Below, one piece after another: positions 1 to 64,000 of a stretch of DNA of 64,000 bases. Every line of letters starts with the position of its first letter. Position 1 is the stretch's first letter. The position numbers and the translations under genes are program-made. The stretch covers positions 1,376,001-1,440,000 of the forward strand of contig CBDFJF010000002.1 in the NCBI GenBank assembly GCA_965248265.1. Direction: 5' to 3'. The notes beneath the pieces were generated by a model. It made no database searches. It was given only the letters and a program-made list of their open reading frames with translations, and was not told where the DNA came from. The stretch is from Candidatus Latescibacterota bacterium. Its GTDB lineage: Bacteria; Latescibacterota; UBA2968; UBA8231.

Positions 1-7
1 TCCGAAT

Positions 8-637
8 GTGTCCAATGCCGTCCCGTTCGGGGATGTGGTGAAGCTACCCGGAAATCGGCTGGCTGTTTCCTGCTACTCGATGCCGGCCGACCATCTGGAG
101 GATGAAGCCGACGACAGCGCCTGGATCTACTTCAGCGACGACGACGGCCGCACCTGGGGCGACGCCCGCATCCTCGGCCCGGACCGCTACAACGAAACCG
201 ACCTGCTGGTCCTTGGCGACGGCAAGATGCTGGCCGCCAGCCGCACGACGAAAACGGGCCACACCGAGATCTTTGCCTCTGCTGACGATGGGCAGACGTG
301 GACCTGCCGCGGTCCGGTGACGGCGGCCATGCACATGCCGGCCCATTTGCTGCAGTTACAGGATGGGTCAATTCTATTGACTTACGGCGTGCGGCTGCGA
401 GGGATGCTGGGTGTGTGTGCGATGATCAGCGGCGACGAAGGAGTCACGTGGGATGCTCCGCGGGTGCTGTTCAATACCGAAGTCTACAAGTCGAATACCA
501 GCCCCCAGGGCACAGATGGGGGGTACCCCTCAAGCACGCAGCTGGCCGATGGCACCATCGTCACAGCCTACTACTGTCAGCGCATTCCGACGCACCAGCG
601 CTATCACATGGGGGTCGTGCGTTGGCGCGTTTCTTGA
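8..637 (+). CDS. BNR/Asp-box sialidase-like beta-propeller protein (C-terminal part; probably starts before the window)
   Basis: Asp-box repeats SDDDGRTW, SADDGQTW, SGDEGVTW; C-terminal DGGYPS..L.DG....YY motif. Confidence 0.8.
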   Translation: MSNAVPFGDVVKLPGNRLAVSCYSMPADHLEDEADDSAWIYFSDDDGRTWGDARILGPDRYNETDLLVLGDGKMLAASRTTKTGHTEIFASADDGQTWTCRGPVTAAMHMPAHLLQLQDGSILLTYGVRLRGMLGVCAMISGDEGVTWDAPRVLFNTEVYKSNTSPQGTDGGYPSSTQLADGTIVTAYYCQRIPTHQRYHMGVVRWRVS

Positions 638-698
638 TCCGGGATCATACAGCAGCAACACAGATCTGAAGGCGAGATTCTCAACAGGAGATAGAAGA

Positions 699-2288
699 GT
701 GAGCACTGAATGGAATGATGCGCGAGGGTATTTCCCGGGTGACTGGGTCAGGCCCAGGAAGAGCACTGGGAATTGGCGTCCACTGGTCGATCTGACGGAG
801 GTCTTTCCCGGCCATCGCTCCATAAACCGCGCCGGCGCTTTCGAGCTGTATGATGCTCCTATCGGCGTCCGCCTGGCGGTGGAGGAAGCGGACAAGTCGG
901 ATCCGCTGGAGTTCGAGGGCGACATTGACGACGACGTCGATGACGTTACCAACTCCCTGCAGGTGTGGCGAGCGGATGACGGCTACCACCTGCTTTACTA
1001 CCAGGGACGACATGTCGCCTATGCGGTGAGTGAGGACGGCTACCGATGGACCCGTCCCTCCCTGGGGATCATCGAGAAGGATGGCTCGAAGGAAAACAAC
1101 CTGGTTACGGATGTCGGCGGTGACATGCTCAAGGCGGTATTCGAGGATCCGACCGCGCCACCGGAAGAGCGCTTCAAGGGTATGGGCTGCGAGGGAGCGT
1201 GGATCAATTCCGCGACCGGCCAGGTTGCCAACCAGGGCGAGGAAATGGATGAGAACGCAATCAAGAAATGGTGGGCTGATCAGGAGTATCAGGGACCAGA
1301 CTTCGAAGGCCCCCGGCTTGTTCTCAAAGGTCGAGTAGTCGGTTGGACCTCTCCCGACCGCATTCACTGGAAACGGTCTGACCGGATTCTGGCTAATTAT
1401 CCCATGGACGGAGGGCTTTCCGCCCGCTACGACGAAAAGTCCGGTTGTTACTATTCATACTGTCGCATCAACGGCGTGCCCCAGGAACAGTTCGAACTGA
1501 TCGGCAGCGGTGTTACCGAAGACACCATCTTTCACCGGGCGATCGGACTGACTCGAACCAAGGATTTCTACGACTGGCCGGCTCCCAAGCTGCTCATTTT
1601 TCCGGATGGCCAGGACGCCCCCGACCTTTCGTTCTACGGTGGCGAGTACTTCCCCTACCCGGGCGGGGATGATCTGCATTGCATGTTGGTACAGGCGTAT
1701 CATCATGCCACCGATTCCGTGGACAGCCAGCTCGCCGTCAGTCGCGACGGCCTGATCTGGCAGCGTCCCGAACGCAAGGCGATCATTCCGCTGGGCGCTC
1801 CCGGCGCCTCCGATTCAGCCCAGGTCTATTCCTGGGGTAGCGGCATCGCGGAATTGCCGGACGGCTCCTGGGGGTCACTCTACGCAGGATACACCACCCT
1901 GCACAACGAACATGCCCGGGAAGCGCACGACAAGGCTATACGGTGGGCCCGCTGGAGGCCGCACCGATTCTGCGGCGTCGAGGCCGACGTGGAGGGAAGA
2001 TTTACGATTCCGACGGTGACACGCACCGGCAATCAGCTGCGGCTCAATTACCGCTGTCGTCCGGGGGGATGGATCAAGGCAGAGATCCTGCGCAACATTC
2101 CGTCGAGGATTCACCCCGACATCGATCCGGTCGCTGGTCTGACGTTCGAAGAGAGCGATCTCCTCAAGGGAGATGCCCTCGACCAGGTGGTCACCTGGAA
2201 CGGCAACAGCGATCTGTCAGGGGCAGGGGAGACGGTGGCGATCAGGCTGCGGCTGTTCCAGGCGAAGGTCTTCGCGTACCACGTCTGA
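699..2288 (+). CDS. Hypothetical glycosidase-like beta-propeller protein (GH32/GH130-like clan), paralog of 2387..3976
   Basis: GTG at 699 after AGGAG, in frame with ORF 453..2288; AVSEDGYRWTRP, SRDGLIWQRP, C-terminal LRLFQAKVFAY. Confidence 0.7.
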   Translation: MSTEWNDARGYFPGDWVRPRKSTGNWRPLVDLTEVFPGHRSINRAGAFELYDAPIGVRLAVEEADKSDPLEFEGDIDDDVDDVTNSLQVWRADDGYHLLYYQGRHVAYAVSEDGYRWTRPSLGIIEKDGSKENNLVTDVGGDMLKAVFEDPTAPPEERFKGMGCEGAWINSATGQVANQGEEMDENAIKKWWADQEYQGPDFEGPRLVLKGRVVGWTSPDRIHWKRSDRILANYPMDGGLSARYDEKSGCYYSYCRINGVPQEQFELIGSGVTEDTIFHRAIGLTRTKDFYDWPAPKLLIFPDGQDAPDLSFYGGEYFPYPGGDDLHCMLVQAYHHATDSVDSQLAVSRDGLIWQRPERKAIIPLGAPGASDSAQVYSWGSGIAELPDGSWGSLYAGYTTLHNEHAREAHDKAIRWARWRPHRFCGVEADVEGRFTIPTVTRTGNQLRLNYRCRPGGWIKAEILRNIPSRIHPDIDPVAGLTFEESDLLKGDALDQVVTWNGNSDLSGAGETVAIRLRLFQAKVFAYHV

Positions 2289-2386
2289 GTTGCCGGGTTC
2301 ACCCCGACGAAGGCCGGCACGCACCGGATCGGAGTCCGGGGCGGTGCGCGACGAGCCGTGCGCTCACATCGGGAAGCGGCGGCTCC

Positions 2387-3976
2387 TCACACCTGGTAGG
2401 CGAATATCTTGGCCTGAAACATTTTCAGCCGGATAGCCACAATGTCGCCGATGCCGGAGATGTCACTCCTGCCGTCCCACGTCACGACTTGATCGCCGGC
2501 ATCCCCCGTCAACCGGTCACACTCCTCGAAGGTGAACCCCGCGAGCGGGTCGACGTCGCCGTGCATCATGGATGGCATCATGTGCATGAGCTCCACACTC
2601 ACCCAACCACCGGGTTGGCAGCGGTAGTTCAGGCGCAATTCATTATTGCGACGGTAGATAGTGGGTACGGTGAATCGCCCCTCGGTCTGGGCATCGAAAC
2701 CGCAAAAGCGGTGCGGCTCCCATAGGGCCCATCCCATCTTTCTGGGCTGATTTAGCGGGAACAGGGTGTTGACCGACTCCTTCTTGATGTTGTGGAGCTG
2801 GGATTCGCCCCAGTAGGTGGCGCCCCAACGGCCATCACCCAGTTCGACGATACCCGAGGCGCCGATCATGCAATCTTCGCCACTACCGGGAGGGCCCAGC
2901 GTGACGATGGGTCGGCGTTCGGGGCGGTACCAGATAAGCCCATCGCGGCTGAAGGCGATCTGCGCGTCCATCTGGCCGGTCATGTGATGGAAGACCGGCG
3001 TCAGCATGCCGTGGAGGTCCGAGCGTCCCGGATAGGGGAAGTAGCAGTGTGCGTAGAAGGCGATGTCGAGGGGGTCCTGGGAGTCGGGATGCATGATGAG
3101 TTTGGAGCCCGGCCATTTTCGGAAATCCTTGGTTCGGCAAAAACTGTTGGCACGGCGCACCATCTCGACTTCCTGTACGCCCGTTCCGATGCCGATCGAT
3201 TCCGGGGGAAATCCCTGCGGTTGCATGTACGCGAAGTAGGTGCCGCTGGCCTCATCATAGCCGGCGTTGACGCCGCCGTTGACGGAGTAATCCGCCAGCG
3301 GCTCCTCTATCTGCTTCCACCCGTGAAAACGATCCGGGGATGTCCAACCGACCATCCACCCGCGCAGCACCACCTTGGGACCCTTGTAATCATTGCCCTC
3401 GTAGTGCATGGCGTTCCAGCGCTTGCGGGCTTCCTCTTCATCCAGCTTTTCCCAGTTGTCGGGATCGTACCAGCCGGCACCCGCGCCAACGGCCTTGAAG
3501 CGTTCCTCCGGCGGTGCAGAGGGGTCCTCGAAAATGCCCCCCTCCGGGTGGTTGGCGTGCATGTTGTTCTTCTTCGAGCCCTTGTACTCCACCTCTCCCA
3601 GTTCGACACGGGTCCAATGGTAGCCGTCGTCACTGACGGCGTAGCAGTAGGCGCTGGGCCCAGAGGCCTGGTAAAACATGTGGTAGCGCCCCTCTTCGAC
3701 CCACACATCGCCTGGTGAGACCCCCTCCTTTTCCCATTCGACCTCTGAGTCAAATACGATTGGCGCCTTGGTGGCTTCTTCTATTTTGAGCTCAACCCCT
3801 ATGGGAGCGTCGTAGAGGTTGTACTCGCCCTGGCGGGAAACGGATCGGTTGCCGGGAAAAATTTCTGAGACATCGATCAACGGCATCCACGTGCCAGGGT
3901 TGCTTCTGGGCCTGACCCAGTCACCTGGGAAAAACCCCTGCCATGGTCCGTGGGGCATGTCTCTCTTTTCATTCAC
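2387..3976 (-). CDS. Hypothetical glycosidase-like beta-propeller protein, convergent paralog of 699..2288
   Basis: 529 aa; shares FPGDWVRPR, LYDAPIGV, PPEERFK, SRDGLIW, LRLNYRC, FQAK.FAY with the neighbour; GAGG RBS. Confidence 0.75.
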   Translation of the reverse strand: MNEKRDMPHGPWQGFFPGDWVRPRSNPGTWMPLIDVSEIFPGNRSVSRQGEYNLYDAPIGVELKIEEATKAPIVFDSEVEWEKEGVSPGDVWVEEGRYHMFYQASGPSAYCYAVSDDGYHWTRVELGEVEYKGSKKNNMHANHPEGGIFEDPSAPPEERFKAVGAGAGWYDPDNWEKLDEEEARKRWNAMHYEGNDYKGPKVVLRGWMVGWTSPDRFHGWKQIEEPLADYSVNGGVNAGYDEASGTYFAYMQPQGFPPESIGIGTGVQEVEMVRRANSFCRTKDFRKWPGSKLIMHPDSQDPLDIAFYAHCYFPYPGRSDLHGMLTPVFHHMTGQMDAQIAFSRDGLIWYRPERRPIVTLGPPGSGEDCMIGASGIVELGDGRWGATYWGESQLHNIKKESVNTLFPLNQPRKMGWALWEPHRFCGFDAQTEGRFTVPTIYRRNNELRLNYRCQPGGWVSVELMHMMPSMMHGDVDPLAGFTFEECDRLTGDAGDQVVTWDGRSDISGIGDIVAIRLKMFQAKIFAYQV

Positions 3977-3994
3977 GGTTTTTTTCCTCTCTGA

Positions 3995-5107
3995 CTAATC
4001 GGCTTCTATGGTCGTGCGCGGCAGGGCGAGCACTTCTGCACTCAGTTCGCGGCCCAGACCGGGTCGTTGGGGTAGGGGCAGGTGGCCCTGCGCCCATTCG
4101 ATGGGCTCATCGAGCCAGTTGTTCCATACAGTATAGTGTTGGGGCGTGTGCTCCAGGTGGCGGGTATTCGGGATGACGGCCATCAGATGCGTCAGGGCCA
4201 GACAGCTGAACGGTCCGTAGTTGTGCGGCGCCATCGGGATGTAATGGGTCTCGGCGTAGGTAGCGATCTTGCGGAGTTCGGAGATGCCGCCGGCCCAGGC
4301 GATGTCCGGGTTGAGCACGTCGGCCGCATTCGATTCGATGATCTCACGGAAACCCCAACGTGACAGGATGCGTTCGCCGGCCGCGATCGGCACCCCGGAG
4401 CTTTCGCGCACCTCGCGCAAGGCGGCAGGGTTATGCGGCTGTATGGGCTCCTCCATGAAGTAGGGGTTGAACGGTTTGATCGCCCGGCCGATACGGATGG
4501 CACTGGGCACGTCGAAGGAGCAGTGCAGATCGATTCCGATTTCCATCTGATCACCGACGGCCTCGCGCGCCCACTCGAAGCGGCGGGCGCCTTCGGCGGC
4601 ATTGGCCGCGCTGATATAACCGGCCGTGTCGCCGTAGAAGTCACCGAAGAAGCGGGCGGTTTTGCAGGCGGTCCAGCCAGCGTCGACGCATTTTTTGGAC
4701 CAGTCCTGGACCTCGTCTTTTTTCATGTCCACCGGATCATAAATACCGCTGTAATAGATGGGAACCTGGTCGCGGGTCTGGCCGCCGAGGATGCGGTAGA
4801 GCGGGCGGTCGAGGGCTTTGCCAAGCAGGTCCCACAGCGCCAGGTCTATGCAGCTGATAGCCCGCAACTCCGCGCCCATGAAGCCGAACAGGGAGGCCCG
4901 TTTGTACATCTGTTGCCAGATCTTCTCGATGTCTTCAGGATTGCTGCCCAGCAAGATGGAGCTGGCGTATTCGTGAATGAAGGCCTCGGCCCCATGGGCG
5001 CCATGGTGCGTTTCGCCGATACCGACAAGACCGGTATCCGTATAGACGAGAATCCAGCAGTACCCTTGAACGGTTGAGCGAACAGTCTCTACTTTGACGA
5101 TCTTCAT
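3995..5107 (-). CDS. Mandelate racemase/muconate lactonizing enzyme family (galactonate dehydratase-like)
   Basis: Start MKIVKVET; DLALWDLLGK, IDLH, MEEP, AGER, PHN motifs. Confidence 0.85.
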   Translation of the reverse strand: MKIVKVETVRSTVQGYCWILVYTDTGLVGIGETHHGAHGAEAFIHEYASSILLGSNPEDIEKIWQQMYKRASLFGFMGAELRAISCIDLALWDLLGKALDRPLYRILGGQTRDQVPIYYSGIYDPVDMKKDEVQDWSKKCVDAGWTACKTARFFGDFYGDTAGYISAANAAEGARRFEWAREAVGDQMEIGIDLHCSFDVPSAIRIGRAIKPFNPYFMEEPIQPHNPAALREVRESSGVPIAAGERILSRWGFREIIESNAADVLNPDIAWAGGISELRKIATYAETHYIPMAPHNYGPFSCLALTHLMAVIPNTRHLEHTPQHYTVWNNWLDEPIEWAQGHLPLPQRPGLGRELSAEVLALPRTTIEAD

Positions 5108-5283
5108 CTTCGGTCTTTCTGCATTGGCTGGAACAGCGCGGATGGAGATTTGGAGTACAAGATGATGCGGGAATGCACGGCAAGATATCCAAATCCACGA
5201 CACCGCTCAAGCACCGGCAACAACAGCGGCTCGGTGCTTTGGATGCCCGGCATCAGGTGGAGGCCACCAACTCTTAGGGAGGC

Positions 5284-6429
5284 TTGATGAAGGCGACGAT
5301 CGAACAGCAACGAGAGCAGCTCGCGGAGTCGGGATACGCCATCATCCGCGGCATGATCCCACCAGACGAGCTGCAGCGGCTGCGCGAGAGTGTCGAGCGG
5401 ATGATCGAACGGGTTCCGGAGTCAACTCCAACTGACCGGCTGACGACAACCGAGTGGGTCGAGGCCGAAACCGCCGACGCCGTGGAATTCTGTTTCGACG
5501 AGCGCACCCTCGGCCGCAGTCGGCGATTGATGGATGTGCCTTCCGTGGCACCATTGGGAATGTTTCTGGTGTCCACCTCGGGCACGGGGTGGCATCGCGA
5601 CATCGTACCCATGGACATGGCTCCTCTTGATGGACTGCGGGAAGATCAGAGGCTCAACGGTCTGCCTTACCTGCAGTGGAACGTGGCGTTGTATGACGAC
5701 AGCTTCCTGCATTTCGTTCCGGGAAGCCACCTGCGTCGCAACAATGCCGAGGAGCGCAAGATCGAGCGGCGGATGGGAGTGGTGCCGTTGCCGGGAGCTA
5801 TCACCGTCGACCTCAAGGCCGGTGACGCGATCGTCTATAACCACCACTGCCTTCACAGCGCCGCGCCCAACGGCGAGCTCACGCGGCGCACCTTGATCAT
5901 GGGGTACGAGGCCTTCGGCAACAGGGGGTTCGTCCACTACCTGCACGAACCCATCGGCGTCGATTTCGTCGAACACCTTTCGCCACAGGCTGCGGAACAG
6001 AGTAAGCAGTTCGACAGGCTGCACGAGCAAAGACGAGACGAAATCGTAGCCACCTACCGCGCCATCATCGAGGCAGACCGCACGGTGTTCCTGCGCGCGC
6101 TCGATTCTTTGCATCCGAGTGAGCACTGCCGGATGACGTCTCTGATCGTGCTGACGAAAATTGCCTACAAACTGCGCAAGTACAAGGATTCAGATTCGGA
6201 CGACTGGCAAAACACCAATGCCATCAAAATCCTCGGAGCGCGTTTCACCGCGGATGAACTGGATCGGCTCTGGGATCGATTCGCAGTGCTGAATGACGAA
6301 TTGACGGCGGAAACGGAGCAGTCCGAGTCGCTGTTTCAGGGCGAACCGGCGATGATGTATTACTACTACGAGATGCCGGCCAACTTCGGCGTGGAGGATT
6401 TCATCGCCAGCTGGGACGGTTTGAGGTAA
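5284..6429 (+). CDS. PhyH-family Fe(II)/2OG dioxygenase with long C-terminal extension
   Basis: GYAIIRG, WHRD, VPGSH, distal His in HCLHS; GGAGG RBS. Confidence 0.8.
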   Translation: MMKATIEQQREQLAESGYAIIRGMIPPDELQRLRESVERMIERVPESTPTDRLTTTEWVEAETADAVEFCFDERTLGRSRRLMDVPSVAPLGMFLVSTSGTGWHRDIVPMDMAPLDGLREDQRLNGLPYLQWNVALYDDSFLHFVPGSHLRRNNAEERKIERRMGVVPLPGAITVDLKAGDAIVYNHHCLHSAAPNGELTRRTLIMGYEAFGNRGFVHYLHEPIGVDFVEHLSPQAAEQSKQFDRLHEQRRDEIVATYRAIIEADRTVFLRALDSLHPSEHCRMTSLIVLTKIAYKLRKYKDSDSDDWQNTNAIKILGARFTADELDRLWDRFAVLNDELTAETEQSESLFQGEPAMMYYYYEMPANFGVEDFIASWDGLR

Positions 6430-6435
6430 GTCGAT

Positions 6436-7224
6436 ATGGCCGAATATACGTTTCCAGATCTGCAGGGCCTGGTTGCGGACTACGACCGGGATGGCTATGC
6501 CGTCATCCGTCGCGTGCTGGATGCCGATCTGGTTCAGGAGTTGGATCAGCACGTAGACTGGCTGATGGCGAAGCACCCCGAGCTGTCGCCGGAAGAGCTT
6601 CCCACCAGGCTCATCGCACAGGATCCATTCTGGGTTCGTTTCTTGTCCGATCAGCGATTGCTGGATGTGGCCGAAGCCCTGGTGGGTCCCAACATCGCCC
6701 TGTTCGCCGCCGATTACATCTGCAAGCCGCCGCTCAAGGGCCGTGCTGTTGAGTGGCATCAGGACGGTCACTACTGGCCGCTCGATCCGATGGATGTAGT
6801 CACCGTCTGGTTTGCCGTGACTCAATCTGTAAAGGCCAACGGATGTGTCCGGTTTATCCCCGGCAGCCATCGCCTGGGTATCCAGCAACACTCAACGGAG
6901 CGGGATGAGACCAAGATGCTTCGCAAGGTCGACGAGGCCGCCCTCGACGAGAGCCTGGCTGTCGATATTGAGCTCGAAGCTGGCGACATTTCGGTCCATC
7001 ATCCACACCTTCTGCATGGATCCGAACCCAACACCAGCGAGCGATGGCGGCGCGGCGGATCGATTCAGTACATGCCGGCCACCACCCGGGTGACGGTGCA
7101 GAAGTGGCCTAGCCTGTTCCTGTTCCGGGGCGAGGCAGTCGAAGGTGTCAACGACTACCGTCCACGTCCCATGTATGTCGAGGGTGAGCACATGCCGTTT
7201 CGCAACTGTGAGGCGTGGGCGTAA
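6436..7224 (+). CDS. PhyH-family Fe(II)/2OG dioxygenase
   Basis: WHQD, NGC..FIPGSH, LLHGS.PN...RR motifs. Confidence 0.9.
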   Translation: MAEYTFPDLQGLVADYDRDGYAVIRRVLDADLVQELDQHVDWLMAKHPELSPEELPTRLIAQDPFWVRFLSDQRLLDVAEALVGPNIALFAADYICKPPLKGRAVEWHQDGHYWPLDPMDVVTVWFAVTQSVKANGCVRFIPGSHRLGIQQHSTERDETKMLRKVDEAALDESLAVDIELEAGDISVHHPHLLHGSEPNTSERWRRGGSIQYMPATTRVTVQKWPSLFLFRGEAVEGVNDYRPRPMYVEGEHMPFRNCEAWA

Positions 7225-7233
7225 AGACTGGCT

Positions 7234-7422
7234 TCAGGAGGCTTCGTTTACCTTCCAACCGGGCAGCTTGGGGCCCCATTCGAGCGGGTTGTGCCAATCC
7301 TTGAATACAGTTTCATCCAGGTGCTTGTCAGGGTCCCTGAAGTCCAGGACCTTGCCTGACGGGCATTGGGTTAGATCGATCTGCGCCAGCACTATGTTCG
7401 TAGCGTTGTTGTCTTCAGCCAC
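7234..7422 (-). pseudogene. Short ORF, probably the C-terminal remnant of a gene
   Basis: 62 aa with protein-like DWHNPLEWGPKLPGW in a lower-GC intergenic stretch; no recognisable family. Confidence 0.3.
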
Positions 7423-7516
7423 CTTCAGTCCCTTTCAGAAGAGCTCCCTACACACGGAGAACGATGAGGTCCGGACGAAATTGCTAGGCATATCGTTAGT
7501 TTATATCGCTTTGGGA

Positions 7517-7547
7517 GTTGGTGTCGAGTGGAACCCTCGCCAACAAC
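7517..7547. promoter_or_regulatory. Inverted repeat, candidate enhancer (UAS) for the sigma54 promoter
   Basis: GTTGGTGTCGAG-N7-CTCGCCAACAAC (10/12 arm match), about 40-70 bp upstream of the -24 box. Confidence 0.45.
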
Positions 7548-7588
7548 TTCACGAGGTTAGCAACACCTCACGCTCCTGCCGCCCTTCT

Positions 7589-7604
7589 TGGCACGTCCCT
7601 TGCA
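7589..7604 (+). promoter_or_regulatory. Sigma54 (RpoN) -24/-12 promoter
   Basis: TGGCAC-GTCCC-TTGCA, an exact match to TGGCAC-N5-TTGCW, intergenic and about 95 bp upstream of ATG 7700. Confidence 0.8.
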
Positions 7605-7699
7605 ATGGTGTATGGTATTGCCCTCGGACGACTATGCTCTGAAAACTATCAGCCACACAATACCGTTCTTGTTCACCGTACATCCACCCGGGAGATACC

Positions 7700-10600
7700 A
7701 TGCAGCTTTCCGTTCGACGATACCTCGTTTTTCTCAGCATCCTGGTCCTGGCCCCGCTGGCACAGGCCAGTGCCCAACCCTTCTTCACCAACATCACCGA
7801 TGCCGTCAGCCTGACCGCCTCCGACCTCGATAATACTCCTCCGACCGGTCTTGTCTTCAACGACTACAACAACGACGGCTTCCAGGATGTTTTTGTTTCG
7901 AATTTTCCCGGAAACCGTCTCCACCTGTTGCAGAACACGGGAGACGGTCGCCTGATCGACATGACCTCCGCAATCCCGAGTGAGCTGCACAGGGTCCCGG
8001 GGTTCGGCATTATAGCCGACTATGATAACGACGGGGATGAAGACCTTTATCTGGCGGTTTCGTTCCCTCCTCGCAATCTCCTCCTGCGCAACGACCACGG
8101 TCTATTTACCGAAGTCACCTGGGACGCCGAAGCGACTCCGTTGTTTTCCGCTGGAGCGATCTGGCTCGATTATGACCGGGATGGGCATCTCGACCTCTAC
8201 GTCGACAACCATTTCGGCAACCCGCTGCGAGGCAAACGACTGTTTCGCAGCAACGGTGCGGGCCTCTTTGTCGATCGCACGGCAGTGTCAGGTTTGGACA
8301 GCATCTTTCATCCCCAGTCGGGCGGCTCTGTTGGCGGCATGGCCGGCGGCGACTTCAACAACGACGGCTGGCCCGACCTCTATATCGGCGTTGGCGCCCA
8401 CCCCCTTTTCGGCGATGCCACCAACATTCCGAATCGACTGTTTCTCAGCGACGGCCAGGGCGGCTTCGTGGATGCTACCACCGGTGCGATTGCCGACGAG
8501 GGCGACGCGGTCAGCGCTGTCGTCGGAGACATCGACAACGACGGGGACCTCGACATCTTCCAGCCCGCGATCGGATGGACCCGTGATGGAACCGGGTTCG
8601 AGTTTGCTTTCGATGAGCAAGGATCCCGTAACCTGATGCTGTTGAATCTGGAGGACGGGCAGTTCCTTGACGTCACCGAAGGCGTCGGCCTCGGTGTAAG
8701 TGTCCTGGGTGCCAACTCGACGGGTGCCGTTTTCGCTGATGTCGACAACGATGGCGATCTGGATCTCATTATCGGCACTTCGGTAACGCAATCGGGACCG
8801 AGGAACTTCCTTCTGCTGAATGACGGCAGCGGTGTCTTCACGGACGCGACGAACCAATCCGGAATAGACGACCGCGGAATAGTTCTGGCCTTTGGCGACT
8901 TCGACGAGGACGGTTTCGTCGATCTCTTCTACTCCGGCACTCGTTGTTGCGCCTTCGTCTACCGCAACAACGGCAATAACAATCACTGGCTGCGAGTCGA
9001 GCTGAACGGCATAGAGAGCAACCGCAATGGCATCGGCGCCCGTTTGATCGCTGAGGCCGGCGACCTGGAGCAGATGCGGGAGATGCCGGGCGGCAAGGGT
9101 CGACAGCAGAACGAGAGGGTTGCGCACTTCGGCCTGGCCCAGCACACCCAGGTGGACCGGCTGGAGATCCGCTGGCCTTCGGGACAGGTGGATGTACTGG
9201 CGAACATTCCCGCCGACCAGAAGATCCGCGTGGTTGAAGGGCAGGGTGACTATCACATTGTCCACCCGACGATCTGGGAGCGGCGGCCACCGACCGCCCT
9301 GGTCGCGGAATCGACGGGCGAGCTGACCGCCCTGGTTCGTCCAGCTCTGTTCGACGCTCAATCCCGGATCACTCGAGTCACCGCTGATCTGAGCGGGGTG
9401 GGAGGGCCGATGGCGTTCGATCTCAGCCCTGAAGAAGAGGGTACCTACCGACTGAACGCGCCTTATCAGATCGACGGGCCCAATCGCGTCGAGACGGTTT
9501 GGGTCACCATCGAGCAGGCGACGTCTCTCGGGCCGTACTGGACGAAGCTTGCGGCACAGATCGAGGTCTGGCCCACCGGGGATCTGAGCGTATTCGGGGA
9601 TGCGAGCGCGGGATGGGCACTGACTCAGGAGCGGATCGAAGTGCGCCTGACGCACGACAGCGCCCGGGATGAACGCCCATCATGGTCACCGGATGGCAGC
9701 TCGATCACGTTCGCTTCATTTCGGGATGGCGATGCCGAGATCTACGTGATGGACGCGGATGGGACGAACCAGGTAAACCTCACCAACCATCCTGACGCTG
9801 ACCTGGATGCGGTGTGGTCACCCGATGGCACCCGCATCGCTTTTCACTCTGATCGGGATGGCGATTAGGATGTGCACGTGATGGACGCAGACGGCGGCAA
9901 TCCAATGGCTCTGACGACCAGCTTAGGCGACGACACTTGGCCGACGTGGTCGCCCGACGGGACCCGCATCGCCTTCTCCTCTGAGCGCGACGGGGATCGC
10001 GAGCTGTATGTGATGAACGCCGACGGCACGAACGACGTGCGACTGACGGAGCATCCGGGCCCTGACTCTAAGCCGAGATGGTCGCCGGACGGCTCAAAGA
10101 TCGCCTTCGAATCTGAGCGCGACGGAGAGTGGGAGATCTATGTGATGAATACCGACGGCTCGAATCAAGTGAACCTGACCAACAGTCCTTCTTCTTCGGA
10201 TCATCGGGCGACCTGGTCTCCCGACGGCTCGAGGATCGCCTTCGAATCCACCCGTGACGGAAACTTCGAGATCTATGTGATGAACGCCGACGGCAGCGGC
10301 GTCGTTCGGCTCACCGACAGCCCCGGGCAAGACTTGTCTGCCAGCTGGTCGCCCGACGGGACGAAGATTCTGTTCACCTCAGGTCGGGCAGGCAACTTGG
10401 ACATCTATTCGATGGAGGTCGGAGCAGGGGCGCTGACCGTTCTGGATCCGCAACCGATGGAAGTGGTCTTCGAAGGCGATACGGCGCTGGAGGTGATCGC
10501 CGACGGAGACTGGAGCGTGGCCTATGCGGCATCTGAACCCCACGCCCAGACAGGGTACGACGTCCTGCGCCTGGCCCTTCACCCCGGCGATGTTACAGCG

Positions 10601-11155
10601 GGGGCCGGTAACGCTGTTCGGGTTGCTCTCAATAGCGGCCGGATCGTCAATCTGCTCGGCGGTGACCTCGAAGGCGTGGAGATCGACCTGACCCGGAAGG
10701 AGTGGCAGTCTGTGGAGATTCCCCTGTCGCTCTTTGCCCTGGACGGACCCGTTGACGTCATCAAGCTGTCCGGGAATCTCAGCGGCCGCTTCTATGTGGA
10801 CGACATTCGGCTGGTGCGCGCCACCCCTGGGCAGATCACGGCGGTCGTCGAGGAAGAGGTCTCTATTTTGCCCGAGGAGTTTACCCTCGATCAGAACTAC
10901 CCCAACCCCTTCAACAGCGGCACCGTAATCCGCTTTGCACTGCCCAAGGCTGATGACGTGGAGCTCGTCGTCTACAACCTCGCCGGGCAGAGGGTCATGA
11001 ATCTGGCGCAGGGGCCGCGCAACGCCGGGTCCTACACGCTGCGCTGGGACGGGCGCGATGATGCGGGGCGCGAGCTGGCCAGCGGGATGTACCTGTATCG
11101 ACTGCAGGCGGGGGAACAGCTGGTGGAGACGCGGAAAATGGTGTTGTTACGATAA
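7700..11155 (+). CDS. Secreted FG-GAP/ASPIC-UnbV (CRTAC1-like) protein with TolB-like PD40 repeats and a FlgD-Ig/T9SS-type tail; one in-frame TAG at 9866-9868
   Basis: Signal peptide; DYNNDG/DIDNDGD repeats; NNHWLRVEL..SNRNGIGAR, HFGL, IRWPSG; six WSPDG repeats; QNYPNPFN...WDGRD...ASG.YLY; ORFs 7700..9868 and 9872..11155 share one frame. Confidence 0.85.
9645..10410 (+). repeat. Six tandem ~44-codon PD40 (WSPDG) coding repeats
   Basis: Recurring TGGTC(A/G/T)CC(C/G)GA(C/T)GG about every 132 bp. Confidence 0.85.
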
Positions 11156-11210
11156 AGTGCGGAGGGTGCGCGCCACTTGTGCTCGGTATTGATGGGCATC
11201 GAGATAGTGC

Positions 11211-12203
11211 TCACAGCGGTAAAGAGACCGCCCGGCCCTGTGACGAGGACCTGTACGCCGCCTGCAGAAGTTCGGTGAGATTACGGCCGTCCTGGATGGT
11301 GATGCTCATTTCCGTTCCATCCTCGATCGCGTTGATCCACTGCTCGATGGCAGAGGGAAGCTCCTCCGGACCCCCGGCGACATAGTCTGCCGCCTCCTCG
11401 TCCGAAAGCACCGTCGTCTTCAACACCGGCGGCCCTGCTCCGATGGTCAAGGATCCCTCCGTGCCGAACAGTTCGAACGGGTTCGGACCCGATCGGTGAA
11501 CGAAGGAGACGTCCACCATACCGATGCCCTTGTTGGCGAACTCGATGATGGTCGCCGAGTTGTCATCGATGGTATAACGGCTACTGATGTTGTTGATGAT
11601 CGCCATTACCTTCTTCGGCTCTCCCATCATCCAGCGCACGGCGTCGATGCGGTGACAGCCCAGATCGAAGAGGGCCCCACCGCCCGCCTGTGCGGGATCG
11701 ACAAACCAGGCGCTGTCCCCGCCGAACCATTTATCCAGGGCAGCCGCATGGGCCACCCGGCCCCGGCACAGGGTGACATCGCCGAGCAGTCCGTCGTCGA
11801 TGGCCTTGCGCGCCAGAAGTAGATTTTTGTCGGACCGGTACGGGAGAGAGATCATGAATTTCACCCCCGCCGCCTCTACCGCGGTGATGATCCGGTCGCA
11901 CTCATCCACCGTGATCGCGAGGGCTTTTTCCGTGAAGATGTGCTTGCCGGCCCGGGCAGCCGCCACCATTACCTGCGGATGCAGGTTGGTTTCGGCATTG
12001 ACCATGACCGCATCGATGTCGAGCTCGAGCAGCTGGTCCAGGTCATCGCAGAACGGCACATTGAAGTCTTGTGCCGCAGACTGCCCTCTGGTTTCCTGGT
12101 GATCCCATACCGCGACCAGCTCCGCTCTGTCGTTGTCGCAGACCTGATCGGCATATGCCCTGGCGTGAACATGGGCAAAAGTCAGCACGCCAATTCTCAC
12201 CAT
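11211..12203 (-). CDS. Gfo/Idh/MocA family oxidoreductase
   Basis: Start MVRIGVL; GKHIFTEKALA, GGGALFDLGCH. Confidence 0.9.
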   Translation of the reverse strand: MVRIGVLTFAHVHARAYADQVCDNDRAELVAVWDHQETRGQSAAQDFNVPFCDDLDQLLELDIDAVMVNAETNLHPQVMVAAARAGKHIFTEKALAITVDECDRIITAVEAAGVKFMISLPYRSDKNLLLARKAIDDGLLGDVTLCRGRVAHAAALDKWFGGDSAWFVDPAQAGGGALFDLGCHRIDAVRWMMGEPKKVMAIINNISSRYTIDDNSATIIEFANKGIGMVDVSFVHRSGPNPFELFGTEGSLTIGAGPPVLKTTVLSDEEAADYVAGGPEELPSAIEQWINAIEDGTEMSITIQDGRNLTELLQAAYRSSSQGRAVSLPL

Positions 12204-12219
12204 CTTTGCGGCTGCTCTT

Positions 12220-13410
12220 TCACCATCCCTTCCAGCTGCCGTCGGCATGGCGGTATTGACGAAATGCCATGGGCTGGTGCGGGATTTTGGCGATGTCCGC
12301 TTCCTTTACCTCGATCCCCAGGCCCGGCCGGTCGCTGACGTTGATGTAGCCATCCGCAATCTCCCAGTCGTGTTCGGCATAGCTGGAGAATCGCTCGAAG
12401 TACTGCGCAACCATTTCCAGAATCAGAAAATTCGGCGTGACCGCAGACGCGTGGAAGGTCGCCGCGTTGCCGATCGGACCGGCCACATTGTGGGGCGCCA
12501 TCAACATCTGCTGCCGGTTCGCCCTCTTGGCAATCTCGCAATAGGCCGTAATGCCAAAACAGTGGGTGATGTCCGGCTGCAGGAAGGCGCATGCCCGGCG
12601 CTGGATCAGCTCTTCGAATTCTCTGACGGTGAACAGCTGCTCACCCGTGGCGACAGGGATGGGGCTGCGCTGGGTGACGTCCATGAGCGCGTCGACGGAC
12701 CCGACCTTGACCGGCGCTTCGAGAAACATGGGGGAATACGGCGCCGCCCGGCGAGAGAATTCGATGCTCAACTCCGGGGTCGGGCTCCCGTGGGTGTCGA
12801 GGAGGATAGCGGGATCTGGCCCGATCGCTTCCCGCACCGCGGTGATGCACTCGAGGCTGCGATCGATCGCTGCCAGATCCATCGGCGCCTGTCGCGATTC
12901 GAGCGGGTTGCCCTTCACTCCGCCGTAGCCGTTGGCAATATGTCGTTGGGCGGTCTCTGCTGCCTCGCTGGGGGAGCTTTCGATGAGCCCGCCGCTGGCG
13001 TAGACTTGAAGGCGGTCCCTTCGCTTGCCACCCAGAATCGTATGCACGGGCACCCCCCAGGCCTTACCGGCAATGTCGTACAGGGCCATGTTTATGGCGG
13101 CGATCGCCGTGCCGATGATGGGCCCGCCTTTCCAGGGGGAGAACAGCTCGACGTCGTCGGTCAGCGCTTCGACCTGGGTCGGATCCCGGTCGAGCAAGAG
13201 TGGAACCAGCTCCTGCAGCATCGTCTCCACAGAGCCTACCAGCCACTCTCCACTGCCCTCGCCCCAGCCACTGATTCCGGCATCGGTTTCGAGCTTCAGG
13301 AAGAGCCAGCTTTTGTGCGTGCTGCACATCAATTCGCCGGTACCGGGATCGCGGATTTCCTGGCCCGTGGGCACGGACAACGGATAGGTTTTTACCGATG
13401 TGATTTTCAT
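12220..13410 (-). CDS. Mandelate racemase/galactonate dehydratase-like enolase-superfamily enzyme
   Basis: MALYDIAGK, LDTHG, ATGE, QPDI.HC.GI, APHN..GP, PGLGIE. Confidence 0.85.
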   Translation of the reverse strand: MKITSVKTYPLSVPTGQEIRDPGTGELMCSTHKSWLFLKLETDAGISGWGEGSGEWLVGSVETMLQELVPLLLDRDPTQVEALTDDVELFSPWKGGPIIGTAIAAINMALYDIAGKAWGVPVHTILGGKRRDRLQVYASGGLIESSPSEAAETAQRHIANGYGGVKGNPLESRQAPMDLAAIDRSLECITAVREAIGPDPAILLDTHGSPTPELSIEFSRRAAPYSPMFLEAPVKVGSVDALMDVTQRSPIPVATGEQLFTVREFEELIQRRACAFLQPDITHCFGITAYCEIAKRANRQQMLMAPHNVAGPIGNAATFHASAVTPNFLILEMVAQYFERFSSYAEHDWEIADGYINVSDRPGLGIEVKEADIAKIPHQPMAFRQYRHADGSWKGW

Positions 13411-13494
13411 GATGTAATCTTCATGGCAGCGATAGTATGATTCGTACCCGGCGATTTGTCGAGAGGATGTTTTCAGCTACAACAGGAGGCAGGT

Positions 13495-14612
13495 ATGGCC
13501 GTCATCGAAGTCCTGGACCATCACATTGTCTACGAGAACCCCCGGCCCCAGAATCGCGCCCGGCACGGCTACTTCCCCGGCCTGGTGCAGCTGCCATCGG
13601 GTGAGTTGTGGCCCTGTTCATTCTTGGCGAAGCGCTCGAGGCGGCCGACGTGACGACGATGGTGACCCGTTCGCAGGATGGGGGACGCACCTGGAATCTG
13701 GAAGGCCCGCTGATTCAGAAAGGGGACGCCGACCGCTACAACTCCGACTACATGAAGCCGACGCTGTTGAAGGACGGCAGGCTGCTGGCCCTGGGTTACA
13801 ATTTTCATCGTACCGATCCGGATCAGACCCTCGTCAACCCGGAACCGGGGGTCGATGGGTGCCGAGATGGCGACAACCTGGTTTCGTTCTCCGAAGATGA
13901 TGGACATACCTGGTCACACCCCACCGTCATCCCCCGAAAGCACCCGGAGTTGATCGAGCAGTCCGGACCTGCGATTCAGCTGCGCAGCGGGGTCCTGCTG
14001 GGGGCCGGCTCGATGTTCCCACTCTGGGACGGTGGCAATCCCAGCGGCTGCGTCGGGGCGCTGTGGCGCAGCGAGGACGACGGCCAGACCTGGGACGACA
14101 GCACTCACTTCTTCGAAGATCCCGCCGGACGATACGCGCCGGCCGAACCGAGGCTGTGCGAAATGCAGGACGATCGCATCATCTCTCTGAACTGGATGTT
14201 GGATCACCTCAGCGGCACCAACGTGACCAATCACATTACGGTGTCCGACGACGGTGGCGCAACCTGGTCTGAACCGATCGACACGGGTGTCTGGGCTCAG
14301 GCCTCGAATCTGATGCATTGGGAAGAGGACATCCTGCTGACCATCCACTGCCACCGAGAGGGCGAAGAAATCGGGCTGTTCGTGAGGATCGTTGACCTGG
14401 CCGGAGACCGCTGGCGCATCATCGAGGAGTGCAAGGTCTGGGGGAACGTCCCATCGATGAAAATCGGCGGCTATTCGACCATGGGTCAGAATCTCCGGTT
14501 TGGACAGTCATCCCTTCTACGCCTGGATACGGGTGATATCTTGGCGACTCACTGGGTGGTCGTGGAGGGACAGGGCCGCATCCTTACGCATCGGCTGCGG
14601 GTTGCGGTCTAG
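13495..14612 (+). CDS. BNR/Asp-box sialidase-like protein with a 1-bp frameshift near 13608
   Basis: GGAGG then ATG 13495 (MAVIEVLDHH...FPGLVQLPSGEL) continues in the frame of ORF 13608..14612; four S.D.G.TW repeats. Confidence 0.8.
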
Positions 14613-14776
14613 GAGCCTGTGGCCGAGCACATCCTATGCTACGCAATTGCTCGACCTCGCCTACGAAGCGACTTTTCACCACGGGCTCCCGAGGGCATGG
14701 TAGGGCTGCTGCGGTCCTCTCTGTGTAGATTTCCGCGACGGGTTCCTTAACGCGATTCGACCGTGAGAAGAGGTTA

Positions 14777-15637
14777 ATGATGGCTAAAGCCGAGCCGAAG
14801 ATCCGGGTAACGGAAGAGCAGGTCGAGTTTTTCTGCAGGGAAGGCTACCTGGCGATCGAGCGGATTACGAGCGACGAAGAGGTCGAGCGTCTGCGGGCGA
14901 CCTACGACGAACTCTTCGAGCGCCGCGCCGGCCGTGAGGAGGGCAGGCAGTACGACCTGGCCGGCACCGACGAGGAAGACTCGGTGGCAACCCTGCCGCA
15001 GATTCTGGAGCCACGCCAGTATGCGGCACAGCTGCGCAACACCCATTACGAGGCCAATGGCCTCGCCATCGCCGAACAACTTTTGGGGGGTCTGGCCGAG
15101 ACGCTACAGGAGCAAGTTCTGTCGTCTGAAATCGTCGACCTGGGCTTGCACGCCATCCTCAAGCCGGCGGGGATCGGTAGCGAAACGCCGTGGCACCAGG
15201 ACGAGGCTTACTGGGACCCGGCGAAGTACTTTCACGGCCTGAGCGTGTGGATGCCGCTTCAGGAGGCGACCGAAGAGAACGGCTGCATGTGCTTCATCCC
15301 GCGGACCCACACCGGAGAAGTGCTGCCGCACCACCACGCCGGCGACGACCCGAGGATCGAGGCCCTGGTGGTGGACGATGGCCACATCGACGTCTCCCAG
15401 GCAGTGGCCTGTCCGATCCCGGCCGGAGGTGCCACCTTTCATTTCTGCCGCACCTTTCACTATACCGGGCCCAACCGCTCGGTGGTACCGCGTCGTGCTC
15501 TCGCTCTGACCTGCTGCTTACCGCAGTCGACCCGTGAGGTCTCGCGCGACTTTTTCTGGCAGGGGGAGAAACGGACCAACGCGGGAAAGAGGAGAGAGGA
15601 AGCGGCCCGGCGCCTGACAGAATCAGAGAAGGACTGA
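14777..15637 (+). CDS. PhyH-family Fe(II)/2OG dioxygenase
   Basis: TPWHQDEAYW, ENGCMCFIP.TH, TFHYTGPN...RRA. Confidence 0.9.
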   Translation: MMAKAEPKIRVTEEQVEFFCREGYLAIERITSDEEVERLRATYDELFERRAGREEGRQYDLAGTDEEDSVATLPQILEPRQYAAQLRNTHYEANGLAIAEQLLGGLAETLQEQVLSSEIVDLGLHAILKPAGIGSETPWHQDEAYWDPAKYFHGLSVWMPLQEATEENGCMCFIPRTHTGEVLPHHHAGDDPRIEALVVDDGHIDVSQAVACPIPAGGATFHFCRTFHYTGPNRSVVPRRALALTCCLPQSTREVSRDFFWQGEKRTNAGKRREEAARRLTESEKD

Positions 15638-15688
15638 GACGGGCCGGCGCCGTCGGCATCAACCAGTTGAGAGGAGTGGGGCAAGCGT

Positions 15689-17022
15689 ATGTCTGGAACA
15701 CCATCGGGACTTTTTCATCGTGATCCGACCTACACCTATCCCGTCATCGTTCGGGGGGACGGAATCTATCTCTATGATGAAGCGGGCAAGCGCTACATCG
15801 ACGGTGGTGCCGGAGCGACGAATGTAACCCTGGGACATGGTCGCGAGCGCATCGCCGCGGCGATGGCACAACAGGCGGGTGAGCTCGCATACGTCTTCTC
15901 GGCGCGTTTGGCGAATCAGCCGGCGATCGAGTTCGCCGACCGCATCGCGGCGATCGCCCCCGGAGACCTGAACCATGTCTACTTCGTGTCCGGGGGATCG
16001 GAAGCCAACGAAAGCGCGCTCAAGATGGTGCGGTTATACCATCAGGAGCGGGGCAACGGTGACAAGCGGCTGGTGATCTCACGCTGGCGCAGCTATCACG
16101 GCGCGACACTCGGTGCCCTGTCGCTGACAGGTATCCCATCGCTGAGGAAAAACTTCGATTCGTGGCTGCTGCCGTTTCCGCACATAGATCCCTGCTATCC
16201 CTACAGATGCCCCTTGGGCTGTGAGGGCTCCTGCAATCTTGCCTGTGCCGATGCTCTGGAGCAGGCGATTCTCGAATCCGGGCCGGAAAACGTGGCGGCC
16301 TTCATCGCGGATCCGATAGGCCCGGCGGCTGTTTCCGTGCCCCCGCCCGACTACTACTCGCGGATTCGCGAGATATGCGACCAGTACGACGTCCTGTTCA
16401 TCGTCGACGAAGTCATCACCGGCTTCGGCAGAACGGGGAAGTTTTTCGCCATCGAACACTGGGATACCTTCCCGACATGATCACCTTCGGAAAAGGAGCC
16501 AGCAGCGGTTATTGTCCTCTGGGCGGTGTGATTCTGACCGATCGGGTACGGGAGGCCGTGACCGAATCGGGCAACAGCTTTCCCCATATTTTTACCTACG
16601 TCAACAATCCCCTTGCCGCCCGCGTCGGACTCGAGGTGCTGGATATCATCGAAGAAGAAAACATGATCGCTCGCGTTGCCGAGGCAGGCGATCAACTGTT
16701 TGAACGGGCAGCGGAGCTACGCCAACATCCGATTGTGGGGGATGTGCGCGGTAAGGGCCTGCTGCTGGGAGTGGAATTGGTGAAGGATAGGGCCACCAAG
16801 GAGCCTTTCCCCCCATCCTTGGAAGTGAACAAACGGTTGGACAAGATCTTCATACGAAAAGGTTTGTCGTGCGCCACGGGGGGTGCTTCAACGGAATGGA
16901 CGAGTAGTGATGACTTCCTCCTGTCACCGCCGTTCGTCATCACCGGACCTCAAATCAACGAGCTAGTCCAAATCATCGACGAGGGACTGGCCGAGCTTCA
17001 GGAGGAACTATCCGGTCTGTGA
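15689..17022 (+). CDS. Class III PLP aminotransferase with a 1-bp frameshift near 16468
   Basis: SGGSEANE, SYHGATLG, DEVITGFGRTG, then PDMITFGKG (PLP Lys) and GDVRGKGLL.GVELV in the second frame. Confidence 0.85.
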
Positions 17023-17051
17023 ATCGGCGACACCTGTCGATGGCCGGCACA
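16928..17051 (+). repeat. Direct repeat copy A (aminotransferase 3' end plus downstream DNA), attL-like
   Basis: 124 bp; matches 22460-22584 with 6 substitutions and 1 indel counted by eye. Confidence 0.9.
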
Positions 17052-17090
17052 TCATGCGAGTACGTCGTGCGAGTAGGTCATGCGAGTACA
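17052..17090 (+). repeat. Three tandem 13-bp repeats TCRTGCGAGTASR
   Basis: TCATGCGAGTACG TCGTGCGAGTAGG TCATGCGAGTACA, starting on the first base after repeat copy A. Confidence 0.85.
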
Positions 17091-17171
17091 CGGACGACGA
17101 TCAACGCCCTCGAAAAGCCTCAAAAGCGCTTGACTGACTCCCGATAAAGCTGTTTATAACCACTAACCATC
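17091..17171 (+). promoter_or_regulatory. Promoter-like repeat copy 1 (TTGACT...TATAAC)
   Basis: 17101-17171 matches 20973-21043 at 70/71; TTGACT 17130-17135, TATAAC 17155-17160 (19-nt spacer). Confidence 0.65.
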
Positions 17172-17358
17172 TCATCTGGTGATTTTAACTGTTGAAAAGG
17201 GGGATTTGTCGATAGTATACCAGCTCGGCAGAGATCCTGGGAGTCCGAAGGCCGCCAAGCTTCGATTGGCCTGATTTAGTGCCTGGTCGCCGCTGATAGG
17301 TTGTGCCTTCAATGCTTATTCCCGAGCCGGCCAGGCCGTTTTCGCAAGGTACGACATC

Positions 17359-20300
17359 GTGGAATTGAGTAAGGATGTGGGAGTGTTTGACGGCAAGAGA
17401 GCGGCTGTTATCTCAATTGTAAGCCGAGCACTCTGTGCCGTCCTGCTACTCCTGATCGCCTGCGTCTTCGCTGCGCCCGCGGACGCGCAGTTCCATAAGC
17501 GCGCCACCGCCTACCGCGCCACCGGCCCGCTCGAGATCGATGGCCGGCTCGACGAAGCTTCGTGGGCCTCTGTCGCTCGACTGGGGCCCTTCGCCGATTT
17601 GGAGTCGAGCGCAAAGGCCCGCAACGAGACGTTCTCCCGCCTCCTGTGGGACGACGACTACCTCTACATCGCATTCGAGTGTGAGGATCCGGATGTGCGG
17701 GCGACGAAGTCGCGCCGGGACCAGCGGGTTAATGAGGACGACATGGTCGAGGTTCAACTCGATCCGGATGGGGATGGACGGGACTACCTGATTTTCTCCG
17801 TGAATCCGTTGAACACGCTTGGCGATCGCCACCAGGAACGCGCCTACACGGAAGGGGAAGATGACATCTACCATCTCGACTGGGATGCGGAAGGCGTGCT
17901 CACAGGCGTGCACATCGAGGGGACGCTCGAGGAACGCGCGGATCGAGATCGACGCTGGTCCGTGGAGATCGGGCTGCCCTGGAAGGCCCTGGAGACCTAT
18001 GCCGGCGGCCAACAGGTGCCGCCGACCGAGGACTCTGTGTGGCGCGTCGGACTCTATCGGCTCGACCTGTGGGGCGAAGGCGATGACGAAGGCCATGAGA
18101 AAACGGCGTGGTCTCCCACACGCCAGCGGTTCTGGGAAGATGCCGAGCGCTTCGGAGCCGTGCTGTTCTCGGAAGAAACCGCCATGGACCGTCCGGCGCT
18201 GAGCCTCGCGAAGTACGCGACCCGGAATCCGGCCAGATCTGACGAGCGCCGTTCGTTGCCAGCGCCGGGTGAGGAGCTCGTCGTCGAGGTCACGCTCCGG
18301 AACCAGGGTAACAGGACTGCGACCGACATCACCGCCACGCTACGGGGCACCGATCCCCAGGTGACGGTGCTGGATTCCGTCGTGGAGGTGGGCCGCATCG
18401 ACGCTCTCGATACCGCCACAGCCGGGTCCTTCCGCCTACAAGTCGGGATGGGCTACACGCCGAACACGCCCCTGCCTGTGAGATTGCACCTGCGCGACCG
18501 GTCCGATCGACGCTGGGTCGAGGGACTGGACCTCTACCTCGACTTCATCGAGGACCGGCCGTACAGCCGAAGGGACGTCGAAGGCAAGAGGTTCGTCGCG
18601 CTGACGACTTGGCGGTATCACCCCGGCGATGACATGGCGTGGGCCGATCCAGCCTTCGACGACAGCTCCTGGGAGCTGGTGAATTCCATCCTGACTCGCG
18701 ATGACCTGCCGGAGGCAGGCTGGCAGGGCATCGGCTGGTTCCGGCGGCGCGCGATGGTCGATTCCACCCTGTGGAACAGATCGCTGGCGCTGATTGTGGA
18801 AGAATCCTCCGGGGCCGCCGAAATTTACCTGGACGGCAGGCTGCTCTACACCCTCGGCACCGTGGGTACGTCGGCCGCGGAGGAGGAGGCCCGTCGGGAC
18901 CCGAATCCGAAAGTGATCCCCCTCGACGATTCTCCAGCCCACGTGATCGCCGTGCGGTTTTCGAACTTTTCCGCCGAGCAGTTCTTCGCACTGAGGGGGC
19001 CGGCGGGCTTCTCTCTCGCGCTGGCTGGCCTGAACGAGAGCATCGCTCGGCGGGCGGAAAACGCCCGGGAATCCTCGGTTTATCAGACGGTGGCCACAGT
19101 TCTGCCCCTGGTCCTGGCCATTCTGCACCTGTTGCTGTTCCTCTTCTATCCGCGTCATCGCCAGAACCTGTACTACGCGGTCTCTACCGCGCTGTTCGCC
19201 TCTATCATGTACCTCTCATTCCAGTTCCAGTTCAGCACCGATCCAACCGAGCTGCCGGAATTCTTTCGGGGTTTCAAGATCCTCTTCGTCCTCGCTTTCC
19301 TGGCCACGGCACAGTTCGCGTATTCTCTGTTCTACACCCGAGTGCCCCACCAGTTCTGGGTATTCTTCGCCGCCGGCGTGGTGTTGATCGTCTGGGACTG
19401 GATCGACCCGGCAGAGGACCCGACCTACCAAGGCGTGTTCGTATCGATCCTGCTCGTCGAGATCGCCCGGGTGATCGTCACCGCTGTCATCCGCAGAAGG
19501 GCCGGGGCGTGGATCATCGGCCTGGGATTCGCGGGCCTGATCCTGGGGTTTGCGCACTTCTTCGCCGTAATCCTCGATGTCCTGCGGCCTGTCGATGCGC
19601 CGCTCCCCATCTATGGAGGACTTTGCCTCCTCGCCTCGATGTCGGTTTTCCTGGCCCGCACCTTCGCCCGCACGAATCGAGACCTCGAGGAGCAGATTGT
19701 CCAGGTCCAGAAGCTGTCCGCCCAGACGCTCGAGCAGCGCGACCAGGCGCGCACCGAGCTGGTGCGGGAACGCCGACAGCGCATCCAGGTGCAGCCACAC
19801 GAGATCGAGCACTGGACTCTCGAGGACTTCGTCGGTTCGAGTGCGTCCTGGCAGTCGGTCCGCTCTCGAATCCGCGATCTTCAGCCGGACGACAGCCGCA
19901 CGCTGATCCATGGCGAAGCCGGTACAGGCAAGGAGCTGGTCGCTCGGGCGATCCACGCAGGCAGCCGGCGAGCAGATCAAGCCTTCGTCGCGGTGCGATG
20001 CGCCGGACTGCCGAGACAGGTAGAGTCGCTGACTCAGCGGACCGAGGCGCTGTCCATTCTGTTCGGCCATACGCAAGGCGCCTTCCCCGGTGCTACAGAA
20101 GACCGTCAAGGGCTTCTTCAGCAGGCGCAGGGAGGTACTTTATTCTTCGACGAGGTCGGTCTACTACCGGTGGCTCTGCAGGCGCACCTGATGCGAGTGT
20201 TCGCACAGGGAGAGGTGCGACTGACCGGCGCCTCCGACAGCGATCCTCTCGACGTGCGGGTGATGGCCGCCACCAGCGAGGATCTGGAGATGCAGGTCGA

Positions 20301-20589
20301 AGTAGATGGCTTCAACCGTAAACTGTACGAGTACCTGGCGACGAACGTGGTGGCCGTACCGCCGTTGCGGGATCGGCGGGAGGACATCGCCCCGCTGGCC
20401 CGGCAGATCGCCGATAGTGCGTCGAGAGAGCTGGGGCTGGATTCAGCACCTATTAGCGACGAAGTGCTGGCATTGCTCGATGAGTACGGCTTCCCAGGGA
20501 ACGTACGACAGCTCCGGCGTACCTTGGAGCAGGCGCTGAGGATGAGCAGCGGTCCGATCAAGCCAGAGGATATCAGCCTGCAGGCATAG
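17359..20589 (+). CDS. Membrane-anchored atypical sigma54 enhancer-binding protein: CBM9-like, Ig-like, jelly-roll, 7TM, coiled coil, AAA+; no HTH
   Basis: IDGRLDEASW, LLWDDDYLYIAF, WSVEIGLPW (CBM9-like); WRYHPGDD..WA.P.FDDSSW, GIGWFR; about 7 hydrophobic helices; GEAGTGKELVARAIH, GAFPGA, GGTLFFDEV, PPLRDRREDI, FPGNVRQL. The exact start codon is uncertain. Confidence 0.85.
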   Translation: MELSKDVGVFDGKRAAVISIVSRALCAVLLLLIACVFAAPADAQFHKRATAYRATGPLEIDGRLDEASWASVARLGPFADLESSAKARNETFSRLLWDDDYLYIAFECEDPDVRATKSRRDQRVNEDDMVEVQLDPDGDGRDYLIFSVNPLNTLGDRHQERAYTEGEDDIYHLDWDAEGVLTGVHIEGTLEERADRDRRWSVEIGLPWKALETYAGGQQVPPTEDSVWRVGLYRLDLWGEGDDEGHEKTAWSPTRQRFWEDAERFGAVLFSEETAMDRPALSLAKYATRNPARSDERRSLPAPGEELVVEVTLRNQGNRTATDITATLRGTDPQVTVLDSVVEVGRIDALDTATAGSFRLQVGMGYTPNTPLPVRLHLRDRSDRRWVEGLDLYLDFIEDRPYSRRDVEGKRFVALTTWRYHPGDDMAWADPAFDDSSWELVNSILTRDDLPEAGWQGIGWFRRRAMVDSTLWNRSLALIVEESSGAAEIYLDGRLLYTLGTVGTSAAEEEARRDPNPKVIPLDDSPAHVIAVRFSNFSAEQFFALRGPAGFSLALAGLNESIARRAENARESSVYQTVATVLPLVLAILHLLLFLFYPRHRQNLYYAVSTALFASIMYLSFQFQFSTDPTELPEFFRGFKILFVLAFLATAQFAYSLFYTRVPHQFWVFFAAGVVLIVWDWIDPAEDPTYQGVFVSILLVEIARVIVTAVIRRRAGAWIIGLGFAGLILGFAHFFAVILDVLRPVDAPLPIYGGLCLLASMSVFLARTFARTNRDLEEQIVQVQKLSAQTLEQRDQARTELVRERRQRIQVQPHEIEHWTLEDFVGSSASWQSVRSRIRDLQPDDSRTLIHGEAGTGKELVARAIHAGSRRADQAFVAVRCAGLPRQVESLTQRTEALSILFGHTQGAFPGATEDRQGLLQQAQGGTLFFDEVGLLPVALQAHLMRVFAQGEVRLTGASDSDPLDVRVMAATSEDLEMQVEVDGFNRKLYEYLATNVVAVPPLRDRREDIAPLARQIADSASRELGLDSAPISDEVLALLDEYGFPGNVRQLRRTLEQALRMSSGPIKPEDISLQA

Positions 20590-20942
20590 AAGTGGCGGTC
20601 AGGGCTGAGAACGGCGGATAAAATTCGCTGATCGAAAGAGGATGTCGTCCCGCCGAATCGGAATGGAGGTACGGCCTGTACCATATGCGCCTTCACGAGT
20701 AACAGGGATCATTGCCAACCCTGCATTAAGTGATTTGTGAGTTTGCGGTGCGTGATCCAACCGATAACACCGCGCTCGCGCTGCGCGGATTCGCAAAACC
20801 GAGAACCGCTGTCGGCAACCTGGTTTCTGTCTTTGTTCTGGAAATCTGACGCCCAGTTGTTGAATCGAAACCAATCGCTAACAGCTGCCGCTGCGCCCGC
20901 AGAGGCTGATCCGGGCAGCCTGTCCGCTGGTCCATCGTTCAC

Positions 20943-21043
20943 CGGACGACGATCAACGCACAAGAACGGCCCTCAACGCCCTCGAAAAGCCTCAAAAGCG
21001 CTTGACTGACTCCCGATAACGCTGTTTATAACCACTAACCATC
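20943..21043 (+). promoter_or_regulatory. Promoter-like repeat copy 2
   Basis: Same sequence as 17091-17171 plus 20 extra bases associated with a second TCAACGC. Confidence 0.65.
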
Positions 21044-21058
21044 GTCTATCCTACCTGA

Positions 21059-21155
21059 GGACACCGCCATTCTTTTGACGAGCTGGGGCCAGGTGAAGGA
21101 AACCCCCGGCGGGAGCGACTGAGCCTCCGCGAACGTGGTGGACAGCTAAACGTCC
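21059..21155 (+). ncRNA. Candidate structured RNA (multi-stem junction), possibly the mobile-element-associated radC RNA motif
   Basis: Stems CACCGC/GTGGTG, GCTGGGG/CCCCGGC, GGAGC/GC(C)TCC, GGAC/GTCC just downstream of promoter copy 2; the family name is from recollection and unverified. Confidence 0.45.
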
Positions 21156-21640
21156 CTGCGGACTGATCATATGTGTTACCCCTGTCAACTGATACACCGC
21201 ACAACCCTCAGCAACCTGCCGCGCTCATGCGCCGCTACCACCACACTCATAATCCCAACTCTGAACAAAGCACCCTTCTCAACGAAATCGTGAGTCATCT
21301 TTCGATCACCGTCTTTCTTTTTTGAGATGGTCCAGCACAGTCGTGGGAGATGATAGTCTACAGCAGGAGCATCGTCGAAGCGATTCGGGATGACTGTCAG
21401 TATCAGTTGACGCTGTTAGATCCGGTTCCAGCGTCGTTTGTCGAACTGCGCTCTTGGCCTGACGCTGCAGAGAGGTGTTGCGCTCAAGGGCCAGTTCCCT
21501 GGCCGCGTCCAGCGAAAAAAGGAAATGGATCGTCAGCCACAGCGGGCGCCGGGCCGAGATGCTACTTCGTGTCACACGCGCTTTTTTGCCAGAAACCTGC
21601 CGTCGCAGGACGATGGCGCCTGGCGGTGCCTATCCGTACA

Positions 21641-22327
21641 ATGCCGGTCATGTTTGCGATCTTCGGGAGACTGCTACATCAAGCCAGACAAAAGCGGTGG
21701 GCAAACCTGCTGGTGGTAACTCTGCGCATCGGCCTCGCCTTTGCCTTTGTGCCGGCGGGGCTGAAGAAGGTGATATATCAGCCCTTTACCGATCCGCAGA
21801 ACACGGGTCTCTTTCATGAATTTCTGCACGCCTTCTACGCCACGGGCGCCTTCTACTCGTTCGTTGGAGTCATGCAACTCCTGGCGGCCCTGCTGCTCCT
21901 GTCTCAGCGTTTTGCCCTGGTGGGGGCGCTCATCCTTCTGCCCATTGTTTCGACCATTCTCGTGTTTTGCTGGAGTACGCAGGTCTACCCCACGGCGACG
22001 GTTGTGTCGTTCATGTTTGCCGCCACATCGGGCCTTGTCCTGTGGGACTTGCAGAAATGGCGCACTGTTTTCTTCCAGGATCAGCGGGGTGGTGAAATTC
22101 GGATGGAGCCCTCCTCTGCCTCCGTTGACCTGAATCTGTGGACTGGGTGCGGAGTCCTGGTCACGTCGCTGTACCTGCTGGTCTGTGCCCTGACGGGTGG
22201 CGTCTACCGCCCTATGGGTGCCGAGTTCGATCGCCCTGCTTTTTACGTCTTCCCCCTGATGCTCCTGATCTTCGCCGCGACCTTCATCGTCGATCAAATC
22301 CGATACCGGCGGTCGATCCGGGGCTGA
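21641..22327 (+). CDS. DoxX-family membrane protein
   Basis: LRIGLAFAFVPAGLKK, FY.FVGVMQL.A..LLL..RFA..GA; about 6 TM helices; start 21641 or 21650. Confidence 0.75.
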   Translation: MPVMFAIFGRLLHQARQKRWANLLVVTLRIGLAFAFVPAGLKKVIYQPFTDPQNTGLFHEFLHAFYATGAFYSFVGVMQLLAALLLLSQRFALVGALILLPIVSTILVFCWSTQVYPTATVVSFMFAATSGLVLWDLQKWRTVFFQDQRGGEIRMEPSSASVDLNLWTGCGVLVTSLYLLVCALTGGVYRPMGAEFDRPAFYVFPLMLLIFAATFIVDQIRYRRSIRG

Positions 22328-22459
22328 GTTCTCAAGTGACAGGACTTCCCCGCTCGAGCGATGGGGACGATCATCTGCCAGCTGTTTTTCCGGCTTGACG
22401 CAGATACGTTTTGGCGATATTGCCGCGCTGGGAGAAATCCGGCGTTAGCAATGCAACAA

Positions 22460-22584
22460 CGCCGTTCATCATCACCGGACCTCAAATCGATGAGCTGGAC
22501 CAGATCATCGACGAGGGACTGGCCGAGCTTCAGGAGGAACTATCCGGTCTGTGAATCGGCGACACCCTGTCGATGGCCGGCACA
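22460..22584 (+). repeat. Direct repeat copy B (orphan aminotransferase 3' end), attR-like
   Basis: Encodes PFIITGPQIDELDQIIDEGLAELQEELSGL* with no upstream gene body. Confidence 0.9.
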
Positions 22585-22593
22585 CTGGGTGGG

Positions 22594-23139
22594 TCAAGCC
22601 GATTGCGGTTCGCGGGCGAACGTAGACTGGTAAGAGGCAAGCGCCGCTCCACCGAGCCGTTCACCCATGGTCCGGAGCTCTTCGCGCCGGTACTCCCACG
22701 TGCCAGACCGCTCGACCTGCTCCAAATGGTCACACAGGTGTAGTCGCATCAGGTCCTCGAATTCCTGGTTGGACAGGTCCAGGGTTTCGCCCGACAGCCG
22801 GTCTACGATCGCGTAGCGGTCCTGGTGTTTGTCGACCAGGGCAAAAAACGAGGCGCGATCCATGGCACAGTTGGCATAGGCGATCAGCTCTGCCCGGGGC
22901 CCGATCAGCGTGCGCAGTTCCTCGCGCCGATCCAGCGGGAGGGTGAAAGCCTGAAACCCTTCGGTACCGTAGATCGAATGGAACACGGCAGCGCGGCACA
23001 TCTCCTCATCTGCTTCCCACGATTTCATGTAATTGTACACCCCGACCGCGTGGCCCAGGTAGGTCGTGCCCGAATGGGGGAGTTTGGCCACACCCAATTC
23101 GTGGATGTAGTTCGTCATCGTTTTTACCGGCAGAGTCAT
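22594..23139 (-). CDS. DUF6817-like (HD-fold-like) protein
   Basis: PHSG..YLGH..GV, A.FHSIYGTEGF, LIG.RAE; GGAGG RBS before ATG 23139. Confidence 0.75.
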   Translation of the reverse strand: MTLPVKTMTNYIHELGVAKLPHSGTTYLGHAVGVYNYMKSWEADEEMCRAAVFHSIYGTEGFQAFTLPLDRREELRTLIGPRAELIAYANCAMDRASFFALVDKHQDRYAIVDRLSGETLDLSNQEFEDLMRLHLCDHLEQVERSGTWEYRREELRTMGERLGGAALASYQSTFAREPQSA

Positions 23140-23396
23140 CGTTGCCTCCTCGTATTCAGCAGGTCGGACAGGCCAAACGCGGTGTCCTGCCAACCCGCGA
23201 GCGGATTTGCATCACAGAGATTCGGGCTTTTCCTGGATCATTTCCAGCTCTCGACAGGGTGGAGTCTTCAGCCCATACTAACGGCGGCTCCCGCAACTAG
23301 CGCATCGACTTACGCACTTTGATCAATCTCTTTTTCTCGGACGCCGCTGGAAGATCAATGGAACAGCGTCAGCCCGCCCCACACAGGTAAGCAGCG

Positions 23397-24887
23397 ATGA
23401 ATGTGCTCCTGATTCTGGCCGACCAGTTCCGCGCCGATTGTCTGCATCATGCCGGCAACGAAGTGATTCAGACTCCCAATCTGGACCGGCTTGCCTCTGA
23501 GGGAGTCTCGTTCACCCACTGCTTCAACCAGACAGCCCCGTGCGGTCCCAGCCGCATGTGCATCTATACCAGCCGGTACCTGTGCTCGACGCGGGTCGTC
23601 CACAACGGGACCCCGCTGCTGGACGCTGAGGACAACGTCGCGTTCATGCTCAAGGAAGCCGGCTACGACCCGGGGTTGATCGGCTACAACAGCTACACCA
23701 TCGATCCGGCCCGCCTGCCCGAGGGAGATATCCGCCGCAACAGCCTGGACTACCACAACAGCCTGCCCGGGTTCGAATGGATATTGAATCACGAAAAGGA
23801 CAGCGACGAGTACTTCCAATGGCTGGGCGACGGGAAAGGGTACCCTCCTCAGCTGCTGAACCACGACGCCATTCACGAACCGGCAGTGCCCGAGGAGGGG
23901 CCGGGCGAGCATCTGCCGCAGCATTTCCCGGCTCGATACCGCAAAGAGCACAGCGAATGCCGCTACGTAACCGAGCGGGCCGTCGATTATGTGCGCGAGC
24001 GCAAACCGTCCTCGCCCGTGGACAAAGGCTGGGTGTTGAGTCTCAACTACAACAAACCGCACCCGCCCAATATCTGCTGCGAGCCGTATTGCGACATGTA
24101 CGACCCGGCCCACATGCCGCCGGCGGCGCGATCAGAAGAAGAGCTGACTCCGGCCCATCCGTACCTGCGGAAGCTGGCGCATAAGGCTCTGACGGACGAG
24201 TTGCATCTACAAGAGTACCGCGCCTGCTACTACGGCATGATCACCGAAGTGGACGACAACCTGGGACTGCTGTTCGATGCAATCGATGAGAGCGGGCAGT
24301 GGGACGACACCTTGATCATCTTCTCCTCCGATCACGGCGAGCATCTGGGTGATCACTACATAATGTCAAAGGGCCAGTTTCACGACGGCGGCATGCGCAT
24401 TCCCTACATCATCAAGGATCCGTCTCCCGAAGCCGATGCCACCCGCGGTCAGATCATGCCCCACTTCATCGAGTCCATCGATTCCGCCCCAACGATGATG
24501 GAGGCTCTGGGTCAGCCGATCCCCGATCGCTTTCAAGGGCGCAGTCTCCTCGGGCTCTTGCGCGACGACGCGGAGTACGAACCGCGCGAAGAGATACACT
24601 ACGAGTTCGACTACCGCGGCCGCCGGTGGGCGGGAGAGAATCCGGATCCGGATGTCCATGTTCTCTGGGTGGTGCGGGACCGGGAGTTCAAATACATCTA
24701 CTTCGCCGACGAGGAGATGCCGCCTATTCTCTTCGATTTGACAACCGACCCAGACGAGCTGACGAATGTGGCCGGACGGCTGGAGTACGCCGCCGCCGAG
24801 TTGCGCTACAGCCACAAGCTGCTGCGCTGGCGCATGAAGAACGAAGATCAACGCATGGAGCGCTGGGCCCAGCCACTGCGCGACTAG
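23397..24887 (+). CDS. Formylglycine sulfatase-family hydrolase, phosphonate monoester hydrolase-like
   Basis: ADQFRAD, TPNLDRLA, CGPSR, KPHPP, SDHGE.LGDH, LFDL..DP.E. Confidence 0.85.
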   Translation: MNVLLILADQFRADCLHHAGNEVIQTPNLDRLASEGVSFTHCFNQTAPCGPSRMCIYTSRYLCSTRVVHNGTPLLDAEDNVAFMLKEAGYDPGLIGYNSYTIDPARLPEGDIRRNSLDYHNSLPGFEWILNHEKDSDEYFQWLGDGKGYPPQLLNHDAIHEPAVPEEGPGEHLPQHFPARYRKEHSECRYVTERAVDYVRERKPSSPVDKGWVLSLNYNKPHPPNICCEPYCDMYDPAHMPPAARSEEELTPAHPYLRKLAHKALTDELHLQEYRACYYGMITEVDDNLGLLFDAIDESGQWDDTLIIFSSDHGEHLGDHYIMSKGQFHDGGMRIPYIIKDPSPEADATRGQIMPHFIESIDSAPTMMEALGQPIPDRFQGRSLLGLLRDDAEYEPREEIHYEFDYRGRRWAGENPDPDVHVLWVVRDREFKYIYFADEEMPPILFDLTTDPDELTNVAGRLEYAAAELRYSHKLLRWRMKNEDQRMERWAQPLRD

Positions 24888-24945
24888 AGTCCGTGTGCGC
24901 ACCGGCTCGTCCGATGCGATTTAAATACAAATAGAGGGACAAGCG

Positions 24946-26463
24946 ATGGCGATGTTAGAGATTGGATCCAGCAAGCAGCTGTTCTTCGACGACTACCTGA
25001 TTGAGAGCCTGACGCACGCCACCCGGGGGTTGAACCAGGCAATCAAAGTGGATGAACCCATCCTGCAGCAGGAGCGGCCATGGGAGGGAAACTGCATGCG
25101 GCCGCAGAAGGTGATCTTCGATCCCCACGACCAGCTGTTCAAGATGTGGTACTCCACAGTGACCACCTCGGTGATGGTCAAGGACGGCAAACCTGTGCGG
25201 GGCGGCTTTGACGGTTACCTGTGGGATTCATCCGGGTCGGCCACGTGTCTGGCAACATCCAAGGATGGCGTGAACTGGGAGCGGCCGTCACTGGGATTGA
25301 CCGAGTTCGACGGATCGACGGACAACAACATTCTTCCGGAGCGGGAAAACCTGCCCAATGTACCGTCGTTTCAGGATCTCCACGAGAAGGATCCCGCCAA
25401 ACTCTACAAGGCGATGACACTGACCGGCGGTACGCAAACGCGGGGTTTGCAGTACGACCTGTTCTACTCTCCCGACGGCCTGGCCTGGACCCCGTACGAA
25501 GGCAATCCCGTCATTGATACAGGGCAGGAGCTTGGACGCTGGGCGGGCAGATTCTTCCCCTGGGACCCGATTCGGGAGACTTACTTCGTGACGATGGAGG
25601 CCAGTCACCACTGGCGGGGTCCCTACGGCAAGCGTCTTGTCGGCAGGGCGGAAAGCCCGGACATGATTCACTGGAGCGAGCCCGAGATTCTTCTGGTTCC
25701 GGATGATAAGGACGCCGCGGACACGGAGTTCTACAGCTTTCCCATATATCCCTACGAGGGGATCTACGTCGGGTTGTTGTGGATTTTCCGCACCACGAAT
25801 GTTACCCATCATCCCGAGGTCGCGTTCAGCCGCGACGGTTTTCACTTCCAGCGCAATTTCAGGGAGCCGTACATCCCGCGGGGGGGCGCCCTGGGGGAGT
25901 TCGACTCGAGCAGCGTCTATACCATGGACACGATCGTCCACGGGGACCGCATCATGACCTACTACATCGGCACCAACAGGCGCTCACCTGAAGTCGGTTT
26001 CGCCCTGGGCGACAAGGCCAGGGAAGGCGTCGGTCTGGCCATCTCGCGCCTCGACGGTTTCGTTTCCCTGGACAGCGGCAAGGGCTGGATCGTCGCCGAT
26101 CGATCGGAAGAGGAACTGGAAAAGACCTCGGGAGAGCGGGTTCTGTTCGACGAACCTGAATCGTTCGGCCAGATGGTGACGCGACCCTTCGGGTTCTCAG
26201 GGTCGAGTCTTCACGTGAATGCGAGTATGGCGCCGCTCGCTGCCGGACCCGGCCCCGGTGAGGTGCGGGTTGAGATCGTGCGGTCGAACCACAAGAAGTT
26301 GCCGGGATTCAACTTCAACGATGCCGACCCGATAACGGAAGGCAGCACCGACCACGTCCTATCGTGGAACGGCAACACCGATCTGAGTGCGCTTGCCGGC
26401 CAGCCGATCAAGCTGCGCTTCTACTTCAAGAATGCCAAGCTCTACTCCTTCCAGTTCAAGTAG
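24946..26463 (+). CDS. Hypothetical glycosidase-like beta-propeller protein (third member of the family)
   Basis: KQLFFDD.LI, PWEG, ATSKDGVNWERP.LG, RLDGFVSLD, KLRFYFKNAKLYSFQF. Confidence 0.75.
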   Translation: MAMLEIGSSKQLFFDDYLIESLTHATRGLNQAIKVDEPILQQERPWEGNCMRPQKVIFDPHDQLFKMWYSTVTTSVMVKDGKPVRGGFDGYLWDSSGSATCLATSKDGVNWERPSLGLTEFDGSTDNNILPERENLPNVPSFQDLHEKDPAKLYKAMTLTGGTQTRGLQYDLFYSPDGLAWTPYEGNPVIDTGQELGRWAGRFFPWDPIRETYFVTMEASHHWRGPYGKRLVGRAESPDMIHWSEPEILLVPDDKDAADTEFYSFPIYPYEGIYVGLLWIFRTTNVTHHPEVAFSRDGFHFQRNFREPYIPRGGALGEFDSSSVYTMDTIVHGDRIMTYYIGTNRRSPEVGFALGDKAREGVGLAISRLDGFVSLDSGKGWIVADRSEEELEKTSGERVLFDEPESFGQMVTRPFGFSGSSLHVNASMAPLAAGPGPGEVRVEIVRSNHKKLPGFNFNDADPITEGSTDHVLSWNGNTDLSALAGQPIKLRFYFKNAKLYSFQFK

Positions 26464-26508
26464 CCGGGGGGAATGAACGAGGCTGATGCCCGCGGCGGAG
26501 TCGCCGGG

Positions 26509-27342
26509 CTACGAGATATGTCCTCTGTAATCGGCCAGCAGCGCCGCGGCGCCGGCGCGAATCAACCCGATCTCCGACTCGGTCTCGAAAAAACAGGCGC
26601 CCTTGCGGACCCATTCGCCGGCCGCCTCGCCGTCTGACGGCGTGGTTCCGAAGGCGATTCCGTACTTCTTGCACAATTCAAGTACGTCTTCCATCGGTCC
26701 GCGCACCTCCGGGTGATTGTAGTCGCCAGGGTGTCCCAGTTCGATCGACGAATCACCCGGCCCCACATAGCACATATCGATGCCAGGCAGGCTCAGGATA
26801 TCCTCCGCGTTCTTGTACGCCAGCGCGGTCTCGAAGTGGACGACGACGACGGTCTCCTCATCCTGTTCGTCCATCCAGCGTTGCCAGTCCGTGACGCCAC
26901 GGTAGTCGCTGTTGCCCCATCCCGGCGCCACCGCACGGGTTCCTCCCGGCGGAAATTTCAGGTAGCTCAGCAAGGTCTCGACCTGGTCGCGCGTCTCCGC
27001 CCTGGGCAACTGGATGCCCACGACGCCAGCCTCCAACAGCTTCGCCACCTCCTGCCGATCCAATTGCGGGGTTTTGGCGATCACGGGGAGTCCGTTGTCG
27101 CGGGCTGATTGTACGGTATCGACCAGATCTTCCGGGTCGAAAGAGGTGTGTTCGTATTCGATGTAGACGAAGTCGTACCCGGCATGCTGAAACAGTTTGA
27201 TCAGTGCTGGCCTGGCGAATTGCTGTAACATGGGGCCGATCAGGACGTCCCGTTTGAGTCTTGCCTTGAGGTGCCGTCCGGGTCCCCCCTCCGGGTACCA
27301 GGGGTTGTCGATGCCAACGCTGGATATGGATTGCTGTGCCAT
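26509..27342 (-). CDS. HpcH/HpaI aldolase family protein
   Basis: GYDFVYIEYEH, KFPPGGTR, HFET, YVGPGD; GGAGG RBS. Confidence 0.85.
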   Translation of the reverse strand: MAQQSISSVGIDNPWYPEGGPGRHLKARLKRDVLIGPMLQQFARPALIKLFQHAGYDFVYIEYEHTSFDPEDLVDTVQSARDNGLPVIAKTPQLDRQEVAKLLEAGVVGIQLPRAETRDQVETLLSYLKFPPGGTRAVAPGWGNSDYRGVTDWQRWMDEQDEETVVVVHFETALAYKNAEDILSLPGIDMCYVGPGDSSIELGHPGDYNHPEVRGPMEDVLELCKKYGIAFGTTPSDGEAAGEWVRKGACFFETESEIGLIRAGAAALLADYRGHIS

Positions 27343-27367
27343 GGTTCCTCCGCTGGGCCGCAGTTGT

Positions 27368-27924
27368 TCAGATATATCCGGGAGAGCTGAGGATCTCGAT
27401 CTGGTCACTGAGGCGTTCGAGCACGTGATCGGGATAGATGGACATGCGCTGGTCGGGCAGGTTGTTGCGCCCGATGGCCGGCATGTAGTTGAAGAACACG
27501 GAGCGGCGGACTGAGTCGTCCGTCACCGGGTAAGCATTGTGGGTCATACCTTCAGAGAAGATGACGACATCGCCGGGCGCCGCGAACATCGGCACGCACA
27601 TCGGATTCTTGCTGGCATCGCTCATATCGAACGGGCAGGCAAAATTGGCCCTGTGGCTGCCGGGAATCGCTGCGAACGGTCCGCTTTCGATGTAGGTCAT
27701 GTCGGAAAGGATGACGACGCTCTTGGTGCTGCAGCAGGCAAAACGCTGATTGGTGTGGTCGTAGGCGTAATAAATGTCCCGGTCAATGGGGTAGCCACCG
27801 TTGTGGAGCCTGCCACCGATGGCGGGTCGTAATGTCCTTTGAGAACAAAGTAGCCCCGGAGATCGAGTTCATATTTCTGTTCGGGGGTGACCTCAAATTC
27901 TGTGCTGGTTTCGATGGATGTCAT
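27368..27924 (-). pseudogene. PhyH-family gene with an internal deletion and frameshift near 27825
   Basis: N-terminus TPEQKYELDLRGYFVLKG joined out of frame to GRLHNGGYP...IPGSHRANF...MTH...RRS; too short for a full PhyH protein. Confidence 0.7.
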
Positions 27925-28178
27925 GATTCTGCTCGGTTGGGTGAAAAGCCTTCGGACGGTCAGGGCAACGACGTCATAGGTGGAGTGTCGAAGGAAGTAA
28001 ATTCACTAAGCACAGTCAACGAAACACCGGAAAACCAGGATGACTCTCTCTCGACAGAGCCCGATGCTCGCCCGATACTAACGCGTCTGTGCAGACGTGT
28101 AAGCGGTCTCGGGAACCTACCGCGAAGGTTTTCGCTTTCAGCATACGCAATCTACAAGAAAGGAAGGGTTGAGCGTTG

Positions 28179-29009
28179 ATGTCTGTGACGATTACAAGGC
28201 AAGAACGTGCATCCGGGTGTCTGACCAGTACTAGTGTCAACCAAGCGGTGGAGGCGATCCGGCGTGACGGGTTCGTCGTAATTGAGAATGCGGTGTCCGA
28301 TGAGCCGCTCGACATGCTCAGGGAAAAAATGGATGAAGACTCGCAGGTCATGATCGACCTGGAGTGGTGGGGTGGAGCAGGGCGTCTCAAAGGACATCTA
28401 CAACAGGCGCCACCACCATTCAACCCCTTTGTTTTTTCCGAGATCGTGGCCAATCCGTTCGCCATTCAAGTCAACATTGCACTCCTCGGCAGTGGTATCT
28501 CCAACGCTTTCTGTACCGGGAATACCAACTGTCCCGGCAGTGAGACTCAGATGCTACATCGCGACGGTGCGCCGCTGTGGCCGGGCCATGAGCCGGCCCA
28601 CCCGACCTCAAGGGTCGTCGTCAATATTTCACCCCACGATGTGACGGAAGAGAACGGCGCGGTGGAATTGTGGCCGGGTACCCATCTGCATCCATTTCCG
28701 GAGAAACCGATTGGTGAAGTCCTGGAAGCGGAGCAACGGCGGGTCGCACCGCCCGTGCGAGGGTGCGCCAGGAAAGGAAGCATCGTCATCCGGGATGTTC
28801 GACTCTGGCATCGGGGTGTGCCCAATCATTCAAATCGGCCACGCCACATGATCGCGTTCCTTCACATGATCAACTGGTTCCGCAAAACTGAGCCCCAGAA
28901 GTTCAACACCGGCTGCGAAGAGGCCTTTCCGGACGATTGCGGCCTGGATCACAATGTTCAATTCACCGACGAAGCGATTGACTATCTGAATCTCAAAAGG
29001 ACGTCATGA
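28179..29009 (+). CDS. PhyH-family Fe(II)/2OG dioxygenase
   Basis: DGFVVIENA, LHRD, ENGAVELWPGTH, LWHRGVPN.S..PR. Confidence 0.9.
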   Translation: MSVTITRQERASGCLTSTSVNQAVEAIRRDGFVVIENAVSDEPLDMLREKMDEDSQVMIDLEWWGGAGRLKGHLQQAPPPFNPFVFSEIVANPFAIQVNIALLGSGISNAFCTGNTNCPGSETQMLHRDGAPLWPGHEPAHPTSRVVVNISPHDVTEENGAVELWPGTHLHPFPEKPIGEVLEAEQRRVAPPVRGCARKGSIVIRDVRLWHRGVPNHSNRPRHMIAFLHMINWFRKTEPQKFNTGCEEAFPDDCGLDHNVQFTDEAIDYLNLKRTS

Positions 29010-30790
29010 CATCAGTGCCAGCAGAAGGACCCCAAAGGCTGTGGTACGACAGACCCGCCGATGGCTGGCTCGAGGCCCTGCCGGTCGGCAACGGCCGTCT
29101 CGGTGCGATGGTCTTCGGGGGGGTCCCCGCCGAGCGCATGCAACTCAACGAAGACACCCTGTGGACCGGTGTGCCCGGAGGCTGGAACGAACCGCGGTCG
29201 AAGGATCTCATCCCGATGATCCGTCGTCTCGTCGACGACGAACGCTATGCAGAAGCGACCGAGCTGTGCAAGCAACTGCAGGGTCCGTTCAATCAGGCGT
29301 ACCAACCCGTCGGTGATCTCTTTGTCGAATGCGACCACGACGGCGATCTATCCGATTACTGCCGCGAGCTTGATCTGGCTACCGGCGTTGCGTCGACCGT
29401 CTACCGTGCCGGCGGACGCACCTGGCACCGTGAGGCCTTCGCCAGCTATCCCGACCAGGTTATCGTCATGCGGCTGGAATGCGACCGCCCCGGCATGGTC
29501 GGGTGCTCCCTCAGCATGTCGAGTCCTCTCAGACATCAGGTGGAATACACGCCATCCGGCAGCATCCGGCTTGTCGGGCGTTGTCCCCGTCAGGTGATCG
29601 CCCGCGGCTGGGACACCGTTTTCGTCTACGACGAGGATCAGACGGAAGACATGCGGTTCACGAGTTTGAATAAGCGCCAGCCGCTCGAGGAGCCGGTAGG
29701 TTGTATGCGGTTCGAGGCCCGTATCATGATATGCGCCGAAGGGGGCCGTGTGGCCATGTCCGATGATCGCCTCACGGTGTCGGATGCCGATGCCCTCACT
29801 CTGCTTGTTGCCGCGGACACGAGCTACAACGGACATCGAGCCCATCCCGGCAGGGAAGGCGTGGATCCATCTGAGGAGGTCGAAGCCGTGCTCGCTGCGG
29901 TAGGGGATGTGCCGTACGAACGCCTGCGCGAACGGCATACGGCTGATCATGACGAGCTGTTCGGCCGGGTGACCGTCGATCTGGGAGCGGCATCGACCTG
30001 CGACCTGCCTACCGATGAACGGATCAGCGCATTCGGCCAATCACCAGACCCGTCGCTGGTCTCTCTCCTGTTTCAATACGGTCGGTACCTGACGATCGCC
30101 GGTTCGCGTCCCGGCTCGCAGCCTTTGAACCTTCAGGGTATCTGGAACGATCAGATCGATCCCCCCTGGTGGAGCAACTGGACTATCAATATCAACACCG
30201 AGATGAATTACTGGCCGGCAGAGGTGACGAATTTGTCTGAGTGCCACACGCCTCTGTTCGATTTCATCGACGGGCTTGCCGACAACGGCGCTGAGACGGC
30301 ACAGATCAACTACGGGCTCGATGGCTGGGTCGCTCACCACCAGGTCGATCTCTGGCGCCAGAGTGCACCGGTGGGCTGCTTTTTCGGGAATTCCAACTAC
30401 GCCATGTGGCCGCTGGGCGGTGCTTGGCTCAGCCGTCATTTCTGGGAACATTTCCTGTTTACCGGTGATCGCGATTTTCTGCGTGACCGCGCCTGGCCTC
30501 CCATGAAGGGCGCTGCCGAGTTTTGCCTGGGCTGGCTGATAGAGGACGATAGCGGTTTCCTGGTGACCTCGCCGTCGACCTCGCCCGAGCACGTGTTCAG
30601 GCTTCCGGATGGCACCAGGGCTTCGGTGAGCAAGGCCTCTACCATGGACATGGCCATCATCCACGACCTGCTTGGCCATTGTATCGACACCGCCGCCATT
30701 CTCGGAATCGATGCCGAATTCGCCGAACGCTGCGCCTCGGCACGCTCACGTCTGTTCCCTCCGCCGATCGGTGAGGACGGTTCCCTGCTA

Positions 30791-31946
30791 GTGCTCTGTT
30801 AAGAAATCGAGCTTGTACTTTGTCGTAAGTCGTGGTATCATGGATACATATGGTGAATCCGTCAGGAGGGTGATGCTATGTGTCTCCATGCTCGTTCGCC
30901 GAACGCGGCGGAGTCTAAGGAACTGGGACGGTGGCTGAAACGGCCTCGCAACGCCGTGCAGATGCGCCGTGGGCAGTTGATCTCGTTCAGCGCCCAGGGC
31001 ATGCGCGTCCAGGAGATCTCGGATACACTGCATCTGCATGAGGAGTACGTTCGCCAGTTGATCCGCCAGTACAACGAAGGGGGATTGACGGTTTTGCGCA
31101 CTCGGGCACGTCCGGGGCGTCCTTCGAAGTTGACGCCGGAGGACGAATCCGTGGTGGTGGAAATTGCCACGATGCCCCCCCGTGCATTCGGCCAGCCGTT
31201 CAACCAGTGGTCGTTGCGCAAGCTGACCGACTGCCTGGTGGGACGGCAGATGATTCCCGAGGTTTCGCATGTGACCATCGGAAAAATCCTGGATCAACAT
31301 AAGGTTACCTATCAACGGACGCGCACCTGGAAAGAATCAAAGGACCCGGAGTTTGTCTCTAAAAAAAACGCATCAACCGACTCTACAAGCGGGCGCCGAA
31401 AGACACGGTCGTAGTCTGTTTCGACGAACTGGGACCAGTCCAGATCAAGCCGCATGCCGGTGCTTCCTGGGCCCCACACAAGCGCCCGGTCCGGCATCGG
31501 GCAACCTATAGCCGCCACGGCGGCGTCAGCTATTTCTTTGGAGCCTATAACGTCCATGAGGACATCCTGTGGATGCATCACAAACCCAAGAAACATGCGT
31601 CGGTCGTACTCGATTTCCTCAAGGCCATTCGGCTCCGCTATCGCACGGCGGAGCGGATCTATGTCGTCATGGATAATCTGTCGACGCACAAGACACCGCC
31701 GATCCTGCAGTGGTGCCGACGAAACCGGGTCTCGCCGGTCTTCACCGCCACCAACGCGTCATGGATGAATCGGCTCGAATGTCACCTCACCGCAGCCCAT
31801 TATTTCGTCATTAAAAACAGCGATCCCAACGATCATCGAGAAGTCGGCCAGCGCATGCAGGAGTACCTGAGGTGGCGAAACAAGAACACGGACAACGCCA
31901 AGCTGGCCAAAGTCCAAAACTCAATGCCCACTCTTTAACAGAGCAC
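30791..31946 (+). mobile_element. IS630-family insertion sequence, copy 1 (1156 bp)
   Basis: TIR GTGCTCTGTTAA...TTAACAGAGCAC, duplicated TA within CTAG, HTH plus DDE transposase. Confidence 0.95.
30878..31938 (+). CDS. IS630 transposase expressed through a probable programmed -1 frameshift at A8C (31361-31369)
   Basis: OrfA with GRP and WSLRKL; the -1 frame gives [20 protein letters not shown]; the same A8 run is in both copies. Confidence 0.9.
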
Positions 31947-32609
31947 TAGAATGGTTCCGTGATTTCACTCCCCAGGATCCCGAGCATCGCCACCTGTCGC
32001 ATTGCTATGGTCTCCACCCGAGTGCGCAAATTACCGCCGAGCGCACGCCCGAGCTGTTCGAGGCCACCCGCAAAGCGGTGGAAAAACGAGGGGATGCCGG
32101 CACCGGTTGGTCGCTGGCCTGGAAGGTGAACCTGTGGGCCAGGCTTGGCGACGGCGACAGGGCATACTCATTCATCGCGAGGCTTATCACCCCGGTTAAC
32201 CCTGCGGTCCCCAGCGCCGGCGTGTACGCGAACCTCTTCGACGCTCATCCACCGTTTCAGATCGATGGCAATTTCGGGGTGTGTGCGGGGATCGCCGAGA
32301 TGCTGCTCCAGAGTCACGCGGATTCCCTCGACCTGCTCCCGGCGCTGCCGTCGGCATGGCCCGATGGCGAGGTGACAGGGCTTCGGGCCCGCGGAGGATT
32401 CGAAGTCGACATCACCTGGCGTGGCGGCGAGTTGCACCGGGCCAATGTCACTTCTCTGAACGGCAACCGGCTGGCGCTGCGCTACCGCGAGCGGACGGTG
32501 GAAGTGGCCTCCAGCCAGGGTTCGCGCCATGAGTTCGATGCGGGACTGCAGGTAGTGTAGCAGCAACGGCGACTGAATCGAGCCTACTTCCGTGACAGGG
32601 CACTAGCTC

Positions 32610-33710
32610 CTACGCTGAGGCGATGGTCAGCTGCTTCATCTTGTCATCATCCAATTCGATTCCCAGCCCCGGACCCTCTGGCGGGTACAGGTGGCTCTCC
32701 TCGGCCCGGATGCGCTTCTTGGCGGGCGACGCCGTGTACAGCAGGGGACCAGCCGGATCGGAAGGAAGATCCAGGTTGGGGACCGAAACCCCCAGGTGAA
32801 CGGCCCCCGCCGTGCCCACGGTGGAATCCTGGTCGGTCGAAAGCAAGGTCTTGAAACCAGCGGACTCCGCCAGCGCGAACATGCGGCGGACGTAGGTCGG
32901 CCCAAACCAGATCCAGGCCAGGTTCAGGACCGTACAGGCGCCTCGTTCAATCGCCTCGTAGCCGTGCTCCAGATTCCATATATGCATGCTCGTCGGCACA
33001 TCCATGCGCTTGACGAACTCAGCGGACACCTTCATGTCGTTGGATGGTTGCTCGAAGTTGTAGGGCTCATGGTGACGCAGCACGTTGGCATAGCGCAACG
33101 GGGTTTCCCAATCCGGAAAATTGCCGATGAGATCGATAGACTTCAGACGTATGCTGTCACCAAACCGGGCTTTCATCTCAGTCAAAAACCGGTTGTCCTT
33201 TTCAGCGTCGCCGGAGATGTAGAAGCGGAAAAGGTGATGTCCCAGATCCACCAGCCGCTGCAGGTAACTGGCATTGCGCTCGAAGCCTTCACTCAAATGC
33301 TCCCCGATGATGGGATAACAGAAGTACACGCTTTCCCGCACCTTGCCGCCCATCAGGGCATAGGCTGGCACACCCTGCATTTTGCCGTTGAGGTCGTAGA
33401 GCGCCAGATCGATGGCAGCCGTCAAGTGCGCGTTGTTGACCGTGCTTTCGAAGTCCTGCGCTCGCATTAATTCATTGATTTCAGTAATACGGGTGGCATC
33501 GCGTCCGATCAGCAGCTCGCTGTAGCGCTTCGTTATCGCGCCCAGGTCATCCGCCTTGCTGTCCGGTGCTTCCCCCAGGCCTACCAGCCCATCATCCACA
33601 TAAAGCTTGATGATGACGTGGCCAGTTGGTGATTCGTCGCTTTTGACGGGGTGCTCCTGGTAATAGCGGGGGGTCAGAATCTGAAACGCTTCGACTTTCG
33701 TGATCTTCAT
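32610..33710 (-). CDS. Enolase-superfamily (MR/MLE) enzyme with a non-canonical active site
   Basis: GLGE, IDLALYDLNGK, GGKVR, FEQP, PEGPGLGIELD. Confidence 0.85.
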   Translation of the reverse strand: MKITKVEAFQILTPRYYQEHPVKSDESPTGHVIIKLYVDDGLVGLGEAPDSKADDLGAITKRYSELLIGRDATRITEINELMRAQDFESTVNNAHLTAAIDLALYDLNGKMQGVPAYALMGGKVRESVYFCYPIIGEHLSEGFERNASYLQRLVDLGHHLFRFYISGDAEKDNRFLTEMKARFGDSIRLKSIDLIGNFPDWETPLRYANVLRHHEPYNFEQPSNDMKVSAEFVKRMDVPTSMHIWNLEHGYEAIERGACTVLNLAWIWFGPTYVRRMFALAESAGFKTLLSTDQDSTVGTAGAVHLGVSVPNLDLPSDPAGPLLYTASPAKKRIRAEESHLYPPEGPGLGIELDDDKMKQLTIASA

Positions 33711-33761
33711 GAATGATTCCTCGGTGGCTGATTATGTAATTTCATGACCAGACAAGAATTT

Positions 33762-34607
33762 CTACGACCAGACAAAAATCTCTTCATCGTCCGGGGACAT
33801 GCCAACGAAAGCTGCCAGCACGATACGCGGCTGCTCACCCGTCACCGGTGGTACTTCATGGATGTTTTCTGAAAAGAAAAAGTAGAGGTCTCCGGGTTCA
33901 AGCTGAATCTGAATCCGGGGGATGGCGCGCTCGGCGGCGTACTGCTTGAAGGTGCCTGCGGTGATGTATTCCTGCACGTCGGGTGTCCAGGGGCAGTTGT
34001 AGAGGAAAGGCTCTCCGCTTTCGCCCCCCTGCACTGAGTTCTGGAAACACATCACTCCGGCAAACTGATGCTGGAACCTGGATACCTGGAAATCGAACAG
34101 CTTCTGCCGCTTGGCGACGGAATCAAAGTGCGGGCCGTGTCCTTTGCCGGCATGGTAAGTGCGGAAGACGGCCGGTCCGTAGAGGCGTCCATCCGGCTCT
34201 CGGGCGGTCATCACTCGCTTGTCAGGTGCCAGGCGTGACAACATCTCGTAGAGTTTCTTTACCGGATCATCATGCCCCTCGAACAAGGTGCTGAAGAGTT
34301 CATGCGTGTCGGCGGCGTCAGCGAAGAATTTTTCGGGGTCAGCACTGCCTACGGAGAAATGGGGGCCGACGTACACCGGTCCGCCGCCATCCGGGGACGG
34401 ACCCGGGTCGTATGCCAGGCCACGGTCGAAGAGCCGGTTGACGAGGGCCACACAGTCATCGGGATTGAAGGCTTTTCGCAGGACAATCCCTGGTATTTCT
34501 CCCGCCGCCAGCGCATCGAGAGGTCGTTGATACTTCTTCAATATGTCTGTTACACTGCCCTCGGCGGGTGTCCACGCACCGGGTGCTGTCATTCCTGTTG
34601 GACTCAT
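33762..34607 (-). CDS. Fe(II)/2OG oxygenase
   Basis: PHFD, PGDLYFF...IHEV..V.G..PR; start may be 34592. Confidence 0.75.
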   Translation of the reverse strand: MSPTGMTAPGAWTPAEGSVTDILKKYQRPLDALAAGEIPGIVLRKAFNPDDCVALVNRLFDRGLAYDPGPSPDGGGPVYVGPHFSVGSADPEKFFADAADTHELFSTLFEGHDDPVKKLYEMLSRLAPDKRVMTAREPDGRLYGPAVFRTYHAGKGHGPHFDSVAKRQKLFDFQVSRFQHQFAGVMCFQNSVQGGESGEPFLYNCPWTPDVQEYITAGTFKQYAAERAIPRIQIQLEPGDLYFFFSENIHEVPPVTGEQPRIVLAAFVGMSPDDEEIFVWS

Positions 34608-34713
34608 ACCACGCTCGTGGGTGTCATTCGACCAGGGACTCGCGAAACCCGATAATAACCCCCTGAAAGGTCTGGCCGCAAAAAAAGTATTCTCACTCGA
34701 GGAGCGAGCTCAC

Positions 34714-35649
34714 ATGCCCTGGTTGCAGACGGAAGAAAGCATTGGCTTTTTGGGAATCTACGCCCACCCCCACGATTGCACCCACGCTCTGGGGACGATG
34801 GGCAATCATGTAAAAAAGGGAGATACAGCCACCGTGGCGATCATGACCGACGGGGGCGCCACCCACAACGAGCGCCTCTGGGAGGAGCTGCACAAGGAGG
34901 AAGGCGAGCGCAACACCGGTGTGACCGAGCAGGACCGGAAGGAGTACGCCGATCAGAAGTACGAGGAGGCGAAGCTCGCCTGTTCCTACTTCGGGGTTAC
35001 CGACGTCCGCTTTCTCGGGTATGCCGACAAGCCGATCATCCGCACGGACGAGATGGTTCAGACGGTGGTGGAACTGATCTGCGACGTTCGCCCCGAAATT
35101 CTGATCACCGAGGTGCCCGCGCTGCACTGGATGGATCGCACCTTCGCCACACCGGACGATCACAGCACGTGCTCCGCCGTGGTCACCGAAGCCCTGTTGA
35201 TCGCCGCGCACCCCCGCCCCGGGGATCAAGGACGGGTTCCCCACAGCACTGGCCGCATTTTCTACATGGCCCCGGGACAGCCCGCAGACCAGGTGGACTA
35301 CTACGTGGACACCTCCGAATGGGAGGAGGAGCGCATCAAGGCGGAGATGTGTTACGCTTCGCAGGGACACACGCCATCCTATGCCCGCGAGCGTGTCATG
35401 CGCACCTGCGGCGGCTACGGTTGGGCGGCAGGGGTCAATCTGGCGGAGAAATTTCTGAAGGGGAACGCCAATGTCAGCTCGTTCCTGCCGATCACCGATC
35501 TCGACCTTCAACGGTCCAGAGGCTCCGGCATCGATCACGCCATCAGCGTCATGGGTGAGGAATACCGGGAGGAGGTGGATCGCACCCTTCGCGCCAAGGC
35601 GACAAGCGAGAGGTTAATCTCTGGCGACGGCAAGTTTCATCCTCCTTGA
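34714..35649 (+). CDS. PIG-L/LmbE-family deacetylase
   Basis: AHPHD, TDG, DDH, Y.SQ, AEKF; GAGGAG RBS before ATG 34714. Confidence 0.8.
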   Translation: MPWLQTEESIGFLGIYAHPHDCTHALGTMGNHVKKGDTATVAIMTDGGATHNERLWEELHKEEGERNTGVTEQDRKEYADQKYEEAKLACSYFGVTDVRFLGYADKPIIRTDEMVQTVVELICDVRPEILITEVPALHWMDRTFATPDDHSTCSAVVTEALLIAAHPRPGDQGRVPHSTGRIFYMAPGQPADQVDYYVDTSEWEEERIKAEMCYASQGHTPSYARERVMRTCGGYGWAAGVNLAEKFLKGNANVSSFLPITDLDLQRSRGSGIDHAISVMGEEYREEVDRTLRAKATSERLISGDGKFHPP

Positions 35650-35758
35650 AAGTCCCACTCGGTGTCACGCGGTCAAGGTTGAGCCTTGAACCGGAAGCGC
35701 GAACTCACGACCTTCGCTGTTCCTGTTTGAAACGGGGCTTTGAGCGGAAGGTCGTGGA

Positions 35759-37360
35759 ATGAAACCACGAAGGCGAAAATTCGGCACCGTTGCCGGTCCA
35801 CATCCGAAGACGGCAGCCGCCGGCATGGAGATGTTGAAGGCTGGAGGCAACGCCGTCGACGCAGCGGTCGCCGCCGCCTTCGCCGAGGGCGTGGTCGAAC
35901 CGCGACATAATGGCGTGGCCGGGTACGGTGGCTGCATGCTCGTCTACCTGGCAGCCAAGCGCAAGGTGGTCTCAATCGACTACAACAGCACGGCCCCGGA
36001 TGCTGCGTCGGCGCGAATGTTCCAAATCGAGAAAACCAACACGCCGGCTGGCTATCGGGTTCCGGGCGGTGCCAACGCCCATGGACCGCTGGCGGTCGGG
36101 GTGCCCGGGGTCGTGGCCGGCCTGTGTCTGGCCCTACGGCGATTCGGCAGCATGCCGCTGGCGGATGTGATGGCGCCGGCTATACGTGCCGCCCGTTACG
36201 GCTTTGTGCCCAACAAAATCACGCGTGGTGGCCTGGTCGAGGAGGCGAAGCGCTGGCGTCGTGATTTTCCGGAGACGGCACGGGTATTTCTCGACAGTAG
36301 AGGACGCGCTCCCCGAGCCGGCGAACGCACGGCCAACAGAGACCTGGCGCGGACGCTGGAGATGATCGCGTCGGAAGGCCCCGGTGTGTTCTACCGCGGC
36401 GCTCTTGGCAAGACGATTGCCGATCACATTCAACAGCTCGGAGGATGCCTGACCATCGGCGATTTGCGCTCCTATCGCGCGCGCGTCCAGTCGCCGTGCG
36501 AAGTTTTGTACCGTGATTGTCAGGTCTACACGCCGCCTGTGGGCGCCGGAGGTTTGACGACGCTTCAGATGCTTCGGCTGATTGAGGGTTACGATGTCGC
36601 CGCCATGTCCATGGTCGAGCGCCTGCATCTGTGTATCGAGGCCATGAAGGTCTGTTGGCCGGAGCGCCTGCGCCGATTTGGCGATGCGGACTTCGTCGAT
36701 TTCGATGACGCGAATGAACTATCGGACGAACTCATCACCCGTCTTGGACGTCGGCTTCAGCGTGGGCTGAAGTCTCCAAAACCCGGGAAGGTTGTTGCAC
36801 ACGAGCCCCTCAGTTGTACCAGTCACATCTCCACTGCCGATAGCGCCGGCAACATGGTTTCACTGACACAGACTCACGGAGGCTCGTTCGGGTCGATGGT
36901 GACGGTGCCGGGCACCGGGCTGCTCCTCGGGCACGGCGTCGGCCGCTTCGATCCGAGGCCGGGATGGGCAAACTCCATAGCGGGGGGAAAACGGCCGCTG
37001 CACAATATGTCGCCGCTCATTGCAACGCGAGATGGGAGGCCATTTGCCTCTTACGGCATACCCGGAGGTCGCACCATCGTCAACAACCAGCTCTCTTTTT
37101 CGATCGGGCTCATCGATCTCGGTAAGAGCGCACAACAAGTATTGAGTGCTCCTCGGATCCATTGCGAGGGGGGCGAGCCCGTGGGCATCGAACGGCGAGC
37201 AGGTAAACGGGTACTGGGTGGCCTGCGCCAACTCGGCCATACACTCGAGCTCGAAAGCGGCATCGGCGGTCCAGGTCACGCGATCGTCCTGGAAGAGGAT
37301 GCCGCCGTGCAATCGGGCGCTACCGACCCGCGATTTGAAGGGAGCGTGAAGGCTTCCTGA
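35759..37360 (+). CDS. ggt: Gamma-glutamyltransferase family Ntn-hydrolase
   Basis: GGNAVDAAVA, GVPG, TSH.S.AD..GNMVS.T.T, GKRP..NMSP, DPR.EG. Confidence 0.9.
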   Translation: MKPRRRKFGTVAGPHPKTAAAGMEMLKAGGNAVDAAVAAAFAEGVVEPRHNGVAGYGGCMLVYLAAKRKVVSIDYNSTAPDAASARMFQIEKTNTPAGYRVPGGANAHGPLAVGVPGVVAGLCLALRRFGSMPLADVMAPAIRAARYGFVPNKITRGGLVEEAKRWRRDFPETARVFLDSRGRAPRAGERTANRDLARTLEMIASEGPGVFYRGALGKTIADHIQQLGGCLTIGDLRSYRARVQSPCEVLYRDCQVYTPPVGAGGLTTLQMLRLIEGYDVAAMSMVERLHLCIEAMKVCWPERLRRFGDADFVDFDDANELSDELITRLGRRLQRGLKSPKPGKVVAHEPLSCTSHISTADSAGNMVSLTQTHGGSFGSMVTVPGTGLLLGHGVGRFDPRPGWANSIAGGKRPLHNMSPLIATRDGRPFASYGIPGGRTIVNNQLSFSIGLIDLGKSAQQVLSAPRIHCEGGEPVGIERRAGKRVLGGLRQLGHTLELESGIGGPGHAIVLEEDAAVQSGATDPRFEGSVKAS

Positions 37361-37450
37361 TGCTGACCAAGGAGAAATCAACCACTTCGACACCTTCGGT
37401 TTCCTGGTGCATCGCCAGGCGTTCGACTCCGCGGAGATGACGGCGCTGTC
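37360..37450 (+). pseudogene. N-terminal remnant of a PhyH-family gene
   Basis: ATG overlaps the ggt stop; MLT..EINHFDTFGFLVHRQAFDSAEM with a 1-bp shift, then ends. Confidence 0.6.
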
Positions 37451-37474
37451 TCATAACCATACTGCAGGAGGCGT

Positions 37475-38596
37475 ATGAGTTCGGTTGATATCGAAACACC
37501 GGCGGTACTCATCGACCGCGTCAAGCTGGAGGCGAATCTGCAGGGGATGCAGGAGCTGGCGCAGGAGCATAGCCTGGTCCTGCGTCCCCATGCCAAGACG
37601 CACAAGTCGGTAGAAATCGGACGGCACCAGGTCGAACTCGGGGCCTGTGGTCTGACGGTGGCTACCGTCGACGAGGCACTGGTTTTTGGCAATCATGGTG
37701 TTGCGTCGATTACCATTTCCCGGCCGGTCGTTTCACCGGAGAAGTTCGAGCGGCTGTTCGCAAGTCTTCCGCAGGGGGTCGACCTGAGAGTCGTCGTCGA
37801 TTCCGAACTCGGCGTGGAGGCGATATCGGGGCGAGCTGCTGCGTCTGGTAGAAAGCCTGGTGTTTTCATCAAGGTCGATGTCGGCCTGGGTCGCTGCGGC
37901 GTTGATCCCGAGGGGAGGGCTGCGCTTGAGTTGGCGCAGCTCATCGATGATGATGCCGATCTGGAGTTCAGGGGGATTCTCTCCCACGCCGGCCAGGCCT
38001 ATGCCGCCGGGTCGCCTGATGAGGCTGCCGATATCGCGGAGGCGGAGAGGCTGACGATGCTGGCAGTCCGGGATGGGCTCGTCGACGGAGGGATTTCGGT
38101 ACCGGAGGTCTCCGTCGGCTCGACGCCGACCGTGTTAGCCGCCAAGAGTTTCGAGGGCATCACGGAGATCCGCCCCGGCAACTACGCGTTTTTGGATCTA
38201 CTGCCGATCGGGGTGGGTGTGGTCACTGAAGAGCAGGTTGCACTGACCGTACTGGCAACCATTATCAGCAAGAATTCGCGTTATTTCGTCACCGATGCCG
38301 GCTCGAAGACGCTGACTTCCGACTCAGGAGTCCATGGCATGACCGGCACGCAGGGATTCGGTGCAGCCTATCCAGAGGATAGGTATCTGAGTCCTGATCA
38401 CCGGCTGCGGGTAGAGGGATTGTCCGAGGAGCATGGCAAACTCGCACGCACCGATTTCGATTTGCCAGTCGGATCACGGGTCAGAATCATCTCGAATCAT
38501 TCCTGTCCGGTTGCCAATCTGGCGCAGGAGCTCGTGGTCGTCGAAGGTGATTCGATTGCTATGTGGCCGATCGACGCGGCGAAGGGTTCGCGCTAG
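37475..38596 (+). CDS. Fold-type III PLP enzyme (D-serine dehydratase/D-threonine aldolase-like)
   Basis: TPAVLID, LRPHAKTHK, RCGV, SVGSTPT, EIRPGNY, DAGSK, SEEHG, NHSC. Confidence 0.9.
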   Translation: MSSVDIETPAVLIDRVKLEANLQGMQELAQEHSLVLRPHAKTHKSVEIGRHQVELGACGLTVATVDEALVFGNHGVASITISRPVVSPEKFERLFASLPQGVDLRVVVDSELGVEAISGRAAASGRKPGVFIKVDVGLGRCGVDPEGRAALELAQLIDDDADLEFRGILSHAGQAYAAGSPDEAADIAEAERLTMLAVRDGLVDGGISVPEVSVGSTPTVLAAKSFEGITEIRPGNYAFLDLLPIGVGVVTEEQVALTVLATIISKNSRYFVTDAGSKTLTSDSGVHGMTGTQGFGAAYPEDRYLSPDHRLRVEGLSEEHGKLARTDFDLPVGSRVRIISNHSCPVANLAQELVVVEGDSIAMWPIDAAKGSR

Positions 38597-39751
38597 TGCT
38601 CTGTTAAAGAGTGGGCATTGAGTTTTGGACTTTGGCCAGCTTGGCGTTGTCGGTGTTCTTGTTTCGCCACCTCAGGTACTCCTGCATGCGCTGGCCGACT
38701 TCTCGATGATCGTTGGGATCGCTGTTTTTGATGACGAAGTAATGGGCTGCCGTGAGGTGACATTCGAGCCGATTCATCCATGACGCGTTGGTGGCGGTGA
38801 AGACCGGCGAGACCCGGTTTCGTCGGCACCACTGCAAGATCGGCGGTGTCTTGTGCGTCGACAGATTATCCATGACGACATAGATCCGCTTCGCCGTGCG
38901 ATAGCGGAGCCGAATGGCCTTGAGGAAATCGAGTACGACCGACGCGTGTTTCTTGGGTTTGTGATGCATCCACAGGATGTCCTCATGGACGTTATAGGCT
39001 CCAAAGAAATAGCTGACGCCGCCGTGGCGGCTATAGGTTGCCCGATGCCGGACCGGGCGCTTGTGTGGGGCCCAGGAAGCACCGGCATGCGGCTTGATCT
39101 GGACTGGTCCCAGTTCGTCGAAACAGACTACGACCGTGTCTTTCGGCGCCCGCTTGTAGAGTCGGTTGATGCGTTTTTTTTAGAGACAAACTCCGGGTCC
39201 TTTGATTCTTTCCAAGTGCGCGTCCGTTGATAGGTAACCTTATGTTGATCCAGGATTTTTCCGATGGTCACATGCGAAACCTCGGGAATCATCTGCCGTC
39301 CCACCAGGCAGTCGGTCAGCTTGCGCAACGACCACTGGTTGAACGGCTGGCCGAACGCGCGAGGAGGCATCGTGGCAATTTCCACCACCACGGATTCGTC
39401 TTCCGGCGTCAACTTCGAAGGACGCCCCGGACGTGCCCGAGTGCGCAAAACCGTCAATCCCCCTTCGTTGTACTGGCGGATCAACTGGCGAACGTACTCC
39501 TCATGCAGATGCAGTGTATCCGAGATCTCCTGGACGCGCATGCCCTGGGCGCTGAACGAGATCAACTGCCCACGGCGCATCTGCACGGCGTTGCGAGGCC
39601 GTTTCAGCCACCGTCCCAGTTCCTTAGACTCCGCCGCGTTCGGCGAACGAGCATGGAGACACATAGCATCACCCTCCTGAAGGATTCACCATATGTATCC
39701 ATGATACCACGACTTACGACAAAGTACAAGCTCGATTTCTTAACAGAGCAC
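38596..39751 (-). mobile_element. IS630-family insertion sequence, copy 2 (inverted)
   Basis: Same TIRs and CTAG/TA target; about 99% identical to copy 1. Confidence 0.95.
38604..39664 (-). CDS. IS630 transposase (-1 frameshift)
   Basis: Protein identical to copy 1 except ERIY to KRIY. Confidence 0.9.
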
Positions 39752-39754
39752 TAG

Positions 39755-40471
39755 GTGCCTAATTCAATCCAATACACCTTCATCCTCGACCACGGCCAGG
39801 AGAGAACCTTCGAGTTGAAACTGGAGCCGAAGTCGCTGGGACTATTACACGAGGACCGTGAATCGGTGCCGGAATGGGCGGCACTCTCGTGCTGCAAGTG
39901 CCCGAATTGCCCGCTGGACGAAGCCGTCCACCCTCACTGTCCGATCGCGATCAACATCAGCGAGCTTGTGGATTTCTTCAAGGACGAGATGTCGTACGAG
40001 AAGCTGGACGTGCGCGTCAGCACGGATGAACGCAGCTACGTGAAGCACACGACCATGACGGAGGCGGTGAGCTCACTACTGGGGATCTACATGGTCACCA
40101 GTGGTTGTCCGGTGATGGACAAGCTGCGGCCGATGGTGCGATTCCATCTGCCCCTCGCCACGGCCGAGGAGACCACCTTCCGAGCGTTGGCGATGTACCT
40201 GGTGGCGCAGTACTTCCTGGCGCAGCGAGGCGAGGAACCGGACTGGGAGCTGCGCGGCCTGCCCGGTGTCTACAAGGAAGTGCAGATCGTCAACCAGAGT
40301 TTCGCCAATCGTCTTCGCGCAGCCGGAGGCAAGGATGCGAGTCCGAACGCGCTGGTACGGCTAGACACCTTCGCGAGTACGATTCTGATGTCGCTGGATT
40401 TCGATGAGATGGAAAATCTCGAGGCCCTGTTCGAGTCCTATTTCCCGCAGCGGTCTGACGGCGGGTCATGA
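39755..40471 (+). CDS. DUF6901-like Cys-rich protein
   Basis: W..L...KCPNCPL....HCP, LLG..M.TSGCP....LRPM.RFHLP. Confidence 0.7.
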   Translation: MPNSIQYTFILDHGQERTFELKLEPKSLGLLHEDRESVPEWAALSCCKCPNCPLDEAVHPHCPIAINISELVDFFKDEMSYEKLDVRVSTDERSYVKHTTMTEAVSSLLGIYMVTSGCPVMDKLRPMVRFHLPLATAEETTFRALAMYLVAQYFLAQRGEEPDWELRGLPGVYKEVQIVNQSFANRLRAAGGKDASPNALVRLDTFASTILMSLDFDEMENLEALFESYFPQRSDGGS

Positions 40472-41943
40472 GAGTCGGTATCCTCTCCCTGATTCACGAA
40501 TCCAACACCTTCGCGGTGACACCGACGACGATCGACATGTTTCGGCGGGACGAGCTGCTGATTGGTGATGACGTGTGCCGCGTCTATGAAGGCGGCCACA
40601 ATCAGGTCAGCGGTTTCCTGGAGCATCTGGAAGGGACCGGCATCGAGGCGGTGCCGATTTTTCACGCTTCGACGCCGCCGTCCGGGACGATCACGCGCGA
40701 CACTTGCGAAGAGCTGATTCGGTTGATGTTTACGGCTCTCGACCAAGCGGGCGAACTCGACGGCTACCTGGTGTCGCCGCACGGCGCCAACGCGGGAGAG
40801 GGTGACGACTATCGCGATCTGGACGGCTTTTGGTTGACTCGGTTGCGGGAGCGGGCGGGGGAGCGACCGATCATCTGTGTCATCGATCCGCACGCCAACC
40901 TGTCTTCGCGCATGGTCGAAGCATGTGATGCCACCATCGCCTATCGCTCCAATCCTCATTTGGATCAAAAGCAGCGTGGTGTGGAGGCGGCTATTCTCAT
41001 CGCGCGCACCCTGAAAGGCGATATTCGGCCGGTACAGCGGGCAGCTTTTCCGCCCTTCGGCATGAACATCGAGCGGCAGGGCACGACCGAGTGGCCATGC
41101 CTGCCGTTGTATCGGTTGGCAAACAGCCAGCTGGAGCAACCAGGTGTCTTGTCCAACAGCGTCGTGCTCGGCTTTCCTTACGGCGACGTCGAAGAGATGG
41201 GGTCAGCCGCGATCGTCGTGACGGACAACGAGCCCGAGTTGGCGCAACGGCTCGCCGACGAGATGGCCGCTTACATGGTAGAGCACCGCGACGAGTTCGT
41301 CGGCGAATACACCACGGTAGAGGAGGCCGTCGACCAGGCGGTGGCGCAAGCCGGTCCGGTATGTCTGCTGGACATGGGAGACAACGTCGGCGGGGGTTCA
41401 GCCGCCGACGGTACGCTGATCGCGCATGAAATTCACCGAAGGGGCAATACCAGCGCTCATGTCTGTCTGTACGATCCGGAGGTGCAGGACCAGGCGCGCC
41501 AGGCGGGAATCGGCGCGACGCTCGAGCTGTCGATGGGTGGCAAGACCGACGATCGACACGGCGAACCGTTGTGTGCGCTGGCAACAGTGAAGACTCTGCA
41601 CGACGGACAGTTCGAGGAGTCCGAAATTCGACACGGTGGCTACACCCATTTCGACATGGGTCCGACGGCCGTGGTGATGACGGAAAGCGGTCTCACCATC
41701 AGCTTGACGAGCCTGAGAACGGTGCCGGTAAGTTTGGGAATCGTCACGAGTGTGGGGCTCAATCCAACAGATTACCAGGTCTTGGTGGCCAAAGGAGTGC
41801 ATTCGCCGGTGGCAGCCTATCGGGAAGTGTGTACGGCTCTGATTCGGGTAAACACTCCGGGCGCCACGGCTGCCGATATGCGGAGGTTCGAGTACGAACA
41901 TCGCCGCCGGCCGCTGTACCCATTCGAGGAGATCGGTGACTGA
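40468..41943 (+). CDS. M81 family metallopeptidase (MlrC-like)
   Basis: HESNTF, PHGA, DPHAN, PHLD, D.GDNVGGG, RRPLYPFE. Confidence 0.9.
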   Translation: MRVGILSLIHESNTFAVTPTTIDMFRRDELLIGDDVCRVYEGGHNQVSGFLEHLEGTGIEAVPIFHASTPPSGTITRDTCEELIRLMFTALDQAGELDGYLVSPHGANAGEGDDYRDLDGFWLTRLRERAGERPIICVIDPHANLSSRMVEACDATIAYRSNPHLDQKQRGVEAAILIARTLKGDIRPVQRAAFPPFGMNIERQGTTEWPCLPLYRLANSQLEQPGVLSNSVVLGFPYGDVEEMGSAAIVVTDNEPELAQRLADEMAAYMVEHRDEFVGEYTTVEEAVDQAVAQAGPVCLLDMGDNVGGGSAADGTLIAHEIHRRGNTSAHVCLYDPEVQDQARQAGIGATLELSMGGKTDDRHGEPLCALATVKTLHDGQFEESEIRHGGYTHFDMGPTAVVMTESGLTISLTSLRTVPVSLGIVTSVGLNPTDYQVLVAKGVHSPVAAYREVCTALIRVNTPGATAADMRRFEYEHRRRPLYPFEEIGD

Positions 41944-42671
41944 CCAGACCCGTAGCGCTCATCCGCCCGTGACCGAGCTTGCTTTCATGGCAGCCAGGAA
42001 GGCCACATAGAAGCGACCTGCGGACTTATCGCACTGCGCCGTGGCCGACACCTGAGTGGCGATCGTCGGTCACAATCTCTCAGCCCCCTGCAACCAAGCC
42101 GGCTACTCATAAGCCTCCATGATCTCGGATATCTTGTTATACAGCTTTTCAGGTCCAGTGGCCCTAGGTGCAGGTTAGTTTGCCAGCCAGTTCCTTGACC
42201 TCAGCAACGGTGTTTTTTGATACTCGGCGATCACCTGGCTATCTTACTGACCAGGCGACGGCATGCCCGATGCCGTTGCTTGCGTAGTGAGTTCAACCGG
42301 ATGAAATTTTCCCGGTGACGTGGCGGGGCACTGACGGGAACACCACCCCTAGACAACCTACGATGGTAAAATCTGAAGTGGAAGTGGGCGGGTACATGGA
42401 CGATCGCGATATTGACTTCCTCGGACCTGCAGGAATTCCTGCATCCTGCACGCAGCCCTGACTGCGGACGATGTCAGGGAGCCTCGCGTCGTCGTTTACT
42501 GCTAGTGGCCCTCGTGGGTACCTTCCGCCACCCGTACCAACCATCACCTGAATTGTTCGAACGGCTGACTCCGGAGCGCCGACAAATCGTATGGCCGCAG
42601 AATACACTCCAGCGCCTGCCCAACAAAACCCCCGATCTTCACGGAATGCAATCCGCGGGGACGGTTTGAGC

Positions 42672-44909
42672 ATGCGGTTGCTTGTCGCGGTTGTGCTGAC
42701 ACTGAGCACCCAGGTCTCCGCCGCAGACATAAGCGGGTTCACGAGGGACGCCAGCAATGGCGAGAGTCTGCCCTACACCAACGTTTATCTCAAGGGAGAG
42801 AAGCGAGGCGCCAGCAGCAACGAGAGCGGCTACTACGTCATCGTCGGTGTGCCACCAGGGAAGTACACGCTGGTGGCTTCGTTGGTCGGCTACCGGACAT
42901 ACACAGAGGAACTTGTGGTCGCTGACGACAGCATTGTCCGGGATATCTCGCTGATCGAGCAGGCGCTGTTATTCGAAGGCAAGGTGATCAAGACGGAGGC
43001 CGAGGAGACTGATTTCGACATCAGTCCTGGCCGAACTTCCCTGCAGCCGCGTGAGCTCAAGGCGGCGCCCGCCGCCATCGAAGCCGATCCTATCCGCACC
43101 ATCCAGACATTGCCGGGGGTGGCAGCGCTATCGGATTTCTCGGTGGGTCTGTACGTCCGTGGGGGGACGCCGGATCAGAATCTGGTTCTCCTGGATGGTA
43201 CCGACGTTTATAACGCCTCCCACCTGTTTGGCCTCTTCAGCACCTTTCCGGCGGATGCTGCCAAGAGCACGGAGCTGATGAGGGGAGCCTATCCCGCCCG
43301 CTATGGCGGCCGCCTGTCGTCGGTTCTCAACATCATCACCGACGAGGGCAACAAGGAGGAGTTCGAGGCTACTGGGGGCGCCAGCCTGATGGCGTCGAGG
43401 CTGACGTTGCAGGGACCGGTCGGCCGTGGTTCATGGCTGGTTTCCGGCCGGCGCACGCATCTTGATCCATTGATCGCCATCGCCCGCGACGCCCTGGATG
43501 CCAAGCGCTTCGGCTACAACTTCTACGACCTGCAGGGCAAGACGCACCAGGTGTTGTCCCACTCCGATCAGTGGACGCTGGCTGCCTACACGGGCCAGGA
43601 CAACCTGGTCTATCGCTTTGACGAGTTCGATTTCGACCTGGAATGGGGCAATCGTACCATCAGCTCAAAGTGGACGCATCTGTTCGACAGCAACCTGTTC
43701 GGGTCATTTCTAGTAACCGGTAGTCGCTTCAAGGGGGCCACTGTCTTTGACAGCGAAGACGTGACGCTGACGGAGATCAATCGCCTCACCGACATCTCAA
43801 TGAAGGCGGACATCAACTACGTCCCCGATGAGAACCACACGGTGGAGGCAGGGGCGCTGATCAAGCGCATGTCCATGGACTATCAGTTCGGTGAGTCCAA
43901 TCAGATCTGGTACGATCTCGATGTGGAGGGATATCACAATTCCGTGTACGTGCAGGACAACTGGTCGGTCGATCGACAGCTGGTGCTACAGCCCGGCCTG
44001 CGCTTCAACCAGTTCTCCAATGGTGGCTACACTGGATGGTCCCCGAGGTTGGCGACGCGCTACCAGGTTGGCACGGAGACCTATCTCAAGGCCGCCGTCG
44101 GCCGCTATCACCAGTATATCTTCAGATTGACCAGAGAGTTTCAGGGGATTGCATTGTTGTCGAACGTATGGGCGCTGGCTGATTCAACGGCCGAGCCCAG
44201 CGCTGCCATGCACTATGTTACTGGAGTCGAGACGCGGTGGAAAAAGTTGGACGTGGATGTAGAGGCCTACTACAAAGACTACGACAACCTCTACGAGATC
44301 AACTACGACGAACAGCAGTCGACGAAAATCGGGGATATTCTGCGCCGGGGGCCGGGGCGCGCCTACGGACTCGATCTGCTATTACGCAAGCGCTCCGGAC
44401 GGCACACGGGATGGCTGGCGTTTTCGACCGGTTTGAGCGAACGCACGATAGATGGGCTCAAACTGGATGAGTCGCTGCAGCCACAGCCATTCAACTCCAA
44501 GTTCGACCGGCGGGTGAGTCTCAACATCATTCACTCCATGCGCTTCCGCCAGCGTTGGAGCCTGAACTCCCGTGTCGCCTATGCCTGGGGACAACCCTAC
44601 ACCCAGGTGCTGGGGCGGGGTGAGATCACCCTGCCCTCGGGGATGCGCTGGTCCTTCCAGGAAAAGGGGGAGCTCAACGCGGTGCGTCTACCGTCCTATC
44701 AACGTATCGACCTGGCGCTACAACGTCGCTTCGAGTTCAAGAACTGGGACATGAATGTCAATCTGCAGATCATCAACGTGACCAATCACAAAAACATCTT
44801 CAACTACTTTTGGTCAGAGGGGAAACCGCACAGTCAGACGCCGGCCAAGCGGCGTAAAATCAGCATGCTGCCCATACTGCCGAGCTTCGGCATTGATTTC
44901 AGTTTCTGA
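42672..44909 (+). CDS. TonB-dependent receptor with an N-terminal carboxypeptidase-regulatory-like domain
   Basis: Signal peptide MRLLVAVV; LPGV, VRGG.PDQNLVLLDG..VYN.SHLFG.FS, YGGRLSSV, terminal Phe. Confidence 0.9.
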   Translation: MRLLVAVVLTLSTQVSAADISGFTRDASNGESLPYTNVYLKGEKRGASSNESGYYVIVGVPPGKYTLVASLVGYRTYTEELVVADDSIVRDISLIEQALLFEGKVIKTEAEETDFDISPGRTSLQPRELKAAPAAIEADPIRTIQTLPGVAALSDFSVGLYVRGGTPDQNLVLLDGTDVYNASHLFGLFSTFPADAAKSTELMRGAYPARYGGRLSSVLNIITDEGNKEEFEATGGASLMASRLTLQGPVGRGSWLVSGRRTHLDPLIAIARDALDAKRFGYNFYDLQGKTHQVLSHSDQWTLAAYTGQDNLVYRFDEFDFDLEWGNRTISSKWTHLFDSNLFGSFLVTGSRFKGATVFDSEDVTLTEINRLTDISMKADINYVPDENHTVEAGALIKRMSMDYQFGESNQIWYDLDVEGYHNSVYVQDNWSVDRQLVLQPGLRFNQFSNGGYTGWSPRLATRYQVGTETYLKAAVGRYHQYIFRLTREFQGIALLSNVWALADSTAEPSAAMHYVTGVETRWKKLDVDVEAYYKDYDNLYEINYDEQQSTKIGDILRRGPGRAYGLDLLLRKRSGRHTGWLAFSTGLSERTIDGLKLDESLQPQPFNSKFDRRVSLNIIHSMRFRQRWSLNSRVAYAWGQPYTQVLGRGEITLPSGMRWSFQEKGELNAVRLPSYQRIDLALQRRFEFKNWDMNVNLQIINVTNHKNIFNYFWSEGKPHSQTPAKRRKISMLPILPSFGIDFSF

Positions 44910-44913
44910 GGCC

Positions 44914-45993
44914 ATGAAAATGCGAGTGTCCGTCTACGTGCTTCTAGCAGGAGTCATCGCCCTTTCGGGTGGATGCAGCTCCCCAGTCGAGGTCGATAAT
45001 CCGGAGCAGATTCTGCTCATCCAGGCTTTTCTGACTCCCGGCGAAGATGTCGTCGTCGACGTGCAGACGACCCTTCCATCACGCACTTACTACGAGGGCT
45101 TCGAGAATCCGGTGAGCGGTGCCACCGTCGTCGTAAACACCGAAGCGACAGAGGTCGAGCTGGGAGAGGATCCTGATGCGGCCGGCCACTACACCGCCAC
45201 GGCACAGAGTCTACCCGTCGTGGAGGGTGAGACCTATCACCTGGAGGTGACCCACGAAGACCGCGTCGCCCGGGCGAGCACGACGGTGCCGGTGAAATCC
45301 CTGGTCACCGAGGTGGTTGGCGATACCATCACCTACTTCCAGCGTTACGGGGACCTCTTTGGCGAACTCAGTCATCCGGGAGAGTTTTACTGGACGAAGA
45401 GTCCGACAGCCGCCGGTTATGTCGTGATCGTAGAGGCCCTCGGGGTTTCTTCCTTACCGGTCACTGCCGATCCTCTGACTGGAGAGCTCGACCGACTTCT
45501 GGATTTGCGGGAGAGTCTGGAGGGTCAGGTGGATGCCGATTCTTTGGAAGTGCTGGAGCGGCAGATCACCGACCTGCGGGATTACTTCGACGAGAACATC
45601 ACTCTGGTCAACGACGCCGGTGACACCACGCGATTCCTGCGCGAACGCGAGCAACAGGATTGGATCGAGCAGGAGGAGGAGGACTGGACCGAGGGCAAGC
45701 TGTGGCGCGAGAAACGGTCGGACCTCCACAACGGCCGGGTCCTCGACTACTGGATGCCGGCCGACTCGACACGCAGTGACTTCTGGTGGCTGGGTGTGCG
45801 TTTCGACGGGGATTACCGAGTCACGCTGCAATCGGTCGACGAGAACTATTTCGACTACTACACGACCTTGTTCAATGGTAATACAGGCGCTGACGCTGAC
45901 TTCGGTCCCATCTTTCACGTTGACGGCGGCACCGGCGTCTTCGGTAGCTACACCAGCGACAGTTTTCGGGTGTTTTCGCGCCGCGGCGACTGA
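44914..45993 (+). CDS. DUF4249-like lipoprotein
   Basis: Lipobox SGGC; VSGATVVV, GETYHLEV, V.GG.GVFGS; directly follows the TonB receptor. Confidence 0.75.
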   Translation: MKMRVSVYVLLAGVIALSGGCSSPVEVDNPEQILLIQAFLTPGEDVVVDVQTTLPSRTYYEGFENPVSGATVVVNTEATEVELGEDPDAAGHYTATAQSLPVVEGETYHLEVTHEDRVARASTTVPVKSLVTEVVGDTITYFQRYGDLFGELSHPGEFYWTKSPTAAGYVVIVEALGVSSLPVTADPLTGELDRLLDLRESLEGQVDADSLEVLERQITDLRDYFDENITLVNDAGDTTRFLREREQQDWIEQEEEDWTEGKLWREKRSDLHNGRVLDYWMPADSTRSDFWWLGVRFDGDYRVTLQSVDENYFDYYTTLFNGNTGADADFGPIFHVDGGTGVFGSYTSDSFRVFSRRGD

Positions 45994-46070
45994 GTGTTCG
46001 ACCAGCGTTCCGGCCTCGGGGCTTACCAGAGTACTGGCGGACATCGCCCCGAACGCGGGGCGTCCTCTCG

Positions 46071-47000
46071 ATGACTCCTCAAACCCGCTACAGCCTCTAC
46101 GCTGTGGCTTCCGCCCTGTTCGCAGCCATGGCCATTGTCATGACCGAGGTCGCGATGCGATTCTACGCTCTGTCACCCCTGTTGGTCGCCCTGTATTCGA
46201 GCGTCATCGGCGGTCTGCTGCTGATCACGCCGATGGCAAGGCACGGGATGAGTTTTTTCCGCTGCTGGCCCAGGGGCGACTGGGTGCGATTCACCGTCGG
46301 CTCATTGCTGGTGTTCGTCGTGGGTATGGTGCTGGTCTTTCTGGCGATCGATCTGATAGGCTCGAGCAAGAGCGCCATGATCAGTCGCTTGGAGTCGCTC
46401 TTCGTCGTCGCTCTGGCGGTGGTGATCCTGGGAGAGCAATGGACGCGCCGCCGATGGGTTGCCAGCGCCATCACGCTGGCCGGTACTCTCCTGGTCAATT
46501 TCGATTCCGAAGCGCTGGAACTGACGTTGGGTACCGGCGAATGGCTGAACGTGGGTGCGGCCTTCGCATTCGCCAGCGGTATCATCATCATAAAGCCCAT
46601 ACTGGACCGGCACGACATCCTGCTGCTTGCAGGCAGTGCCATGTTGCTGGGGGCCCTGGTCCTGGTGCCGATATGCGCCTATTTGGACGCCTGGTCCGGG
46701 AGCTTCGACAGCACGAGTGTCGAGACCCATGGCCCCGGTTGGCTGTCTCTGGCGCTGTTGATATTGATGAGTCTGCTGCGGGCGTTGTCGTGGTCGACCT
46801 ATTACATCGCCATGCGACACATCGGCGCCGCGCGCTGCTCGATCTTCTTTCTGACGAGCGTTGTCTTTATAGTGGTTCTGCAGATCAGCCTCGATGCCAT
46901 CGCCCCCGGCCTGGGTCTGCAGGTTCCACAGAATTTGGTGCCGGCTCTGGGCGGAGGTGCACTCATCGTGCTGGGGATTGTTCTGTTGCAGCGATCCTGA
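46071..47000 (+). CDS. DMT/EamA family transporter
   Basis: About 10 TM helices in two repeats; ILGE motif. Confidence 0.8.
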   Translation: MTPQTRYSLYAVASALFAAMAIVMTEVAMRFYALSPLLVALYSSVIGGLLLITPMARHGMSFFRCWPRGDWVRFTVGSLLVFVVGMVLVFLAIDLIGSSKSAMISRLESLFVVALAVVILGEQWTRRRWVASAITLAGTLLVNFDSEALELTLGTGEWLNVGAAFAFASGIIIIKPILDRHDILLLAGSAMLLGALVLVPICAYLDAWSGSFDSTSVETHGPGWLSLALLILMSLLRALSWSTYYIAMRHIGAARCSIFFLTSVVFIVVLQISLDAIAPGLGLQVPQNLVPALGGGALIVLGIVLLQRS

Positions 47001-47026
47001 GGGCTTGTGGAGTGTAGCGCTCGACA

Positions 47027-47053
47027 TCAATTTGACTATATTAGTCATATTGA
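47027..47053. promoter_or_regulatory. Palindromic operator of toxin-antitoxin module 1
   Basis: TCAATTTGACTA-TAT-TAGTCATATTGA (11/12) upstream of the antitoxin. Confidence 0.7.
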
Positions 47054-47095
47054 AATGACCTGATGTCCTGTTGGCGTCAACTGAGGGGGATTGAG

Positions 47096-47389
47096 ATGGA
47101 GCATGCAGGAATCGCCGAGTTGAAAGCACGACTCAGCGGTTATCTCAAAAAGGTCCGCGCTGGAGAGGAAGTGCTGATCACCGACCGCGGCCAACCGGTG
47201 GCCAAGTTGGCTCCAGTGGCGAGTCATAGCCCCGATGTGCCTGGTCACTTAAAGGAGATGGAACGCCAGGGACTGGTGAAGATCGGGACAGGCAGGATCC
47301 CTGACGAGTTGCCCAAGCGACCACGCATTTCCGGGAGCTATTCAGCCGTTCAGGCGGTGACCGATGAACGCGGCGAAGATTTCAGGTGA
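47096..47389 (+). CDS. Phd/YefM family antitoxin
   Basis: IAELKARLS.YL..V.AGEEVLITDRG.PVAKL. Confidence 0.9.
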   Translation: MEHAGIAELKARLSGYLKKVRAGEEVLITDRGQPVAKLAPVASHSPDVPGHLKEMERQGLVKIGTGRIPDELPKRPRISGSYSAVQAVTDERGEDFR

Positions 47390-47823
47390 GATTCTGGGAC
47401 AGCTCCGCCTTTGTGTGTGTTTGTGTGGAGCAATCGGGTGTCGTTGATCTACAGCCGCTGTTGGAAGCCGATAGTGAGATCGCCGTCTGGTGGGGAACGC
47501 AGGTTGAGTGCTGCTCGGCATTCGCCAGGCTGCGCCGCATGGGAGCACTTACCGTCGACGGAGAGCGTCAAGCTCGCGATCGAGTCGCCAGCTTTTTGGA
47601 TTCGTGGACGGATGTGCTGCCGAGCAATTCCCTGCGTCGTCGGGCGGTTCGACTCATCGCCACACACGATCTGCGAGCAGCTGACTCGCTGCAACTTGCG
47701 GCCGCTCTGACATGGGCAGGTCAGGATCCGGATGGAAGCGAGTTCGTCTGCCTGGATCAACGATTGACACAGGCGGCCCAAGCTGAGGGGTTTACTGTTT
47801 TGCCGGCAGATACCGAGTCATGA
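47386..47823 (+). CDS. vapC: VapC PIN-domain toxin
   Basis: FWDSSA, E..SA..R, LRAADSLQLAAA, LDQRL..AA..EG; GTGA overlap with the antitoxin. Confidence 0.9.
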   Translation: MRFWDSSAFVCVCVEQSGVVDLQPLLEADSEIAVWWGTQVECCSAFARLRRMGALTVDGERQARDRVASFLDSWTDVLPSNSLRRRAVRLIATHDLRAADSLQLAAALTWAGQDPDGSEFVCLDQRLTQAAQAEGFTVLPADTES

Positions 47824-49430
47824 GTATCCCGAAGCTGACCGGACAACTGGAGTACTTCCACTCAGGCATCGATGGCGCCGAGGCGCCGTGTGCCGTGTGC
47901 GCGACCGATACCACGGACGAGCCCAAGCCGCTGATCGTCGAAGTCAGTCCGGGTGCCATGAAGAACCTTGCCGGCTGCGTCACGCAGGTTGAGGACATGG
48001 CGCGCGTGGCCAGCGAGCATGGTCTCTCCTGTGTCGCACTGAGAGCTACTGGTCGTGGCAGCGGCAGTGTCTATCAGGACTACGGCGAGGTCGACGTCTT
48101 CGAAGCGATTGAGCATGTGAAGGAGCACTATGCCATCGACGAGGACCGCATATCCGTAACGGGTGCTTCTATGGGGGGAGCTGCGACCTGGTACCTGATC
48201 TCGCATTATCCCGATGTGTTCGCGGCCGCGGCGCCCTACTGCGGTTACTGTGACTATCGCCTGTGGGAGAAACCCGGAGGGTCCACCTTTCACATGCACG
48301 AGTGGGAGGAGGCGTCGTGGCGCGCCCGCTCAGCTGTTTTTCTGGTCGAGAATCTCGCCTACACGAAGGTGTGGATGGTGCATGGCGAGTGGGACCGTGG
48401 GGTTGGCGGGGGCGTACCGGTGGAGCACTCGCGACAAATGGTCCGACTGTTCGAGGAGGCCGGATATGACTTTCGCTACACGGAAGTACCGGTGACCGGT
48501 CACAGCTGTCAGAAACCGGAGATCGTCGACGAGGTCATACCCTGGCTGCTGCAGCAACGGAAAGAGCGAGATCAAAAACGGGTGATACACTCTGCTTTCA
48601 CGTTGCGGCACAACCGTTCGAGTTGGGTGACGATCGAGCAATTTCAATCATACGACTGCAAAAGCACTGTCGACGCATGGGTGGATGACGGCAAGCTTGT
48701 GGTGACGACGGAGAACGTCACCAGCTTTTCGGTGGCGCCAACAGTCGCTGCACTGCTTTCTTCGGGGTCTGGTGGCGTCACGGTTGATGGGCAGGCGATT
48801 GTGGGCGGGCACATCAACAGAGGGGCCGGGTTTTTCACCCGAGGCGCCGATGGCAGTTGGCGACACGGCCGCTCGAGTGGCAAACGCCACGCCGGGTGCG
48901 GTCCGATCGGCGATCTCTTCCATGACGGGACCTTGCTGGTGCCGGGAACATCGGGGACGAGCTTTGAGACGCACGTGACACGGGAGATCGCCGCTGGCGC
49001 CGCAAAATTTTACCGCAGCCGCAACGGCGGAGTGCATCGAGGAGGCATTCCCGGAGACAACGAAGTCGAGTTGCGCGTCTGTGATGACGCCGATCTGACT
49101 GACGAAGAGCGCCGGAGACACAATCTGCTTCTCTATGGAACGCACTCGTCGAACCGGGTGCTGGAGGAGTACGGGAAAGCGATCCCGATCGTGTTCGAGG
49201 AGCATTGTATCAACATCTGTGGCAAGGAGTTCAAGGGTGAATCAGTCGGCGCCATCGCTATCTTTCCGCATCCAGAGCACGATCAGCGCTACGTTGCCGT
49301 GCACGGGGGAACGACGGAGGACGCCATTTGCTGGGGCAGTCACCTCGACATGGCGCTGCTTCCCGACTACCTCGTCTACGCCAAGGGCGAGGTGATCGAA
49401 TGGGGTTTCTGGAACAGCGAATGGAGGTAA
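47820..49430 (+). CDS. Alpha/beta hydrolase (S9/esterase-like) with a C-terminal extension
   Basis: GE.DV.EAI, IDEDRI..TGASMGG, HGEWD, GH, LPDY. Confidence 0.8.
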   Translation: MSIPKLTGQLEYFHSGIDGAEAPCAVCATDTTDEPKPLIVEVSPGAMKNLAGCVTQVEDMARVASEHGLSCVALRATGRGSGSVYQDYGEVDVFEAIEHVKEHYAIDEDRISVTGASMGGAATWYLISHYPDVFAAAAPYCGYCDYRLWEKPGGSTFHMHEWEEASWRARSAVFLVENLAYTKVWMVHGEWDRGVGGGVPVEHSRQMVRLFEEAGYDFRYTEVPVTGHSCQKPEIVDEVIPWLLQQRKERDQKRVIHSAFTLRHNRSSWVTIEQFQSYDCKSTVDAWVDDGKLVVTTENVTSFSVAPTVAALLSSGSGGVTVDGQAIVGGHINRGAGFFTRGADGSWRHGRSSGKRHAGCGPIGDLFHDGTLLVPGTSGTSFETHVTREIAAGAAKFYRSRNGGVHRGGIPGDNEVELRVCDDADLTDEERRRHNLLLYGTHSSNRVLEEYGKAIPIVFEEHCINICGKEFKGESVGAIAIFPHPEHDQRYVAVHGGTTEDAICWGSHLDMALLPDYLVYAKGEVIEWGFWNSEWR

Positions 49431-49478
49431 GAAAACAGAGATCGTTCCCGCACGGCCTGCAGCGAAGCGACGTGCCGT

Positions 49479-51230
49479 TTACTCGATGGGTACAATCGGC
49501 AAAATGATGTGAGAAGGGTGTTCAGCGTCATGATAGATGGTCTGGTTGGCTACCCGTAATTCCGTATCCACGCCGAACGCATTGCCGGTATTCGGGTTGC
49601 GGTCAAACTGGGGGAAGTTGCTGCTCGAGACTTCCAACCGAATGCGATGCCCCTTCAGGAACCGGTTGCTCGTGGACCACAGATCGATGGCGTACTCGTA
49701 GACTTTGCCGGGTTCGAGCAACCTCGGCTGCTCCCATGAGTCGCGGTATCTAGCACGGATAATCCCCTGCGCGACATTTATCGCCCGCTTGTCTGGAAAT
49801 ACATCCACCAGCTTCGCAGTGAAATCCGTGTCCTTGGCGTCCGAAGAGGCGTACAGCACCATCGAGACCGGACCGGTGACTTCGACATCTGTTTCGAGAG
49901 CTGGCGAGTCGTAGACGAGGACATCAGGCCGCCATTCGACAGGCTGCTGGTCGCGTGGTCCCATCGGGATGGGAGTAATATCCTCGCCGCAGCAGGTGCT
50001 GCCGCCCAATGTCATAACCGGGTTGTCCGGATCGTATGAGTAGTGGTCCGGATTTTCTGATGCCGGCTCAGTCGTATCGAGCACGCCGTCGCCGAACAAT
50101 GAATTGGCATGGCCTCGACTGTGCAGGTAATACGGGACATACGCAGTGTCAGGGAGCGGCCATTGTGACGAGGTACGCCATTCGTTGGCTCCCATGATGA
50201 ACACTCTGACAGCAGGCTCATCCCCAATACCGTTGTCGATTCCCTTGAGCCAGTAGTCGAACCAACGAAGAGACTCGCTGCGCAGGCCCACCAGGGCGTG
50301 CTCTGTGAAGTCCATGTCGCCTGTCATGGTTTGAGTGCCGTGCGCTCCCAGATCGTGTATCCAGGGGCCGATGATCACTTTCTGGTTGCTCTTGCCTGGC
50401 TCTCGTCCATCTGTGCTCACACCCATGAAATTGTTGAGCGTGCCCTGCAGGAATACATCGAACCATCCTCCCATCCCGTAGATGGGGACTTCAATCTCCG
50501 CATAGCACTCCTCGACCGGCTGCATACTCTTCCAATACTCGTCGTAACTGGGGTGGTCGACCCAATCCTTCCATATTCTGTTGTCGCGCCCGGCTGCTTC
50601 ATCCATCGTTCGCAGCGGCAGGTGCCAATGCAGATCGGAAAGGTGATTGCCCTCAGGAAACCACAGATACTGTGTCTGCATTGTGCGAGTGTGCATCTGT
50701 ATGGCCGTCCATCGAAGGTTGAAGCCAAGCTGGAACGCACCGCCCGTATAAGCCCAGTTGTGGTAGGTGTTCGAGTAGCCGACCCGCGGAATCAACGCCT
50801 TCAGGTACTTGCTGCGCTTCGGTGCGGCTTGCAGTTGGACCAACGCCAGATACGAATTGCCCTGCATGCCGACGTTTCCATCGCACCAGGGTTGAACGCC
50901 CAGCCACTCGTGCGTATCGAATCCGTCGTCAGCCTCGTGCCTGAAGGGGTACCATTCTCCTTCAGAGTCATAGCGCCCGCGCACATCCTGAATAGCGACG
51001 GCATAACCACGAGACGCAAAGTAGAAGGCCTGCTCAACTTCTCCTTCATTGTTGTTGTCGTAGGGTGTTCTGACCAGTATCGCGGGAATCGGATGATCTA
51101 CATCGGGCAAAAAGATGTCGGTAGAAAGGGCTACGCCATCTCTCATGGACACTTTGACATCGCAGTCCATCCGCACTTTGTGTAGCGGCCGTGACGCTTC
51201 TGCTTTTCCTTGAGCCATTGTCGTCTCCAC
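49479..51230 (-). CDS. CocE/NonD family hydrolase
   Basis: MRDGV.L, RTPY, QDVRGR..SEG, GNSY, GPW.H, SSSNFPQFDRN.NTG; start may be 51218. Confidence 0.92.
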   Translation of the reverse strand: METTMAQGKAEASRPLHKVRMDCDVKVSMRDGVALSTDIFLPDVDHPIPAILVRTPYDNNNEGEVEQAFYFASRGYAVAIQDVRGRYDSEGEWYPFRHEADDGFDTHEWLGVQPWCDGNVGMQGNSYLALVQLQAAPKRSKYLKALIPRVGYSNTYHNWAYTGGAFQLGFNLRWTAIQMHTRTMQTQYLWFPEGNHLSDLHWHLPLRTMDEAAGRDNRIWKDWVDHPSYDEYWKSMQPVEECYAEIEVPIYGMGGWFDVFLQGTLNNFMGVSTDGREPGKSNQKVIIGPWIHDLGAHGTQTMTGDMDFTEHALVGLRSESLRWFDYWLKGIDNGIGDEPAVRVFIMGANEWRTSSQWPLPDTAYVPYYLHSRGHANSLFGDGVLDTTEPASENPDHYSYDPDNPVMTLGGSTCCGEDITPIPMGPRDQQPVEWRPDVLVYDSPALETDVEVTGPVSMVLYASSDAKDTDFTAKLVDVFPDKRAINVAQGIIRARYRDSWEQPRLLEPGKVYEYAIDLWSTSNRFLKGHRIRLEVSSSNFPQFDRNPNTGNAFGVDTELRVANQTIYHDAEHPSHIILPIVPIE

Positions 51231-51250
51231 GAAAACAACGCCTGACCAGT

Positions 51251-51280
51251 AACGATAACCTATTTTTCAGCCACTATGCA
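51251..51280 (+). promoter_or_regulatory. ~30-bp leader/promoter motif, copy 1 (copy 2 at 52752-52781)
   Basis: AACGATAACCTATTTTTCAGCCACTATGCA versus AACGTAACCTATTTTGTTAGCCACTATGCA. Confidence 0.6.
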
Positions 51281-51339
51281 TCAGCCGACCATGCACCTTG
51301 CTGTCGCACAGCCTGTCTCCTAGTCCTCGAAGGTCGCCC

Positions 51340-51977
51340 ATGGAGCTGTACCTCATCCGCCACGGACAATCTGCCTCGAACGCCAACCCGGCCGAAAAGT
51401 CGTTCGAGCCGCCACTCACCAAGCTCGGCGAGCGGCAGGCCCGTCGTGCCGGCAGTGAGCTGGCGGACAGGGGCATCGTCAAACTCTACTGCAGCCCGAT
51501 GCTGCGCGCCCTGCAGACGGCCAGGCTCATCGCCGAGCCCCTCGGTCTCGTCCCCCACGTGTTCGTCGGGCTGCACGAGTGGTACAGCCCGCGGAATTAC
51601 CACGGCCTCACCCGGCAGCAGATGATGGACGTCTGCCCGGATGTGGTCTTGCCGGAGGATGTGACTGACGGGGTTGGTACTACTACCCGTGGGTCGACAT
51701 CCCGACGATGCTGGTGCAGATAGGCAAGAATGCGCGGCGCTTCCTCGCTCATCTGGAAAGGCATCACCCGGAGCCCCACGAGCGCGTCGCCGCCGTCAGT
51801 CATGGAGGCTTCCTTTCGACGCTCATCGGCACCTTCTACGGCCTCGAGCCCGACGACGACCCGGATCGCTTCGCCCACTGCAACGCCGCGATCAGCAAGA
51901 TTCGCCGGATCGATGGACGCACTCAGCTGCGCTACATGAGTCGCCTGTCTCATCTCGACGGCGACATGGTCACCTAG
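51340..51977 (+). CDS. Histidine phosphatase (PGM family) with a 1-bp frameshift near 51672
   Basis: LIRHGQS..N, SPMLRALQTA, then VSHGG, NAAIS, SHL in the second frame. Confidence 0.85.
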
Positions 51978-51996
51978 TGATGCGGTCGATGCAGGC

Positions 51997-52026
51997 TTGA
52001 CAATATGGTCTGGTCTGACCAGACTA
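51997..52026 (+). promoter_or_regulatory. Promoter with overlapping palindromic operator of toxin-antitoxin module 2
   Basis: TTGACA-17-CAGACT; TGGTCTGGTC-T-GACCAGACTA (9/10). Confidence 0.7.
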
Positions 52027-52049
52027 TGTACAACGGAAGGAGGGAATAC

Positions 52050-52286
52050 GTGCAGATTGTGAACATCTCTGAAGCGAAAGCACAACTGTCGTCGCTGGTG
52101 GCGAAGGTCATGACTGGCAAAGAAGTCCTGATCGGAAAAAGCGGCAAGCCAGTTGCCAGACTCGTGCGCTACGACCGCAGCGAAGAACCCCGCAAGCCAG
52201 GCGCGCTGAGGGGCAAGATAAAACTCGCCGAAGACTTCGACGAGCTTCCGGATGACCTCGCCATCGCATTCGGCGTTAAGGAATGA
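52050..52286 (+). CDS. Phd/YefM family antitoxin
   Basis: VNISEAKAQLS.LV, GKPVARLV, RKPG.L.G.I....DFD; GGAGG before GTG. Confidence 0.9.
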   Translation: MQIVNISEAKAQLSSLVAKVMTGKEVLIGKSGKPVARLVRYDRSEEPRKPGALRGKIKLAEDFDELPDDLAIAFGVKE

Positions 52287-52660
52287 GACTGCTGCTGGAT
52301 ACACACGTGCTTCTCTGGTGGCTGGGTGACGACCCAACGCTGTCGCCACAAGCCAGAGCAGCTCTGGCCGACGGCAAAAACCCGGCTTACGTCAGCTCTG
52401 CCGTTATCTGGGAGATCAGCATCAAACGAGCCATCGGCAAGCTCAAGGTGCCCAAGAGGTTTCGTGCAGTTCTAGATGATCAGCCCTTCGAGCCACTAGA
52501 CATTACCCCCGAACACGCCCACGCCGTCGGCGATCTGCCATTACATCACAGCGACCCGTTCGACCGCATGCTCGTCGCTCAAGCCAAGATCGAGGGTCTG
52601 ACGCTGGTCACACGCGATAAGCATCTGGCGGCGTATGAACTCGCCATCCTCGCAGCCTGA
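52283..52660 (+). CDS. vapC: VapC PIN-domain toxin
   Basis: LLLDTHVLLW, WEISIK...GKL, H.DPFDRMLVAQA..E...LVT.D. Confidence 0.92.
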   Translation: MRLLLDTHVLLWWLGDDPTLSPQARAALADGKNPAYVSSAVIWEISIKRAIGKLKVPKRFRAVLDDQPFEPLDITPEHAHAVGDLPLHHSDPFDRMLVAQAKIEGLTLVTRDKHLAAYELAILAA

Positions 52661-52810
52661 GAACCGTCGGTACGGATAAGAACGACAAGGGGGCATTACA
52701 TAGTTTTGAATCCCCTTGCGCACCAGTCCACGCACGGTCTGTACGAGGACGAACGTAACCTATTTTGTTAGCCACTATGCACGGACCCCATAACTCGGAG
52801 CCCAACACTC

Positions 52811-53599
52811 ATGCGCATTCCCATCACCATGTGTCACGGCATCTCAGACACAGGCGATCATCCTCTCAGTGTGGACCACTTCAACACCTTGGTGCAGATC
52901 GCCAAAGACATGGAGTTCAATTCGATCAACTACGACGAGCTGGCCGCATGGCGCGATGGTACCGGCCAGTTGCCGGAGCGTCCCATCATGTTCGATTTCG
53001 ACCATCCGATGAAATCGATGCGCTACGAGATGCACTCAGCGCTGGATAAGTGTGGTTACAGTGGCAACCTGTTCATCAACACCGGTTTGATGGAGGGTGA
53101 CGGTTACGGCACGGAGACCATGACCTGGGACGAAGTGCGAGAGCTGGCGGACCTGGGATGGCACATGGGCGCCCATACCGTGACTCACCCCAATCTGTCC
53201 GAGCTGTCCAAGGAAGATCCGGACGGAGAGCAGTTGCGTCAGGAGCTGGTATCCTGCGATGCCACGCTCGAGGAGCAATTGGGTCAAGCTCCCAAGGATT
53301 TCGCTTTTACCGGCACCAGTTGGAGCAGCGTTGCCGAGAAGCGCGTCATGGAACGCTACCGCTTTGGCCGGCTGTGGCTCATCGGCGCGATATACCAGGT
53401 CGACGGCGAAAAGAAGCGGGTCGCCGAGTTGATTGGTGTTGATGGGGAGGATGAAGCGGACGGAGGGCCGCCGATGGCGGCGCGCTACATCGAGCGCGAA
53501 ACGCCTACCTACCGGTTGCCCTCAGTCGAAATTCAGTCGCCGCTGCTGCACACGGAGGAGGCCTTTCGGGCCTACCTGGAGGGAGCGATGAACAGCTGA
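52811..53599 (+). CDS. Polysaccharide deacetylase (CE4/NodB-like)
   Basis: MCHG, FDFDH, MTWDEVREL, GAHTVTHPNL. Confidence 0.8.
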   Translation: MRIPITMCHGISDTGDHPLSVDHFNTLVQIAKDMEFNSINYDELAAWRDGTGQLPERPIMFDFDHPMKSMRYEMHSALDKCGYSGNLFINTGLMEGDGYGTETMTWDEVRELADLGWHMGAHTVTHPNLSELSKEDPDGEQLRQELVSCDATLEEQLGQAPKDFAFTGTSWSSVAEKRVMERYRFGRLWLIGAIYQVDGEKKRVAELIGVDGEDEADGGPPMAARYIERETPTYRLPSVEIQSPLLHTEEAFRAYLEGAMNS

Positions 53600-53669
53600 T
53601 GTCGTGACGGACTCAAAGACTTCACTCTGCGCGGTCTCTCGCTGCTCGGACGCGTCCGGTGCCGGCTTC

Positions 53670-53996
53670 TTAGCTCGACAGGCTGAACAATTTCACTCCG
53701 CGCTGCGGTCTTGACGACGTTGGAATAGTGCAGGGTCTCTGCTGACTGGCCATCGATGACCATGGTCGGTTCGCGGATGGCGAACTCGACCTCATCGAGC
53801 TGATTATACAGCACGTAAGCCAGCTGGATCCGGTCCACGATCATGTCCTCGGTCGAGGCGAAATCCGGAAACAGGATCGGACCGACATCCACCTGAAAGC
53901 GCCCCGCGGGAGGGTGGATGTTGACGTAGCTGACCGGGTATTCCAGCTGGCCGCCACGGTGATGATGTGGGAGTTGCGATAATCCAGGACATTCAT
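53670..53996 (-). pseudogene. Hypothetical gene remnant with a probable internal deletion and frameshifts
   Basis: MNVLDYRNSHII joined out of frame to LEYPV..VN......FQVDVGPILFPD...LAYV.YN...LHYS. Confidence 0.5.
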
Positions 53997-54067
53997 GCAG
54001 GTGCTCTTTCGTTAGTCAGGTCAGATAGGTTTCAGGTCAACCTTATACGAGGCGGAGAGGTACCGCA

Positions 54068-54892
54068 ATGATCAAGCTCGGTTGTTTTTCGTTCATGTAC
54101 GACCGCGAGACGTCGACGAAGGTCGAAGACCCGCTGACGTTCATTGACTTCGCCCACTCTGTGAAGCTGGACGTCGTCGATTTCGATATCAACAAGGGCT
54201 TTCCGTCACAGGAACGGCACTACCTGATGCAGGTCAAGCTGGCGGCGTTGAGGCGCGGGCTGACGATCGGCATGATCGATGGCGGGGGTAGTTTCGTCGG
54301 CACCGAAGAGGAGCTCCGGCAACGGGTAGAGCTGGCAAAGTCACGAGTTGATACCGCTGTGTTTTTCGGCGCGCCGATGATTCTGCTGGGAACTGGCGGC
54401 GTGCCGGAAGAAATTCGGGCAGCGATGATCGCCTGCTACAAGGAGGTCTGCGACTACGCCGGCGAGAGAGGTGTCATGGTGGGGATGCGGGGACACGCGC
54501 CCGTTACCGAGCCGACGGGGGAGGATATAATCCGCACCCACAGGGAAGTCGATCGCGAGAATTTTACATTCAGTATGGACACTGGACGCTGGGTCGGGTC
54601 GCCAGGGGTTACTCCCAAGGGGGAGTGGGACGGCACTGATTTCTATGCCTTCATGGAACAGACCGTCCATCTGGCGTCGTACGTGCGGGCCAAGGTCTTC
54701 AAGATCGATCAGGGCTGGGAGGAGTGGTTCGACTACGAGCGGATAGCCGGCATTCTCAAGTCGGCCAACTACAACGGCATCGTGTCCATCTACTACCTGG
54801 GCAAGAATTTCAGCTCATGTGACGACTACGAGGGGATTACTCTGGCAGTCAAACACCTGCGCGGACTGCTGGGGGACGACCAGGCGGGCTGA
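54068..54892 (+). CDS. Sugar phosphate isomerase/epimerase (xylose isomerase-like TIM barrel)
   Basis: MDTGRW, RAK, DYERI..IL....YNG.VSI. Confidence 0.75.
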   Translation: MIKLGCFSFMYDRETSTKVEDPLTFIDFAHSVKLDVVDFDINKGFPSQERHYLMQVKLAALRRGLTIGMIDGGGSFVGTEEELRQRVELAKSRVDTAVFFGAPMILLGTGGVPEEIRAAMIACYKEVCDYAGERGVMVGMRGHAPVTEPTGEDIIRTHREVDRENFTFSMDTGRWVGSPGVTPKGEWDGTDFYAFMEQTVHLASYVRAKVFKIDQGWEEWFDYERIAGILKSANYNGIVSIYYLGKNFSSCDDYEGITLAVKHLRGLLGDDQAG

Positions 54893-54911
54893 CTAGGCTA
54901 CTGGGCCATTT

Positions 54912-56219
54912 TCAGGAGCTACTGCCAAGTAGCTTTTCAACTTCCTCCCTGGCGACCTGTTGGGCAGCCGCGATGTACTGCGCTGTTGTCGGGCCCTCAA
55001 CGCGCGATTCAAAGCCGTACGCTCCGAACCCATAAACGATCGTTTCGGCGACTCGCTTTTCGGGGTCGTTCAGGAAGTATGGATGTACCTCCCGCAGTTG
55101 CTCTGGTAAGGCTTCGCTACTGCCCGGGTACATGGTCGGGTTGGCGAGGACGGCCTGAGGCCGGTCGTCGTCAAAGACAACATGCTGGACCGGTGTCGGG
55201 GGGATGTCACCGAACTCGGCGACCGGGAACATGTCGTGGGACCAGGTGGTGACGCGGTAGGCCGGTCCGGGTGTGACTCCGGCAGACAGTTCGCGGCGAC
55301 GGACGACGAACTCGTGCCACTTCATCAACTCGTCGATGAAGTCGGCGGGTATAGAGCTCTCGTCGACGTACTTCGATCTATCTCCTTGAGCCCGCACGTC
55401 GTTGAAGGCGGCGAACCAGTTGGCCACACTGCGCAGGGCCTTGGAGATCTTCATGGCTCCGGGATTCTTGGCGCCGCTGGCGCCGTCGGTGATGATGAGA
55501 TGCGGCATCTGGGTGTCCATGCGGCGGACGAACTCGGATGGGAACGCGGCCGGAGTCGAGAGGCGGTGAGCGAGCAATGAGGAAACACGGTCGTAACGAA
55601 CCTCGATGCCGGACTCGATGAGGAAGGGTTCGATCGGTTCGACGAACCAGAGCCGGCCGTAGCGGTCATTACCGATGACGATGACGGGTCTCGAGGTCCC
55701 GGCCTTGAATTTCTTGACGAATTTGAACAACCCCACGGCTTCACAGGCGACTCGTCGCGCGGCCAGGGTCTGCTCCTTGCTCAGGCTGAACTCACATCCG
55801 GACGGAGGAGGCAGCCGGCTCAGCGCGGTGAATTCACCGTACATCTGGGCCGTCGCCATGGGGAAGCGATCTCCCGTCGATTCCATGGCGAAGCGCCGAA
55901 ACTCCAGGTCCCGCTGGATGGAGTCATCGGGGTCGAAGCGGCCGGCTCTTGTTTGTGCGGCGCGATGATCCAACTCACTGAGGAGAGGTTCCAGGTCTCC
56001 AGGTTGCGTCAGGTGCTGGATCAGGAGGGGCGTCAGGATCACGCCGTAGTGGTTGAGCAGGTTGGCCTGTTGCATCCATCGATTGAGCCGTTCCAGTCGA
56101 CGGATGACCTCGTTCTCTGGGTACCTGTTGAGGAGATCCTCGACCACATTGTCGTCGAAGCCAAGTTGATGGTTATTGATGGCAGGAAAAGCCCTGGGAA
56201 GGTCTATCGGCATGGCCAA
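54912..56219 (-). CDS. Hypothetical protein (435 aa)
   Basis: Long ORF filling the gap between flanking genes; no confident family. Confidence 0.65.
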   Translation of the reverse strand: MAMPIDLPRAFPAINNHQLGFDDNVVEDLLNRYPENEVIRRLERLNRWMQQANLLNHYGVILTPLLIQHLTQPGDLEPLLSELDHRAAQTRAGRFDPDDSIQRDLEFRRFAMESTGDRFPMATAQMYGEFTALSRLPPPSGCEFSLSKEQTLAARRVACEAVGLFKFVKKFKAGTSRPVIVIGNDRYGRLWFVEPIEPFLIESGIEVRYDRVSSLLAHRLSTPAAFPSEFVRRMDTQMPHLIITDGASGAKNPGAMKISKALRSVANWFAAFNDVRAQGDRSKYVDESSIPADFIDELMKWHEFVVRRRELSAGVTPGPAYRVTTWSHDMFPVAEFGDIPPTPVQHVVFDDDRPQAVLANPTMYPGSSEALPEQLREVHPYFLNDPEKRVAETIVYGFGAYGFESRVEGPTTAQYIAAAQQVAREEVEKLLGSSS

Positions 56220-56249
56220 GGAAGATGATGACGAAAGGCGTCACTAACA

Positions 56250-57521
56250 ATGACTGAATATGTGAATAGCATCATCAAGCTCGACACCGTCAAACACAGC
56301 CCGTCGTACGGAAGTGTAGCTGTGCTCGAGGACGGCCGGCTTCTATGGGTATGGGGCACCGGGCGAGGCGACCCCATCGAGCCTGTTCAGGGGAATTACT
56401 CGGAGGACGAGGGTGCAAGCTGGAGTGCGCCTGCAGACCTCACGCTCGAAACAGGCGGACCGATGCTGGCGGTCATGGATGCCAACCTGCTGCGGCTGAA
56501 GTCGGGGGATCTCGGTCTGGCTATGCGCAGCAGGGCCGAGGTGGGAGCGTATGAAGGCGATTACCACGCATCGCTCACGTTTTCCCGGTCGGCGGACGAA
56601 GGGACCACGTGGTCAGAGCCGGTGCAGATCAATCCGGTCGGCGATGATGCCGTTTTCACGAACGAGCGTTCGACGGTGTTGAAAGATGGACGCATCATCG
56701 TGCCATTTTACACGGGGCTTGGTGCGAAGCCCATTGGCAACGAGAAGATCCTGCACCGCTACGGCGAGGCGTTTGGCACCGCCGAGCGTGGAGGGTTGTC
56801 CTACAGCAGTGCCTACTACTCGGATGACGATGGGGGCAGCTGGCACAGGAGTCGCAACGAGGTCTACGCCACCATAGAGAACGGCAACAAGGGCACGTTC
56901 TCTATGGGCGAGCCGGCGGTGATCGAGGTCGAAGACGGGCGGGTGTTGATGTTGGGCCGCACCAACCTGGGCCGGTTCTTCCAGAGCTACTCCGACGACC
57001 GTTGTGAAACCTGGAACCAGGCTCAACCTACCGAACTGGCTTGCTATCCGTCGCCGTGCAAGATTTCGCGCATTCCGTCTACCGGTGACCTGCTGGTCAT
57101 CTGGAACCAGATCTCGCCGTGGGAGACGATGAACGGGCTTTATCGCCACCGCCTGTCCTGTGCCGTCAGCAGTGATGAGGGTGTGACCTGGCGCAATCAC
57201 CGCAACCTGGAGTCGATGGACGACACGACCCACATCGAACCCGGGCCCATCGAAGTACAGCCTATCGGCAAGATGCGCCAACCGGTCGATCGCAAGCGTT
57301 ATCACCGCGCTCCGGCGCCACTACGATACAACCAGCCTACCTGTACCTACTTCGGCGACAAGGTTATCATCACCTACGGCATGTGCGTCTTCGGCGACAA
57401 GGCCATCATTGTCGACACGTATGGGATGAATTACGACGAGCTGATGGAGAGTTTCGGCTTGGCACCGTTCGAACGGGGCAACAGGGTCAGAATCGTGTCC
57501 ACGGACTGGTTCTACGAGTAA
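56250..57521 (+). CDS. BNR/Asp-box sialidase-like protein
   Basis: SEDEGASW, SADEGTTW, SDDDGGSW, SDDRCETW, SSDEGVTW; EP. Confidence 0.85.
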   Translation: MTEYVNSIIKLDTVKHSPSYGSVAVLEDGRLLWVWGTGRGDPIEPVQGNYSEDEGASWSAPADLTLETGGPMLAVMDANLLRLKSGDLGLAMRSRAEVGAYEGDYHASLTFSRSADEGTTWSEPVQINPVGDDAVFTNERSTVLKDGRIIVPFYTGLGAKPIGNEKILHRYGEAFGTAERGGLSYSSAYYSDDDGGSWHRSRNEVYATIENGNKGTFSMGEPAVIEVEDGRVLMLGRTNLGRFFQSYSDDRCETWNQAQPTELACYPSPCKISRIPSTGDLLVIWNQISPWETMNGLYRHRLSCAVSSDEGVTWRNHRNLESMDDTTHIEPGPIEVQPIGKMRQPVDRKRYHRAPAPLRYNQPTCTYFGDKVIITYGMCVFGDKAIIVDTYGMNYDELMESFGLAPFERGNRVRIVSTDWFYE

Positions 57522-57544
57522 CGGTATCGCCTGCTGTCGTACAC

Positions 57545-58747
57545 ATGCCTTCACATAACTCCGCTCGTGATGATGGCAACCTGGAAGGCAACCTGTGGAA
57601 GCTCTATACCATGCAGGCCTGCCGTTGGTTCCTGCTGCTCATGCCCATCCTGGTGTTGTTCTATCAGGAAAACGGGCTGGACCTGCACGATGTCTTCATC
57701 GTCCAGGCGTTCTATTCGGTTTGCGTCATCCTGTTCGAGGTGCCATCGGGGTACTTCGCCGATCGCATTGGTCGACGACGCTCGCTGCTGATTGGTTCAA
57801 TCTCGGCATCGGCCGGGTTCTGGGTCTATGCATTCTCCGAGACGTTCGTCGATTTTCTCGCCGCTCAATTCTTGATCGCCATGGGCGGCAGCTTCATCTC
57901 TGGATCCGATTCGGCCCTGCTCTACGATACCCTGATCCACTTGGGGCGGCGCCGGGAGTACCAGAAGGTTGCCGGCCGTCTCGCCTCGATAGCAAACTTC
58001 TCTGAGGGGATCGCGGCACTCGTGGGCGGCGGGCTTGCCCTCATCAGCTTGCGCACTCCCCTATACTGGCAGGCCGCTGTACTGCTCGCGGCCGTGCCGC
58101 TGGCCTGGTCCCTGGTGGAGCCACCCCGAAAGACGGCGGATGCCAACGAAGGGAGCTTCAGGGCGGTCCTGAAGATCGTTCGCTATGCCCTGCACGGTCA
58201 TTCCGAGATCAAGTGGCTGATTCTGTACTCATCCCTCGTCGGCACGTCGACGCTGACCATCGTCTGGATGGTGCAGCCGTATCTGAAAGCCGTGGGCCTG
58301 CCGCTTGAATGGTTTGGGGCCGCCTGGGCGATCCTGCAGTTTGCCGTCGGTCTCTCTGCCGTCAACGCGTACAGAATCGAAGCGGTGCTTGGTCGCAGGG
58401 CATCCCTTATCTCCCTGATCCTGCTGTCGGCAGCCGGATACATCCTGCTGAGCCAGTTCCAGGCGCTGTGGGCGACCGTGTTCTTTTTCGTCTTCTACCT
58501 GGTACGGGGCATCAATGGTCCGGTGATGAACGACTACATCAACCGCTGCGTCGACTCGGACATTCGGGCCACGGTTTTGTCGGTGAAGAGTCTGGTCGGC
58601 AGGTTGATGTTTATCGTCGTCGGTCAGATGGCCGGGTGGGTGAGCGGGGCTTACTCGTTGAGCACGGCCTTTCTGGCCTGTGGTGTGACCTTTTTGCTCT
58701 TCGGTGTGCTGTTTCTGGTGTTTTTGCAGAGGAATAAGGTCCTATAG
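57545..58747 (+). CDS. MFS transporter
   Basis: FEVPSGYFADRIGRR, SGSDSALLYDTL, RATVLS. Confidence 0.9.
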   Translation: MPSHNSARDDGNLEGNLWKLYTMQACRWFLLLMPILVLFYQENGLDLHDVFIVQAFYSVCVILFEVPSGYFADRIGRRRSLLIGSISASAGFWVYAFSETFVDFLAAQFLIAMGGSFISGSDSALLYDTLIHLGRRREYQKVAGRLASIANFSEGIAALVGGGLALISLRTPLYWQAAVLLAAVPLAWSLVEPPRKTADANEGSFRAVLKIVRYALHGHSEIKWLILYSSLVGTSTLTIVWMVQPYLKAVGLPLEWFGAAWAILQFAVGLSAVNAYRIEAVLGRRASLISLILLSAAGYILLSQFQALWATVFFFVFYLVRGINGPVMNDYINRCVDSDIRATVLSVKSLVGRLMFIVVGQMAGWVSGAYSLSTAFLACGVTFLLFGVLFLVFLQRNKVL

Positions 58748-58854
58748 GCCGAGCTTTGCTCGGCACAGCGGAGTTTGCCTTCCCCGAGGGTGGTACTGCA
58801 GTATTGGGGAACACGGGTGCACTGCATCTCGCAGGTTAACGGAGACTATCATAT

Positions 58855-60801
58855 ATGGCCGCCATAGTTGCTACTGAGGTTTCGGCACCGCCGGGGTGGG
58901 CACTGTTGGAGCGGGAGCTCATTGAGGTGATGAATGAGGCGGCCGATCTGGTTATGAAGCGGCATACCGAGCGCAGTGGGACCATGTTCTTTGCCGATGA
59001 TGTCGACGATCAGTATGAACAGTTTGCCAACTGGGGGCTGCTCTATGCGATCGGGGGCAGCGAGCGGTTGCTCGAGTACTCACTGCGGACGTGGAATGCG
59101 ACGACGCGCTGGGGTGATGACTCTATTGTCAGTCGACGGAAGCACGGCGAATACTGGCATGGTGATCTGCGTGACTTCGGGCAGCAGATACACAACGAGT
59201 ATTACAACCTCGCCACGCCAGGGGGGACCGACTGGCATCACATGGGCGAGGGCAACCTGCAGTTCTACGATTTCGGGGTGGCGGAGCCGACGATCTCAGA
59301 GAACGTCCGACGCGCCAAGCGCTTTGCGGCCATGTTCATGGGAGAAGACCCCGAGGCGGACAACTACGATACGACATACAAAATCTTCCGGTCGCCGGTT
59401 CAAAGCAGTGTCGGGCCGTACAAGCATGCCAGCGTCGACTTCGCCAAGGCCTGGCTTCAGGGTGGCGGCAGGCGCTGGGTGGTAGGCTGGTACCCGGACC
59501 AGCCGGTGCCGCGCGGTCTGCGCAGCAGCCTGTACCCGGTCGTCAAGAACCTGGAGGTCAATTGGTTTGAAGACTGGGGCAGGCGGAAGGAGATTCTCAA
59601 GCTATTCGATCATATCATCCTCGACGGTGATGTCGCCAACAGTCTGGCTGCCGCCGGGCTCATGACCAACGCCTACCTCTACACCGGCGATCCCAAGTAC
59701 AAGGAGTGGGTGATCGAGTACGTCGAGGGATGGATGGATCGCATCCAGCAAAACAACGGCATCATTCCCGACAATGTCGGTCCGACCGGCAAGATCGGCG
59801 AACACCGTGAGGGCCAATGGTGGGGTGGTCTGTACGGCTGGAATTACTACATGGGGTACAATGTCATCTTCCATGGAGTGACCATCGCTGCCGAGTGCGC
59901 GAAGCTGTTGACCGGAGACGACAGCTATGTCGATCTGTTGCGGTCGCAGATCAAGGTGGTCGTCGAGCAGGGATTCCGGCGGGAGGAAGACGGCCAACTG
60001 ATCGTACCCTCTCGTTACACGCCCAATGGCTGGGATCACGACACTTCCGGCCCTCCCAAGCCGATGCGGATGCTGGAGCTGGCGCATCTGTATCATATGT
60101 CGATGTCGAAGGATGACCGCGAACTCATCGACTATATCAGGGATGGCGACGTGATTCGCAGCTGGACCGAGGTGCCAAGCCAGGGCGAGAAGAACGATGG
60201 GGCCACTGAAACAGCCCGCTTCAACTACTACGACGGTAAATTGCCAGACTGGCCCGAAAAGGCGTTGCGTGCAGATTTTGCCCTCGCGTTGCGTGATCTC
60301 GAATCGTTGAGACACGAAAGCCGCGATCCTGAAACATTGATCAAGGAGAATGCCTCAATACCCAGTGGGGTCTATGCGAAAGTCCTGACGCAGATCACGA
60401 TGGGCGCTCCTCAAGCTGTTTACTGTGGCGGTTTGTTGCGGGCGACAGTGCGCTATTTCGATCAGGACCGGCAACGGGCCGGCCTGCCACAGGATGTGGC
60501 GGCTCTCGTCGATGACCTGCAGGCTGACCGCGTCGGTGTACAGCTGGTCAACACGAGTTCGACCAAATCACGCAGTCTAATCGTGCAGGCGGGGGCCTTT
60601 GGCGAGCATGAGTTTTCGAGTGTCCGTCACAGGGTAGGAGAGTCGCTGGCTGAAACTCCGGTCGATGGAAAACACCTCTCTGTGACGCTACCGCCGTCGA
60701 CTTCGGTTCGACTCGATATGGGATTGAGGCGGTTCGTCAATGACCCGAGCTATGCTTTCCCCTGGCATCGCGGTAGAATCCCAGTGCCGTTTCAGGTTTA
60801 G
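58855..60801 (+). CDS. Hypothetical protein, possibly an (alpha/alpha)6-barrel enzyme
   Basis: 648 aa, GGAG RBS; DDQYE.F.NW, DWHH.GEG, IPDNVG..G, WWGG.YGW. Confidence 0.7.
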   Translation: MAAIVATEVSAPPGWALLERELIEVMNEAADLVMKRHTERSGTMFFADDVDDQYEQFANWGLLYAIGGSERLLEYSLRTWNATTRWGDDSIVSRRKHGEYWHGDLRDFGQQIHNEYYNLATPGGTDWHHMGEGNLQFYDFGVAEPTISENVRRAKRFAAMFMGEDPEADNYDTTYKIFRSPVQSSVGPYKHASVDFAKAWLQGGGRRWVVGWYPDQPVPRGLRSSLYPVVKNLEVNWFEDWGRRKEILKLFDHIILDGDVANSLAAAGLMTNAYLYTGDPKYKEWVIEYVEGWMDRIQQNNGIIPDNVGPTGKIGEHREGQWWGGLYGWNYYMGYNVIFHGVTIAAECAKLLTGDDSYVDLLRSQIKVVVEQGFRREEDGQLIVPSRYTPNGWDHDTSGPPKPMRMLELAHLYHMSMSKDDRELIDYIRDGDVIRSWTEVPSQGEKNDGATETARFNYYDGKLPDWPEKALRADFALALRDLESLRHESRDPETLIKENASIPSGVYAKVLTQITMGAPQAVYCGGLLRATVRYFDQDRQRAGLPQDVAALVDDLQADRVGVQLVNTSSTKSRSLIVQAGAFGEHEFSSVRHRVGESLAETPVDGKHLSVTLPPSTSVRLDMGLRRFVNDPSYAFPWHRGRIPVPFQV

Positions 60802-60810
60802 TTGCGGCGA

Positions 60811-61038
60811 TCACACGCTTGTGTTTTCCAACACCGGCACGTGTTCCGGCCGAATCTCGCTCTCCTCGCACAATGTGCTCGTCCTCTCGATCACATTCGC
60901 CAATTCAGCTGCATTGCCCGGCCAGTCGTACGCCATCAGTGATTCCATTGCCTCGTCTGAGATCTTGAGTGGTGCCTGTCCATCTCGCTCAGCCCTTGTC
61001 TGAAGGAAATGGACCGCCATGGTGGGAATGTCTTCACG
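60811..61038 (-). pseudogene. C-terminal remnant of a sigma54 activator (AAA+ lid)
   Basis: REDIP....HFL, ISDEAM..L.AYDWPGN..EL.NVIER. Confidence 0.75.
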
Positions 61039-61041
61039 TGA

Positions 61042-61194
61042 GGACCGCCTTGTGATTGCCCTGAGTACGCTGAAGGCTACTACCCGACCTTCTTCTTCGA
61101 TCCGGATGGACTGAAGTACGAGTTCGTTCACACTCCTGGCTACGAGCACAAGAGAAAAAACCGTCCGAGAGGGACAGATCAAAGAGCAGTATAG
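61042..61194 (+). pseudogene. C-terminal remnant of a VOC/glyoxalase gene
   Basis: PEYAEGYYPTFFFDPDGLKYEFVH, no start codon. Confidence 0.7.
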
Positions 61195-62138
61195 TGTCAG
61201 GCAAACTTGATCCCGAGGTAGAGCAATACCTGCGGCAAACCGCACAGCCGGAGGCACCTCCTCTGGAAACCGTGAGTCCGGAGGAGATGCGACAAGTCTG
61301 TGTCGATCTCGTAAATCAGTTCGGTGGAATCCCTGAGCTGGTCGCTGACATCAGGGATCTGCAGATTGACGGTCCTGCTGGAGCCATTCCGATCCGCGTG
61401 TTCACACCAGAGGGTAGTGGTCCTTTTCCCGTACTGATCTATTTCCATGGCGGCGGCTGGGTGATGGGTGACCCCTCTACGCATGAGAACATCACGCAAC
61501 CTCTTACCAACCGCACCGGCTGTGTGACGGTCTCCGTCGACTACCGTCTGGCACCGGAGCATATATTCCCGGCCGCAGTTGAGGACGCCTACGCAACCAC
61601 TCGATGGGTCGTCGAAAACTCGGATAGCATCAATGGTGATGGGAATCGTATTGCCGTCGGAGGAGACAGTGCCGGAGGTAATCTGGCCGCAGCGGTTTGC
61701 CTGAAGGCACGGAATGAGCGTGGTCCATCCCTGGCATATCAACTGCTTCTCTATCCAGCGCTTGATCTGTCTTCTTTCGGTACCGATTCATACCGTGAGT
61801 GTGGCGAGGGGTACGGCCTGCCGCTAGAAATGATGGAGTGGTGTCGCGGGCACTACTTGCCGGCAGAGCCGGATCGACTCAATCCCTATGCATCCCCTCT
61901 GGTGGCGGAAGATCTGACAAATCTACCACCGGCACTCATATTGACCGCCGAATTTGATCCCTTGAGAGACGAAGGGGCCGAGTACGCGAATCGGCTCAAG
62001 GATGCAGGCATCGCAGTGAAGTATTCCTGTTACGATGGCATGGTCCACGGTTTTCTGAGCGTAGGAGGCGCCATAACGCGCGCGAAGGACGCCATTGATG
62101 AAGCGGCTTCAGAGTTACGCGCGATCTTTAAAAGCTGA
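61194..62138 (+). CDS. HSL-family esterase/lipase
   Basis: HGGGW, DYRLAPEH.FP, GDSAGGNLA, DPLRDEG, HGF. Confidence 0.93.
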   Translation: MSGKLDPEVEQYLRQTAQPEAPPLETVSPEEMRQVCVDLVNQFGGIPELVADIRDLQIDGPAGAIPIRVFTPEGSGPFPVLIYFHGGGWVMGDPSTHENITQPLTNRTGCVTVSVDYRLAPEHIFPAAVEDAYATTRWVVENSDSINGDGNRIAVGGDSAGGNLAAAVCLKARNERGPSLAYQLLLYPALDLSSFGTDSYRECGEGYGLPLEMMEWCRGHYLPAEPDRLNPYASPLVAEDLTNLPPALILTAEFDPLRDEGAEYANRLKDAGIAVKYSCYDGMVHGFLSVGGAITRAKDAIDEAASELRAIFKS

Positions 62139-62150
62139 ATCAGATCACGG

Positions 62151-62750
62151 ATGCTCCCGGTCCTGGCGCCACTCACTCTGATTCGGCAGCCCTCGCCCTT
62201 CAGCGACCCGGAGTGGTTGTTCGAGGTCAAGTATGACGGCTTCCGAAGTCTGGCCTACATCGAAGACGGTGCGTGCAAGCTGGTGTCACGCAAGGGGAGC
62301 ACCTACCAGCGGTTCAGGGACCTCTCGATGGCGCTGTCCGGGTTGGGGAGTGAGACGATACTGGACGGTGAGATTGTGTGTCTTGACGATGACGGCCAGC
62401 CACAGTTCGACGACTTGATGTTCGCCCGGGCGCCCGCACACTTCTACGCCTTCGATATCCTGTGGCTCGACGGCAAGGATCTGCGGGACCAGCCCTGTCT
62501 GGAGCGCAAACAGGTGCTCAAGGGCCTGGCAGAGTGCGACACTCCGCGATTGCACCATGCAGACCATGTCGATGGTGAAGGTGAACGGCTGTTCGAGCTG
62601 ATATGTCAGCGAGACATGGAAGGTATCGTGGCCAAGCCCATGGCCAGTCCGTACCGGGAACTGAAGGGCAAGACTCCCTGGATCAAGATCAAGAACCCCG
62701 ACTACTCTCAGGCCGAGGGCCGGGGCGAAATGTTCCAGACTGACCGCTAG
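62151..62750 (+). CDS. ATP-dependent ligase adenylation domain lacking the OB domain
   Basis: Motifs EVKYDGFR, LDGEIV, YAFDIL, EGIVAK, WIKIK; ends about 18 aa later. Confidence 0.85.
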   Translation: MLPVLAPLTLIRQPSPFSDPEWLFEVKYDGFRSLAYIEDGACKLVSRKGSTYQRFRDLSMALSGLGSETILDGEIVCLDDDGQPQFDDLMFARAPAHFYAFDILWLDGKDLRDQPCLERKQVLKGLAECDTPRLHHADHVDGEGERLFELICQRDMEGIVAKPMASPYRELKGKTPWIKIKNPDYSQAEGRGEMFQTDR

Positions 62751-62877
62751 CACAACCGTATCTTGCCTAGCTTTGTGGTAGATGGGCTACATTCGCAAAA
62801 ACCTGACCTAGCAGCAGCGTTGAGTATCGACCAATGACAGAGATGCCCGACCAGATCCACGGTGACCTTCGACTCGC

Positions 62878-63744
62878 ATGGACACCCAAAATCTGACATC
62901 TTCCAACCTGGTCTCCGCGCACGGCGGGCACAGCGGGCAGTTCTGCAGTCACGCCTCTGACTCCCTGGAAGCCATCGTCGACGAATACGCCGCTCAGCAC
63001 TTCAAGTGGGTTGGTATCACGGAGCATATGCCGCCGGTTTCGGAGCAGTTCCTTTATCCAGACGAAATCGAAACAGGCCTCACTGCGGAGTCCATATATA
63101 ATCGTTTCGCCGAATACTTTTTAGTCGCGCGGGTCCTGCAACGCAGTCATCGGGACTCGTTGCAGATTCTTGTGGGCTTTGAGACCGAATGCTACACAGG
63201 CTACGAACGCTTCGCCAAGGATCTGCGCGCAGAGTTCCATCCGGACTATATAGTCGGATCGGTTCACCACGTTCGGGACATTCCGATCGATGGAACGCAG
63301 GAGCAGTATGCCGAGGCCGCAGCTGCGTCGGGTGGACTCGATGAGCTTTATTGTGACTACTTCGATCAGCAGTTGCAGCTGCTCGAGGCACTGAAGCCAG
63401 AGGTGGTCGGCCATTTCGATCTGATTCGGATCTGGGACAGCGGCTATCACGCGCGTTTGGCAAGGGGTCCGATCAAGGATCGGATTCGACGCAATCTGGA
63501 AAAGATCGGGGAATTGGATTCCATCCTGGATTTCAACCTCCGTGCCTTCGAGAAGGGAGGGACCGAGCCTTACGTTTCCGGGCCCATTCTCGAGATGGCC
63601 CTGGAGCTTGGGATTCCATGCGTCCCGGGGGATGATTCTCATGGCGTCGCGGGAGTTGGATTGCACTTCGAGAAGGGTATTGAAATACTGAGGCAGCACG
63701 GTTGCAGTACCGATTGGCCCCTGCCGCGTAGCGGTGGGGCATAA
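62878..63744 (+). CDS. HisJ-family histidinol-phosphatase (PHP domain)
   Basis: H..HSGQFC.HA, TEHMP, GSVHH, GHFDL, DDSH. Confidence 0.88.
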   Translation: MDTQNLTSSNLVSAHGGHSGQFCSHASDSLEAIVDEYAAQHFKWVGITEHMPPVSEQFLYPDEIETGLTAESIYNRFAEYFLVARVLQRSHRDSLQILVGFETECYTGYERFAKDLRAEFHPDYIVGSVHHVRDIPIDGTQEQYAEAAAASGGLDELYCDYFDQQLQLLEALKPEVVGHFDLIRIWDSGYHARLARGPIKDRIRRNLEKIGELDSILDFNLRAFEKGGTEPYVSGPILEMALELGIPCVPGDDSHGVAGVGLHFEKGIEILRQHGCSTDWPLPRSGGA

Positions 63745-63760
63745 CGACTGGAGATTCAAC

Positions 63761-64000
63761 TTGAAAGCCAAGAATCCGATGGTCATTCACTATGTCCATG
63801 ACATGGATCGCGCCAAGACCTTTTACACTGACGTCTTCGACGTGAAACCCTCGTTTGAGTCACCGGGATGGACGACCCTCGACTTCGGGGCCATACAGCT
63901 GGCGTTGCACATAACGGCGGGGGACGACGCACTCCTTCCCAATGCCGGCTTGAACCTTGAAGTCGATAACATCGAAGAGATCCAGGCAGACGTAGAGAAG
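63761..64000 (+). CDS. VOC/glyoxalase family protein (runs off the window end)
   Basis: GGAG then TTG; YVHDMDRAKTFYTDVF, LALH, LEVDNI. Confidence 0.8.
   Translation, partial: MKAKNPMVIHYVHDMDRAKTFYTDVFDVKPSFESPGWTTLDFGAIQLALHITAGDDALLPNAGLNLEVDNIEEIQADVEK

Follow-up and report, generated by a model that had tools for sequence, protein, structure and literature searches.

A one-component membrane receptor with a sigma-54-activator-type AAA+ output that lacks the HTH, the loop threonine and the arginine fingers

What can a membrane receptor do with the AAA+ domain of a sigma-54 activator once that domain has parted with its HTH, the Thr of its GAFTGA loop and both arginine fingers? The question is raised by one gene in the window, the 64,000-nucleotide stretch of a Candidatus Latescibacterota contig analysed here. 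Its product, identical to entry P0002 of the protein collection, is a one-component membrane receptor with an EBP-type AAA+ output without HTH, loop Thr or arginine fingers. From N- to C-terminus it comprises a signal peptide, a CBM9-like domain, a beta-sandwich, a jelly-roll, seven hydrophobic helices, a long helix, an AAA+ core and a lid, ending 5 residues beyond the lid match. A first-pass annotation had called it a membrane one-component receptor with an EBP-type AAA+ domain and no HTH, a description that held, and the anatomy that it read from the letters (signal peptide, three outer domains, about seven helices, a linker helix and an AAA+ domain ending at the lid) was borne out by Pfam, AlphaFold2, hydrophobicity and motifs. 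The gene and its parts up to the AAA+ module are:

17359..20589, + strand: whole open reading frame, 1076 aa plus stop; GTG start, with in-frame GTGs at 17377 and 17383 as possible alternative starts
17359..17487, + strand: signal peptide region, residues 1-43; hydrophobic core 20-38, AAPADA then QF, cleavage site inferred from sequence
17536..18168, + strand: CBM9-like domain, residues 60-270; Pfam CBM9_1, 45.3 bits (cut-off 23.4)
18199..18534, + strand: beta-sandwich domain, residues 281-392; AlphaFold2 strands, pLDDT about 85, without a Pfam family
18595..19029, + strand: jelly-roll domain just outside the membrane, residues 413-557; AlphaFold2 pLDDT above 90
19090..19653, + strand: seven hydrophobic helices of 7TMR-DISM type, residues 578-765; seven hydrophobic segments
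19639..19782, + strand: long cytoplasmic helix or coiled-coil linker, residues 761-808; AlphaFold2 helix, module positions 2-49

AlphaFold2 modelled the ectodomain as three beta-rich domains at residues ~45-240 (low confidence), 281-392 and 413-557. By Foldseek, the CBM9-like domain matched CBM9 of T. maritima (1i82) with a TM-score of 0.51 on the target and 21% identity, from a model with pLDDT mostly 35-70, and residues 44-400 as a stretch are 44% identical to the N-terminus of a secreted protein (P0008). The jelly-roll occupies the position of the 7TMR-DISM extracellular domain and is conserved among 7TMR-DISM relatives; Pfam gave no match to the 7TMR-DISMED1/2 ectodomains at E up to 1, and in Foldseek the jelly-roll matched GH2 beta-glucuronidases at their N-terminal domains, with an rmsd of 3.8-7 across 137-182 columns. 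Among the Foldseek matches of the ectodomain model were also the 'anti-sigma factor domain-containing protein' chains 6qe7 and 6qdi. The ligand is probably a carbohydrate or another envelope ligand, the argument for glycan sensing being one of family and fold resemblance throughout (CBM9_1 in Pfam; CBM9, GH2 and the anti-sigma domain in Foldseek).

The membrane part fell just short of formal recognition, with residues 584-744 scoring 28.0 bits against Pfam 7TMR-DISM_7TM (PF07695; cut-off 29), and the ~390 residues from 413 to 810 are 43-47% identical to PF07695-bearing phosphatases and kinases. BLASTP ranges place the junction between 7TMR-DISM-like and clade-like sequence at residues ~793-805 and divide the whole protein into a three-part mosaic. 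Four runs, all of one sample and none listed as RNA, carry the gene; their per-run contigs cover it with zero differences, and a single 3793-base per-run contig (17118-20910) spans it, so the domain junctions did not arise through assembly of the long contig. GC3 of the three gene parts (0.73-0.81) is in line with that of eight neighbouring genes (0.68-0.79), a comparison that gave no compositional sign of recent transfer.

The cytoplasmic module combines preserved and altered elements of a sigma-54 activator:

19831..20367, + strand: sigma-54-type AAA+ core, residues 825-1003; Pfam Sigma54_activat (PF00158), 154 bits
19912..19935, + strand: Walker A GEAGTGKE, residues 852-859, intact
19996..19998, + strand: Arg880 at the end of strand 2, in a column that is Asn in canonical EBPs (alignment)
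20011..20055, + strand: pre-loop stretch with an 8-residue insertion and the invariant Arg894-Thr895 (alignments)
20077..20094, + strand: L1 loop GAFPGA in place of GAFTGA, residues 907-912 (motif reading)
20140..20160, + strand: Walker B LFFDEVG, residues 928-934, Asp-Glu intact
20266..20283, + strand: sensor I region AATSED (canonical AATNRD), Asn to Ser
20311..20337, + strand: FNRKLYEYL in place of FRxDLYYRL, residues 985-993, both arginine-finger positions lost
20368..20571, + strand: AAA+ lid (Pfam AAA_lid_14), residues 1004-1071
20494-20514, + strand: sensor II PGNVRQL, residues 1046-1052, within the lid

The core is clearly related to known EBPs by HMMER (E 3e-47 to NifA, 3e-45 to ZraR), and its Sigma54_activat match (residues 825-995) stands far above the cut-off of 20.2 bits, although its 154 bits are fewer than the 212-252 of the 28 other copies in the genome. 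The GAFPGA loop, FNRKLYEYL, the insertion ahead of the loop and the intact Walker A and B of the first-pass annotation were all recovered at their motif positions and in HMMER alignments. In those with NifA, ZraR and CapR chains, 8 extra residues lie between CAGLP and LFGH, and FNRKLYEYL aligns with F-R-x-D-L-Y-Y-R-L such that the two arginines become Asn and Tyr. Pfam found no HTH_8 match in the protein. Nor did a profile of the tails of 249 canonical EBPs find any HTH relic in the six frames of 20300-21400, where the best score was 0.5 bits and that of the control, P0139, 60.6 bits.

These departures recur in a group of relatives. From 344 stored proteins with an AAA+ match, we aligned the 289 having one match that spans the module, and took the 31 nearest to the query as the clade and the remaining 258 as the comparison set. 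The boundary of 212 bits was set after tail lengths had been seen and marks no gap in score (213 vs 209), so it is the tree that supports the group: the 31 lie on one side of a branch with an SH-aLRT of 99, or 95 when the columns of the insertion, the loop, sensor I and the fingers are left out. The window's protein belongs here by its place in the tree, its insertion with Arg-Thr, its missing second finger and its end after the lid. The relatives, ~30 proteins of environmental samples at 44-70% identity, carry the database label 'sigma 54-interacting transcriptional regulator', which is probably wrong for them.

The stretch ahead of the loop is 23-25 residues long in 31/31 clade members, with an insertion of 8-9 residues and an invariant Arg-Thr, vs 16 residues in 258/258 of the comparison set. 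Loop position 4 is Thr in a single clade member, whose loop is degenerate (1/31), and otherwise mostly Pro (15) or Ala (11), whereas 250/258 canonical sequences have Thr there and 7 have Ser. Arg is absent from the second finger position throughout the clade (0/31 vs 256/258) and nearly so from the first (4/31 vs 257/258), the sensor I Asn is missing altogether (0/31 vs 223/258), and the column of Arg880, that of the 'glutamate-switch' Asn of PspF, is Arg in 84% of the clade vs Asn in 97% of the 258. Thirty of the 31 end within 25 residues of the lid (2/258 in the comparison set), and none has a Pfam HTH_8 match. Retained are the Walker A Lys (31/31), the Walker B Asp-Glu (29/31), the sensor II Arg (30/31) and the loop Phe (27/31). 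It had been argued beforehand that relatives with GAFTGA and an HTH would mean decay of this copy; the relatives instead keep the variant loop and the truncation. The insertion and the loss of the second finger are common to all 31 proteins of one branch, which is not the pattern of decay, and the module is a conserved, undescribed subfamily descended from the AAA+ domain of sigma-54 activators. By Pfam it is coupled to Reg_prop/Y_Y_Y sensors in 22 members, 7TMR-DISM in two, and CHASE2, a receiver domain and FliG_N/FliG_C in one each, a variety that fits the behaviour of a portable output domain. Fusions of this kind recur independently in P0240 and P0245, and Gemmatimonadota MAGs of one accession series contain two different clade members.

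The genome itself has a sigma-54 system, as attested by one rpoN (a 490-aa ORF with one Sigma54_DBD match, 211 bits) and 28 canonical EBPs, which with the window's protein make 29 EBP-type proteins. Among 168 genomes of its phylum the window's protein is the only clade member found; scores of the phylum scan by profile A1 failed to separate the clade from ordinary EBPs, and none of the 19 top loci was clade-like when motifs were read. Searches with the clade module (residues 788-1076, E <= 1e-65), run without a positive control, found it in 0/206 genomes of the phylum of an Eisenbacteria genome and 0/285 of the phylum of an 'FCB group' genome. A genome contig search for related loci returned 80 with at best 46% identity, taken from that identity as ordinary EBPs, as were the 80 loci (best 45%) from a metagenome contig search whose patterns were too generic; in the ESM Atlas, the only matches were generic clusters of sigma-54 activators. 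Rfam had no match anywhere in the window, and scans for sigma-70 promoters and terminators around the gene gave nothing above chance. A perfect TGGCAC-N5-TTGCA is present at 7589-7604. The first-pass annotation had linked the gene to this sigma-54 promoter, and we rejected the connection: the site is real but lies 10 kb away, ahead of unrelated FG-GAP/PD40 genes.

What, then, might the module do? We tentatively favour, at somewhat less than an even chance, a ligand-gated module that does not bind DNA and that, rather than activating transcription, holds a cytoplasmic partner, possibly sigma-54. The CBM9-like, beta-sandwich and jelly-roll domains would bind a carbohydrate or other envelope ligand, and the seven 7TMR-DISM-type helices and long signalling helix would pass the signal inward, where an altered helix linker could change the nucleotide-dependent self-association of the module. 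The partner would be held through the preserved loop surface and not by ATP-driven remodelling. Membrane sequestration of sigma-54 or its holoenzyme would be the leading candidate, because region I of sigma-54 is the ancestral ligand of that surface, followed by poisoning of canonical activator rings. Three observations temper this proposal. The loop Thr is the residue reported to be needed for sigma-54 contact, so that its loss counts equally against sigma-54 as ligand and against activation; the catalytic Glu of Walker B, kept in 29/31, is unexpected in a pure binding module and hints at continued ATP hydrolysis, for which Arg880, the invariant Arg894 or a partner subunit might provide the arginine that is lacking; and the joining of the module to FliG domains in P0251 suggests work outside transcription. 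Complex prediction with three AAA+ modules and residues 1-60 of the sigma-54 encoded in this genome returned a score of 0.00 (mark 0.32) and is evidence neither way. A bolder version, which we consider improbable, makes the clade the first sigma-54-directed anti-sigma receptors, in which an ATP-bound crippled ring would capture region I or holoenzyme at the membrane without hydrolysis until an extracellular (glycan) signal released it; if true, a single receptor would tune the output of all 28 activators together.

Rather less probable than the holding of a partner, and on balance unlikely, is that the output lies wholly outside the sigma-54 system, as a nucleotide-dependent oligomerising scaffold or switch acting on another target such as a motility, secretion or envelope component. 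Every class of residue tied to sigma-54 remodelling is gone, P0272 has lost Walker B, and in P0251 the module is inserted between FliG_N and FliG_C and has lost both Walker B and sensor II, a fusion that suggests roles unrelated to transcription. A full-length G-A-F-x-G-A loop is nevertheless kept, with its Phe in 27/31, whereas in EBP derivatives that do without sigma-54, for example TyrR, the loop motif has been lost, which also counts against this explanation; no result points to another partner.

Doubtful, too, is the reading put forward by the first-pass annotation, a regulated poison or partner subunit in mixed rings with a canonical EBP, whose arginine fingers would complete the module's ATP sites. 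Retention of Walker A and the catalytic Glu with loss of the trans-acting arginines fits a subunit that receives arginine fingers and does not give them, and the genome offers 28 canonical EBPs, one of which (P0139) is likewise on a 7TMR-DISM membrane anchor. Precedents count in its favour, namely the heteromeric EBPs HrpR/HrpS, as described in part of PMC3105312, and the anti-activator FleN, in part of PMC8528422. Against it, identity to the closest canonical EBP is only about 40%, no EBP gene adjoins the window's gene, and nothing points to a partner that co-evolved with the protein, which is the only member of the clade found in its phylum.

A conventional transcription activator is very unlikely, and we give scant credence to the idea that the protein still activates sigma-54 from the membrane, off the DNA in the manner of FlgR and CtcC, which likewise lack an HTH, and in spite of its changed loop. 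In its favour, the core is clearly homologous to that of EBPs, with Walker A, Walker B and sensor II intact, rpoN is present, and HTH-less activators are on record (Chlamydia, PMC12282069); yet essentially the whole clade is without both arginine fingers, the sensor I Asn and the loop Thr, and passages of PMC4641369 report that Thr-to-Pro inactivates NifA.

The surroundings of the gene bear on the last explanation:

17088..17171, + strand: 84-nt dispersed repeat, upstream copy, bracketing the gene; per-run contigs break here
20960..21043, + strand: 84-nt dispersed repeat, downstream copy, 93% identical

Homology with the related genome G099 stops at 21110, and one neighbour, an aminotransferase gene, is split. 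The idea of a functionless gene, decaying or chimeric, be it an assembly artefact or a recent pseudogene, could draw on the three-part mosaic, the flanking repeats, the split neighbour and the absence of the gene from the syntenic place in G099, but it is the most improbable reading of all and largely refuted by the intact frame of 1076 codons, the spanning per-run contigs without differences, the sharing of each unusual trait with ~30 relatives, the independent fusions P0240 and P0245, and the lack of any HTH relic downstream.

Sigma-54 activators count as a single mechanistic class whose defining marks are GAFTGA and remodelling driven by ATP. A recent survey retains, by the selection step that part of it describes, only sequences with a GAFTGA motif (PMC12316311), so that a selection of this kind filters out the clade. 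A portable, conserved module, tethered to the membrane and retaining ATP binding and the scaffold of the loop but neither catalytic nor contact residues, would amount to a new signalling output, acting as a negative regulator of the sigma-54 system or as an AAA+ switch taken up for another task, and the clade offers a natural experiment in which residues of the activator ring serve binding as opposed to remodelling. Our literature search found no publication describing the architecture of the window's protein.

Compared with the canonical EBPs NtrC1, PspF, ZraR and NifA, the protein has a homologous core and lid, Walker A and B, sensor II and a loop of the same length with its Phe, and a helical linker leads from its sensor as in NtrC1-type regulation. 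It differs from them in lacking the HTH, in the change of Thr to Pro, in the replacement of both fingers and the sensor I Asn, in Arg880 for Asn, in the 8-residue insertion and in its seven-helix membrane anchor. The HTH-less activators FlgR of Helicobacter and Campylobacter, CtcC of Chlamydia and FleT of Rhodobacter likewise end after the AAA+ domain and have no DNA-binding domain; they are soluble, keep GAFTGA and the arginine fingers, and activate sigma-54. TyrR, Rhodobacter capsulatus NtrC and VpsR are EBP-type AAA+ proteins no longer serving sigma-54, as the window's protein may be, but they keep a C-terminal HTH, act on sigma-70 promoters and are soluble. For the loop, one study in the portion concerned reports that the same Thr-to-Pro change inactivates B. 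japonicum NifA and that D. vulgaris DVU2960, a GAFPGA single-component regulator inside a sigma-54 operon beside a canonical EBP, had no regulon assigned and did not bind the DNA tested, its authors doubting that it activates (PMC4641369). DVU2960 shares the Thr-to-Pro loop with the window's protein, a comparison made by that partial published description and not by sequence.

On the receptor side, the jelly-roll and seven helices are 43-47% identical to 7TMR-DISM receptors with PP2C phosphatase, histidine kinase and cyclase outputs, from which the protein differs in its EBP-type AAA+ output and its extra N-terminal CBM9-like and beta-sandwich domains; no publication mentioning both 7TMR-DISM and sigma-54 was found in the literature search. 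Anti-sigma factors with carbohydrate-binding sensors (6qe7 and 6qdi, which we take to be RsgI) offer a functional analogy only, in that a binding-type outer domain, a membrane span and a cytoplasmic domain directed at a sigma factor are joined; the cytoplasmic side of the window's protein is unrelated to theirs in sequence, and RsgI-type anti-sigma factors are single-pass and directed at a sigma-70-family factor. The hybrid two-component systems of Bacteroides, with Reg_prop/Y_Y_Y sensors and an output of kinase, receiver and AraC HTH, resemble 22/31 clade members in placing a periplasmic propeller/Y_Y_Y sensor on a single membrane polypeptide. The window's protein, in contrast, has no Reg_prop domain, and the output of the clade is the AAA+ module.

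The open reading frame at 17359-20589 (+) is real and encodes the 1076-residue receptor protein (P0002 in our collection), in which Pfam recognised the following domains, numbered by residue:

60-270: CBM9_1, 45.3 bits
584-744: 7TMR-DISM_7TM, 28.0 bits, with a cut-off one bit higher
825-995: Sigma54_activat, 154 bits
1004-1071: AAA_lid_14
within the same protein: Sigma54_activ_2

A Pfam HTH_8 domain was absent, and NCBIfam models of NorR, NifA, NtrC and other named activators matched the AAA+ part only, all far under their family cut-offs. The first-pass annotation had proposed a signal peptide, three extracytoplasmic domains and about seven transmembrane helices, in agreement with a hydrophobicity scan that placed a signal-peptide core at 20-38 and seven hydrophobic segments within 578-765, and with an AlphaFold2 model in which residues 45-575 form three beta-rich domains (mean pLDDT 69.6, 24-row alignment; >90 in the third). 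Foldseek matched this ectodomain to the Thermotoga CBM9 module (1i82) and the N-terminal domains of GH2 beta-glucuronidases, and also to anti-sigma factor domain-containing proteins (6qe7, 6qdi). These matches make it fair to describe the ectodomain as three domains of carbohydrate-binding type, with binding itself predicted.

In the model of residues 760-1076 (mean pLDDT 82.7), a single long helix spans 761-808 and leads into an AAA+ domain of normal fold. Alignment to the solved NifA, ZraR and CapR chains and within a 289-sequence set located the differences from canonical sigma-54 activators (enhancer-binding proteins, EBPs). Between CAGLP and LFGH the protein has eight additional residues, which occupy a loop and a lengthened helix upstream of the L1 loop. 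The L1 loop is itself modelled as a hairpin and reads GAFPGA where the canonical sequence is GAFTGA. Arg880 occupies a column that is Asn in 97% of canonical sequences, the sensor I region reads AATSED rather than AATNRD, and FNRKLYEYL stands for FRxDLYYRL, so that both arginines are replaced. No such change affects Walker A, the Asp-Glu of Walker B or the Arg of sensor II, all of which are intact; the degenerate module with intact Walker A and B described in the first pass was borne out by alignment. Its report of an HTH-less protein ending after the lid also held: the C-terminus falls five residues beyond the lid, and a six-frame search of 20300-21400 gave no HTH relic (0.5 bits at best, against 60.6 bits for the in-genome control P0139).

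Relatives were sought with word-indexed searches of 5.8 billion proteins and with HMMER, run exhaustively over 1.84 billion representatives. Together these yielded a few proteins closely related to the AAA+ part (44-70% identity); ranked next were ordinary activators, in the tens of thousands, at ~40%. When 374 collected proteins were scanned with the module, 344 matched; 31 with two or three AAA+ stretches were excluded, and 289 with a single module-spanning match were aligned. Several high-ranking proteins (P0123, P0125, P0239, P0244 and others) carry sigma-54-type AAA+ stretches in such tandems of two or three. We compared the 31 single-module proteins scoring at least 212 bits (hereafter the clade) with the remaining 258, a boundary fixed after tail lengths had been seen and at which there is no gap in scores.

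Traits of the AAA+ module in the clade and in the 258 other modules
Pre-loop stretch: 23-25 residues in 31/31; 16 residues in 258/258
Thr at loop position 4: 1/31 (P0273, loop degenerate); 250/258
First arginine finger Arg: 4/31; 257/258
Second arginine finger Arg: 0/31; 256/258
Sensor I Asn: 0/31; 223/258
At most 25 residues beyond the lid: 30/31; 2/258

Loop position 4 in the clade is Pro (15), Ala (11), Glu (2), Ser, Asp or Thr (1 each). Retention elsewhere is high: Walker A Lys in 31/31, Walker B Asp-Glu in 29/31, sensor II Arg in 30/31 and the loop Phe in 27/31, with Arg894-Thr895 of the insertion invariant. Pfam found HTH_8 in none of the 31. Orthologues retaining GAFTGA and an HTH, which would make the receptor a single decaying copy, were therefore not what the search recovered. 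Independent support for the grouping comes from an unrooted tree, built by a 'quick' method from the 31 and 60 of the 258 others (15 nearest and 45 random; 198 omitted), in which the 31 occupied one side of a single branch (SH-aLRT 99, and 95 once the columns of the insertion, the loop, sensor I and the fingers had been taken out).

Sensors ahead of the module vary. Reg_prop/Y_Y_Y propellers precede it in 22 of the 31, with one membrane span in each full-length member inspected; 7TMR-DISM helices occur in two, the receptor and P0240, and P0245 aligns to receptor residues 585-1066 at 40%, indicating a multi-helix part in common. One member, P0130, has CHASE2 in this position and another, the soluble P0255, a receiver domain; P0262 is short and likewise soluble, with a coiled coil only. 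In the 514-aa metagenomic protein P0251 the module sits between FliG_N and FliG_C, with Walker B and sensor II degenerate; Walker B is also degenerate in P0272, and contig-end fragments, P0238 and P0241 among them, are included in the set. Taxon labels in the clade name Gemmatimonadota MAGs only, with two different members under one accession series. Given this and the variety of sensors, the module behaves as a portable output domain, and at least the Gemmatimonadota MAG lineage carries it more than once. The first-pass view of the receptor as a candidate for an undescribed signalling system agrees with our search of full-text literature (most subscription journals lying outside it), which found no description of an EBP-type module that is anchored in the membrane and lacks both the HTH and the loop Thr, and no paper treating 7TMR-DISM together with sigma-54; a 2025 survey counts only GAFTGA-bearing sequences as EBPs (PMC12316311).

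Within its own genome (7.32 Mb, two contigs, one rpoN), the receptor stands apart from the 28 others among 29 EBP-type AAA+ proteins. All 28 have a loop with Thr, 27 have FRxDLxxRL (in one the pattern caught a different stretch), and 27, as far as the patterns could read them, have a tail of 78-155 residues beyond sensor II. The receptor is a mosaic of three parts: residues 44-400 share 44% identity with the N-terminus of the secreted protein P0008, 413-805 share 43-47% with 7TMR-DISM phosphatases and kinases, and 793-1076 share 56-70% with the clade, the junction between the latter two falling inside the signalling helix. P0139 (contig C1, open frame from ~1275923, +; loop GTFTGA, finger motif FRSDLYFRI) is a canonical EBP, likewise on a 7TMR-DISM anchor and with its HTH retained, and has relatives in P0140, P0279 and locus L013; such fusions would be membrane-tethered sigma-54 activators still able to bind DNA. 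A clade profile found no second member in 168 phylum genomes (eight candidates scored per genome, 19 best non-self loci read). All 19 loci were ordinary: 18 combined a 16-residue pre-loop stretch with a loop Thr (17 loci) or a loop Ser (one locus), and the other was a propeller-EBP with an HTH. Proteins of ~1090-1110 aa at L019 (G141), with similar matches in G146, G128 and G125, join Reg_prop/Y_Y_Y propellers to an HTH-bearing EBP core that has its arginine fingers intact and GATSAD as its loop, with no obvious membrane span between Y_Y_Y and the core.

The surrounding locus contains the following features:

7589-7604 (+): perfect TGGCAC-N5-TTGCA, the sole perfect copy in the window
15689-16480 and 16375-17022: class-III aminotransferase in two overlapping frames, an apparent frameshift
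16925-17051 and 22457-22584: 128-nt direct duplication of the aminotransferase gene 3' end, 93.8% identity
17088-17171 and 20960-21043: 84-nt dispersed repeat, two copies bracketing the receptor gene, 93% identical

The dispersed repeat has ~20 copies in the genome, the majority on contig C2. It is intergenic, often a short distance upstream of ORFs, and its ~65-nt core holds TTGACT with TATAAC 17-19 nt downstream; it had no Rfam match, and a simple promoter scan made no call. Just beyond the second copy, at 21110, begins a match to genome G099 (window 21110-25022, 92.9% nucleotide identity; locus L188, G099:C1:3723000-3742999, positions 6882-10802, 3.9 kb). G099 also has a membrane protein with 99% identity to its counterpart here; for a genome placed in another genus, similarity as high as in these two matches is unusual. 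Between the two copies of the 128-nt duplication lie the receptor gene and the membrane-protein gene after it, and the second copy is also in G099. The receptor gene appears to have arrived, or to have been put together, in this lineage specifically, at a site that the repeats mark; its GC3 shows nothing to indicate a recent transfer. In separate assemblies of four runs from one sample, contigs cover the entire gene with no differences and agree with the assembly over the aminotransferase split, with no insertion or deletion reported. The perfect TGGCAC-N5-TTGCA element lies 96 nt upstream of the start codon (ATG) of a gene for an FG-GAP/ASPIC protein (7700-9868). The next gene (9872-11155) encodes a PD40 propeller that carries a type IX secretion sorting domain. 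At up to two mismatches the motif is no commoner than chance (25 matches in the window against a mean of 28.6 in shuffles).

In PspF and NtrC1, ring hydrolysis needs the arginine fingers, and sigma-54 region I is touched by the loop Phe-Thr. The clade keeps a sensor-helix-AAA+ layout, a conserved ATP-binding site and a conserved loop scaffold, and is consistently without the residues on which canonical activators rely for trans-activated hydrolysis and sigma-54 contact. Given these losses, and the inactivation of B. japonicum NifA by a loop Thr to Pro change described in PMC4641369, a conventional activator role is very unlikely. The loop shape, the loop Phe and the new Arg-Thr insertion are nevertheless under purifying selection, so the loop face still does something, and we suggest that receptor and clade module may act as a ligand-gated binding module. 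Sigma-54, as the ancestral ligand of the loop face, is the leading candidate for its partner. That choice is an open guess, however, because the catalytic Glu retained in 29/31 means that hydrolysis may persist via a rewired arginine or a partner, and because the FliG fusion in P0251 shows the module to be usable outside transcription. DVU2960 of D. vulgaris, whose loop, like that of the receptor, is GAFPGA, is reported to have no assigned regulon and not to have bound the DNA tested (PMC4641369).
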